Source: Mobula hypostoma (lineage: Eukaryota). Taken from it: a stretch of DNA of 64,000 nt. The position numbers and the translations under genes were made by a program. Where the stretch lies: contig NC_086108.1 of the NCBI RefSeq assembly GCF_963921235.1, positions 48,052,001-48,116,000 of the forward strand, in the 5' to 3' direction. The notes under the pieces were generated by a model. The model was not told the DNA's origin. It saw only the letters and a program-made list of their open reading frames with translations, and searched no databases. How positions within the stretch are numbered: the first letter of the stretch is position 1; every line of letters starts with the position of its first letter. Below, one piece after another: positions 1 to 64,000 of the stretch.

Positions 1-929
1 ATCCTGAGATAGCCATGAAAGCACTGAAAACATTGCTTCTATTTCCAACATATCTCTGCGAAGCTGGGTTTTCTGCAATGAATGCAACGAAAACTAAATT
101 GAGAAATAGACTGGACATAAGGAACCCCCTTCGAGTATCGATGTCTCCCATCACCCCTCGATGGCACCGTGTTGTTGCAGGGAAGCAAGCCCAGGGCTCC
201 CACTGATTCAGCGATATTGGTGTGTTGCAATGATTTTATATATTCATACGGGGAAAATATGTGCTGTGCGTTTAATATCCAAATGTTACTTAAAATGTTA
301 TGATGCTATTGACTTACAAGTGACCCTATAACAATTACAGCACGGAAACAGGCGTTCTCTGCCCTTCTAGTCCGTGCCGAACGCTACTCTCACCTAGTCC
401 CACCGACCTGCACTCAGCCCATAACCCTCCATTCCTTTCCTGTCCATATACCTATCCAATTTTTCCTTAAATGATCATATTGAACCTGCTTCTGCCACTT
501 CTACTGGAAGTTCATTCAACACTTCAAGCTCCCCTGATAATTGACTTATCATTATATTTATGCGAGGAAAATATGCGCTGTGTGTTTAATATTAAATTCG
601 TTAGATAAACCCTTTTAGAAACAAAATTAAGTGTATTACCCACTTATCACCTATATTCCGGTCGTGATTAACACCCCAACCCCCATGAACAGAATCGCCG
701 AAAAGGATTTGCTTGGGGCGGGGTGGGGGGGGGGAGGAAATCGGCAGGTGACGACGCGCATGCGCATTGGTGCCCGCACAAGGCTTCAGGGTCATTGCAG
801 TCTTTTGGGTAAACAACGCATTTGACTGCTACTCTTGTCCGTTGGCAACCCTACCCCTGGCTGGCCGGTCCGCAAGAATATTGTCAATATTAAACCGCTC
901 CGCAGTGCAAAAAAGGTTGGGGACCCCTG
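1..929 (+). mobile_element. 3' end of a hAT-Charlie/Buster DNA transposon (transposase C-terminus and right TIR)
   Basis: ORF 15..206 has the PTYLCEAGFSAM..KTKLRNRL dimerisation motif of Buster/Charlie transposases. Terminal AAAAAGGTTGGGGACCCCTG ends at 929. Confidence 0.85.
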
Positions 930-2229
930 ACGTACAGTACCAGCAGATAAGGTCTGTTAGATAGGCATTATGATTGTTGGAGACATGGTGTTTATGACTG
1001 TATTGTTCTATATTCGAGTACACATATTATTGGTGGTGTAGATATGAGGATACTCAGGGCAGAAGTGGAGTCAGCCCTGATGTCTTTCAAAGTTAAATCT
1101 ATTTGTATTGATGTCTAAAGAGTTGTAAGGGGTCCAATAAAGAGATGGGTATGTTGAATGGACAGGGATAAACATAAGATAATATAGTAAAATGTATTGC
1201 TTTTTTAAGCTAAAACTCGTTGGATTAATTTCTAAATGCCAAGTTAGAAATGGGTTTCAAAGTTACCACTCTGTGATAACATTATTCAGCTGAACAGCTG
1301 CTTTTGTACAAATTCTTGCAAGCATGATGTGTACTTAGAAATGCAGCAACTTCCTCTATTTTGTGTAAACATATTAGTAATGTCTGTTTTTTCTCAGTAA
1401 ATGATAAATTTTTCCTGACAAACTCAATAAGACTTTGCAAGACATGTTGTTGTAATAGTGGTGCAGACTGTCTCTTTTGCAAGTTGGATCTGTTGCCATG
1501 GATATTTGTCAATAAGATTTTTTCTTCTGTGTGAGCCAGACTGTTCAGCTTGCATGCTGATCTTTGAATGTGAAAATACATATCAAGGAGAAATTTTCAC
1601 AAATAGGAGTTTGCAACCAATTTGCTAAAAATAAACAAATTGAAATATCGTTCACTGCTGTTGAAATGTTATTTCAAAAGAGCACAATCATCCCTGTCTC
1701 TGCCAAAAGGACTGCCTATTGGGGTACAGTTCCATGGATGTAGTATTGTAGAATTTCCTGCTTCCAAATGGCTAGTTCTTGCTGTTCTGTTGAAGAAGGG
1801 ATTTCTTTATGTGATCAACACGGTTCTGCCACAGCAACAAGCAGGAAATATTTGTCGGAATTTTTTTTTCTCTCTGCTCTTCATGCTCTGGTCACGGCTG
1901 CTGGAAATTCTTGATGGCAGCCTCCCTTGCAAGCAGATAGGAAATTATCCAGTAGTGGCCCTCATTTTAAATTAGGTTCCACAAGATGATTCAATGCCTT
2001 GGTGGTTCAAACCCAGCTTCACCATTCCTTTTGCAGATTTTCAGTGTAATGTTACTTCTGTTTAAACGTACCGTGGCTTAACAGTAAAGAATCATATTCT
2101 GGAAGAATTAGAGAACTTTTATTTACAGTAATAAACAAACACGTCTTAACCCAGCTATGTGCTGGAACATTCTGGCAATCCTGCACATGCTCAGTGCTCT
2201 GTCTAATCATGTACTGGCACATTATTGCA

Positions 2230-4355
2230 ACACACCTCAAAGTTGCTGGTGAACGCAGCAGGCCAGGCAGCATCTCTAGAAAGAGGTGCAGTCGACATTT
2301 TGGGCCGAGACCCTTCGTCAGGACTAACTGAAGGAAGAGTTAGTAAGAGATTTGAAAGTGGGAGGGGGAGGGGGAGATCCGAAATGATAGGAGAAGACAG
2401 GAGGGGGAGGGATGGAGCCAAGAGCTGGACAGGTGATTGGCAAAAGGGATATGAGAGGATCATGGGACAGGAGGCCCAGGGAGAAGGAAAAGGGGGAGGG
2501 GGGAAAAACCCAGAGGATGGGCAAGGGGTATAGTCAGAGGGACAGAGGGAGAAAAGGGAGAGAGAGAGAAAGAATGTGTGTATATAAATAAATAATGGAT
2601 AGGGTATGAGGGGGAGGTGGGGCATTAGCAGAAGTTTGAGAAGTCAATGTTCATGCCATCAGGTTGGAGGCTACCCAGACAGAATATAAGGTGTTTTTCC
2701 TCCAACCTGAGTGTGGCTTCATCTTTACAGTAGAGGAGGCTGTGAATAGACATATCAGAATGGGAATGGGATGTGGAATTAAAATGTGTGGCCACTGGGA
2801 GATCCTGCTTTCTCTGGTGGACAGAGCGTAGGTGTTCAGCAAAATGATCTCCCAGTCTGCGTCGGGTCTCACCAATATATAGAAGGCCACATCGGGAGCA
2901 CCAGACGCAGTATATCACCCCAGCTGACTCACAGGTGAAGTGTTGCCTCACCTGGAGGAACTGTCTGGGGCCCTGAATGGTGGTAAGGGAGGAAGTGTAA
3001 GGGCATATGTAGCACTTGTTCCGCTTACAAGGATAAGTGCCAGGAGGGAGATCAGTGGGGAGGGATGGGGGGGGGATGAATGGATAAGGGAGTCGCGTAG
3101 GGAGTGATCCCTGTGGAAAATGGGGGGGGGGGAGGGATCCCGTTGGAGGTGGCAGAAGTTATGGAGAATAATATGTTGGACTCGGAGGCTGGTGGGGTGG
3201 TAGCTTAGGATCAGGGGAACCCTATTCCTAGTGGGGTGGTGGGAGGATGGTGAGAGCAGATGTGCGTGAAATGGGGGAGATGCGTTTGAGAGCAGAGTTG
3301 ATGGTGGAGGAGTGGAAGCCTCTTTCTTTAAAAAAGGAGGACATCTCCCTCGTCCTGGAATGAAAAGCCTCATCCTGAGAGCAGATACGGCGGAGTCGGA
3401 GGAATTGCGAGAAGGGGATGGCATTTTTGCAAAAGACAGGGTGAGAAGAGGAATAGTCCAGATAGCTGTGAGAGTCAGTAGGCTTATAGTAGACATCAGT
3501 AGATAAGCTGTCTCCAGAGATAGAGACAGAAAGATCTAGAAAGGGGTGGGAGGTGTCGGAAATGGACCAGGTAAACTTGAGGGCAGGGTGAAAGTTGGAG
3601 GCAAAGTTAATGAAGTCAACGAGCTCAGCATGTGTGCAGGAAGCAGCGCCAATGCGTCATCGATGTAGCGAAGGAAGAGTGGGGGACAGATACCAGAATA
3701 GGTTTGGAACATAGATTGTTCCACAAAGCCAACAAAAAGGCAGGCATAGCTAGGACCCATACGGGTGCCCATAGCTATACCTTTAGTTTGGAGGAAGTGG
3801 GAGGAGTCAAAGGAGAAATTGTTAAGAGTAAGGACTAATTCCGCTAGATGGAGCAGAGTGGTGGTGGAGGGGAACTGATTAGGTCTGGAATCCAAAAAGA
3901 AGTGGAGAGCTTTGAGACCTTCCTGATGGGGGATGGAAATATATAAGGACTGGACATCCATGGTGAAGATAAAGCGGTGGGGGCCAGGGAACTTAAAATC
4001 ATGAAAAAGTTCAAGAGCGTGAGAAGTGTCATGAACATAGGTAGGAAGGGATTGAACAAGGGGGGATAAAACCATGTCGAGGTATGCAGAAATGAGTTCG
4101 GTGGGGCAGGAGCAAGCTGAGACAATAGGTCTGTCAGGACAGGCAGGTTTGTGTCTTCTCCTATCATTTTGGATCGCCCCCTCCCCCTCCCACTTTCAAT
4201 CTCTTACTAGCTCTTCCTTCAGTTAGTCCTGACGAAGGGTCTCGGCCCGAAACGTGGACTGTACCTCTTCCTAGAGATGCTGCCTGGCCTGCTGCGTTCA
4301 CCAGCAACTTTGATGTGTGTTGCTTGAATTTCCAGCATCTGCAGAATTCCTCGTG
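2230..4355 (-). mobile_element. Penelope-like element: 5'-truncated RT and GIY-YIG endonuclease, with an inverted terminal repeat copy; 16-bp TSD
   Basis: ORF 3536..4075 has TMDVQSLY, QTKGIAMGT and LRYIDD; ORF 2625..2951 has VIYCVWC..LYIGETRR. About 4153-4322 is the reverse complement of about 2230-2400. TSD ctggcacattattgca at 2214-2229 and 4356-4371. Confidence 0.92.
4225..4260 (+). ncRNA. Minimal hammerhead ribozyme motif of a Penelope terminal repeat (variant copy)
   Basis: AGTC-CTGACGA-A-GGGT(CTCG)GCCC-GAAAC-GTG-GACT. The core is intact, but the cleavage triplet is GUG rather than GUC. Confidence 0.7.
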
Positions 4356-4386
4356 CTGGCACATTATTGCACGTGATATCACCACA

Positions 4387-4399
4387 TCTTCCTTTCCTT
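4387..4399 (-). promoter_or_regulatory. Polypurine tract AAGGAAAGGAAGA
   Basis: Abuts the TG start of the 3' LTR on the - strand and is preceded by a T-rich run. Confidence 0.8.
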
Positions 4400-4628
4400 A
4401 AAAAGAAAAACAATTACCAACATTAATCAAAACACATCTATATCAGATAACTGAAACTCTGAAGTTGGCTCTTTTTTAAACCCTTTGCGATTCTTTCTTA
4501 ACACTGCTCCCCGCTCTGTTTGGACTATGTATGATCTGGTCTGTGTCCATGTGTTCCTTTTATCTTGTATCCTCACTTTGTCTCCTTGTCCTTCAGACAA
4601 ACGTCTCCTTTAGATCAGTCAATTCACA

Positions 4629-4755
4629 TTCCACTTCCATTTGTAATGAAATATGAATCTTCTTCATCTAATTCATTCATTAACTGTGTAATCTCTTTTT
4701 TATGCTGAGACTTTATCATTTCAATAATATTTCTCAGTTCTTTCACTTGTGCTTT
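4629..4755 (-). pseudogene. SH3KBP1: Captured processed fragment of SH3KBP1 (CIN85) C-terminal coiled coil
   Basis: Reads KAQVKELRNIIEMIKSQHKKEITQLMNELDEE/IHISLQMEVE, versus recalled human [44 protein letters not shown]. Frameshift at ~4660. Confidence 0.8.
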
Positions 4756-5039
4756 CACTGTTTCCTTATACTGTGCCCACTGTGAGTGTTCTTGCTCTAG
4801 ACGGTGATGAAACTGAATCTCATATTCTCTCAGTGTCTCTTTCATTATCGCTTGCATTGAAGCAACCTCCTCCTGCCATGCTTCTTCACATCATCAATTG
4901 CCTCCTGTTTGGTCGTCTCAGAAACTGCAGCTACTGCTCTTATGTTCTCCATGTCAGCATTTGCCTGCATGAGCTGGATCTGCAGTCGAGTTACTTCACC
5001 TTCTGCCGACTGTAATACAACATTCTGTCACTTCAGCTC
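4756..5039 (-). pseudogene. RABEP1: Captured processed fragment of RABEP1 (Rabaptin-5) N-terminal coiled coil
   Basis: Manual translation: ELK*QNVVLQSAEGEVTRLQIQLMQANADMENIRAVAAVSETTKQEAIDDVKK/WQEEVASMQAIMKETLREYEIQFHHRLEQEHSQWAQYKETV. It is collinear with recalled human DLKRQNAVLQ..EMENIKAIATVSENTKQEAIDEVKRQWREEVASLQAVMKETVRDYEHQFHLRLEQERTQWAQYRES. One stop (5028-5030) and one frameshift (~4879). Confidence 0.88.
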
Positions 5040-5566
5040 TGTGTCACTATCAAGACAAAAATTCTTTTCACCAAATTAGGTTTTTCACAGGCAGATAAAC
5101 CCAGAATTGACTGTACATTTTTTGGCATGACCACAAATGAAAGCGTGTGCACAATATTTTTGTGTGATACCTTTGCCATGCATGTTCCTTTAACTGGAAT
5201 GTCTGCACCTGAATACCCAGTCACTTTTATATTTGTCTGATGTAACTTCGGTCTGGCTTTAAAGTATTAAACTCAGATTCTGCAAGGGCAGTTACTTGTG
5301 CTCCAGTATCAAGTTTAAACAGAATATTGCAACGGAATAGTCCAGTCATTCTTACTTTGTTTATTTTCACAAAGCACATCTATATAAAATTCCTCACATT
5401 CATCTTCAAGCACAGCATTTACTTGTTTCATTTTATTTTCCTTCTTTCCACTTTTACAACAGCGGGGAAAATGATTAATCTTACCGCAGCCATTGTAAAT
5501 TTTGCCATGTGTGGGACAGTGATTTGGACAATGTTCCCGCGCACAGTGATCACATGACCTTTTTCT

Positions 5567-8460
5567 CAATATTCCTGGATTTCAGTGCTTTAAAAGGGAT
5601 AGAGAGGGCAGAAAAAGGGGAGGAGGGGTGGCATTACTGGTCAGGGATACTATTACAGCTACAGAAAGGGTGGGTAATGTAGCAGGATCCTCTTTTGAGT
5701 CAGTATGGGTGGAAGTCAGGAACAGGAAGGGAGCAGTTACTCTATTGGGGGTATTCTGTAGGCCCCCTGGTAGCAGCAGAGATACAGAGGAGCAGATTGG
5801 GAGGCAGATTTTGGAAAGGTGCAAAAATAACAGGGTTGTTATCATGGGTGACTTTAACTTCACTAATATTGATTGGCACCTGATTAGTTCCAAGGGTTTA
5901 GATGGGGCAGAGTTTGTTAAGTGTGTCCAGGACGAATTCCTGTCACAGTATGTGGACAGGCCGACCGGGGGAAATGCCATACTAGATTTAGTACTAGATA
6001 ATGAACCAGGTCAGGTCACAGATCTCTCAGTGGGTGAGCATCTGGGGGACAGTGACCACTGCTCCCTGGCCTTTAGCATTATCATGGAAAAGGATAGAAT
6101 CAAAGAGGACAGGAACATTTTTAATTGGGGAAAGGCAAATTATGAGGCTATAAGGCTACAACTTGCGGGTATGAATTGGGATGATGTTTTTGCAGGGAAA
6201 TGTACTATGGACATGTGGTCGATGTTTAGAGATCTCTTGCGGGATGTAAGGGATAAATTTGTCCCGGTGAGGAAGGTAAAGAATGGTAGGGTGAAGGAAC
6301 CATGGGTGACAAGTGAGGTGGAAAATCTAGTCGGGTGGAAGAAGGCAGCATACATGAGGTTTAGGAAGCGAGGATCAGATGGGTCTATTGAGGAATATAG
6401 GGAAGCAAGAAAGGAGCTTAAGAAGGGGCTGAGAAGAGCAAGAAGGGGGCATGAGAAGGCCTTGGCGAGTAGGGTAAATGAAAACCCCAAGGCATTCTTC
6501 AATTATGTGAAGAAAAAAAGGATGACAGGAGTGGAGGTAGGACCGATTAGAGATAAAGGTGGGAAGATGTGCCTGGAGGCTGTGGAAGTGAGCGAGGTCC
6601 TCAATGAATACTTCTCTTCGGTATACACCAATGAGAGGGAACTTGATGATGGTGAGGACAATATGAGTGAGGTTGATGTTTTGGAGCATGTTGATATTAA
6701 GGCAGAGGAGGTGTTGGAGTTGTTAAAATACATTAGGACAGATAAGTCCCCGGGGCCTGATGGAATATTCCCCGGGCTGCTCCACGAGGCGAGAGAAGAG
6801 ATTGCTGAGCCTCCAGCTAGGATCTTTATGTCCTCGTTGTCCACGGGAATGGTACTGGAGGATTGGAGGGAGGCGAATGTTGTCCCCTCGTTCAAAAAAG
6901 GTAGTAGGGATAGTCCGGGTAATTATAGACCAGTGAGCCTTACGTCTGTGGTGGGAAAGCTGTTGGAAAAGATTCTTAGAGATAGGATCTATAGGCATTT
7001 AGAGAATCATGGTCTGATCAGGGACAGTCAACATGGCTTTGTGAAGGGCAGATCGTGTCTAACAATCCTGATAGAGTTCTTTGAGGAAGTGACCAGGCAT
7101 ATAGATGGTCCGGGTAATTATAGACCAGTGAGTCTTACGTCTGTGGTGGGAAAGCTGTTGGAAAAGATTCTTAGAGATAGGATCTATAGGCATTTAGAGA
7201 ATCATGTTCTGATCAGGGACAGTCAACATGGCTTTGTGAAGGGCAGATCGTGTCTAACAAGCCTGATAGAGTTCTTTGAGGAGGTGACCAGGCATATAGA
7301 TGAGGGTAGTGCAGTGGATGTGATCTATATGGATTTTAGTAAGGCATTTGACAAGGTTCCACATGGTAGGCTTATTCAGAAAGTTAGAAGGCATGGGATC
7401 CAGGGAAGTTTAGCCAGGTGGATTCAGAATTGGCTTGCCTGCAGAAGGCAGAGGGTGGTGGTGGAGGGAGTACATTCAGATTGGAGGATTGTGACTAGTG
7501 GTGTCCCACAAGGATCTGTTCTGGGACCTCTACTTTTTGTGATTTTTATTAACGACCTGGATGTGGGGGTAGAAGGGTGGGTTGGCAAGTTTGCAGACGA
7601 CACAAAGGTTGGTGGTGTTGTAGATAGTGTAGAGGATTGTCAAAGATTGCAGAGAGACACTGATAAGATGCAGAAGTGGGCTGAGAAGTGGCAGATGGAG
7701 TTCAACCCGGAGAAGTGTGAGGTGGTACACTTTGGAAGGACAAACTCCAAGGCAGAGTACAAAGTAAATGGCAGGATACTTGGTAGTGTGGAGGAGCAGA
7801 GTGATCTCTGGGTACATGTCCACAGATCCCTGAAAGTTGCCTCACAGGTGGATAGGGTAGTTAAGAAGGTTTATGGGGTGTTAGCTTTCATCAGTCGAGG
7901 GATAGAGTTTAAGAGTCGCGATGTAATGATGCAGCTCTATAAAACTCTGGTTAGGCCACACTTGGAGTACTGTGTCCAGTTCTGGTCACCTCACTATAGG
8001 AAGGATGTGGAAGCATTGGAAAGGGTACAGAGGAGATTTACCAGGATGCTGCCTGGTTTAGAATGTATGCATTATGATCAGAGATTAAGGGAGCTAGGGC
8101 TTTACTCTTTGGAGAGAAGGAGGATGAGAGGAGACATGATAGAGGTGTACAAGATAATAAGAGGAATAGATAGAGTGGATAGCCAGCGCCTCTTCCCCAG
8201 GGCACCACTGCTCAATACAACATTCAAGAGGGATATTAGAGGAAGGTTTTTTACTCAGAGAGTGGTTAGTGTGTGGAATGCACTGCCTGAGTCAGTGGTG
8301 GAGGCAGATACACTAGCGAAGTTTAAGGGACTACTAGACAGGTATATGGAGGAATCTAAGGTGGGGGCTTATATGGGAGGCAGTGTTTGAGGGTCGGCAC
8401 AACATTGTGGGCCGAAGGGCCTGTACTGTGCTGTACTATTCTATGTTCTATGTTCTATGT
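5567..8460 (+). mobile_element. CR1-clade LINE, 5'-truncated, inserted into Gypsy gag
   Basis: Long EN-RT ORF, a short 3' UTR and a (TTCTATG)n tail at ~8439-8460. Gag sequence continues on both sides. Confidence 0.93.
5628..8390 (+). CDS. CR1 ORF2 remnant (partial AP endonuclease and RT, 920 aa) with an in-frame 65-aa duplication
   Basis: Motifs MGDFN, SDH, KSPGPDG, NYRPVSLTS, DFSKAFDKV, SGVPQGSVLGP and FADD. Confidence 0.85.
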   Translation: MALLVRDTITATERVGNVAGSSFESVWVEVRNRKGAVTLLGVFCRPPGSSRDTEEQIGRQILERCKNNRVVIMGDFNFTNIDWHLISSKGLDGAEFVKCVQDEFLSQYVDRPTGGNAILDLVLDNEPGQVTDLSVGEHLGDSDHCSLAFSIIMEKDRIKEDRNIFNWGKANYEAIRLQLAGMNWDDVFAGKCTMDMWSMFRDLLRDVRDKFVPVRKVKNGRVKEPWVTSEVENLVGWKKAAYMRFRKRGSDGSIEEYREARKELKKGLRRARRGHEKALASRVNENPKAFFNYVKKKRMTGVEVGPIRDKGGKMCLEAVEVSEVLNEYFSSVYTNERELDDGEDNMSEVDVLEHVDIKAEEVLELLKYIRTDKSPGPDGIFPGLLHEAREEIAEPPARIFMSSLSTGMVLEDWREANVVPSFKKGSRDSPGNYRPVSLTSVVGKLLEKILRDRIYRHLENHGLIRDSQHGFVKGRSCLTILIEFFEEVTRHIDGPGNYRPVSLTSVVGKLLEKILRDRIYRHLENHVLIRDSQHGFVKGRSCLTSLIEFFEEVTRHIDEGSAVDVIYMDFSKAFDKVPHGRLIQKVRRHGIQGSLARWIQNWLACRRQRVVVEGVHSDWRIVTSGVPQGSVLGPLLFVIFINDLDVGVEGWVGKFADDTKVGGVVDSVEDCQRLQRDTDKMQKWAEKWQMEFNPEKCEVVHFGRTNSKAEYKVNGRILGSVEEQSDLWVHVHRSLKVASQVDRVVKKVYGVLAFISRGIEFKSRDVMMQLYKTLVRPHLEYCVQFWSPHYRKDVEALERVQRRFTRMLPGLECMHYDQRLRELGLYSLERRRMRGDMIEVYKIIRGIDRVDSQRLFPRAPLLNTTFKRDIRGRFFTQRVVSVWNALPESVVEADTLAKFKGLLDRYMEESKVGAYMGGSV

Positions 8461-8689
8461 TTTCCAATGCCATCCTGCTCTCTTTCGGTTTCGTCGACGT
8501 ATTATTATATTTCTTGATATACTTGTGCTTTATTACAGCATTTAAATTGCAGTTTTCGACAAAAAGCTCTTCAGCCTGCAATGTCACGGTCTCAGAAGCT
8601 TTGCAAAGTGCCAAAGCTTTTTCGAAATTTAAATCTTACTCTCTCAACAGCCTTTCTCTCAGAGCATTATCTCGAATGCCACAAACAAG

Positions 8690-10313
8690 AAATTGATGCT
8701 CTATTAAAAGATTCCGGAAGTTTACCAAGTTTCAAAGAAGCCTCAAAAACTTTATAGAGCCAAGGAATCAATAAAGAAGCAAAACATTTATAAAATTCAA
8801 CGGTAAACCCATCAGGGCCAGGAGCTTTCCCCAGATTCATAGAAAAAATAACATTCTTAATCTCATCCATTGTAATGGAAGTATCTAATAAAGAAGACAT
8901 ATCCTCTGAAATCTGAGGGAAGTCTAACTTATCTAAAAAATCATTCATATATTTAGAATCTCGAGGAGACTCTGATTGATATAAAGAAGAATAAAAATCA
9001 CAAAAGGTTTGATTAATCCCCACATGATCCAATATCAATCGATCATTTTGGTTATAAATCTGATTAATTTGAGATTTAACATAATTAGATTTCAATTGAT
9101 TAGCCAGCAGCTTCCCAATTTTATCACTGTGAACATAAAAATCACTTCTTGTTTTCTTTAATTGGTTTACAATCGAGGACGAGAGTAGTAAACTGTGTTC
9201 CATTTGAAGTTCAGTTCTTTGTTTGTATAGCTCCTCAGAAGGAGCCATAACATATTTCTTATCAATTTCTTTAATCTTGTCCACAATTGCCATCTCCTCC
9301 TGCTTCTGTTTCTTCCTCAAAGCAACGGAATACGAAATAATCTGACCCCGAATATAGGCTTTAAAAGTGTCCCAAAGAGTGTTAACCGAAATATCTTCTG
9401 TATGGTTAATTGTAAAAAAAAGCTCAATCTGTTCATTCATAAAATTAACAAAGTCCGAGTCCTGAAGCAACAGCGAATTAAAGCGCCATTGTCTATTGTT
9501 TGGTATATTGGCCATAATTTTAATAGAAAGCTTAAGTGGAGCATGATCCGAAATGGTTATAGAATCATAATCACATTTAATCACTGAAGGAATGAGACGA
9601 GAATCAATAAAAAAATAATCAATTCTTGAATAGGAATGATGAACATGTGGAAAAAAAGGAAAAATCTTTTTCCTGAGGATGCAGAAAACGCCAAATGTCC
9701 GTCGACCCAGAATCAGAAAGGAAAAAATTAATCAAATTTGCAGATTTATTAGGTAAAGTCCGTAAAGGAGCCGAACGGTCCAAAGCTGGAGATAAACAGG
9801 TATTAAGATCTCCGCCCCAAATCAATGAAAACTCATTCAAATTAGGAAACTGATCAAACAATGATTTATAAAATTCCGGACAATCCATATTAGGAGCATA
9901 AACATTAACCAAAACTACTTTTTTATTAAATAGTAAACCACTAACCAATAAAAATCTACCATTCGGATCAGAGATAATATCCTGTTGTATAAAAGTAACT
10001 GAGGAATCTATAAAAATAGAGACGCCTCGAATCTTAGCATTGGAGTTCGAATGAAATTGTTGACCCTTCCAGAATTTGAAAAAACGTAGTCTGTCCCCCC
10101 TCCGTACATGGGTCTCTTGTAAAAATAAAATTTGTGCTTTAAGTCTCCGGAATCTTGGTTATCTTGGTTTCTTATGCTTAAATTACATTGTTTGTAGTAT
10201 TTTCTTTTTGGTATTGTTATCTTTTGGAATTTTATTATACTTTAACATTGCATTAATGTTTATATGGCTTACCTTTTTTGTATACTTACTCAATAAAAAG
10301 ATTTAAAAAGAAA
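8690..10313 (+). mobile_element. 5'-inverted, internally deleted L1 copy inside Gypsy gag; 16-bp TSD
   Basis: 8690-10152 matches ORF2 segment ~18543-20006 of the full-length L1. ~10157-10313 is the L1 3' UTR end in the opposite orientation, with AATAAA and an A-rich tail. TSD gaatgccacaaacaag at 8674-8689 and 10314-10329. Confidence 0.93.
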
Positions 10314-10820
10314 GAATGCCACAAACAAGTCTATCTTTAATGAGAGAGTCCATGAGCAATCCAAACTCGCATGTTCTACTACGCTTTCTTAACTCGGTAA
10401 CATACTGATCAATTGTTTCAGCAGCTCTCTGCGCATATGTGAAGAATTATATCGCTCATATGTTAAATTACGCTTAGGTATACAAAATACTTCAAATGTG
10501 TCCATTATCAACTTTAGATTGAAGTTACCTCCATCTTCAAAGACAAAATTATTATATACATCTACTGCGTCATTCCCGATTACATGGAGCAAAAGCGCAG
10601 CTTTGGTTGTTTCTGATTTTTCTTCATAATCGATTGCTGATAAGTACAGTTCAAACTGTTGCTTGAATATCCTCCAACTGTCAACTACATTGCCAGTCAG
10701 CTGAAGTTTTAGTGAGGGTTATAAACCTTCCATTTTACCATTTACAGTTCGAACTTTTTTCTTCTTCTCTTTTTTCTCGATTATCTTCGATTCTCCATTC
10801 TCCTGTATTATTTTTCCAGA

Positions 10821-10836
10821 ACCACTTCTGACACCA
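10821..10836 (-). promoter_or_regulatory. Primer binding site TGGTGTCAGAAGTGGT (tRNA-Leu type)
   Basis: Immediately inside the 5' LTR; begins TGG, complementary to tRNA CCA. Confidence 0.85.
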
Positions 10837-11036
10837 TGTTATGTTACTTCTGTTTAAACGTACCGTGGGTTAACAATAAAGACTCATATTCTGGAAGAAT
10901 TAGAGACCTTTTATTTACAGTAATAAACAAACACGTCTTAACCCAGCCACGTGCTGGAACATTCTGGCAATCCCACGCGTGCTCAGTGCTCTGTCTAATC
11001 ATGTACTGGCACATCATTGCACGTGATATCACCACA
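10837..11036 (-). repeat. 5' LTR of the Gypsy element (200 bp)
   Basis: Reads tgttatgttac...atcaccaca on +, adjacent to the PBS. About 12 mismatches to the other LTR by manual count. Confidence 0.92.
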
Positions 11037-12184
11037 GAGGAGTTAGATTCTGCTGATTATTCAGGGTCAGACTTTAACCATCCTCGTGGATAGAAGCAAG
11101 TACGTTTGTATTTAATTAAAAAAGAAGTTCCATTTCTGCAGCCTCTACACTGCCTTCATTACTTGGTCTATATGTTAATAGTGTGGTACTAAAGCATGGC
11201 CAAAATAGGGAGAGGTGGGGGAAGGGAAGAAGATGGGTCCTAAATCAGGGACTAGGTCACTTCCTAAGCCAAATCATCTGCTCAAACCTGAGCGCTGTTG
11301 CTCTCTGGCTTAGTTCGTGGTGAAATCCCCCTCCATAACAGCAGTCGCAGATTGTTCGAGATCCAATTTGTCACCATGGAGAATGTGTGCTTGCCTATCT
11401 ATCCACATTAATCTGACATGGAACTCACTGCTCTCAAAGACCTTAAATATTCTTAAATGTTTCTTTTTAAAATACTTCAATAGTTTAAGCTAAAAATAAG
11501 AACACCATTTGTGAAAGCATTCAAAATTATTTAATAGCATTGCAATAAAGAGAGATATACTGCCAGCCTTTCTGTCTGAAGGACACACAATAAAGAATGG
11601 GGTCATGCTATTTAAGCCAGACATGGCTGATGTAAAACAGGGGAGGGTTTCCCATCCACCTGGCTCAAGGTGTTGGTCTCACCAAGATGGACTCACCAAG
11701 TCCAATGTGGCAAGCATCTGCTTCCCATCCCAAATGTGAGCTCTACATCTGGGTATGCAAGTGCAGGAGCAGTCAAAATGGGAAATATTGGGAGGGTGAT
11801 GATTGGGATTATTTTCTTGGAGGAGTCCGTACCACCACCCTCAACACTTGTCATTTGATGTCTATCCGATCATAGATTTCATTTGGTCTGTTTGTGTGTC
11901 TCTCAAATTTAATGACAGATCACTGACTTAAAACATGCGCTGGCAGGTTGTTGAGAGATTTCAGCACCGGACGCAGCTAGTGTTAAATAGATGGGTTGCT
12001 GAACAGTGTGGCTTGTTGGACCGGAAGGGTCAGTTCCGCACAGTGTCTGTAAATAAGATAAATAAGAAATAAGAAATTATCAGTGATATTTAGGGTATAA
12101 GGAAGTCATCTTAACTAATTTAGAATAGTAAGGTAGTTTGTAGTGAATGACCAGATGTAAGTGGTTGTTATCCATTTTAAAGTA

Positions 12185-13382
12185 CAGGTTTCCCCCGCCA
12201 CCCGAAGGTAGAGCGTTCCTATGAAACAGTTTGTAAGCCGGAATGTTGTAAAGTGAAGAAGCAATTACCATTGATTTATATGGGAAAAATTTGCGAGCAT
12301 TCGCAGACCCAAAAAATAACCTACCAAATCATGCCAAATAACACATAAAACCTAAAATAACAGTAACATATAGTAAAAGCAGGAACGATATGATAAATAC
12401 ACAGCCTATATAAAGTAGAAGTACTTTTCTACAATCATTGCCACACTGTTCTTCGTAGCGAAAATCTCACGCAAGCGCTCTCGGCAGAAACACTGTCTCC
12501 AGTAACCTTTAAGCTATGAAGCTGCCAAATCATACCAAATAACACGTAAAAATACACAGCCTATATAAAGTAGAAATAATGTATGTACAGTGTAGTATCA
12601 CTTACCGGAATCGGGAAGACAGCTCTGAGCACACTGATGATGGTGTGTTAGGCTGAGTCATCGGAGGTTGGGGTGGTGCAGTGGTCCCTAATCGCCGGGC
12701 CGCTGACCGATACCGATCCGCGAAGCATGCAGCGATACAGCGGTAGCCGGGACGCACCCAGCACATCTTTAAGATAAAAGCCAAAATAAACTAGCTAATT
12801 AATTAGGTGCTGCCCAGCACGGAAATGTCGGCCCAGAGCAGAGGCGACACAATCGGCAATTGCCTCTGATCTGGACCAACATTTACGTGCCGGGCGGCAC
12901 CTAACTAATTAGCTTGTTTATTTCAGCATTTTTCTTAAAGATGTGTTGGGTGCATCCCAGCTACCGCTGCATTCTTCGCGGCAATGCATCAGTCCGCGGC
13001 CCGGGGGTTGGGGTGGTGAGACACTGGGGTGTCATCTCATCGTCGTCTGTTTCCATCAGGGCAGGCAGGTCATCTTCTTCTATGTCTGCCTGCCTCGATG
13101 TTGAAGGTCGAGGTTCGTCGTCTGCTGTGGCTGATGTGGAAGGCTTGCAAAACGACAGTATGCTTGACTGCTTAGCCTCATGCATTTTTCTATCATACAG
13201 TTCTTTGTAAGCACTCAAATCATCTTGCAAATATACCCTAAACCTACGTACCCTTTCAATATTTAAGTCGTACTTTTCTGCAATCATTGCAGCGAAAATC
13301 TCATGCAGTTGCTTCACGTTCAGTTCCTGGACGACTTCACTTTTGGTCCGTTTGCTACTGCATTCGGTTTCGATTGTTATCC
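12185..13382 (-). mobile_element. Tigger/pogo DNA transposon, right end with transposase C-terminus; truncated
   Basis: TA|CAGGTTTCCCCCGCCACCCGAAGG terminus. ORF 12961..13677 contains a Tigger-like tail, AYKELYDRKM..KQSSILSF. Confidence 0.8.
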
Positions 13383-16310
13383 AGGGGCAGTCAGAGGAGC
13401 CACAGGAGCAGTCAGCAGAGGTGTGTATCCAGACAGGTAACCGAGTTACAACATATATACATGGTTTACCACACCTGTATCTCACGCAGTTGAGAAATGA
13501 GCCACAGTTTTTGACCTGTATTTGGGTCACAATCATGCCAAGTTCTGGCAATACAATTGCTAATTGCACTTGTTTTCGTGATTCTTCCTTTTTGCAATTT
13601 AGGACCAGAACATTTTGTTTAAAAAAACCTGTTCTTAGAGCTGTTGCCACCAACCAATTCACAAGAGCAGCAACCAAATTGTTTCTGTACTTTCTAATAT
13701 TTGTAATGTGGAGCTGAAATGGTTCTTTGTGATGCTTTTGTAGGCCTAGATGTGTATCTTTTTTAAAAAAGGCAACTAGCAGTCAGTCTGTTTATATCTC
13801 AGATGAGTAAAATGATATGAATTGGTTCATAACCTGCAGTGCAAAAATAAAACAGTGTCCAATGAAATGTTTGTCAGTGGCACAGTTCTATACTTGTAGT
13901 CTGCTGTGATGTATCATTTTAATCGTCTACTATATTTTTGCCAACTACTGAAAATACAGACCTTTAAGTGTGACAAAGTTAAGAAACTTAACAATATAGC
14001 ATTACATCTATATTATTATTATTGAAACAAACATGTTTTACTGTCAAGTGATTAAAATAACATGCACTTTATTTACAATGGGTTACATAAAAATGTATAT
14101 TTTTTTTACTGAGAATAGCAGAACCATGTTTTAAAAGCCTTAAGTTTGGGAAAAAGTCTGCAATCACTTTTCTTCCTGCTCTTAAGCTACTTTTTAAAGA
14201 GTTGTTGAGATACTGGCTGTGGAAGTTAAATGCAGATGTGAGTTATTGATTTTGCCCTCAACTATCTTTGTTTTTCTTTTGCATTAAGCAGCTGGATGAA
14301 ACATTTTGGAGAGTGCTGCAGAAGGTTAGTGAAATCTATTAAAGAGGCCTCCAATAGTATCTTAAATCCTTTAGTGACTAGACAGAATATTTTATAGGTG
14401 CATTCCTTGAGTCTTTGTAGCAAATACTGTCACACATTCCTTGCCAAATACTGTTAAAATGCAGTCAAACCAGCATGATTTATGATCCCACACACTTTGA
14501 TGCAACAACCTGTTTCTCATTAAAGAAGTGAGAGTATTGAAGATAAACTGTCCTAATCTAATCCTGTCCTGAGAAAACAATGAAGCATCCTATTCAGCTG
14601 CTGCTAATTAGGAATATGAACAAGGAGTAATTGTGCTACAGTAGATAAACAAGCTGATTACCTCAAAGTTGTATGAAAAATTTATTCTTCAGCACATGCT
14701 ATTTACTATGCCATTAATGCAAATAGCATTATTTGCAGAACAAGGAATATCAAGGCCAATTATCTGAAAGATTTTGTGCATTAAGATTGTTGCTTAACAG
14801 AAACATTTGTGGAATTTCTATTATTTTCAATGGACTGTAGACATTTTTAGCAATGGAGTTACTGATCAAACAAAAAATCTTTGAATGGAAAATTCTGTCC
14901 TCAGGTTTGTTTTCTGTCAAGTGCTGTCAGGGTGTCCTGTACTGGAGCATTGGTGCCTTGACTTCTAAGGCTTAGCTATTGCTTAGATCTGAGTATCCAA
15001 CTAAAGTGTGTGCAGAAGTTTCTGAAAATGGCTCTCTGCATCTGGACCAAATGAGCTTGAGTCTCCAGGGTTTCTTGGGCAGCAAGGGGCATTAATCAGA
15101 TTCTGTCCCTCTCTTTCATACTGATGACTTCACTGATGAAAGTAATTATCCAGCATCCCTGGAGGACCAGACCAAAACAGTTGATATTTTGGGCCTGGAC
15201 CCTTCTTCAGGAAAGGGGGTGGGGGTGGGGGGGGGGGAGAAGCCAGAAGGGGATGGAAAGGAGTGCAAGTTGGCAGGGGATAGGTGAATTCAGGTGAGGG
15301 GGAGGTGGGGAGGGCAGATAAAGTAAGAATCTGAGAGGTGATAGATGGAAGAATTAAAGGGCTGAAGAAATCTGTTGCATTCTGGCAGGCTAATTTCTAT
15401 CTTGTGGAGACAAGGCAGCAACTCTTAGATGCCTCCTCTTACTTACCCCTTAAACAGGACCCCACTAAGGAGGATCTAGCCATTGTCTCTCACACCATTA
15501 CCAAACTCGGTGCCTCTGGGGATCCCCTATCAGTTGTACCCAACTTCATAGTTCCCGTACCCCCAATGCTCATTCCTACCTCCTACCCAAGATCCACAAA
15601 TCTGACTAACCAGGTAGGCTCATAGTTTCTGCTTGCTCCTTCCCCATGGAATGTGTCCACATATATCGACCCCATTTTCCCCTCCTGTTCAGTCCCTTCC
15701 TACCTACATCCATGACACTTCACATGCTCTTGATCACTTCAATCACTTTAAGTTCCCTGGCCCTGACTCACTCTTTTGCTGTGGACATCCAGTCCCTATA
15801 CACTTCTGTCCCCCGTCAGGAATGCCCTAAAGTGCCTTGCTTCTTTCTGTACAATAGACTAACCTCTTCCCCTGCACCTCCACCTTCCTCTGTCTGGCAG
15901 AACTGTTTCTCACCCTCAACAATTTCACTTTTTGGCTCTTCCCACTCTCTCCTTTTCTTTTTAAATCTTTTTATTGAGTAAGTATACAAAAAAGGTAAGC
16001 CATATAAACATTAATACAATGTTAAAGTATAATAAAATTCCAAAAGATATCGCTACCAAAAAGAAAATACTACAAACAATGTAATTTAAACATAAGAAAC
16101 CAAGATAACATAATAGTATACTAAATTTTATATATATCAATGGAAAAAAAAGAAAAAAAAACCCCCCAAAAAAAAACCCACCGTGCAGCTAACTAAAAGC
16201 AAGGCAAAGCAATGGGCTAACTTGAAACCAAACAGAGTTAAACTTAAAATCACGTCCTCAATCCCGACCTCCATTAAAAACAGTGAAAAAAAAAACAAGA
16301 AGGGTAAATA

Positions 16311-19300
16311 TTACATTAAGTGAAAATATCGAATAAAAGGTCCCCAAATCTGTTCAAATTTAAATGAAGAATCATAAAGGTTACTTCTAATTTTCTCCAA
16401 ATTCAAACATAAAATCGTCTGAGAAAACCAAAAAAAGGTAGTTGGAGCATTAAGCTCTTTCCAATGTTGTAAAATACATCTTTTCGCCATTAAAGTAAGA
16501 AATGCAATCATTCTACGGGCTGAAGGGGAAAGATTACTAGAAATTTTAGGTAGTCCAAAGATAGCAGTAATAGGGTGAGGAGAGATATCTATATTTAATA
16601 CCTTAGAAATAATATTGAAAATATCTCTCCAAAAAGTTTCCAAAGTAGGGCAAGACCAAAACATATGAGTTAAAGAGGCTATCTGCCCCGAACATCTATC
16701 ACAGAAAGGATTAATATGCGAGTAAAAACGCGCTAACTTATCTTTGGACATATGTGCTCTATGAACCACTTTAAATTGAATTAGGGAATGTTTAGCACAA
16801 ATAGAGGAAGTATTAACTAATTGTAAAATCTGCCCCCAATCATCCACAGAAATGGTAAGCCCCAATTCCTGTTCCCAATCTACCCTAATCTTATCAAATG
16901 GAGCTTTCCTAAGTTTCATAATAATATTATAAATCATAGCCGATGCACCTTTCTGACATGGATTAAGGTTAATTATCGAATCTAAAATATATGTAGGAGG
17001 AAGCATTGGAAAGGAAGAAAGTATAGTACTTAGGAAATTTCTAACTTGTAAATATCTAAAAAAATGTATTCTTGATAAGTTATATTTATTAGATAATTGT
17101 TCAAAAGACATAAGGGAACCATCTAAAAATAAATCCAAAAACCGTAAAATACCCTTAGTCTTCCAAGTTTGAAAAGCGCGATCCGTAAAAGAGGGAGGAA
17201 AAAATATGTTACCTAAAATAGGAATCGCTAACCCGAATTGATTAAGATCAAAAAATTTTCTGAATTGAAACCAAATGCGCAAAGCATATTTAACTATTGG
17301 GTTAGAGACCTGCTTAAGACGTTTCGAATCAAAAGGGAGAGAGGAGCCTAAAATAGAACCAAGTGTATAACCCTGAACAGATTGTAATTCCAATGCTACC
17401 CATTTAGGAATAGATAGTATGTCCTGGTCAAGTAACCAAAATTTCATATGTCGAATATTAATAGCCCAATAATAGAATCTAAAGTTAGGTAATGCTAAAC
17501 CTCCATCTCTCTTAGCTTTCTGTAAATGTATTTTACCCAGTCTCGGATTCTTATTCTGCCAAATAAATGAAGAAATTTTAGAGTCAACTTTATCAAAAAA
17601 AGATTTTGGAACAAAGATTGGTAATGCCTGAAACACATATAAAAATTTTGGCAAAAAAAAAATCTTAACTGCATTAATACGACCAATCAAAGTTAAATAT
17701 AAGGGAAACCATTTAGATGAAAGTTGAGTAATATGGTCTATTAATGGTAAAAAGTTAGTCTTAAATAAATCTTTGTATTTACAAGTAATTTTAATCCCAA
17801 GATATGAAAAGTAATTATTAATCAATTTAAATGGAAATTTATAATATAAGGGAAGATGTTTATTAATCGGAAAAAGTTCACTCTTACTAAGATTTAATTT
17901 ATAACCTGAGAAAAGACCAAATTGTGCTAATAACTCTAAAACAGCAGGAATGGATCTCTCAGGATTAGAAATATATAAAAGTAAATCATCAGCATAGAGT
18001 GATAATTTATGGGACTTTAATCCCCGAGTTATCCCAGTAATATTTGAAGATTCTCGAATAGCAATTGCAAGAGGTTCTAATGCAATATCAAATAATAGGG
18101 GACTAAGAGGACAGCCTTGTCGAGTACCACGAAAGAGAGGAAAAAAAGGTGAGTTTAAAGAGTTAGTACGAACCGAGGCTACAGGAGAGTGATATAACAG
18201 TTTAATCCAGGATATAAATTTCAAGCTAAAATTGAACATTTCAAGCACCTTAAATAAATAAGGCCATTCTACTCTATCAAAAGCTTTCTCGGCATCTAAA
18301 GAAATAACACACTCAGGAACATTTTGTGAGGGAGTATAAACGATATTTAACAATGTACGAATATTATAAAAAGAGTAACGACCTTTAATAAAACCCGTTT
18401 GGTCTTTCGAAATAATAGAAGGAAGTACTTTTTCTAGTCTATTTGCTAATAACTTAGAAAAAACTTTAGAATCAACATTTAATAAAGATATTGGTCTATA
18501 AGATGCACATTGAGCAGGGTCTTTATCCTTCTTTAGTATTAGAGAAATTGATGCTCTATTAAAAGATTCAGGAAGTTTACCAAGTTTCAAAGAAGCCTCA
18601 AAAACCCTACAGAGCCAAGGAATCAATAAAGAAGCAAAACATTTATAAAATTCAACGGTAAACCCATCAGGGCCAGGAGCTTTCCCCAGATTCATAGAAA
18701 AAATAACATTCTTAATCTCATCCATTGTAATGGAAGTATCTAATAAAGAAGACATATCCTGTGAAATCTGAGGGAAGTCTAACTTATCTAAAAAATCATT
18801 CATATATTTAGAATCTCGAGGAGACTCTGATTGATATAAAGAAGAATAAAAATCACAAAAGGTTTGATTAATCCCCACATGATCCAGTATCAATCGAACA
18901 TTTTGGTTATAAATCTGATTGATTTGAGATTTAACATAATTAGATTTCAATTGATTAGCCAGCAGCTTGCCAATTTTGTCACTGTGAACATAAAAGTCAC
19001 TTCTTGTTTTCTTTAATTGGTTTACAATCGAGGACGAGAGTAGTAAACTGTGTTCCATTTGAAGTTCAGTTCTTTGTTTGTATAACTCCTCAGAAGGAGC
19101 CATAACATATTTCTTATCAATTTCTTTAATCTTGTCCACAATTGCCATCTCCTCCTGCTTCTGTTTCTTCCTCAAAGCAACAGAATACGAAATAATCTGA
19201 CCCCGAATATAGGCTTTAAAAGTGTCCCAAAGAGTGTTAACCGAAATATCTTCTGTATGGTTAATTGTAAAAAAAAGTTCAATCTGTTCATTCATAAAAT

Positions 19301-20087
19301 TAACAAAGTCCGAGTCCTGAAGCAACAGCGAATTAAAACGCCATTGTCTATTATTTGGTATATTGGCCATAATTTTAATAGAAAGCTTAAGTGGAGCATG
19401 ATCCGAAATGGTTATAGAATCATAATCACATTTAATCACTGAAGGAATAAGACGAGAATCAATGAAAAAATAATCAATTCTTGAATAGGAATGATGAACA
19501 TGTGAAAAGAAGGAAAAATCTTTTTCCTGAGGATGCAGAAAACGCCAAATGTCCGTCGACCCAGAATCAGAAAGGAAAAAATTAATCAGATTTGCAGATT
19601 TATTAGGTAAAGTCCGTAAAGGAGCCGAACGGTCCAAAGCTGGAGACAAACAGGTATTAAGATCTCCGCCCCAGATCAATGAAAACTCGTTCAAATTCGG
19701 AAACTGATCAAACAATGATTTATAAAATTCCGGACAATCCATATTAGGAGCATAAACATTAACCAAAACTACTTTTTTATTAAATAGTAAACCACTAACC
19801 AATAAAAATCTACCATTCGGATCAGAGATAATATCCTGTTGTATAAAAGTAACTGAGGAATCTATAAAAATAGAGACGCCTCGAATCTTAGCATTGGAGT
19901 TCGAATGAAATTGTTGACCCTTCCAGAATTTGAAAAAACGTAGTCTGTCCCCCCTCCGTACATGGGTCTCTTGTAAAAATAAAATTTGTGCTTTAAGTCT
20001 CCGGAACACTTTAAAAACTTTTTTCCTTTTAATAGGATGATTAAGACCATTAGTATTCCAGGAGACAAAATTAATAATAGACTCCAT
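16311..20087 (-). CDS. L1 ORF2p (APE endonuclease, RT, C-terminal CCHC), 1258 aa from the first ATG
   Basis: Motifs SWNTNGL, QETH, GDLN, SDH, YRPISLLN, LDAEKAFD, QGCPLSP, YADD and CDRC..LTHMFWSC; no stops. ATG of MESII is at 20087. Confidence 0.95.
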   Translation of the reverse strand: MESIINFVSWNTNGLNHPIKRKKVFKVFRRLKAQILFLQETHVRRGDRLRFFKFWKGQQFHSNSNAKIRGVSIFIDSSVTFIQQDIISDPNGRFLLVSGLLFNKKVVLVNVYAPNMDCPEFYKSLFDQFPNLNEFSLIWGGDLNTCLSPALDRSAPLRTLPNKSANLINFFLSDSGSTDIWRFLHPQEKDFSFFSHVHHSYSRIDYFFIDSRLIPSVIKCDYDSITISDHAPLKLSIKIMANIPNNRQWRFNSLLLQDSDFVNFMNEQIELFFTINHTEDISVNTLWDTFKAYIRGQIISYSVALRKKQKQEEMAIVDKIKEIDKKYVMAPSEELYKQRTELQMEHSLLLSSSIVNQLKKTRSDFYVHSDKIGKLLANQLKSNYVKSQINQIYNQNVRLILDHVGINQTFCDFYSSLYQSESPRDSKYMNDFLDKLDFPQISQDMSSLLDTSITMDEIKNVIFSMNLGKAPGPDGFTVEFYKCFASLLIPWLCRVFEASLKLGKLPESFNRASISLILKKDKDPAQCASYRPISLLNVDSKVFSKLLANRLEKVLPSIISKDQTGFIKGRYSFYNIRTLLNIVYTPSQNVPECVISLDAEKAFDRVEWPYLFKVLEMFNFSLKFISWIKLLYHSPVASVRTNSLNSPFFPLFRGTRQGCPLSPLLFDIALEPLAIAIRESSNITGITRGLKSHKLSLYADDLLLYISNPERSIPAVLELLAQFGLFSGYKLNLSKSELFPINKHLPLYYKFPFKLINNYFSYLGIKITCKYKDLFKTNFLPLIDHITQLSSKWFPLYLTLIGRINAVKIFFLPKFLYVFQALPIFVPKSFFDKVDSKISSFIWQNKNPRLGKIHLQKAKRDGGLALPNFRFYYWAINIRHMKFWLLDQDILSIPKWVALELQSVQGYTLGSILGSSLPFDSKRLKQVSNPIVKYALRIWFQFRKFFDLNQFGLAIPILGNIFFPPSFTDRAFQTWKTKGILRFLDLFLDGSLMSFEQLSNKYNLSRIHFFRYLQVRNFLSTILSSFPMLPPTYILDSIINLNPCQKGASAMIYNIIMKLRKAPFDKIRVDWEQELGLTISVDDWGQILQLVNTSSICAKHSLIQFKVVHRAHMSKDKLARFYSHINPFCDRCSGQIASLTHMFWSCPTLETFWRDIFNIISKVLNIDISPHPITAIFGLPKISSNLSPSARRMIAFLTLMAKRCILQHWKELNAPTTFFWFSQTILCLNLEKIRSNLYDSSFKFEQIWGPFIRYFHLM

Positions 20088-20807
20088 AAATCCTAAAGTC
20101 AACCTACAACAAGGAGGATTGACGATAGGCGCGACCCACAAACCCGGAGAGGAAACAGAACATACAAAAGATACCGGGAAAAAGGACGCAACCAGTACTT
20201 CAATAATGTATATAGCCCAAAGAGAAACAAACTAAAACGTGAAGCCCCTCCCACCACCCACCGCCCCAAGACCCCAAGGCAAAATCTAAAGCAGACCCGC
20301 CAGAAAGAAGCAAGCGCTAAAACTGCCCCCATGACTTCCGGTATACGCTCCCTAAAAAAAAAAGGTATAAATATGAAAAGGATCAGCTAATTGTAAAACA
20401 GTAAAAAAGTAAAAAAAAAGGTAGCTCAATTAAAATACACACAGAACAGAACAAAAGCCGGAAAATATATATTTAAAAAAAACCACAATAAACCTCAAAC
20501 CCATGAATAGACACAGCAACAAGAAAAAATAAGATTATTGACATAAAGTGGTTATAAAAAGCAAAACAGAATAAAATTTAAAAAAAACTACAAAATTTAA
20601 GGCCACACAGGAAATACGTAAGATGACAAAAGGGAAGTAACCACCCAGAATCCCCTGGGAAAAGAAAGAAATGACGCAGTTAAAAAGAAAGTTTAGCAAC
20701 CATATTAAGAAATCAAAAGTAAACTTTTCTGCCCAGATAGGGCACGAAAAAGTTAAAACCAACCAATTCACAGCCTCCGATCAACGGAGATAATTAAAAA
20801 AAGGCAA

Positions 20808-21707
20808 TTAAGATGTTGAAGATGAAAGTTGATCCAGATAACTCTGGGCATCCGATGGAGAACCAAAAAAACGAAGGGCTCCATCTGACATGCGAATCCT
20901 TAGACGTGCAGGGTACAGCAGCGCTGGTCTTAAGTCCATCTTATAGAATTCCGACATCACGGATCTGTAACGAACCCGTTGGTCCCAGATTGGTTTACTG
21001 AAATCTTCCACGAATCGGAACTTAAGATCCGAAAAATCAATGAAACCTTTAGATCGAGCGAATCGAAACAGTCTCTCCTTGTCTTGAAAGTAATGAAAAC
21101 GTAAAATAACATGCCTAGGTCTATCTGACCTAGACGAGTATGATGGGATTCTGTGAACACGATCCAGAAGCGGTGGTTGGTCAGGAAATACAGTAGGGAA
21201 TGCATCTTTTAAAAGTTGAGAAAAATATTTCATGGGGTTGTTGGATTCCACAGCTTCCCTCACCCCGATCATTCGTAAATTCTGCCGTCGCATTCTAGAT
21301 TCCAAGTCAGAGTTTTTAAAAGTCAAAAAGTCAAGTTTCTTCTTCATTACATTAATTGTTTCTTCGATTTTCCCCAGCTTAAGCTCACTTTGTTGCGCGA
21401 ATTTTTGAAGATCAGATATAGCCGACTGATGTTCCGCAATAAATGTTTGCATCTTATCAATTGAATCGGCAATTTTCTGGAGATTAGTTGAGATTTCCGT
21501 ATGAATCAGGTCTTTAACAGAGCCTGCAATTTCCGTACGAATCATCTCCCTAACAGAGGTTGAAATTTCCCTCTGAATTAACTCCGATATCGCTTTCAAA
21601 GTCACCGGTGATTCAGTCGGGGGGAAATCCGTAGCTTTCGGTTTAACCGGAGGTTTACCATCCTTGCCGTTTTTCCCGTTCTTAGACATAGCAGATCTAA
21701 GTATCAT
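20808..21707 (-). CDS. L1 ORF1p (coiled coil, RRM, CTD; Transposase_22-like)
   Basis: Heptad region, then DLESRMRRQNLRMIGVRE, RVHR, RPRHVILRF and LLYPARLRI. An alternative ATG is at 21689. Confidence 0.92.
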   Translation of the reverse strand: MILRSAMSKNGKNGKDGKPPVKPKATDFPPTESPVTLKAISELIQREISTSVREMIRTEIAGSVKDLIHTEISTNLQKIADSIDKMQTFIAEHQSAISDLQKFAQQSELKLGKIEETINVMKKKLDFLTFKNSDLESRMRRQNLRMIGVREAVESNNPMKYFSQLLKDAFPTVFPDQPPLLDRVHRIPSYSSRSDRPRHVILRFHYFQDKERLFRFARSKGFIDFSDLKFRFVEDFSKPIWDQRVRYRSVMSEFYKMDLRPALLYPARLRIRMSDGALRFFGSPSDAQSYLDQLSSSTS

Positions 21708-21944
21708 CCAATTGTCGGAGAATTCAGTTTAATTCAAAGTATTGTAAGAATTGATGCCTTAATGGTTAATTAAAGTATAGCTGACCATAGAGAAAAAAAA
21801 CTCAGAGGTAATGGAGCGAGTCAAGAACGCGACTTCACTCCATGAGCGCTACCGGAAGTCTCCTCTTCCCACTCTCTCCAAATCCAGCATGTAGCCATGG
21901 CCACCCACATGGGTCGCAACTATGCCTGTTTTTTTTTTTGGCTA

Positions 21945-22253
21945 TACTTTATATACTTTATACTTTATTGTCGCCAAACAATTGATACTAGAACGTACAA
22001 TCATCACAGCAATATTTGATTCTGTGCTTCCCACTTCCTGGATTACAAATATTAAATATTAAAAATAGTAAGAATTAGTAAGTATTAAAAATTTAAATTA
22101 TAAATCATAAATAGAAAATAGAAAAATGGAAAGTAAGGTAGTGCAAAAAAAAACCAAGAGGCAGGTCCGGATATTTGGAGGGTACGGCCCAGATCCGGGT
22201 CAGGATCCGTTCCGCAGTCTTATCACAGTTGGAAAGAAGCTGTTCCCAAATCT
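21945..22253 (-). mobile_element. Rex1/Babar-type LINE 3' fragment with (AAAGTAT)n tail
   Basis: Reverse complement of ~46545-46828; interrupts the Penelope RT remnant. Confidence 0.8.
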
Positions 22254-25200
22254 ATGTGGAATTATCCATGTTTCAAGCCTGCACTGGTAACACTCCTCAA
22301 CTCTTTCTGCACTGCACTGATGCTACTTCCTGTGCTGAGCTCGTCAATCTCATCAACTCTGCCTCCAACATCTACCCTGTCTTCAAAGTTCCCTGGTCCA
22401 TCACTAACACCTCTCTACCCTTTCTCCATCTGCCTCCATCTCTGGTGACAGACTGTCTACTGATAACTGGGAGTATCAGTAGATTTCTAAAAGTTATCTT
22501 TACTGTACCTTTATCCACCCTGTCAGTTGTAAAAATGCTTTTTCCCTTCCCTCAGTTCCCTGGTCTGTCACATTGGTTCTCAGGATGAAGCTTTCCATTC
22601 AAGAACATCTGGCATGTCCCCTCTTTTCAGGGCCAAAAACTGCCCTCCTCAGTGAGGTGAGACTTCATCAGCAAGCCTGACGGGGTCATCTATTATATCT
22701 GCTGCTCCCGGTGCAGCCTCCTTTGAGTTAGTGAAACCTGATGTAGATTGCTTAAGGGGTGGGATCAACTTTGAGCATCATCATTCCATCTGCCACCAAA
22801 GGCAAGATTTCCTGGTGGTCACCCATTTCAATTTGACTTACCGTTCTGATATGTTGGTCCATGGGTGCCTCTATTGCCACGATGAGACCACATTCAGGTT
22901 GGAGGAGCAACACCTCATTCCATCTGGGTAGCCTTCCACCTGATGGCATGAACATTGATTTCTCTAACTTTTGTCCCCCTTTTCTCTTTTTCCATTCCCC
23001 ATTCTGGCTCCCCTCTCATCCCTTCTCTTCTCACCTGCCCCTTATCTCCCTCTGGTTCCCCTCCTCCTTCCCTTTCTTCTTGGTCCACTGTCCTTTCCTA
23101 TTAGGTTTCTTCTTTAGGACTTTATCTCTTGCACCTGTTACCTCACAGCTTCACTCATTCCCCCCCCCCCACCTTCCCCTTCACCTGGCTCGACCTATCA
23201 CCTTTTGAACTTGTACCACTTCCCCTCCTCTCACCTTGTTCTGGCTTCTCCCCACTTCCTGTCCAGTCCTGATGACGGGTCTGAGCCCGAAATGTTGACT
23301 GCTTATTCTCCTCCATAGATGCTGCATGACTTGCTGAGTTCTCCAGCATGTTGTATGCGTTCCTCAAGATTTCCAGCATCTGCAGAATGACTTGTGTTTA
23401 AACATTAATATGTTTGTCTCTGACCTACTTATTTTAACATTGTTTTCATTTCAGATCTATACCATTTGTTATTTTGCTTTTGTAAATGGCTGTTAAGTCG
23501 TTACGTTAAATCCTTAAGCTTTGTAGTTTAATGCCTGAAATACAATTCAAGCTGTAAACTTTATCTTCACTTCAAAGTAAGAAGTTCATTGCACATACAG
23601 GCCTGGATGATTTTCTTTGTTACAGATTTTGTTTTTCATTAAATTGTATTCAATTTTCTTTAAGACAATAATGAGCCTTGTATTGGAACTCCAAGTTTAT
23701 ATTTTTCCATATGCTATCACAGTTTCCACAAATGAGTTTTAATTTTATTAAAATATAATTGCTGCCAATTTGTGAAGAGAGGAAAAAAGCGGAGTGTGAT
23801 TTTGTGTGGATTTTCCACAAAATCTTGTGTTTTACTGACGAACTGAGATCAATAATAGCATCAAGTAAGGTTTGCCAATTCTGGTTGGATCACCCTTCCT
23901 TTAAAAAGATAGGGTAGCAAAAGAGGGATTATACCTGCTGTTGATTATCTTCATCAATTTGGAATAGCACCTATTGTGCAAGGAGTTGTGAAATCCTAAG
24001 AGATCTAGGTGGCTGATAGCAAGTGAGTGAGGAGGAAGGAGACTAGGTGGCAGCGGAAGACTTTCCATAGAGAAACCAGAGCCACTACTGAGGTTTCTGA
24101 ACTGTTCACTGTGATCTGATCCGAAGCGTCTGACCTTCCAGTCAACATGACATCTGTGTACACTGCTCCTTTGGTCAACATCTTCTGGATAGATCATGAA
24201 ACCATACATTTCATTTCTTTTACGTTTGTTTTTAATATTGAATGTGATTCTGGAAGTGTTGGAATCTGCAGTTTGGAGATTGTTTGGGTGTTTCAGCACT
24301 CTGCGGCCTCTGAGGGGATTCTGGGAGGCAGAGGCAGTGTGTGTCCATTGTTTGCTGATTAAAGTGATGAGGGAGATTGAAACACTGGCTGCCTGCCTTT
24401 TTGTTGCTGGTGAGACCACTCTGCTGCTGGAGGGGGGAGATTTCCCTTTCATCACTAGTGAAATTGCTCTGCAATGGAGAAGGGAGAACGTTGCCCAGGT
24501 TTTCTGCAGTTTTGATGTGGACTTGGACTGTGGATTTCTTTTCAGTCTTATGGGTTTTTTTTGTGTTTTGTATTTTTCACTTAAGCTTTCTTGTCTCTTT
24601 TGTTGCGTTGGAGGAGGATTTGGGGGTGGTCAATAATGCTTGTTCTGATTTTGTTTGTTTTTTTTGTGTGGGGAGCAGGGATTTGGGGGTTGATTGTGTT
24701 GCCTTTCTTTTCTTTCATGGCTACCTGGAGAAGAAAAATTTCAGAGTTGTATACTTTGATAACAAATGAACCTTTGAACATTTGAAAGTTTTTTTTTGTA
24801 AATAAATTTGTAGAAATGACAGCCGGGTTGGAGGGCAGAGGGGGAAGCCATTAGATACACCAGTGCAGTGATCCCCCCCATCTCATTTTCTGCCTCTCAC
24901 TTTACCACTTACATTTGTCTTATTCAAATGCTTAGCCAAATCAATGGTTGTGCCTAAACATCCTATTTTAAACTTGAGGACATTGTATAGAAACACAGAG
25001 GTACAACATGTAAACAGGCCATTTCAGGCCAGAGTTCCATGCTGACTACATTTTTTTTACATTAATCACACCCTACTCCATGTTGACCTCCCCATACTCC
25101 CAATGACTACCATGCCACCCTGAATCTTACCAGTCACCTGTACAATAGGAACACTTTAGAGCAGCCAAATAATCTACTAATTTGGCTGTGAGGGGAAAAC

Positions 25201-27869
25201 TCCACACAGCAACAAAGACTGGGATGATCATAAAACAGAGCAAAATTATGCTGTTCAGTCAATGGAGTCTGCTCTGCCATTCCATCATGGCCGATTATTA
25301 TCCCTCTCAACCCCATTCTCCTGCCTTCTCCCTGTAACCTTTGATACCCAGACTAATGAAGAGCCTATGAATCTCTGCTTTAAACATACCCATTGACTTG
25401 GCCTCCACAGCCATCTGTGGCAATGAATTCCATAGATTCACCACTCTCTGGCTAAAGAAATTCCTTCTCATCTCTTTTCTAAAGAGACATCCTTCTATTT
25501 TGAGGCTGTGCCCTGTGCTCATAGACTGTCCCATTATTTGAAATATCTGCTCAATGTCCATTTTATCTAGCCTTTCAATATTTGGTAGTTTTCAATGAAA
25601 TTGAATCCAGGCAACTGGAAATTTGAAGCAGCACTGTGATGCAAAGAACATCCTACCTGTATTATTTTCAAATTGGGATGGAGAAACTCTAGGGAAGATG
25701 GAGGGAGGAAGAAAGGAGTTACAATCGCCATGGAAGTCATCAAGCAAGTTGATGAATGAAATATGGGTCATGATGAACTTCGTACTAGGGTCTTAAAAGC
25801 AAGTATCCTCTTAGTGTATACTCATTTATTTGAAAATTGCCTAGGCTTTGCAAGGCTTCATTAGATTGGAAACATGAAAAGGAATTCCTTTTATTCAGAA
25901 AAGGAAATGGTGTAGGAAACCTCAGGACTATTAACTTTACAGCTGATGCAGGAGTGAGGCACTTGGGTGGTATGTTGCCTCTCAGGTGCCAGGGTCAGAG
26001 ACATCCCTAATGCACCAGTATCAATGACATAGGAAGGAAGGGTGGCGAGGTGTTAAGTTAAAGGACAGGACCTCTGGAGTTGCCTTCTCAGGATTGCTAC
26101 ATGGCCCACATGCAGGTGAGGCCAGAAATGAGGAAGATCATGCAGTTCAACCTATTGATAAGAAGACAGTTCAGAAGGGAAGGCTTCAGATTTTTGGATC
26201 ATTGGGTGCTCTTCCAGGGAAGGTTGGGTTTGTCCAAATGGGATGTTTTACCTGAAATGGAGGAGAAACTAATATTCTTGTGGGAAGGTTTGCTGGTGCT
26301 GTTCTGGGGGGTTTAAACTAGAGTTGTCAGGGTTGAGAACCAGAGCACCAGGGCAGACACTGGAATGGCTGTGGGGAAAGTATACATGAGTCTGACAAAT
26401 AAAGAGAGGAGCTGAAAGGCCAAGCATGGTGGAACTAATATTTTGAGTTGCATGAGTTTTGGTGCAAGTAATGCCATAGATAAGACAGGTGAATTTACAG
26501 CATGGATATGCATCAATGTTGGAGCCATTAGTGTGACTCAGTTGTGGGAGGAAAGAACTGGCATGTAATTGATGCCACAGTTTCTTAGATATGATTGAGG
26601 GAGCGGTATTATTGTGGGAGGAATGGAACTTATGGCAGTGGCCAGAGAGATACTGGAGAGCCTGTCTACAGAGAAAATATGGGTGGAAATGAGGAATAAG
26701 AAAAAGACGACTATGCTCCCATAGCTTTACATGACCCTGATTGTGGGGGGCTGGTGCTAAGCAGGTACTACACCTTGTCCAAGGGTGACCTGCAGGTTAG
26801 CGAAGGGAAGGAATGTCTTACACCTCCTTTGGTGGAGATGTATCTCCACTCCAACACCCAGTATTATTATTACAGGGAGGCAATGAATGATGTCGCCAAG
26901 GCCTGAGGACCTTGGTTGCAGGAAAAGGTTGAATAGTTTAGGGCTTTAAGATCTTTTCCCTCTCCTATAGAGTTATCCAAAATTATGCGGAGTATAGACA
27001 GAGTAAATACATGCAGGCTTTTCCCCTGAGGTCGAATAAGAAGAGAACCAGAGGCCACAGGCTCAGAGTGAAAGCTGAAATATTGAAGGAGAACTGGAGG
27101 TCAAGCTTCTTCATTTAGAAGGCTTTACGAGTGTGAAACAAGTTGCCAGAAGAAGTGGTGGATGCGGGTTCAATTGCAATATTTAAGAGGTTTGTTCAGG
27201 TGCATGGGCGAGAGGGGGAAGGAGGGATTTGGTCCAGGTGTGGGTAGTTGGGGTTAGGCAGATTTAAGGTCGGCATGGACTGTGGGGGGGTCTGTTTTCT
27301 GTACTGTAGTACTCTTATTACTCTAACTCTGTGACCTCTCTTTGCTAAAGGATCTCTAACTTCCTGATCAACCGGCCATAATCCACAAGTATTGGCAGCT
27401 GTACCTGGGCCATGATTATGCTCAACACCGGTGACCCACAAAGCTGTACCCTCAGCCTCCTAGTCTACACTCACAACTATGGCCAGATTCTGTGCCAACT
27501 CCATCTGTGAATTTGCAGATGATACCACTGGTGATGGGGTGGGGGGAATGGCAGAGCAGGTCTCAAATAATGATCAGTCAAGGTACAGAAAGGATATCCC
27601 TTCCCTGAATGTCAGAAAAACAAAAGAGCTGATCCTTCAGGAAGGGTGATGGTTTATACACTCATTTGTATCAATGGCCCCAAGGTCAAGAGGATTGATA
27701 GATTCAAGTTTCTAGGTGTTAATATCACGAGTAGCTTGTCCTGGTCTCACCACATTGACACTATGGCCAAGAAAACTCATCGGCTCCCCTACGTTCTCAG
27801 GAAGCTGAAGAAATTTGTCATATCCCCTTTGACCTTCCCTAATTTTTATAGGTGTATCACTAACTATAA

Positions 27870-30800
27870 GACATAAATAGAATCAGGTCATTTGGCTCAT
27901 TGCATCTGCTTTGCCATTCAATCATGGCTGATTTATTTTCTCTTTCAAACCCTTCCCCTGTCTTCTCCACATAGTCTTTAACACTAAGATAGGAGCAGAA
28001 TTAGACCATTTGATCTATTAAGTCTGCTCTATCATTCCATCATGGCTGATTCATTATTTCCCCTCAACCTCATTCTCCTGCCTTCTCCTGGGATGGCAGG
28101 ACTTTCATATGAAGAAAGACTGGATCGACTAGGCTTATACTCGTTGGAATTTAGAAGATTGAGGGGGGATCTTATTGAAACATATAAAATCCTAAAGGGA
28201 TTGGACAGGCTAGATACAGGAAGATTGTTCCCGATGTTGGGGAAGTCCAGAATGAGGGGTCACAGTTTGAGGATAAAGGGGAAGCCTTTTAGGACCGAGA
28301 TTAGGAAAAACTTCTTCACACAGAGAGTGGTGAATCTGTGGAATTCTCTGCCACAGGAAACAGTTGAGACCAGTTCATTGGCTATGTTTAAGAGGGAGTT
28401 AGATATGGCCCTTGTGGCTAAAGGGATCAGGGGGTATGGAGGGAAGGCTGGTACAGGGTTCTGAGTTGGATGATCAGCCATGATCATACTGAATGGCGGT
28501 GTAGGCTCGAAGGGCCGAATGGCCTACTCATGCACCTATTTTCTATGTTTCTATGTTTCTCCCCGTAACCTTTGACAATAACCTATCAAACGCCAACTTA
28601 ACTCCACAGATTCACCACCATCTGGCTAAAGAAATTTATCTTAATTCTAAATGGAAATTTCTCAATTCTGAGGCTACGCCCTCTGGTCCTAGACTCCCCC
28701 ACTATAGGACATATCCTGTCCACATTAGCTTCTTTTATTCTATTAGGTCTTTAAATATTCAGTAGGTTTCAATGAGCTCCCCCGACCCATTCATCTAAAC
28801 TCAAGCGAGTACAGGCCCAGAGCCATCAAATGTTTCTCATATGTTAACCCTTTCATTCCTGGGGTCATTCTCGTGAACCTCCTGGACCCACTCCAATGCC
28901 AGCACATCATTTAGATAAGGAGCACAAAACTGCACCAAATGTGGCCTGAACAATGCCTTAAAAAGCCTCAGCATCACATCCTTGCTTTTGTGTTCTAGTC
29001 CTCTTGAAATAAATGACAACATTGCATTTGCTTTCCTTCCTTGACCTGCAAGTTGACCTCTAGGGAATCCTGTACAAGGACTCTCAAGTCACTATGTACC
29101 TCTGTTGTTTTCTTTTGAATTTTCCTCCCCTTTAGAAAATAGTCTCTGCATTTATTTCTTCTACATACACTTCCCAACACTATATTTCATCTGCCACTTT
29201 TTTTTGCCCATTCCCGCAATCTAAGTCCTTCTGCAGATACCCTGCTTCCTCAATGTTACCTGCTGCTCCAACTATTTTTGTGTTGTCTGCGAAACTGGTC
29301 ACAAAGCCATCAATTCTGTTATCCAAATCATTGACATATAATGGGAAAAGGGATCCATAAGATCATTAGACATAGGAGCAGAATTAGGCCCATTGAGCCG
29401 GTTCCACCATTTCATCATGGTTGATCCCAGATATCAATCAACCTCATACACCTGCCTTCTCACCATATCCCTTGAAGCCCTGATCAATTGGGAATCTATC
29501 AACTTTTGCTTTGAATATACCCACTGACTTGGCCTCCACCCTTGCCAAAAAAATTCCTCCTTATTTCTGTTCTAAAAGGTCACCCCTCAATTTTGAGGCT
29601 GTGCCCTTTAGTTCTGGATACCTCCACTCTAGGAAACATCCTCTCCACATCCACCTTATCTAGTCCTTTCAACATTCAGTTGGTTTCAATGAAAACCCCA
29701 TGCATTCTTCTAAATTTCAGTGAGTACAGGCTCAAAGCTGCCAAATGCTCCTCGTATGTTAACACCTTCATTCCCAGAGTGAGATAAAGGGCTCAAAACT
29801 GTTGACAAGTTCTCCAAGTGAGGCCTGACTAGTGTCTTAGAAAGCTTCAGCATTATCTCCTTGTTTTTATATTCTATTCCCCTTGAAATAAATGCCAACA
29901 TTGCATTTGACTTCTTTACCACAGACTCTACCTGTAAATCAACCTTCTGGGAATCTTGCACGGGGACTGCTACATCCCTTTGCACCTCTGTTGGAATTTT
30001 CTCCCCAGTGTTAGCATCCCAACACTGACCCTGCAGAACACCACGAGTCACTGGAAGCCAACCAGAAAAGGCCCCCTTTATTCCTAGTTTTTGCCTCCTG
30101 TCAGTCAGTCTTCAATCCATGCTAGTAACTTCCTTGTAATACCATGGGCACTTGTGAAGTAGCCTCATGTGCAACACCTTGTCAAAAGCCTTTGGAAAAT
30201 CCAAATAAACAAGATTTACTGTCTCTCCTTTGTCTATCCTGCCTGTTATCTTCTCAAAGAATTTCTGTTCTTCTGTCTCCCTCCCTTCCTAAAGCATGGA
30301 ATGAGATTTGTAATTTTCTAGTCCTCCAGAACCATTTCTGAAACTAGTGATTCTTGAAAGATTATTACTCCTGCCTCCACAATCTCTTCAGCTACCCCTT
30401 GGGTGTAGTCAATCAGATCAAGGTGAGCTATCTACCTTCAAACTTTTCATCTTCTCAAGCACATTCTCCTTAATAATAACACCAACTTTTGCTCTTTGAC
30501 ACTCTGGCTTTTTGCTAGTGTCTTCCACTGTGAAGACTGATGCAAGATGCTTAATAAGTTTGTCTGACTTTTCTTTGTCCAACGGCCTCTCTAGCATAAT
30601 TTTTCAGCAGTCCAATATTCTCTCTAGTCTCTAACTATTTATATATCTGAAAGTCTTTTTGTATCCTCTTTTAGATTATTGGCTAACTTCCATTCATGTT
30701 TCATCTTTTCCCTTTATGGCTTTTTTTTACTTGCCTTTTGTTGGTTTTTAAAAGCTTCCCAATCCTCTACCTTCCCTATAATTTTTGTATTATTATATGC

Positions 30801-32400
30801 CCTCTCTTTAGCTTTTGTGCATTCTTTAACTTCCCTTGTCAACCACTTTGTCTCATCCTCCCTTTAGAATACTTCTTCGTCTTTGGGATGTATCTTTCCC
30901 GTGCTTCCAAATTTCCCCAGAAACACCATCAATTGCTGTTCTGCCATTGTACCTGCTAGTGTTCCCTTCCAGTCAACTTTGACTTTCTCCATTCTCATGT
31001 CTCTAATTCCCTTTACTCCACTGTAATACTGGTATATCCCTCTCAATCTGCAGGGTGAATTCTATCATATGAATACTATCTTCTAAGGATTCTTTTACCT
31101 TAAGCTCCCTGATCAAGACTGGGTCATTACATAACACATCATCCAGATTTGCTATTTTCCCCAACAACAAGCTGCTCTGAAATGCTTCCATCAAATTTCC
31201 TCTCTTGAGATCCCACTCCAACCTGATTTTTCCCGGTCTACCAGCATCTTGAAATCCCCCATGACTATTGTAACGTTGTTCTTTTTACATGACTTTTCAA
31301 TCTTTTGCTGTAATTTGTAGCCCACATCTTGGGTACTGTTTGGATGCATGCATATAACTCACATCAGGGTCTTTTTTCCCTTGTAGTTTCTTAACTCTAC
31401 CCATAAGGAGTCTTCATCTTCGAATCCTATGTCACCTCTCAAGGATTTGATTTCATTTTTTGCCAACAGCGCCATGCCATCCACTCTACACAGCTGCCTG
31501 TCCTTTCAATACAATGTGTATATTTAGATGTTAAGCTCCCAACTATGATCTTCTTTCAACCACAACTCGGATGCCCACAACATCATATCTGCAATCTCTA
31601 ATTGCACTACAAAATCATCTACATTATTCCATACACTGCATGCTTTCAAATATAACACCAACAGTCCTGTATTTACCACCCTTTTTGATTTTGGCATCTT
31701 GTTACATTTCAACTTATCCCACTCTCTGCAATTTTGTCCTATCATCTGCCTGCCCTTCCTCAGTCTCTCTCCTAGTTGTATACAAACTGCTCCAGCTCTG
31801 TCACTGCTTCCCATATCCCTGCTAAATTAGTTTAAACCCTCCTTAACAGCTCTAACAAACTTGACCACCAGGATATTGGTCTCCCCTCGGGTTTAAGTGT
31901 AGCCTGCCTTTATGTTCTGGTTATACCTTCATATTCACAGAATTTGTTTTCTGGTCCTCTAATTATGGAATCCCCTACTCTTCCCTCTGAGACACAGAAT
32001 GAGACTCAATGCCAGAGTCCTGATCACTGTGGCTCTCCCTGGTAGGTCGTTCCTCCCACCAATCTTGTCATTGGAGGGAACACAGAGGTGCTGCCTATTC
32101 CTTTTCCTTTCCTGACAATAACCCAGGTAGCTACCTCCTGCAACTTCTCTTTAGCTCCTGTCTATCACCTCCTCATTTCCCTGTGTGAGTCAAAGGTCAT
32201 CCAGCTTCAGCTTTAATTCCTTAATATGGTCTCTAAGGAGCTGCGGCTTGATGCACTTCATGCAGATGTAGTTATCAGGTAGACCGGAGGTCTCCCGAAG
32301 TTCCCACATCTCACACAAGGAACGTGCTACTAACTGTGGACCCATTCTCAGCGGACTAGTTAAGTACTAACAGAGGGAAAAAAAAATTTACTAGAATCTT
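27870..32400 (-). mobile_element. Cluster of degenerate, nested CR1 copies
   Basis: Short ORFs carry MLAFISRGIEYK, TLVRPHLE, VKESLEDS.HMIEF and WLKEDHSWELNI. Several 3' ends are present. Boundaries approximate. Confidence 0.75.
28089..28556 (+). mobile_element. Young CR1 3' fragment nested in an older, oppositely oriented CR1 3' end
   Basis: GLSYEERLDRLGLYSLEFRRLRGDLIETYKI..FFTQRVVNLWNSLP and a (TTTCTATG)n tail. ttctcc is present on both sides (28083-28088 and 28557-28562). Confidence 0.85.
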
Positions 32401-34979
32401 GCTTACAGCCTCCAATCATTGCTTGCTCAAACTTAAGTCAAAGCTGGAACTCAAGGTTAATACACTTAATCATGGTATTAATATACTTTGTTTAAGGAAC
32501 TCTGCATTTTCTTAATTTTCTTTTGACTTTATTGCTGTAGCAATAACACAGTGGGCTAGGCCATTTGGCCCATCAAGATTTGTCCTATATCAATAAAATT
32601 GCAACTGATTTTGTGTTTAATGACTCCTAATAAAAAAAATATATGTGCTATTTGTAATATACTGTAACCCCCCTCATTATTGGACAACATTTTTAGGCCT
32701 TAGATATGAAACTTCTACTCTTTGAATGCTACAAACTTTCATGTAATTGTTCCTTTTGCTCTTGCTGTGCATCTCTGGTTTGAAGGCCTATCATGTATCT
32801 TCACTGTCCAGAGTGGAAAGAACCCATTATCTACTTTATGCATGGACTTTACCACATCAATAAGGATTTTGTTTGTTGATAACCAAGCTGTCAACTTTAT
32901 GTTGACAGGAGGTTGTAGGGAAGGTTTGGTATGTTCATGTTATTTTTCAGAATGTTGTGGTGCTGTTGTACTTAGCAACAACTTCTGTTCCAAAGAAAAC
33001 CACTGTCTCTGATGACCAAAACAAAGCAGGGGAATTCCAGGGTCTGTTTACATAAATAGTTTACCAATCTGCTAACACCCACAGATATCAGCACAACTCT
33101 AAGTTAAATGAATTGCAAACACTAAAAGGTTCATCTCCCCTTGAACCTTCAGGAATTTCAAAACAAATTGTTTGGATATCACTGCAAGAAACTTTGGAGA
33201 AAATTTTTTAAAAATATTACAAAGTGGAAAAACCACTAGCTCGCTCTCTGGAGACAAGATGTCATAATACATTCCTAAAGGTTTTGACTTAACTGTCATT
33301 GGTGAATTTGTTGGTCTTTTGACCATCCTATATTATGTACTGTAGATCACTTGTAGCATTTTTTCCAATATTAACAATAATATACAACAGAAATAGACCA
33401 CTCATCTCCAAAAAATCAGCATGGCCTTTCAGTAAGATCACCTCTTTCAGAACTCTGGTGTGTAGACCACCTGGTCTAAATGACTTATCTACATTTTCAT
33501 CTTCCTAAGTACCTTATCCTTAGTAATAGTGACTACACTCACTTCTGCCCCCTAACACCATTGAACTGCTGGTATCTTCCACTGTGCTGACTGATGCAAA
33601 ATACTCATTGAGTTCATCTGCCATTTCTTTATCCCCCATTACTACCTCTCCCACATCATTTTCTTGCAGTCTGATACCCACTCTTGCCTCTCTTTTACTC
33701 TTTACTTAAAAAAAGCTTGTGTAGCCTCTTTTATATTGTTGGCTACCTTGCCTTAATATTTCATCTTTTCTCTGGTTGTTGCTTTTTTTTTGATGTATTC
33801 TGTTGGTTTTTAAAAGCTTCCCATCCTCTGGCTTCCCACTTATTTTTGCTATATTGTGTACCCTTTTATGCTGTCTTTGACTTCCCTGTCAGCTACAGTT
33901 GCTTAATTTTTCATTTAGAATATGTCTTGGGGATGAACCAATCCTACATCTTCTGAACTCCTCCCAGAAACTCCAGCCATTGCTGCTCTGCTGTCATTCC
34001 TGCTAGTGTTTCCATCCAATCAACTTTAGCTGGCTCCTCTCGTGCTTCTGTAGCTCCCTGTACTTCACTATATCACTGATACACCTCAACATTCCCATTC
34101 ATCTGAAGCAACAATCACCTACATGCTTATTAATAAAATGTCTCCTTCCTTTAAGACTATTCAAAGATTTTGCTTCTACTGCTCTTAAAGAGCAAAGGCA
34201 CACTCTGAAAGATTTTTATCTTTTAGGCAATGATCCGTGTTGGGGGTGGTTGGGGGGTGGGGTGGAAGAAATATTCTCACCACATCTACCCTGTCAAGGC
34301 AGTTTTATGCTTCAGTCAAGTCTTCTCACTCCTGAATGAAAAGAGCTCCTCGGCTGATTTTAATGTTGAGTTCAGGTCTCAGTTTGGGACGAGCTTGCTT
34401 GAAATTATGGTATTGAAGGTAGGTGTGTAGTCAATATAAAGTAGTCTGACATGGGTTTCTTTTATTATCCAGATGCTCCAGAGATGGGTGTCGGGCCAAG
34501 GGGATAACATCTGCTGTAGACCACTTTTGGCAATAGGCAAACTGCAGTGGGTGGAAGATTGCCTGGGAAGCTAGAGTTGATATGTGCTATGACCAACAGT
34601 CAAAGCATTTCATGATGGTGGATGTCTGAGCCACTGGGTAGTAGTCATTAAGGCATGTTAACTATTATCTTTAGTTCTAGGATGTTTATGGTCTTAAAGC
34701 AGGTGGAAACTTCAGAATGAAACAAGGAGACATTAACAGAATCTGCAAATACCCCTGTCAGCTGATCGGCACAGAATATAAAGACACAGTTGGGAAGCCC
34801 ATTTGAGAAAGATGCTTTCCAAAGTTCACTCTCCTTTAGACTAATCTGACATTGGTAATAGCGATTAGGTACAGGTCTGTTGGAGGATGCCAGGCCCTTG
34901 TTGACATTCCAATCTTGTTCAGTTTGAAACGTGTAGAATGGATTAAGCTCATTGGGAAAGGATATGCTGTTCTAGCAGG

Positions 34980-36320
34980 CTACAAACCTGACTACAGCTT
35001 GGCATTCAATGGCATCATCCCCTCAAAACTAATCAACAAGCTTCAAGACCTTGGCCTCAGTACCTCCTTGTGCAAATGGATCCTTGATTTTTGCTCGCGT
35101 GCAAACCCCAGTCATTTGGGGTTGGCACAGGTGCACCATAAGGCTGGGTGCTTAGCCCCCTGCTCCACTCACTTTACACTTACAACTGTGTGGCCAGGCA
35201 CAGCACCAATGCCATATTCAAGTTTGCTGATGACACCACTGTGCAGGCTAAGTCAAAGGTGGTGATGAATCAGCATATTGAAGGGAGATTGAAATCTGTC
35301 TGAGTGGTACCACAACAACAACTTCTTGCACAATGTGAGCAAGAGCATTGACTTCAGGAGAAGGAAACTAGAGGTTCATGAGTCAGTCCTCATTGGAGAG
35401 TCAGAGGTGGAGAGGGTCAGCAACTTTATATTCTTCAGTGTTATTATTTTCGGAGGACCTGCCCAGGGCCAGCACATAAGTGCAATTGCGAAGAAAGCAC
35501 AGCAGCACCTCTACTTCCTTAGAAGTTTGCAAAGATTCAGCATGTCATCCAAAACTGACAAACTTCTATAGATGTGTGGTGGAGAGCATATTGACTGGCA
35601 GCATCGCACGAAAACACCAATGCCTTTGAATGGAAAATCCTACAAAAAGTAATAGATGCAGCCCGGTGCATCATGAGTAAGGCACTCCCCACCATTGAGC
35701 ACATCTATATTGAGTAACTCTCTTCTCAAACAAGAGAAAATCTGCAGATGCTGGAAATCCAGGCAACACACACAAAATGCTGGAGGAACTCAGCAGGCCA
35801 GGCAGCATCTGTGGGAAAAAAGTACAGTTGATGTTTTGGCCCAAAACATCGACTATTACTTTTTTCCTTAGATGCTGCCTGGCCTGCCGAGTTCCTCCAT
35901 CATTTTGCGTATACTCTATTCTCGCTGTAATCATCAGGAAGTACAGCAGAAGTCTCAGGACTCTCACCACCAGGTTCAGGAATAGTTTTTACTCCCGAAC
36001 TATCCAGCTCTTGAATCAAAGAGGATACGTTCACTCAACTTCACTTGCCCCTTTATTGAAATGCTCCCACAACCTGTGGAGTCACTTGTAAGTACTCTTC
36101 TTCTCATGTTTTAGAAAATTATTATTGTTGTTTCTTTTTTTTTGTATTTGCAGAGTGTGTTGTCTTTTACACACTGGCTGAAAGCCCAAGTTGCTGCAGC
36201 CTTTCAGTGATTCTGTTATGATTATTATTCTGTTATGGATTTATTAAGTATGCCTGCAAGAAAATGAATGCCGGGGTCGTATATGGTGGCATATGTACTT
36301 TGAAAATAAGCTTACTTTGA
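34980..36320 (+). mobile_element. Old Rex1/Babar-type LINE fragment containing a small Penelope-derived palindrome
   Basis: [23 protein letters not shown] and AKKAQQHLYFLR remnants. Confidence 0.65.
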
Positions 36321-39300
36321 AGTTTTGGAATTTTTGTTTACACGTGTAAGCTCTGCCACAACGGTTGGCTGGTCTTAGACTCTACTTTAAACAGAGGATA
36401 TTGGGGAGCTATTTTGCTGGAAATGACCATTTATAGTTTCAAATTTCCAAGTTCAATTTTATTATCAAAGTATGTATACCATATACAACCTTGAGATTCA
36501 TCTTCTTGCAGACACTTGTCGAAACAAAAAAAAACAGCAGAATTCATTAAAAAACACACACACAGACTGCCACAGACCTAATTTTCAAAAGATGACAAAT
36601 TGCGCAAATAGTAAAAAAAATTAACAAAAATGCGTGAAACATGAACTGCAGAGTCCACATCCATGAAGCCTGTCCAGGAGTTCGAACTGCTCCTGAAGCT
36701 GGTGAGGTGGAACCCAAGACTCCTGCACCTTCTGCCCAGTGGTAGTGGCATGAAGAAAGGGAGAGTGGTCAAACACAGGCAGACAATGCAACATATCTGT
36801 TCGTTTTCTGCTCATCCTCGACATTTTTAACCTTGCACGTTAATCAGCGTGGCATAGTGAAGCCAGGCACAAGTTAGTCTTCTATCATCAGGCCTGGATG
36901 CAGCATCCACTCCCATCGATGGCTGCCCTAGCATAACCTGCACTTTTGAGAGTCTAGTTCATCGAATCCGCTGGAGGTAAATGGGTCCTTCACTGGAATA
37001 ATTAATGGATTAAGTGCAATATGAAGTGATGCAACATTAACATTTCTGAGATTTGTTTTTCTTTCTAGCTGCAAGTCATTTTCTAGTTTGCTCAAGTTTT
37101 TTGACTGCAGTGGTTGTTTGACCTCATGCAAAAGTGAACTGAATTTATCACCTAAATTAATGGGCAACTTCTTGTGAAATAACTAATAACACACTGGAGA
37201 TATTGATAAGTAGTTAAGATCTTTAATTGAAAGTTTGCTATAGTGCCTTTGACTAAATCCTTGAAACTTTTCTATGCTGAGTGACTCTATTAGTGATGCT
37301 ATTTAGAATTTACTGGTTTATATTTAAGTGTTCATTCTTGAATCACATCTTGGAAACAAATTATTTTCTCCATGAGGTATTGCAAAGTTTCTGATCCTCT
37401 CCATCCAGTTATTTCTGTAACTTTCCCTGTCACGTTTTCTTGACCTTTTCCATTTTTCAGCATGTTTCTCTCAACTGTTCCTTGTGACAAAGTCTACAGT
37501 AAGAGGTTATCCAGAATAGCCTATTTCATTTGTCAGTAACTTTAGTGTGGGCTTGCTTCTATGATGTATGGATTTTATCTCAGGGAACATTTTCTGACCA
37601 TCTTAAGTAGCTGTGTGTATGTGAGCCCTGGGGCAATGCTAGCCCCATTCTGAAGTGTTGGAACTTGAGCCTTGACTGTTATTTAGAGTAAGTAATTAAA
37701 TCTTGCATCATTAAAACTGAACTCGTAGTCACTTGCATTTGATTTGACATTTCTTTTACATTGCAGTTAAGCTTATGGCCAAGGGGGTGGGTTTTGAGGC
37801 AGAGTTTACTACACATCAGGGCAAGGAAAAGTGATCATTACCCCTGTCTGATCCCTCCGAAAAGCACACATCATACCAGGCATCCTGAGAACTTTGCTCA
37901 GACATTGTATGTATGGAGGGTGGGAGAGGGAGGGGATGGAAAATTCTTGGAGATAATCAGAATACAGAAAATACTCAACCATCATGACCTCTTCAGAAGT
38001 CATCATAGCTTGGATGAAAATAGCTTTCTTCTAATTCTTGTTTTCTTTTAAAGTTATTGACTTCTGATGAGAGAAATGGGTCTTTCCTCACTGCTGTAGG
38101 TTTTCTGGAATGATGCATAATCCAATGTAAGAGTCCTTCCCGGACAATAGCTGAGAGTCGAGGCCTTTGCTAACCTTATCCTAATATAGAATTTGTCTTA
38201 TTCCTCACTCCCAAAACACTCTTCTGAGCTCAAAATGAGAGGAAATCACCAGCCAGACAGAAAATAGTTTAGGGATATGCTCAAATTATGAAAGAAATGC
38301 AGTGACTCCTTACAACCTCTAGCTCAAAAAGGAGCAGGAACACTCTTGTGGTGAGGACCTCCGGGCCTTGCATTGGGAGCACATGGAAACTCTGGGTAAG
38401 GAGTGCACTTCGACAAACCCCTCTGACCACCTACTCTGTCAGCCACTTCCTGATCAGCTGTGAAAGAGTCTGCATTCCCCACATTGGTGTCATCAGCTGA
38501 ATGGAAGTAAGTCATCTTTGAGCCCAAGGGAATGCTAAATAGAAAAGATGTTATTCTTCTAAGAATGTATACATGCCAAATAAATTCATCATCCTCTGTC
38601 TAGATCCAGTGTGCCTAACTATTTGTCATAACTAAGGCAGTTCTGACAGCATCTTTCTTTAATTTAGTGTGCAGAATTATACTTGTTATTCTTTAACTCC
38701 TGTGTTGTGAAGTTCTTGCAGATGCCCCTGTCTGGCCAAATAGAACTTGTCTCCTGTTTGTTTTATTAATAACCTTATCTGCCCTACTACATACAGATGA
38801 CCAACCCAATGAATTCTTGGATTCAAGTTAAGTTGACCTTGAGGCCAGTCCCTGTGAAATGCTCAGAAGCTGTCTAGTTTACATCAACTTTATCTGGGAA
38901 CTGGTCTAATGCTTACTTGTCATCCTTGTATAATGGAACCCCAATATCTAGCAGACAGCAAACATTTTTTAATGATCTGTTCTTTTTTACAGTCTGAGCA
39001 GATATGGACTATAATTTATTACACAAGTTTTCAGAAAACTTTAGCCTTCTGTTTATTTTGGGAATGGAGCCTATTTTAATATAGAATTAGGAACATATGT
39101 TGCACATTATGCACTTGATGAAAATAGCAGAATTTTTGTATTTTCAATGTAGTAAAAGTGTGAATTCTTGTTGTCAAATAAATCAGATAACATATTTTAA
39201 TCTAGTGTATTTGTCATCATTAGAGCAAACAAAATTGGCCACAACTAATTGTTCATAACAGTGACTTCAAATGGCAAAGGGACAGCATATTACATCCAAA

Positions 39301-41629
39301 AAATCCTGTTTCCATCAGGTGTAGCTGAATAATGTTGGGCTTAAATTTCATTGATGTCTTCACTCCAACCAGGAAGCCTCACACTTCTTCTAGAGTGTCC
39401 GTATGCTTCATTAATTTAGACAAGCTGCTGCCATTTGCTTGGATTCTTAATGGCAAATTGCCTAATGAAAAAATTACCCTTGTGCCAGTTACTAAACTAA
39501 GAGTGGCCTGTTGGTAACTCCATTTCCAGGAAATGAAAGAAGAATGAGTCTGAAGACTGCTTGTGAAAGTTAATTTGTGGGAGCATCTCTGAACGCCTGG
39601 CTTGTTAAGTAGCACAACTGAATTAGAAAAATGAAGAAAATATCACCTTTTTTTGGTTTGAAGTATGTATTTTTCCTCTGGTTTTATAGATTTCAGGATA
39701 GACAGTGGCTAAGGAATGCCACATTACATCTTGGGTGCTCATTCATTCAGGATTCTTGTCAGCCTTCCACTTGAGCATCTTAAGAAAAGATTTTCACTTC
39801 CATTGCTTTATCTAGAAGTTCATAGGTACCAACGTGGCTAAGAAAATTAGAATTAGATGCAAGATTCAGAATTTGGTGGAGCACACATTCACTTATCCTT
39901 CGATATGAAACTGCAAGCAAACATGAAGGGCTCAGTGTTATTATTTTAGGCAGCATTAACTGTAAGAATTTTTAAAAATAAGCTATAATGACTTGCACCC
40001 ATTTCACAAATTATTTTTTGTGAATGTGAAGTGGATTGAACTTGTCTGTAATAAATCTCCTTTTGTTCTAAAATAATGTGATTTGAGTAGTTTCCTGCTG
40101 ATATGATCATCTTGCTTTTGCAGTTTCATAGTCCATTTTATTTGTGTCAAATGGAAATTAAAACTGTAACACTACTAAGTACATCTTCAATTCTCTTGTC
40201 TGATTTCACATCATATCATCTGTATTTACTTGATATCCTCTGTCAATTCTTTACCTGTTCTGAGATTATCTTGCATATAATTTGGAACATAGTAGACTTG
40301 TGGTACTTAAATGTCTCTTGAAGCTCAGACACATGCCATGTCAGAAATTACTCAATTACCTTTGGATTGCCACTTTGGAAGTTGCGAATCTTATTTGGGA
40401 ATAATTTTGAAATCCAGGTTGATTACTTTTTATTAGGTTAATGTACAGGTAATTCTCAAGTTTACTCCTGAAGAGCAGTTCCCACTTCTCACAGAATGGA
40501 AGATTAATGAATTGAGAATTCCTGTGTATTTTTTTTTGTCCCTCTTGGAATGTGACATGAATTGACTCGTTTTCAGTATCTACTTGTTCTACAAATCTAT
40601 CTTCTGCCATCATAACAATATGGTATTAATTGAAATTTCATGGCTCAGGCTCTCGACCTTAACTCCTTCCTGCCATGCTTGTAATACAGAAGTTGATTGC
40701 CAATATCTCCAAACATCAACTTCCTATGTCAGGAATTTGTGGTATTATCAACTATTTCATCTTGTTTGTTCTAAGATCTTGTTGTCCGCATAAGATTATT
40801 TCAGTCATTAACTTTAAGGAGTACGTTGGAAATATTAATTACACTTGATTGTTGAAACCTGACTTGGCTCTATTTAAGACCTAAAGTCAGTAATACAGCA
40901 CAGATGGCTAATTGGGTTATTATTGTCACATGTACTGAGGTACACTGGAAAAACATGTCCAGCATTCTGTCCATCCTGAGGTAGTACAAGGTAAAAATAA
41001 CAAAATCCAGAATAAGTGTTACAGTTACAGAAATGCAGTACAGGCAAACAATAATGTGCAAAGCCACAATGAGGTAGATTATGAGGTCACGAGTCCATCT
41101 TATCGTACTAGGGGATGCTTTAGCATTTTTTAAAAACAGTTTGGAAACTGTCCTTGAACCCGGTGGTACGTACTTTTTGGCTTTGTGTCTTTTGCAGCGT
41201 TCTTAGGCTTTTTCAGTCAGTGGGGGTGAGACTGGTGACTATGATGTGCTTCCACAATTTTCTGCGGTTTCTTGTAGTCATGGGCAAAGTAGTTACTATG
41301 ATAAGCTGTGCTGCATCTCAGTAGGATCAATTTAAAAATTGCTGGGGTCAAATGGGACATGGTTGATTTCTTTAGCCTACTGAGGAAGCAGAGACCTTGA
41401 TAAACTTTCTTGGCTGTAGCATTAATGAGGATGGTCCAGGACAAGCTACTGGTGATGCTCACTCCTAGGAACTTAAAACTGTTGACACTATCAACTTCAG
41501 TGCCATTGATGTAAACAGGATGAAGTGCAGTGTCCTCCTCCCCTTTTTGAAATTATCAGGCAGATGATAGGGCAAAATTGCAGTCAGTGGGAGTTGCCGT
41601 GCATCATAGGGAAAAAATCTAAAAGGGTG

Positions 41630-43080
41630 ATGAATGCAGGACTGAAGGAGTTATAATTGAATTCACACACTGTATGGAATAAAGTAGAAAATCTTCTAGT
41701 GTAGTTAGAGAGTGGTAGATGTGAGAGCATCGCTGGGTCATGGCTGAAAGAAGATCATAGTTGGGAGCTTAACATCCAAGGAGACACATTGTATCAAAAG
41801 GATGGGCAGGATCTGGTCAAAAAAATGAAATCAAATCCTTGTAAAGAGCTGATAATAGGATTGTAAGATGTAGAATCCTTGTGGGTAGAGTTAGGAAACT
41901 GCAAAGGTAAAAAGACCCTGATGGGAGTTATATACAGGGCTTAGAAAAGTAGCCAGGATGTGGGCTACGAATTACAATAGGCGAGAGAAAACGACTGTCA
42001 AAAGTGCAAAGTTATGATATTCATGGGGGATTACAATATGCAGGTAGACTGGGAAAATCAGCTTGGTGCCTCATTTGAGAGAGAATTTGTAAAACACCTA
42101 CGATGGCTTTTTAGATCTGCTTATGGTTGAGCCCACTAGGGGAATGGCAATTCTGGATTGGGTGTTGCATAATGAACCAGATATGATTAGAGAGTTTAAG
42201 GTAAAGGAACCCTTAGGAAACAGTGATCATAATATGATATACTTCATCCTGCAACTTGAGAGGGAGAAGCTAAAGTCAGATATATCACAATCACAGTGGA
42301 ATAAAGGGAATATAGAGGCGTGAGAGAGGAACTGGACAAAGTTGATTGAAGGGGACAGTAGCGGGGATGATGGCAGACAGCAATGGCTGGAGTGATTGGG
42401 AGCAATTCAGAAGGCACAGGATAGATGCATCCCAAAGAAGAAGTAATATTCTAAAGACAGAATGATGCAACTGTAGCTGCCAAGGGAAGTCAAAAACAAC
42501 ATAAGAGCAAAAGAGGGGGCATACAATAGAGCAAAAATTAGTGGGAAGTTAGAGGATTGGGAAGCTTTTGAAAAACCAACAGAAGGCAACTAAAAAAACT
42601 GTAATGATGGAAAAGAGGAAATACAAAAGTAAGTTAGCCATTCATATCAAAGAGAATACCAGAAGTGTTTTTTTCAGATATATAAAGAGTAAAAGAGAGG
42701 TGAGAGTAGATATTGCTGTAAAATTACACTGAAGAGGTAGTAATAGGGGTCATGAAAATGCTGAATGAAATAAATATGTATTTTGTATCTGTCTTCACTG
42801 TGGAAGACACTAGCAGTATGCTGGAAGCTCAAGGGAATCAGGGGCAGAAGTGTGTGCAATTGTTATTACTATGGAGAAGGTGCCTAGGAAGCTGAAAGGT
42901 CTAAAGGTGGATAACTCGGATGGACCACACCTCAGGGTTCTGAAAGATGTGGCATGCAGATTGTGGAGGCATTGGTAACGATGCTTCAAGAAACACTAGG
43001 TTCTGGCATGGTTCTGGAGGACAGGAAAATGGAAAATGTCACTCCACTCTTCAAGAAGGGAGGGAGGCAGAAGAAAGGAA
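41630..43080 (+). mobile_element. Degenerate CR1 ORF2 5' half
   Basis: VEPTRGMAILDWVL..KEPLGNSDHNMI; many stops. Confidence 0.75.
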
Positions 43081-43084
43081 ATTA

Positions 43085-43502
43085 TAAATAACGGATGGGG
43101 TACGAGGGGGAGGTGGGGCATTAGATCCGTTATTTATTTATATACACACATTCTTTTTTTCTCTCTCCTTTTTTTGTCCCTCTCACTATACCCCTTGCCC
43201 ATCCTCTGGGCTTTTTTTTTACCCCCGTCTCCCTTTTCTTTCTCCCTGGGCCTCCTGTCTCATGATCCTTCCATATCCCCTTTGCCAATCACCTGTCCAG
43301 CTCTTGGCTCCATCCCTCCCCCTCCTGTCTTCTCCTATCATTTTGGATCTCCCTTCCCCCTCCCACTTTCAAAGCTCTTACTAGCTCTTCTTTCAGTTAG
43401 TCCTGGTGAAGGGTCTCGGCCCAAAACGTCGACTGTACCTCTTCCTAGAGATGCTGCCTGGCCTGCTGTGTTCACCAGCAATTTTTATGTGTGTTGCTTG
43501 AA
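43085..43502 (+). mobile_element. Penelope terminal-repeat fragment with a short inverted 5' piece
   Basis: Homologous to the reverse complement of ~2230-2625. 43085-43122 is in the opposite orientation (aaataacggat ... atccgttattt). Confidence 0.85.
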
Positions 43503-44143
43503 TAAGAAGCTGCTCCTTGGTTACCCTTTAGCTTGCAAAGCACATGGAAGATGAACCATCATTTGCTGCAGTGTTTCCAACATTATGTAATTGTTTCAAA
43601 AATATGGACAGATTATAGTTTATTTTTTGTGTAAGCGTGCATAAAAAGTTAGATTACAAATCCAAATAGGCATTTGACAAGGACTTCCATGGCTGACCCA
43701 GAAGATTAAGAAGCAATAGACCTATAATGACTTGGTCATTTGGATTTGGAATCAGCTTGCTCATCGATGACAAGGTGATGGTGCAAGTGTAGTGTGTTAT
43801 TGTGGCTGGAGATCGGTGACCAGCTGTGTTCTGCTGGGTTCAGTACTGGGATCCTCTGTTGCTTGCTATGGATATAAATGATCTTGAAGAAAATGTTGTT
43901 GGATGATTAATGTTTGCAGATGACACGATTGGTGGAGATACAGGCAGTGAAGAAGGTTTCAAAGGTTACCACATGATTATAGATCAGTTACGGACATGTG
44001 CTGAGAAAGAGCAGATGGAATTTAATCCGAGCAAATGGGACAAGGGAAAATATACAGTTAATGGCAGGATTCCCGACAGCATTGATGTTCAGAGGAATTG
44101 AAATCCAACACTAAGACTGACACTAATACTAATACAACAAGAT

Positions 44144-45199
44144 GGGGCACCATGGTGGTGTAGCGGTTAACACAGCGCCATTACAGCTCAGGGTGTTTCG
44201 GAGCTCAGTTCCGTTGCCACCTGTGAGGAGTCTGTACATTCTCCCCAAGGAATGTGTGAGTTTTCCCTGAGGAAGGTGTGAGTTTTCCCTGAGGAAGGTG
44301 TGAGTTTTTCCCGAGGAATGTGTGAGTTTTCCCCGAGGAATGTGTGAGTTTTCCCCGAGGAATGTGTGAGTTTTCCCCGAGGAAGGTGTGAGTTTTCCCC
44401 GAGGAAGGTGTGAGTTTTCCCCGAGGAAGCTGTGAGTTTTCCCCGAGGACGGTGTGAGTTTTCCCCGAGGAGGGTGTGAGTTCTCCCTGAGGAACGTGTG
44501 AGTTCTCCGTGAGGAATGTGTGAGTTTTCCCCGAGGAAGGTGTGAGTTTTCCCCGAGGAAGGTGTGAGTTCTCCGTGAGGAATGTGTGAGTTCTCCGTGA
44601 GGAATGTGTGAGTTCTCCGTGAGGAAGGTGTGAGTTCTCTGTGAGGAAGGTGTGAGTTTTCCCCGAGGAAGGTGTGAGTTTTCCCCGAGGAGGGTGTGAG
44701 TTTTCCCCGAGGAAGGTGTGAGTTTTCCCCGAGGAATGTGTGAGTTTTCCCCGAGGTGGGTGTGAGTCTTCCCCGAGGAATGTGTGGGTCTTCCCCGAGG
44801 AAGGTGTGAGTTTTCCCCGAGGAGGGTGTGAGTTTTCCCCGAGGAAGGTGTGAGTTTTCCCCGAGGAAGCTGTGAGTCTTCCCCGAGGAAGCTGTGAGTC
44901 TTCCCCGAGGAATGTGTGAGTCTTCCCCGAGGAATGTGTGAGTCTTCCCCGAGGAAGGTGTGAGTCTTCCCCGAGGAAGCTGTGAGTTTTCCCTGAGGAA
45001 GGTGTAAGTTTTCCCTGAGGAAGGTGTGAGTTTTCCCTGACTGCTCCGGCTTCCTCCCATAGCCCAAAGACCTATTGGGTAGGTTAATTGTTCATTGTAA
45101 ATTGTCTCGTGATTAGGCTAGGGTTAATCAGGTTTGTCGGGGGTGGCATGGCTCAAAGGGCCAAGAGAGCCTACAGTGCTGTATTACTAAATAAAATAA
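44144..45199 (+). mobile_element. tRNA-derived V-SINE-like element containing an expanded minisatellite
   Basis: tRNA-like head (ggtggtgtagcggtt), V-domain halves tgtacattctcccc...tgctccggcttcctcccat, and a LINE-like tail ending aaataaaataaa. Confidence 0.75.
44241..45040. repeat. Minisatellite, 21-23-bp unit (GAGGAAGGTGTGAGTTTTCCCC and variants), about 35 copies
   Basis: Directly visible tandem array. Confidence 0.97.
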
Positions 45200-46191
45200 A
45201 ACACAAGGTGGTAGGGTGGTAAAGAAAGCACAGCCATGCTAGACAGAGTAGATGTGGAAATTGTGGGGGAGTCCACAACAAGAGGGCACAGCTTTGGGAT
45301 AAAGGGGAGTCCATTTAAAAAGGGATGCAGAGAAATTTCTTTAGCCAGAGGGTGGCTCATTTGTGGAATTGTGGAAGCCAGGTTGTTGAGTGTACTTAAG
45401 GCAGAGCTTGATATGTTCTTGATTGGACACAGCATCAAAGGTTATGGGGAGAAGGCCGGAGAGTGGGGCTGAGGAGGGTAGGGGGAGAAAGAGGGATCAG
45501 CCAGGATTGAATGGCAGAGCAGACTCAATGTGCCAAATGGCTCAGTTCTGCTCCTGTGTCTTATGGTCTTACCTTAATGATCAGGGTGCTGAGTGTAAGA
45601 ATCAGGAAGTCCATTAAAATTTAGTTCAGCCCCACTTGGAGTATCGTGTGCATTTCTGGTTGCCCCATTACAGGAATGATCTGGAAGCTTTGTATGTGGT
45701 ACAAGAGAGGTTTACCAGGATGCTGCCTCAATTAGAGGGGATGAGCTGTAAAGTGAAATTGGATAAACTTGTTTTCTCTGGAGTGTCAGAGAAAACGAGG
45801 AATCGGTACATCCTCCTTGTTTTAAATTAAATGATAAGAGGTACAGATAGGATAGAGCCAGAATCTTATTCCTGGGTAGAAATGTCAAATGTGGAGGACA
45901 TGCATTTAAGGTGAGAGATGGAAAATTTAAGGGAGATGTGTGAAGTGAGTTTTCACAGAGTGTGGTAAGTATCTGAAAGGGACTCCAAGCATAGATGCAA
46001 TAGTGACATTTTAACAGGTTTTAAGGTAAGTAGACAAATATACAGGGAATGGGGAAATATGGATCATTTGCAGGCAGAAGAGATTTAGTTTAATTTGGCA
46101 TCATGTTTAGCACAGATGTCTTATGTTGAAGGGCTTGTTCCTATACTGTACTGTTCTATATTCTCCTAGTTTGGTTTAACCAAGCAGAGTT

Positions 46192-46828
46192 CACTGCCAA
46201 GAAGGCCCACCAGCGCCTTTACTTCCTGAGAAAACGAAAGAAATTTGGCCTGTTCCCTAAAACCCTCACTAATTTTTATAGATGCACCGTAGAAAGCATT
46301 CTCCTACGGTGCATCACAACCTGGTATGGAAGTTGTCCTGTCCAAGACCGAAAGAAGCTGCAGAAGATCGTGAACATGGTGCAGCACATCACACAAACCA
46401 ATCTTCCGTCCTTGGACTCACTTTACACCGCATGCTGTCGGAGCAGTGCTGCCAGAATAATCAAGGACATGACCCACTCAGCCAACACACTTTTCGTCCC
46501 TCTTCCCTCCGGGAGAAGGCTCAGGAGCTTGAAGTCTCATACGGCCAGATTTGGGAACAGCTTCTTTCCAACTGTGATAAGACTGCTGAACGGATCCTGA
46601 CCCGGATCTGGGCTGTACCCTCCAAATATCCAGACCTGCCTCTTGGTTTTTTTGCATTACCTTACTTTCCAGTTTTCTATTTTCCATTTATGATTTATAA
46701 TTTAAATTTTTAATATTTGCTATCGATTTGTAATCCAGGGAGCGGGAAGCGGAGAATCAAATATCGCTGTGATGGTTGTACGTTCTAGTATCAATTGTTT
46801 GGCGACAATAAAGTATAAAGTATAAAGT
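46192..46828 (+). mobile_element. Rex1/Babar-type LINE 3' fragment
   Basis: KKAHQRLYFLRK..TNFYRCTVESIL..LPSGRRLRS..NSFFPTVIRLLN, then a 3' UTR and (AAAGTAT)n tail. Confidence 0.8.
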
Positions 46829-47539
46829 AATTCTGCTTTACTTAGCTGTTCTGCTTTGTATTTGACATGTTGAAGACAGTCATAGTTGTTCAAATCATGA
46901 ATGAAATCCCTATTCTACTGATTATTGGTTTGAAGTTGTATTTCACCATCCATATAAAGTCTGATATGTGAAGGAGCATTTATGAAGATGGTGAATCATT
47001 TTAACTGGGAGTGGAAGGAGAGTGAACAATGTAGGACCTTCCTGATGCAATCCCTCCTGAGGTCCTTTGTTTCCTTTTTGCATCACATTGGCTGCCCTCC
47101 AAAATGTTAGGTAGAAGCACCTTGTCAGAAACGTGTTAATGCTGTGGGATATCTTTTTATTAAGACTAGATTTGGGATTGGCAAGGGAGATTTGGGATAT
47201 TATTAGGTGCAATTGTGATCACTTAATAAAGCAGAAATTGGGTTAGTAGTATTCCCTGGAGGAACGCATAACACATTTCTTGCACTGTTAAAGACTTTTC
47301 TCTGCTTTCTTGCTTGAGGGTTTCCTTCACACCAGGTTTTTATTTGCATGTCACTTGTAGATGCAATTGCTTGTCTTAGTCAACGTTTAAACACTTCCTA
47401 GATTCTCATGACACTCATGGTATTTAAAATTATTTGATTTCCACTGGGAAGACAGGAATTAAAATCCCACAGCTAGTTAGCTAGGTAGTGAAGGTTTGAT
47501 TTGTGAACCATTCAGTCATTTAAAAATAAAGTTTTAGGG

Positions 47540-47622
47540 CAGGGGTTCCCAATTTCTTTTTAAATGCCATGGACCAATATCATTAAGCAGGTGGTCTGTG
47601 AACCCCAGGTTGGGAACCCCTG
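47540..47622. mobile_element. 83-bp hAT MITE
   Basis: TIRs CAGGGGTTCCCAA / TTGGGAACCCCTG; 8-bp TSD ttttaggg / ttttagga. Confidence 0.85.
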
Positions 47623-48657
47623 TTTTAGGATATGAGGTGGAGAAAGAAGTCTCCAATGAATGTTAGTGAGATTAAAAGTGATTCCCACCTTTTATCTTTT
47701 CCTGAAATCTGGCCATGTAGCGATTAAATTGGATATGGAAGGTATAAAGCTGCTTACAGCCCCCCCGCCCCCGCTTCATACTGACCCATATGTGAGGTGT
47801 CATTCAGAACAGGCTGTGCTTTCTCTGCATGAGACTAATTCAATCATTCTACCGACAAATTTCTCTCAGGTCTCAGGAAGCCTTTATTCAATAAAAGTAC
47901 CTAATAAAATTGCAAACATGAGCACTTCAATTTCCTGATTAGTGTGAAACATGATGTAGTGAGTCTCTCCATTCAGGAGAAAGTTAAAAGGTCAGATGGC
48001 TAGTTGATATTGATAAATGAGCTTGTGGAAAAGCCCGTACAAAATTAAAAATGTTTTCACCTCAGCTGACCCCCGTAATCAGTGCTGCAAAACATCAATT
48101 AGACATTTTCAATAAGAAAGGCTGAAGATTGAGAGGATCAGAAAATTATTTTTGTGGCTGTTCAAAATTTCATACTCCAAGAAAAATATCTGTAAAACAA
48201 ATATCTTGCAGCATTGTGAAGATTATTTTTTTGAATGTCTGGAGTTATCTAATATTTATCATTTGGAATAGTTTCCAAATTTCTGAACATGTGGTTGCTG
48301 TCTTAAATACTTTTCCTTTCACATATCAATATACAATTGAAATAGATGAACTCTGTTATTTTGTGAGAGCAGTGTGTACTTCCTGTAATTGCCATCAGTC
48401 TGTTCAGTTGTATTTTTTAGGTTGGCAAGCAACAATTAGTTACAATCTGCAGTGCTGTATGTGAAATACTGTTGAGAAGCAGATGAGCTAGAGAGCTATG
48501 AGTCAACCCTTGTTAGGGGGTTGGAGGTGGAGAGTATCAGTAACTTTAAATTCCTATCATATCAGAAGATCTGGGACCAGCACCTAAGAGTCTTCACAAA
48601 GATGGCATGACAGCACTTCTTTTTTCCTAGAGGTTTGTGCAGATTCAGTATGTTGAA

Positions 48658-48894
48658 GGGGAGGCACGGTAGCGGAGTGTCTAGTGCAACGCTATTATAA
48701 TGCCAATTTCCTCTGCTGCCTGCAAGGAGTTTGCACATTCTCGCTGTGACTATGTGGATTTCCTCTGGGTGATCCCGGTTTCTTCCCACAGTCCAGAGAT
48801 GTACGGGTTAGTGGGATCATTGGCCAGGCGGATGTAATTGAGCTTGTTCGGCCAGAAAGGCCTGTCACTATACTGTATCTCTAAAATAAAATAA
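48658..48894 (+). mobile_element. V-SINE-like element inserted in an old Rex1 fragment (~48520-49460)
   Basis: ggagtttgcacattctc..tgtggatttcctctgggtgatcccggtttcttcccaca V-domain and an aaataaaataa tail. Confidence 0.7.
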
Positions 48895-51800
48895 GATCAA
48901 CAAAGTCTTCTAAAACTTCGACTAACTTCTATAGTTGCAAAATGGAGACTATTCTGACTGTTCCCATACCAGGCTGTATTGTAACCACAAATGCCCAAGA
49001 ACAGAAATGTCTATAGAATGTGGTGGATACAGCCCAGTTATCACAGGAAATTTCCTCCCTGCTACTGGACACATCGATAAGGAGTGCTGCCATAAGAAAG
49101 CAGCATCCATCATCGAGGACCCCCACCGTCCAAGCCATGCTTTCTTCTCGCTACTCCCCTCTGTCAAGAGGTACTGGAGCCACCAGGTTCAGGAACAGTT
49201 ATTACCCTACAACCATCAGGCTCCGTAATGTGAATAACATTACCCATCTCAACTCTGAACTGATTCCACAACCTGTGGACTAGTTTTCAAGGACTCCACA
49301 ACTTGTGTTCTCAGCATTAACTATTTATTTATTCATTTATTTTTATTTAAAAGATTTGTCTTTTCAACATTGGTTGCTTGTCAGTCTTTGTGTGAAGTTT
49401 TTTCATTAATATTTTTTCCTGTGAATGTCTGCAAGAAAATGAATCTCTAGGAAGTATATGGTGATAGAAGACATTGGAGTGGAATTGAACCCTCTCCAAT
49501 GTCAACACATCTTTTCTCAGGTAAGGGGCCCAAAACTACTCTCAATACTCCAAGTGAGGCCTCACCAGTGCCTTATAAAGCCTCAGCATTACAGCCTTGC
49601 TTTTATATTCAAGTCCTCTTCAAATGAATGCTAAAATTGCATTTGCCTTCCTTACCACTGACTTAATCTGTAAATTAACCTTGGGGGAATCCTGCACAAG
49701 TACTCCCAAGTCCCTTTGAACCTCTAAGTTTTGAATTTTCTGCCTGTTTAGAAAATAGTCTATGCTTTTATTCCCTCTACCAAAGTGCATGACCATACAC
49801 TTCGCGACACTGTATTCCATCTGCCATTTCTTGCCCATTCTCCTGATGTCTAAGACCTTCTGCAGTCTCCCTGCTTCCTTAACACTACTGCTCCTCCATC
49901 TATGTTCTTATCATCTGCAAACTTGTCCACAAAGCTATCAATTATGTCATCCAGATCATTGATATATAATGTAAAAAGAAGCAGTCATAGCACCGATACC
50001 TATGGAACACTATTAGTCACCAACAGCCAATCAGAAAAGGCTCCATTTATTCCCATTCTTTGCCTCCTGCCAATCAGCCAAAGTTCTATCCATGCTAGTA
50101 TCTTTCCTGTAATACTGTGAGCTGTTATCTTGCTAAGCAGTCAAATGTGTGACACCTTGTTGAAGGCCTTTTGAAAATCCGAATACCAAACATATTCTGA
50201 TTCTCCTTTGTCTATCCTGCTTGTTATTTCCTCAAAGAATTCCAACAGATTTCAGGCAAAGCTTTCCCTTAAGTAAACCATGTTGACTTGAGCTTATTTT
50301 GTCATGGGCCTCTGAGTTCCCTGAAACCTCATCTTTAACAGTTGATTCTAACATCTTCCCAACCGCTGAAATCAGACCAACTGGCCTATAATTCCTATTC
50401 TTCTTCCTCCTTCCCTTTCTTGAGAGTGGAGTGACCTTTATAATTTTCTAGTCCTCTGGAGCAATGCCAAAATCTACTGATTCTTGGAAAAATCATTAAT
50501 AATGCCTCCACAATCTCTTGAGCTACCTCTTTAATAGCCCCTGTGTATAGTCCATCAGGTCCAGGTGATTTATCTACCTGCAGGCCTTTTGGTTTTCCAA
50601 GCACCTTCTCCCTGCCACTCCTTGAACTTCCATCATGCTGCTAATGTTTTCTACGGTGAAGGCAGATGCAAATTATTTACTTAGTTCATCCGCCATTTTC
50701 TTGTCCCCCATTACTACCTTTCCAGCATTATTTTTCAGTGGTCCATATCTACTCTCGCATCTCTTTTACTCTTCATATATCTGAAAAAACTTTTGGTATT
50801 CTTTGATATATTGGCTAGCTTTCCTTCATATTTCATCTTTTTGCTTGTTACGGCTTTTATGTTTAATTATCTTCTGTTGTTTTTTTAAAAGCTCCTAATC
50901 CTCTAACTTCCCACTAATTTTTGCTCTATTACATACCCTCTCTTTGGCTTTTATGTTGGCTTTGACTTCCTTTGCCAGCATGGTTGTGCCATCCTGCCTT
51001 TAGAATACTACTACTTCTTTGGGATATATCTATTCTGCGCCTTTCAAATTGCTCCCAGAAATTCCAGCCATTGCTGCTCTGCCATAATCCCTGCAAGTCT
51101 CCCCTTCCAATTAACTTTGTTCAGCTCCTCTCTCATGCCTCTGTAATTCCCTTTATTCCACTGAAATACTGATACATTTGACTTAAACTTCTCCTCCTTA
51201 AATTTCGGGGTGAATTCTATCATATTATGATCACTGTCTCCTAAGGGTTCATTTACCTTAAGCTCCCTAATCAAATCCAGTTCACAACACAACACTTAAC
51301 CCAGAATAGCTAATCCCCTATTAGACTCAACCACAAACTGGTTTTAAAAACTATTTCATATGCGTTTTACAAATTCTCTCTTTTGGGATCCAAAATTAGC
51401 ACCAGCCTGATTTTCCCAATCTACCTTTATATTGAAGTCCACCATGACTATCCCCCATTGCTGTTTTGATGTATTTTCTATCTCGTTTTGTAACTTGTAG
51501 CCCACACCCTGTATATAAATCCCATCAGGGTCATTTTACCCTTGCAGTTCCTTAACTCTGCCCTCAATAATTCTACATCACTGATCCTATATCAGCTCTT
51601 TCTAAGGATTTGATTTCATTTTTTAACCAACAGGTCCACGCCACCCCCTTTGTCTGCCTGCTGCTTTTTCAATACAATGTGTATTCTTGGATGTTAAGCT
51701 GCCAATTATAATCTTTCAGCCACAACTCTGATGCCCACAGTGTCTAACTGTGCTACAAGAATATCTACCTTATTTTGTAAACCGCATGCATTCAAATACA

Positions 51801-51989
51801 ACACTTTACTCCTGGTTTCATCACCCATTGATTTTGTTCCCTGCTCCATCTTCAGCCCTGTCACACAGTTTCTCACCCCACCCCACCAAATTAATTTAAA
51901 ACCTCCCCAACAGGATATTGGTACCGCTCAGGTCAGTCGTAACCCACACCTTTTGTACAGGTCACGCCTTTCCCAGAGGAGATCCCAGT

Positions 51990-52714
51990 GATCCACCTGG
52001 GAGTCAGCTGGTGTGATATACTGCGTCCGGTGCTCCCGATGAGGCCTTCTATATATTGGCGAGACCCGACGCAAGATGGGAGACTGTTTTGCTGAACACC
52101 TGCGCTCTGTCTGCTGGAGAAAGCAGGATCTCCCAGTGGCCACAAATTTTAATTCCACATCCCATTCTCATTCTGATATGTCTATCCACGGCCTCCTCTA
52201 CTGTTAAGATGAGGAACAACACCTTATATTCCAAACTGATGGCATGAATATTGACTTCTCTAACTTCTGTTAATGCCCCACCTCCCCTTCTTACCCCATC
52301 CCTTATTTATTTATTTATTTATTTGTTTGTTTGTTTGTTTATTTATTATTTTCCCCCCTTTTTTTCTCTCTCTTTTCTCTCTCTGTCCCTCTCATAATAA
52401 CTCCTTGCCTGCTCTCCATATTCCTCTGGTGCTCCCCTCCCCCTTTCTTTCTCCCTAGGCCTCCCATCCCATGATCCTCTCCCTTCTCCAGCCTTATATC
52501 CCTTTTGCCCATCAACTTTCCAGCTCTTAGCTGTATCCCTCCCCCTCCTGTCTTCTCCTATCATTTCGGATCTCCCCCTCCCTCTCCCACTTTCAAATCT
52601 CTTACTATCTCTTCTTTCAATTAGTCCTGACGAAGGGTCTCGGCCTGAAACGTTGACTGTACCTCTTCCTAGAGATGCTGCCTGGTCTGCTGCGTTCACC
52701 AGCATTTTGTATGT
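51990..52714 (+). mobile_element. Penelope 3' fragment (GIY-YIG remnant and terminal repeat)
   Basis: Homologous to the reverse complement of ~2240-2935. Confidence 0.85.
52623..52658 (+). ncRNA. Minimal hammerhead ribozyme motif of a Penelope terminal repeat
   Basis: AGTC-CTGACGA-AGGGTCTCGGCCT-GAAAC-GTT-GACT. Confidence 0.7.
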
Positions 52715-53587
52715 CCACAGAATCTTGTGTCTGCTCCTCCAACTATGGAATCCTCTGTCACTATTACATTCCTCTTCCCCCCCTTCCCATTTGAGTCATG
52801 GTGTCAGAGTTATTGCCAGAGACCCCTGCTTGGTTGTCCACCTCCAACCATATTCAAAGTGGCATACTGATTTTTGAGAGGAATGGTCACTGGGGTACTC
52901 TGCACTGGCTATCCAATTCCTTTCTCTCTCCTGAAAGTCACCCAGGTACCTGCCTGCTGCAATTTGGGGATGGCTATCTCCCTGTAGCTCCTAACTACCT
53001 CCTCCTCAGCTGCTTATAGAAGCTAAAGGTCATCAAGCTGCAGATCCAGTTTTTTTTAAACACCTTTTCTAAGGAGTTGCGGCTTGGTGCTCCTGGTGCA
53101 GATGTGGTTATCTGGGCTGCTGGAGGTCTGGCGCCATCCTCATTGCACTAATTATGTGCTAACGGGAAGAATGACAAAGAAGAAACTTACCAGATAGTTT
53201 CCTCACCCAAGCCTATCCTCCCCGAAGCCTGATCAGCCAAAGCCGTCCCACTCCAACGCTGGTCCACTCGCTGAATGACCTTTCCAACAATGGCTGCTCC
53301 ACTAGTCCCTGCCTTTTATTTGCTCTTGCTAATGAATTCTGATTTGATTGGGCTGCAGGAAAATGCCACAAGCCTGTGAATGTTCTTTTTTAGCATTTCA
53401 CTCATGGACCTGTGAGTTGCCTTCCTTCCCGCTCCTGGTTCGATTGAACCTCCACAAACTCTGATAATTAATTTATTTTGAACCTTTTGAATAGTGCTAT
53501 CATTCAATTTAGTGAATGAAAAATCTTGTTTATGTGGGTCTGAAGTTACCTGCCATTTTGTTTAAATTTTAATCTCTTTTCTTGCAG

Positions 53588-53658
53588 AGGTTGGACCAGT
53601 CACCATCACTACAGATCCAAAGAAGTTTCAGTATGAACTCCGGGAACTATACGTACAG
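53588..53658 (+). CDS. HMCN1: Hemicentin-1 coding exon (probably exon 2; 71 bp), (E)VGPVTITTDPKKFQYELRELYVQ, VWA domain
   Basis: Pyrimidine-rich acceptor ttttcttgcag| at 53587 and donor |gtaag at 53659. The translation matches the HMCN1 VWA segment as I recall it, and it splices in frame to the next exon. Confidence 0.95.
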
Positions 53659-55227
53659 GTAAGATAAAATTACTAAAACTTGGCAGTGACTGGTGATCTA
53701 AATTGTTCCTCTGAGCTATAAGTGAATCTTCCTCCACCAATGCCCCCAATCCCAAATAGTATGAGCTTTAAGTTTTAGGTTACATTTTTTAAAAGGGATC
53801 AAAATGGAAATAAATATCATTTAGGAGATGTGTGCTTTGTTTGGTATCTGGCTGATTTCCAGGAATATTCAGCGCTTATTCACAGTTGACATTTAATTCG
53901 GTCATTTCCTCCTTTGCATGTTGGCAAGATTAGAATTGATATCCATTTAAAATCAAACAATATGCTGAATATGTCTTTCTTACAAACGTATAAATCAGAA
54001 AATTGCTGTGGGGAAGAGTTGACATTACATATACTTTTATCCATCCAGATTATTAAAAATAAGTAAAAAGTAGTTCCCTCTCCTTCCTCTTTATAGGTAA
54101 ATTCCCTTGAAGTGTAGCACTATGTTTATATGGAAGGCTGCAGATAAAGTCCTTGGTCATTGTTTAGTTATTTGATAGAGAATCCTGTAATTGGGCCGGT
54201 TTGAAGCAGGCAGGGCAGAAACAATAATCCAGGCTTTTGTCCACTGAACTTGTACACGTTGGGAGCAGGGTTAGACCCAATGCATTAGCAACACTGACCA
54301 AGTTAACAGATGGAGGACGCTACTCCTGAGCAATTTACCCAAACAGGTTTTTCCTGAAGTCTGGAATTGCCAGTGAAGAGAGGAGAAGAGTCAATCTTAC
54401 CAGCTGGTGACCTTCCAGCAGAGCTGGGAAAAGTTCCGGAGCATGTTTTAAGCAAGTACAAATGTGGTTATATGGGAGGGAAGTAATTGGTGTATTATTG
54501 TCACATGTACCAAGATCCAGTGAAAAGCTTTTGTTTGTCTTCTAACCAGATTATTCAGAATGTAACTACATCAAGGTGATATGAAATGTGCTGAGCTTGT
54601 CCACAACTCTCTGCAATTTGCAACCTTTCTTCTTTTGATCTAATATTTTACTTAACTTGTTATCCACAGCTGAATGATTTTGCCTGTATGCGCCTTTGTG
54701 CTTTAGTGATTATAGTTTGCAACAAGGGTATTATTTTTCTTCTCTCGTTGCTTGTTTACTTTGAAGCTATCTGAATCAGCATCTGCCGTTGAAAATGAGA
54801 GATAGAAATCAACTAGGACACTAGGGACAATCTTTCAGCTCTTCCTCACAATAATGATTACACTTCAGAACTGGCTAATTGGCTGTAAAATTATTTGTTA
54901 TATAAATGGTGTTTGTTTTTTAAATTTGGTAGCTACCTTCTGTTACAACAATCCTGACAGCCTTCTCACCAGCACCAAAAGGTTAGCATTGATAGACTTG
55001 TGTGTGTCCATCTCAGAGAATAAACAATGTCCTCAGTTTAGTTCCCATATGAAATATCATACAGCTGTGCTTCAGAATATCAGCCTAGACTTTCTACACA
55101 AGTTCCTGCACTGGGGTTGAACTCAGAGTGCTCACCATTCAGAGGTGAAGCACAGCTGACATGTAAACAAGACCAGATTATGGGCACAAATCTTCCTTGT
55201 TGCCCCCAGAAGATCAGTTACTTGCTG

Positions 55228-55866
55228 TTAGATTAGATTATGAAGACACATAGTCCTTTTATTTTATTTTATTGTCATTTAGTAATGCATGCATTAAGAA
55301 ATGATACATTATTTCCTCCGGTGTGATATCACAAAACACAGGACAGACCAAGACTGAAAAAACTGATAAAACCACATAATTATAACATATAGTTACAACA
55401 GTGCAGCAATTACCATAACTTGATGAAGAAGTCCATGTGCACAGTAAAGTTCAAGGTTTCTCAAATGTCCCACATCTCACGCAGACGAGAGAAGGAAGAA
55501 AAACTCTCCCTGTCATGCCGACCACAATCCAACTCTGAGTCATCCAAAAACCTCAAGCTCTGATCAGCTCTCCAACACCGAGTACTGAGCGCCATCTCTG
55601 TCCGAATGATTGGACCTCCTTCTCGGTCGCCAAAAGCAGGCAAGGCCGGGGATTTTGAGGCCTACCCTCCGAAAGATTCCCGACCACACAGTAACGACAG
55701 CAGCGAACGGGCGTTTCAGAAATTTCTCCAGATGTTCCTCTGTGCTTTCACATCCATTCTCCATCAAATCAGAATTGTCCACGGCCCCTATTTAACAGAT
55801 ATGATATCATTTTTCACCGGAGGGCTGTGCACACGCAGGCACACCGCCATCTTCTCCTCCCGCCTC
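55228..55866 (-). mobile_element. Short non-coding retroposon-like element (non-autonomous LINE derivative?)
   Basis: CpG-rich 5' end GGCGGGAGGAGAAGATGGCGG on the - strand; 3' end with AATAAA and an (AATCT)n tail; no convincing ORF. Confidence 0.55.
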
Positions 55867-56378
55867 TATACTAGTTAACATAGTTTTCCAATCCAACAGA
55901 GCCTCCTTGCATCTCAGACACTTGTAGGTTATAAATAACAAGGATGTGAGATCATACTTGCAGGTGGAACTAAGTCACATTGTGTTGACTTTTCTCATAC
56001 TCTGGTCACTATTCCCTAAATTATTGAGTGGTACATTGTAAGTTTCAAATAATCTGTCCATCATTGCATCCTCAATTTACTGACCTAGAAAGGCACCTCT
56101 TGTATCCTCTGTGAATCAATTATCCATACTTCTAACAAATTTAGAATATTGAGTTGATAAAGATTTTTTTTATGGTTGTTGTACTTCCCTTGTTAGATGT
56201 GTCTCCATTTTTCAAATTTGCCCCTTGATTTTTACATGCTTATAAATTTAACTGATGTTAGAGCTCCCCACACCCTTGGAACCAAGTGGAGATTCACATT
56301 CACTGTAAAAAGCAGAGCATGAACACAGTAACACACATAAAAGTTGCTGGTGAATGCAGCAGCTCTAGGAAGAGGTAC

Positions 56379-56414
56379 AGTCGACATTTCGGGCCGAGAC
56401 CCTTCGTCAGGACT
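56379..56414 (-). ncRNA. Minimal hammerhead ribozyme motif in a short Penelope fragment (~56330-56420)
   Basis: Reverse complement reads AGTC-CTGACGA-AGGGTCTCGGCCC-GAAAT-GTC-GACT. Confidence 0.68.
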
Positions 56415-57837
56415 AACAGGACCACAGTCATTGGTTCCTTCAGCAAGAAGCAAGGAGAGTATTTGAATAGGAGTGGACAATTCCATTGCACAATGCTCAT
56501 CAGTGATATCAACTCTATTTGCCTGCTTTTAATTGCATTCCTTGATAATTAAGAATAAGTCTTGGTCTTCAAAATTTTCTTTGATCCAGTATCTCTTGTG
56601 TGTGGGTAGAAAAACATCCTTCTTAATCCACTCCTAAATAGCTATACTCTAATTTTGAGACCCTGATTTAAGTTTCCTCTAAAGAAGGTAGTGTTTTTTT
56701 CTTTATTGAATAGTTTTATTCATTTATAAGCACCTCAATTAAATCATCAATCCTGCCCTACCTCCAAACATCTAAACTGGAGGGATTGCTGCTAATGCAG
56801 TATTTTCTCATAAGATTAGCTTTTAAACAGCATCAGTTTAATTATTCTAGTCTTGTATTTCCTTCTAAGGTGATTTCACTGTCCAAATGAGCAGTACACA
56901 ACACTAAACACAGTATTCTTCATGCGGGCTGACCCTCCTGAGTGGACGATGTACTTATTTTAAACATGTTATAATTAGCTGGAATAGCTAATTATGACAA
57001 GGAGAATGTAAAGGCTAATGAGGTAAATGTGTAGGCAGGGAACTAGAGATGAAGCAGACTTGATTGCATTGGTGTTTTGTGGACAACTAGAGAGGAAATT
57101 TATTAGGAAAAATGACAATGCGTTTCCTTCTAAAAGAAGCCTTGTTGCAAATAATTTAAGTTACATATCCTTCTTACTTCTACACATCTGGGTTATTTCC
57201 AAGTTGTCCAGTTTTATTTTAAAGCGAGAGCAACACATTGGGGGAACTCTGCAAGATAGGCAGCATCTATGGACAGGAATAAAGGATCAATGATTTAGGC
57301 GGAGACCCTTCATCAGAATTAAACCATTAAAAAAAAAATTAAAGCCATTGATCTGGATTTTGCCAGCTTTTCACATTAGTATATTTAGGTGATTCTGGTC
57401 GGCCATCTTAGTTAAGAATTTTTGGGTATCTCTCAGTCCATAAGTGTGAATTTGATGTCTTATGAAGATGAACATTTGAGCTTTTGAATACTCCATTTGA
57501 TGTGCTACCTAGTCCATCCCCTAGGCAAGACAAGTTAGGAATTAACGGCTTCCCGTGATGATCAAATTGGTCCTTTATTGTATTGCAGTAGCAAAACAAA
57601 TCTCAGCTTGTTAATCAAGAGACAACAATTGCTAACATCATGGAGCTCAAAATAGTGAAAAAAATTGTTTCATTATGAAGCTTTCATTATTTTTATAACT
57701 TAAGATATCACACTTCGTATGTTGGAGCAGCAGGGGAAATGGAGCTAATTATCATAGGGCTAATGTGCAGACCACCAGTGCAAGCTAGCCGTCCTTAACA
57801 TGGGTTTCTCTTTCAATGACGAATCCAAGATATAAGT

Positions 57838-57917
57838 CAGGGGTTCCCAGCCTGTTTTATGCCATGGACCATTACCATTAAACAAGGGGCCTGGGGACCC
57901 CAGGTTGGAAACCCCTG
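57838..57917. mobile_element. 80-bp hAT MITE, same family as 47540-47622
   Basis: CAGGGGTTCCCA...GGAAACCCCTG with shared core atgccatggacca; tataagt on both flanks. Confidence 0.8.
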
Positions 57918-58785
57918 AATTATAAGTGAACACTTTTTATCCATGTAATTTAAGTTACTTTGATTTTATGTCTGCCTCCAGTCTTCCGAGCTTTTCCTGT
58001 GAAAGTCAAGGCTGCGTTTTTGTGTAGATCCTTGTGATTAAGGAGAACAATCCAACAGCCCTCTAACTGTCACATTCCTCATGATTTCGGAACAGCAGGA
58101 AACATTACTTCTTTTTAAAGGGAGATATTGGAATGATTTTCAGTTGGTGCTTGAGGGCTTGTTTTTTATTTAGCTCTTGCCAAATACTTGCTAATGGGGA
58201 AAAGAACAATTTTCAGCCAGCATTCCATTCATTTTGATGCACATATCTTAATTCCAGATGTGCCCTTTTGTTGAGCCCAAAAGTCAAATTGTACATTAAT
58301 TTATAGATTGATAGTATATAGATGTGTATTCTGATGCTGGCCCTAAAGCAATGTATGTCACAGAAAAAAATGACCATTATAGCTCAACTAATTACACTTA
58401 TAAATATTTTATATCCTTTAAAATAAATCAATAGAAGATCACAAAATTAATGTTCGTTCCAAATTGCAAAAGCACTTGATCTGGATGGATGCTGGAAGCA
58501 GCGTTAAGAATAATCTTGGAGTCAGTTAATTGATGAAAGGCAAGGAAAGAGAAAGGTAGATCTCCATCAAGAGATGACTTGTTGGGGTAAAATAGATGGC
58601 TGTTTTTTCCTTCGGACCATTATGTATTTCCTCCCTGTTGCATTTGTGATGAAGTTTGCCAAAAACTTTTTTCCTTTGCCTTTTAATGTTGTGACAAATT
58701 TAGCTCTAAGTTGGATCCACTGATCCTTGTTGAAAGATGAAGTTGAATTCTGTTGACAATGTTTTTGTTCATCATTCAAAAACAG

Positions 58786-58944
58786 GGTGGTGGTGACTGT
58801 CCAGAAATGAGCATCAGTGCAATCAAAATGGCTTTGGAAATGTCCCTTCCTGGGTCTTTCATTTACGTCTTCACAGATGCACGGTCAAAGGACTACAGGC
58901 TTGCTCACCATGTTTTACAGCTAATCCAGCAGAAACAATCTCAG
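58786..58944 (+). CDS. HMCN1: Hemicentin-1 coding exon (probably exon 3; 159 bp), [53 protein letters not shown]
   Basis: aacag| acceptor and |gtgag donor; lies inside ORF 58753..58974. [22 protein letters not shown] fits HMCN1 better than HMCN2 as I recall them. Confidence 0.96.
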
Positions 58945-61900
58945 GTGAGCCACTTTCACAGGATGTTATTGTAACCTCAGACGAGAACTGGCAATGTTGA
59001 AAATTTCAGTGATTCACATAATGTTTTGTATTATTTCCCCTATTTCACGCTAAACTTAGTGTATAATATTCAGAGTAAAATAAATTTACTCCTTTATTTT
59101 CAAGATAATGTTACTCATTTGCTAAGTACATTTTACCTGTCCATTGTTCAGGCAATGTAATCCTCTTTGTCAACTATATTCACCTAAAAGTTTGGTTACA
59201 TTTTGCGTCCCCATGACAATGTACATTGTTACATGCTTTCGCTTTTTTTTCAAAGCATTGGTAATCTGACATGTAAAAATAATATATCACAGGACCTTGT
59301 CTCCTGAAATGACAATTAGCCAGCCAACTCTCCTTCTAGTCCCTGCTCAATTTGCTTTTGCAACTTGGAAACTAATGTGTCTATATTCACTTTACTACGT
59401 GTCATATGCCTTGGGGAGTTAAATTGTGAAGCTTTGAATCATGTCATATTCTTCTACTTTTGTAACATTGCCTCGCGTTACCCTTCCCTCAGCTCATTTG
59501 TGGATACCTAAGTTATTTGTGCATTTTGGTCCCTAACTAAGCAGTGCCATGAATTTAAAAATGTTGTTCTTGTTTTCAAATACATCTGTGATTATACCCT
59601 TCTCTTAGTCTGTAATTTCTCTGGTTATTTGTGCTGCTCCAAAATCTGAGCATCTCCAACATCGATTGCTAATCCATTGTGGGCTGTTCCTTCAGCTATT
59701 GAAGCCTTTTGAATTCCCTCCAGAATTGTCTGCCTTTCTCAAAAACTTGCCTGTTAGACCTGGCTGATAGTAATCTGCCCTGATGTTGCCTTGTATGCTT
59801 TGGAATCATTTATTTTCTCAGTGTTCCAGTGAAGGGACTTGGATTTTGTTAGTCAGTTCGAGAAATTTAGGTAGGGACATGGATGGGAGAGGTATGGTGG
59901 GTGCAGGTTGATGAGAGTAGACAGATTAATGATTTGGCATGGACTAGATGGGCCAAATGGCCTGGCTCAGTGCTGTGGTGTTCTGTGATTCCGTGTACTG
60001 ACTTCATGCTAATACATTGCATAGCATTGGCCATACACCTGATTTAGCATGTAGTGGAAATAAAAACAAGATTGTTTTGAATAAGTTATAAAAATCTTGA
60101 TCCACATTTCCAGGTTTGCCTTTTTTCATTGATAATTGGTTTTCATTCTCACATGTACCAATTTTGCTATCAGCCTTTCAACCATACATCAGTTTGGCCC
60201 ATCAATTTAAGATGTAGAGGTAATGAATCATTGTAATTTAACTCGGGTAATGCTTCTCAGAAATCCCAATCCTTTTGAAATGGGAAGAGTTTGTTATACT
60301 TAAAGTGAAGCAGAGCATGGTTGAAGGGTTTTGTGAATTACTGTGTTTAAATATTAGAAGTTAAAGACTCCTCTACCCAATTTTAGCTTTTAATTTATTA
60401 GCACAAGTCAGATGTACAACAAAGTTCCCTCAACACAGTGAAATACAGAGAAGTTACACTTCTGATGAAAATAAATTTCTTGTTTCTCAAACTGACTCAA
60501 ACAGAACCAGAATTAATCTGTTTTGTTCCCTTACAAAACATTATTATATCCTTGGGATGGAGATTGTGAGCAGCAGTTATTTTGGTGCTACTCAAAGGTG
60601 GTTTATTGAAATGAAATCTTCCAATCTGAAAGCTAATTTGGGTTGCTAAAATTCATTTAATTTATTGTTGATGTGGCTAGCAGGGCAGAATTGTTTTCAT
60701 ATAACAAACATCTTCATCTGTGTTTAATCCTCTATTGCTTCTCTTTGAGGTGTATCTATGGTTGAACTGCCTTCTAACTAAGAAACACGATAACTTCACC
60801 TCGGATGGCATCCATTAAATTGAGTGAACAGTGCAAAGCTGAGCTGAGCTTATTAACTTCGTGCTTTCACTGCTTCTGAGGAAGCAGAAATGGTGAATGG
60901 AATATCCAGACTCTATAATCACTGAATTATATCAGTCACAGCATTCATTATTGAAATGAAGAATTGTTTTCAAGTTCCCAATCTGTCTGTCAAGAAATCT
61001 TTTGCTGTGTTCCAAAGTCAAGACTGCTGTAGATTAAAGTAATTGAGCTGTATCTTCTGTTTCAGTGAATAAACCTTGCGAGAAGGGTATTGCCAGAGAT
61101 CAGGGAATTCTATTTTTTTTTGCCACTCTTGGTGATTCTCAGATTAGAAGAAATAGAAACTATATTTAATCTAAAATTTGAACCAAATCAATTGCAAGCC
61201 TAATTTGGGATTAATTTGAAAATGGTCTGCACAAGGGTTATGCCATGATCTATAAAATTATCTGGAACTCCTTGAACAAATCAAGTTCCAGTACTAACTT
61301 TAAAAAAAATTCCATATCGTCAAGTAGATAATTTGGTTGGCTAGCTGACTGCATCTAATCTCAATGTCTGACTGCAAGCACAGTGATCAAAAGCTAAAGG
61401 ATTGCTGATGTTGTAACATCACATTGAGAGGTTTATGACTTTAATTAAATTAATCAGTTGGTTGCTCAAGGATAAAGTAAATGTTTGAAAGAAAAATCTT
61501 TCAAGGATTTTGCTAAACCACCACAAACAAGGCAGATGGATATAAAATTGACTTGGCAACAGCAGGACACCATCTACCTGGTGAGCAGTTTGTGTGCCTT
61601 CTGCAGGGCTCAGCACTAGGTCCCTTTGCAATTTGTGGTATCTAAAGGACTTTGGCTTAACTGTAGGAAAGTGATTGAGAAGAAAACAGTGAGCTGGTCT
61701 GGTGGGAGGGCAAGTGTCTAATGAGACACAGTTAACAGAAATGCAGGATTATACGTTTGGGACTCTGAACAGGGGAAGGGATGGCACAAAGCTTGGGAGG
61801 AGAGCAAGAGATTTGGAGGATCTGAGACTTAGATTGTATGCTCATGTCTTCTGGAGGCAAATGGGAAAGCAGAGGCATTGAACACGAGCAGGATGCTTAT

Positions 61901-63404
61901 GTTACAGCAGTATGAGACATTGATTAGACAACACACAGGTATTGTCTATACTATAGGTTTTGGTCAACACAGAATTGGAAAGGTAATGTGCAAGAGATGA
62001 AGAAATATTGCCAGTAAAGGGTTGAGTTGGTTGGAAAACTTGGCTTGGGCACACTTGGAAAAGATGATGAGAATGAGGGGAGATTTAGTGAAAGAGTTTA
62101 ACATTTGGGGTTTAGATTGGATAAGCAGGATCTTGGCTTTTATGGATTTTATGGTTTTAATGTAAGCGATAGGTGGTTAAGGTATGAATGAGAGTTTCTA
62201 TGACCAGAGAGAGTGTGTGAAACTCACTGCCTGAAAGAAGGGAAAGGATAGGTGCTTCATAATAGTAAATGTATATTTGAAGTGTGGTAATTTTCAATGC
62301 CAGAAACCTAGAGATGGGAAATGAAATGTACCAGAATAACTGTTCTGGAGAACTGTGCACATGATGGATGAATAGTTTCCTTCCATGTAATAAATTTCAG
62401 TTATCCTGTTGGTTGGAAATCTAAACTTAGAAACCACAAAGCTATCATTTGTGGGTCAGCAAACCTCTCAACAATTTTGCTGAATGGATATATTGTTCCT
62501 GGAATCATTTGAGGTAATGATAAATGTCTGCTACATTGGTACTCAGTTTTAATTCATGTTAAGTTAATGATCATGTACTTCTTGGGAGGAATTAATAACA
62601 TTCTGCAGTTCAAATGCAATATAAGCAATCTGATATGAAAACAGGATTAAAATAAGTGTACAAGTGCAAAACAGAGTGAACGCTGTAAACGAGTAATAAA
62701 ATCTGAGTTTTGGAAATATTCAGCAAGTCACTCAATATTTAACTTCTCAGACTGATTTTTTTTTGAATTAGAAAATATCATTTAAAATTACTGTGTTGTC
62801 CTCCAAATCTCCATACTTTTCAATACCTTGTGAAATATCAGTAAAGACACTTTGCCATGGTAACCTTATGGATAATGTAGATAAAGGAAAATCCTTCATT
62901 TTCAATTTGCTATCTGAGAACTTTCAACTGCAAACGTCCAAATGTCCTGCTGAGTAACTGAAGGCTACCCCATTAAAATGTGTATGTTAGCACTCATTGT
63001 CTGAGGCCACATAACAATGCAAGGACCTGGAGTTTACTGAGATCTGGACCTTCCATATCATACACTCAGAGTTGTGTCACTGCTTTCTAGAAAGGGGTAC
63101 TAAAGGAAGAATGTTGTGAGTTGAAATTTTCTTTTCTCTTTCAGAGATTTTGTGACCATTGTAATTGTGGCAAATTTTCAGGCGTTGAAAGTATTTTGAA
63201 CATTTTAATGTCTCATTTCATTTTAATACCTGGTTCTACTTATGAAGGGATAAAATGGGAAACTGGAGGATGTTAAGTATAAAGAATCATCACTGACCTA
63301 TTCAGTTAGCTCTTTCAGTTGTCATACTAAATGGCCTGGAAGAAGTTTGGAATTAATGCAAAACAAGTCATGATTTAATTTAAGTTTACTATGCTTTGTT
63401 TTAG

Positions 63405-63527
63405 GTTGTATTTGTGCTCACTGGTGACTGTGATGATCGAAGCCATGTTGGTTATAAAGTCTATGAAGAGATTGCCTCCACGAGTTCTGGCCAGGTCTTC
63501 CATCTTGACAAGAAACAAGTGAACGAG
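63405..63527 (+). CDS. HMCN1: Hemicentin-1 coding exon (probably exon 4; 123 bp), [41 protein letters not shown]
   Basis: tgttttag| acceptor and |gtaaag donor; phase 0/0, continuous with the previous exon. Not in the ORF track; translated by hand. Confidence 0.95.
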
Positions 63528-63809
63528 GTAAAGTTAGAAATAAGCATGCTGTAGGCTGGCATGTTCACTTTGGTCAATAAAGGACCTTTTCTGAAATGGT
63601 GTTCTCTCAGAATCAATTCATTCAACCTGTGTTTATTTTAAGTTCATGATGCATTCTCAGGGGTAATTAGCAATGTGCAATTAATACTGGTTTATGAGTG
63701 GTGCCCATTTTTCAGAAAATGAAAGATCAGAAGACCTATTTTTACCTGCTGCACTGTTTAAAATTGAGGTTAACTGGAACATCAATGCTAACTTTTTCCT
63801 GGTGTCTCA

Positions 63810-64000
63810 AGTCCTTCTTCACTTGTTTGGAACAACTTGGAAGGCACAGGATAGGTACATTCCAACGAAGAGGAAGTATTCTAAAGGCAGGATGATGCAA
63901 CTGTGGCTGACAAGGGAAGTCAAAGCTAACATAAAAGCAAAAGAGGGCATATAATAGAGCAAAAATTTGTGGGAAGTTAGAGGATTAGGAAATTTTTAAA
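63810..64000 (+). mobile_element. CR1 ORF2 fragment running off the window
   Basis: KAQDRYIPTKRK..WLTREVKANIKAKE; homologous to ~42400-42570. Confidence 0.75.

What the first reader, a model, noticed from the sequence alone, without database searches (positions are those of the whole stretch)
4756..5039. RABEP1 fragment appears spliced (mRNA-derived)
Seen: the ~94-codon match has no intron-sized interruption. Its lesions are a TGA at an Arg position (consistent with CGA>TGA CpG decay) and a 1-nt deletion. Recalled, unverified: human RABEP1 has exon boundaries near E55 and within the MK-E-TVR segment. If so, the fragment starts near an exon start and crosses one junction, implying capture from RNA rather than DNA.
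Basis: partly seen in the sequence, partly recalled or inferred. Interest (0 to 1): 0.7.

Follow-up and report, generated by a model that had tools for sequence, protein, structure and literature searches.

The report
Ray retrotransposon carrying spliced host pieces
This is a dead copy of a ray jumping gene that lost its copying enzymes and carries, in their place, an intron-free piece of the host gene RABEP1 with a piece of a second host gene, SH3KBP1, nested inside it; the capture mechanism is known, but the nested cargo and its spread are unusual.

Summary
The RABEP1 piece (5040-4756, minus strand) runs straight across a real intron site. A genomic contig shows a 204-nt exon with AG| and |GT ends, ending at ATGAAAG|GT (L001). 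Eleven of 148 stored proteins with that motif read into the intron there. The window continues into the next exon at 4839|4838.

A 43-codon SH3KBP1/CIN85 coiled-coil piece is nested in the RABEP1 piece, and RABEP1 resumes after it. The cassette replaces about 800 codons of RT, RNase H and integrase in a Gypsy element that keeps both LTRs. Three junctions show 4-7 nt overlaps with both parents.

The same chimera is annotated in two stingrays, and hundreds of contig pieces from two other DNA runs cover it, so it is a multi-copy family. RABEP1-only and SH3KBP1-only forms also exist. Best reading: reverse-transcriptase template switching onto spliced RNA, then spread as a non-autonomous element (Tan et al. 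2016). Loss of the intron alone does not prove RNA capture. This scan already noted this family at other loci of the same genome.

The parts
10837..11036 (-). 5' LTR, 200 bp, TG...CA
10822..10836 (-). primer-binding-site-like TGG... tract right after the 5' LTR (tRNA identity not tested)
10330..10733 (-). gag, first part, broken
   Evidence: tblastn to fish Gypsy Gag P0136
8690..10313 (-). later insertion: truncated L1 piece, 16-bp target duplication
8453..8689 (-). gag, middle part (lower end approximate)
   Evidence: P0136 73-127 at 8689-8528
5567..8452 (+). later insertion: CR1-type LINE (ends approximate)
5041..5566 (-). gag end and aspartic protease, broken; frameshift near 5050
   Evidence: P0002, P0129, P0181
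4839..5040 (-). RABEP1 piece, the 204-nt exon less its first base; stop at 5030-5028, frameshift near 4879; first 4 nt shared with Gypsy
4756..4838 (-). RABEP1 piece, start of the next exon, joined without intron at 4839|4838
4629..4759 (-). nested SH3KBP1/CIN85 C-terminal coiled-coil piece (about residues 618-663 of P0142); frameshift near 4660; overlaps RABEP1 by 4 nt and 7 nt
4581..4635 (-). RABEP1 resumes where it was left (residues about 155-171); frameshift near 4609
4427..4588 (-). integrase C-terminal remnant to the pol stop, with a short deletion near 4540
   Evidence: (P0181 1207-1242, E 7e-4, weak), loose ends, P0129 tail
4387..4400 (-). polypurine tract
4356..4386 (-). 3' LTR, first part
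   Evidence: 32 of 34 identical to the 5' LTR start
2230..4355 (.). later LINE/SINE-type insertion splitting the 3' LTR, 16-bp target duplication
2045..2229 (-). 3' LTR, rest; 12 differences in 185 nt from the 5' LTR

Best explanation
A decayed copy of a non-autonomous Ty3/Gypsy LTR element of rays, about 2.3 kb without its three later insertions. (1) Shown: it keeps LTRs, PBS, PPT, gag-protease and the integrase tail, and lacks the RT-RNase H-integrase core. (2) Shown: in that place lies spliced RABEP1 sequence with a spliced-looking SH3KBP1 piece nested in it, joined at 4-7 nt overlaps, all four joints in frame. (3) Inferred: reverse transcriptase, copying inside a particle that also held RABEP1 mRNA, jumped onto the mRNA and back. 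(4) Inferred, about 65% within this model: the SH3KBP1 piece came in by a second double jump between a RABEP1-only element and a co-packaged SH3KBP1-carrying sister RNA or the mRNA, at a motif that both ends of the piece share with the RABEP1 site. (5) Inferred from many diverged copies in several rays: intact helpers then copied the chimera widely. This copy has since decayed and cannot make the fusion protein.
For: Intron site: L001; 11 of 148 motif-bearing proteins read MK-G then unrelated sequence, one matching skate RABEP1 residue for residue in that exon; AT-rich loose end at 4846 in 2 contigs of ray-like run X4, 8 nt from the predicted site. Intronless DNA elsewhere: 2 of the 16 listed DNA pieces bridge 4839|4838 by the tool's 31-letter rule. 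Overlaps: 5040-5037, 4759-4756, 4635-4629 from parent-type and Gypsy-type loose ends and joints. Lost core: full Gypsy P0181 (1327 aa) matches up to about 404 and again from 1207. Family: P0001 (Hemitrygon) and P0002 (Hypanus) carry the same joints on contigs of 72.9 and 195.4 Mb, while their RABEP1 genes lie on 181.7 and 183.0 Mb contigs; 666 and 580 contig pieces laid in X1 and X4, all 30 bins covered. Building blocks: joints that skip the SH3KBP1 piece in X1, X4 (depth 380 against 41-77 for listed contigs) and X15 (with the integrase tail attached); P0129 = protease, RT start, SH3KBP1 540-667, integrase tail.
Against: No target-site duplication flanks the element (CCTC versus CTGA). Overlaps of 4 nt are short and common by chance. 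The fourth junction's overlap was seen only at protein level. No ray genomic RABEP1 locus was read in full; the ray loose end is 8 nt off the predicted site and its origin is not proven. No listed piece spans the whole cassette and no run held more than 0.40 of its words. Summed contig depth is not a copy number. The RABEP1-only form could be a deletion product, not a precursor.
Confidence: 0.85

Rival explanations
1. Same mechanism, other order: one reverse-transcription round jumped Gypsy to RABEP1 mRNA to SH3KBP1 mRNA and back twice; the RABEP1-only form is a later slip deletion between the repeated motif. This is a variant inside the best explanation, so its confidence is a share of it.
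For: Both ends of the nested piece resemble the RABEP1 site, so a precise deletion is easy (table 5c). The skipping joints carry far less depth than the cassette.
Against: Needs four jumps with an exact return to the RABEP1 exit point. An SH3KBP1-only sister that contains the whole nested piece exists (P0129).
Confidence: 0.25
2. Capture at DNA or pre-mRNA level with the intron included; the intron was spliced out when the chimera next passed through RNA.
For: Any intron in sense orientation would be lost in a later round, so the spliced state cannot exclude it (established retroelement biology). The 5' joint lies one base inside an exon start; chance of falling within 2 nt of one of about 17 junctions (number recalled) in 2.6 kb is about 3%.
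Against: All joints lie in exon sequence and overlap the mRNA, not intron: the base at 5041 follows Gypsy, not the exon's first base. Two unlinked genes are joined.
Confidence: 0.08
3. The 5' joint was made by splicing: an element sitting in the upstream RABEP1 intron spliced from a cryptic donor into the exon, as proposed for some retroviral oncogene captures (recalled).
For: The piece starts almost exactly at the exon start.
Against: Gypsy-type contigs continue through 5037 and no cut is compatible with both a GT donor and an AG acceptor (read by hand from loose ends at 5037, 5040, 5054 and the read-through in P0212).
Confidence: 0.04
4. An ordinary L1-made processed pseudogene that landed in a Gypsy element.
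For: An L1 with two open frames lies at about 16311-21728, and L1 and CR1 pieces have inserted into this element.
Against: Internal fragment cut at both ends, no poly(A), no duplication around the cargo, about 800 pol codons replaced, same joints in two other species. The true LINE insertions here do show 16-bp duplications.
Confidence: 0.02

Closest known systems
LTR-mediated retrocopies of animals (Tan et al. 2016, PMC5131818; read: abstract, results sections 5, 6, 8 and Discussion; supplements not read)
   Same: Partial mRNA piece replaces part of the element's ORF, short overlaps at joints (their median 6 bp), both LTRs kept, several parent genes possible, further copying as a non-autonomous element.
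   Different: Here gene B is nested in gene A with an exact return, all joints are in frame with gag-protease, single-cargo sister forms exist, and copies appear to be far more numerous than the few sites they report. No cartilaginous fish was among the species named in the sections read.
Maize Bs1 (known here only from Tan et al.'s passages)
   Same: LTR element with pieces of several host genes, shared switch points among copies.
   Different: Plant; three parents, one out of frame; one to five copies.
Crocodilian ERVs with captured KIT-ligand (CrocERV29) and nectin3 (CrocERV31) (PMC4299795; read: search passages)
   Same: Vertebrate germ-line retroelement that captured host mRNA and multiplied with it (nine and six copies reported); purifying selection reported on the cargo.
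   Different: True retroviruses; near-complete host ORFs; pol retained. Here a Gypsy element, short coiled-coil fragments, pol core lost, selection not shown.

Membership tests
LTR-mediated retrocopy (Tan et al. 2016) | Cargo is spliced: crosses a parental intron site | tested here: met
   L001 exon ends and 11 read-through proteins versus continuous window; ray locus itself only as a loose end
LTR-mediated retrocopy (Tan et al. 2016) | Cargo replaces part of the internal ORF of a discontinuous element | tested here: met
   P0181 residues about 405-1206 have no counterpart
LTR-mediated retrocopy (Tan et al. 2016) | Short shared sequence at the fusion points | tested here: met
   4, 4 and 7 nt at three of four joints; fourth seen only as G-E versus G-D at protein level
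LTR-mediated retrocopy (Tan et al. 2016) | Both LTRs present; no poly(A) or target duplication around the cargo | tested here: met
LTR-mediated retrocopy (Tan et al. 2016) | Co-transcription with the LTR | tested here: inconclusive
   One 182-nt contig joining RABEP1 to the integrase tail in X15, whose RNA status is a guess
Ty3/Gypsy LTR retrotransposon | gag-protease-RT-RNase H-integrase order in the helper | tested here: met
   Closest full-length relative P0181 has this Pfam order; the window keeps only its two ends
Ty3/Gypsy LTR retrotransposon | Target-site duplication at the element ends | tested here: not met
   CCTC before, CTGA after; may reflect decay or recombination between copies; lowers 'clean single insertion', not the element type
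Non-autonomous amplified family | Many dispersed copies with the same joints and separate insertion sites | tested here: inconclusive
L1-type processed pseudogene | Poly(A) tail, target duplication, intact 3' end | tested here: not met
Functional retrogene | Open frame under purifying selection | tested here: not met
   This copy has a stop and several frameshifts; selection on the family's active lineage not testable with these data

The most novel reading that the evidence does not exclude
The ray Gypsy lineage did not capture at random. Elements that fused an in-frame host coiled coil to Gag-protease were favoured, because the cargo worked as a part of the particle: an oligomerising or endosome-binding module (the CIN85 coiled coil binds phosphatidic acid and holds ESCRT assembly on endosomes; PMC4096430, abstract). 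Sister elements then swapped these modules by recombination, making a shuffled, high-copy set of host-domain fusions. For: 4 of 4 joints in frame (chance 0.02-0.10); the three copies differ from ray RABEP1 mostly at private or CpG-type sites, so the founder cargo was close to the parent protein; both parents are endosomal adaptors; unchecked scan notes list other helical cargos (myosin, EDC4, RBM25, SLU7). Against: overlaps between purine-rich coding sequences are biased to the same frame, protein searches only find open copies, and no selection test was possible.
Probability: 0.15. Interest if true: 0.8.

Novelty: new member of a known kind. Interest (0 to 1): 0.5.

Why it matters
It is a clear germ-line case of mRNA capture by a Gypsy element in a cartilaginous fish, with both single-cargo forms and the two-gene form present, so the order of events and any selection on the cargo can be tested from public ray genomes. 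In practice these copies are annotated as 'RABEP1-like' or uncharacterized genes in stingrays (P0001, P0002, P0129) and will mislead gene-family counts. The cargo has the residue found in Mobula, Pristis and Narcine RABEP1 where Hypanus and Hemitrygon share another, which places the capture before that change. I found no paper on this family in four searches (listings only; open-licence PMC and bioRxiv only; Repbase and Dfam could not be searched).

Tried and rejected
Run X21 (raw reads) laid 0 reads: no test. No RNA holder was listed. Pfam found nothing for the decayed gag, protease and integrase pieces of the window (5 of 9 queries blank); identity came from tblastn and blastp to fetched Gypsy proteins. 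Rfam: 0 matches in 1500-12000. Paper search for RABEP1 exon structure gave nothing usable (listing only); the boundaries were taken from sequence. SH3KBP1 introns: only the LQ|ME site is hinted, by one Callorhinchus isoform that diverges there (P0155); a second site that I recall was not tested. A selection test was dropped: 54 variant rows were hidden, and the two visible family-versus-parent differences that I read by hand (4867, 5007) are synonymous but could be changes in the parent. No absolute date: LTR distance is 0.069 (K2P) and I had no tested rate. No second RABEP1-type copy of the 5' motif in the window. Look-ups by sequence and by relatives found no notes in other genomes.

Full report
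1. The observation. On the minus strand, 5039-4756 encodes 95 codons of RABEP1 (residues 61-155, ray numbering). It is 86 of 95 identical to Mobula RABEP1, 85 to Hypanus and Hemitrygon, 83 to Pristis, 76-81 to skates, Narcine and sharks, 69 to Callorhinchus. Pfam Rabaptin is hit in both frames. The stop at 5030-5028 and the frameshift near 4879 are as described. The host is therefore a ray, most likely a myliobatiform (inference from sequence).

2. Is it spliced? A metagenome scan with a RABEP1 alignment gave one locus, L001. It is genomic DNA of amniote type, with ...TTTTCAG, a 204-nt exon (2999-3202) ending ATGAAAG, then GTAACAA; the preceding exon lies about 2.2 kb upstream. Of 148 stored proteins holding the motif before this site, 136 continue as spliced RABEP1, 11 read MK-G and then unrelated sequence (G|GT read-through), and 1 diverges otherwise. 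Ten of the 11 are Logan gene calls (one not looked up). One of them, P0212, matches skate RABEP1 residue for residue in the exon and also shows the upstream boundary. In ray-like DNA run X4, two contigs leave the window at 4846 into 109 AT-rich letters, 8 nt from the predicted site; this fits an acceptor aligned slightly too far but is not proof. The window reads ATGAAAG|AGACA at 4839|4838, and 2 of the 16 listed DNA pieces bridge that point by the 31-letter rule. The exon would start at 5041; the RABEP1 match starts at 5040.

3. The cargo is larger. After 4756 the frame matches the CIN85 coiled coil (PDB 2n64, 5abs; E 1e-7) and ray SH3KBP1. RABEP1 then resumes where it was left: P0001 aligns to RABEP1 with a clean 43-residue insert. 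One Callorhinchus isoform diverges at LQ|ME, which suggests an exon boundary at 4641|4640 that the window also crosses.

4. The carrier. A Gypsy element surrounds the cargo: 5' LTR 11036-10837, PBS-like tract, gag split by an L1 piece and a CR1, protease, cargo, integrase tail to a stop at 4427, polypurine tract, and a 3' LTR split by another insertion. Without these insertions it is about 2.3 kb (my arithmetic). The nearest full-length relative, P0181, has protease, RT, RNase H and integrase; the element keeps it to about residue 404 and again from 1207 (the tail match is weak, E 7e-4). The LTRs differ at 12 of 185 sites (K2P 0.069). No target duplication was found at the ends.

5. Junctions. 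Joint 1: the parent-type contig (X15 record 12, whose loose end reads upstream RABEP1) starts matching at 5040; Gypsy-type contigs run on to 5037 and then into the sequence seen in P0129. Overlap 4 nt. No cut fits both a GT donor and an AG acceptor, so splicing did not make it. Joint 2: SH3KBP1-type record 11 starts at 4759 and RABEP1 runs to 4756; 4 nt. Joint 3: SH3KBP1 ends at 4629 and RABEP1 resumes from 4635; 7 nt. Joint 4 was seen only in protein (RABEP1 G-E, element G-D). All four are in frame locally, and P0001 is open across all four. In the window's own sequences, shared 4-7 nt words between cargo and retroelement coding DNA are in frame 39-56% of the time, so four of four has a chance of 0.02-0.10: suggestive only.

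6. A family, not one accident. P0001 (Hemitrygon akajei) and P0002 (Hypanus sabinus) carry the same chimera on contigs of 72.9 and 195.4 Mb; their RABEP1 genes are on 181.7 and 183.0 Mb contigs. On 731 bases, 666 and 580 contig pieces were laid in X1 and X4. Summed depth over the RABEP1 bins is 1,135-7,743 and 1,866-26,926, against 12-34 and 41-77 for the listed contigs. The tool warns that this is no copy number; 'on the order of a hundred or more' is my inference. Joints that skip the SH3KBP1 piece occur in X1, X4 and X15, one with the integrase tail attached, so a RABEP1-only element exists. P0129 is an SH3KBP1-only element with a longer piece (540-667). The three chimeric copies differ from ray RABEP1 mostly at private sites; the six positions where two or more differ are largely Arg or Thr-to-Met (CpG-type) or at the joint. 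So the founder cargo was close to the parent protein and copies decayed separately. The cargo lacks a change shared by Hypanus and Hemitrygon RABEP1, so capture predates it (one site).

7. Mechanism. Template switching by reverse transcriptase between element RNA and co-packaged spliced RNA at short overlaps, then copying by intact helpers (0.85). A stepwise route through the single-cargo forms is likelier than one four-jump round, but the RABEP1-only form could be a deletion. The missing intron alone cannot separate mRNA capture from DNA or pre-mRNA capture followed by splicing (0.08); the exon-internal overlaps and the two unlinked parents favour RNA.

8. Known work. Tan et al. 2016 (PMC5131818; abstract, sections 5, 6, 8, Discussion) describe this structure in flies, mosquito, zebrafish, chicken and mammals, including multi-gene chimeras and secondary copying; their supplements, which I did not read, list further cases. 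Crocodilian ERVs carry KIT-ligand and nectin3 (PMC4299795, passages). Four searches showed no paper on this ray family (listings only). This scan had noted the same family at other loci of this genome, and other cargos. These are unchecked notes. I reached the two-gene reading before looking; the list of other cargos shaped my novel case and was not tested.

9. Verdict. Observation confirmed, interpretation supported but incomplete. A new member of a known kind, with an unusual nested cargo and wide spread. Interest 0.5. The boldest reading left open, that in-frame host coiled coils served the particle and were selected, gets probability 0.15 and would merit 0.8.

Noticed in passing
window 16311-21728 (-): L1 with two open frames (306 and 1306 aa, stop to stop), 98% identical to the truncated L1 piece inside the Gypsy gag; looks young.
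   Followed up: no
window 5550-8390 (+): CR1-type pol frame open for 946 aa, with an in-frame 195-bp tandem duplication at 6909-7302.
   Followed up: no
window 44242-45037: 22-bp minisatellite, 36 copies.
   Followed up: no
window 4670, run X1: Four contigs leave the SH3KBP1 piece here into an unrelated sequence that reads on in frame; possibly another junction or cargo.
   Followed up: no
window 11037-11040 and 2041-2044: No target-site duplication at the element's ends although both LTR ends look complete.
   Followed up: partly
P0205 (unnamed protein): A protein-kinase-like piece joined to RABEP1 sequence from the same two exons; origin unknown.
   Followed up: no
P0129 (Hemitrygon akajei): SH3KBP1-only sister element annotated as an uncharacterized gene with three RefSeq protein records; both joints in frame, at VIKK and KKA shared by both parents at protein level.
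   Followed up: partly
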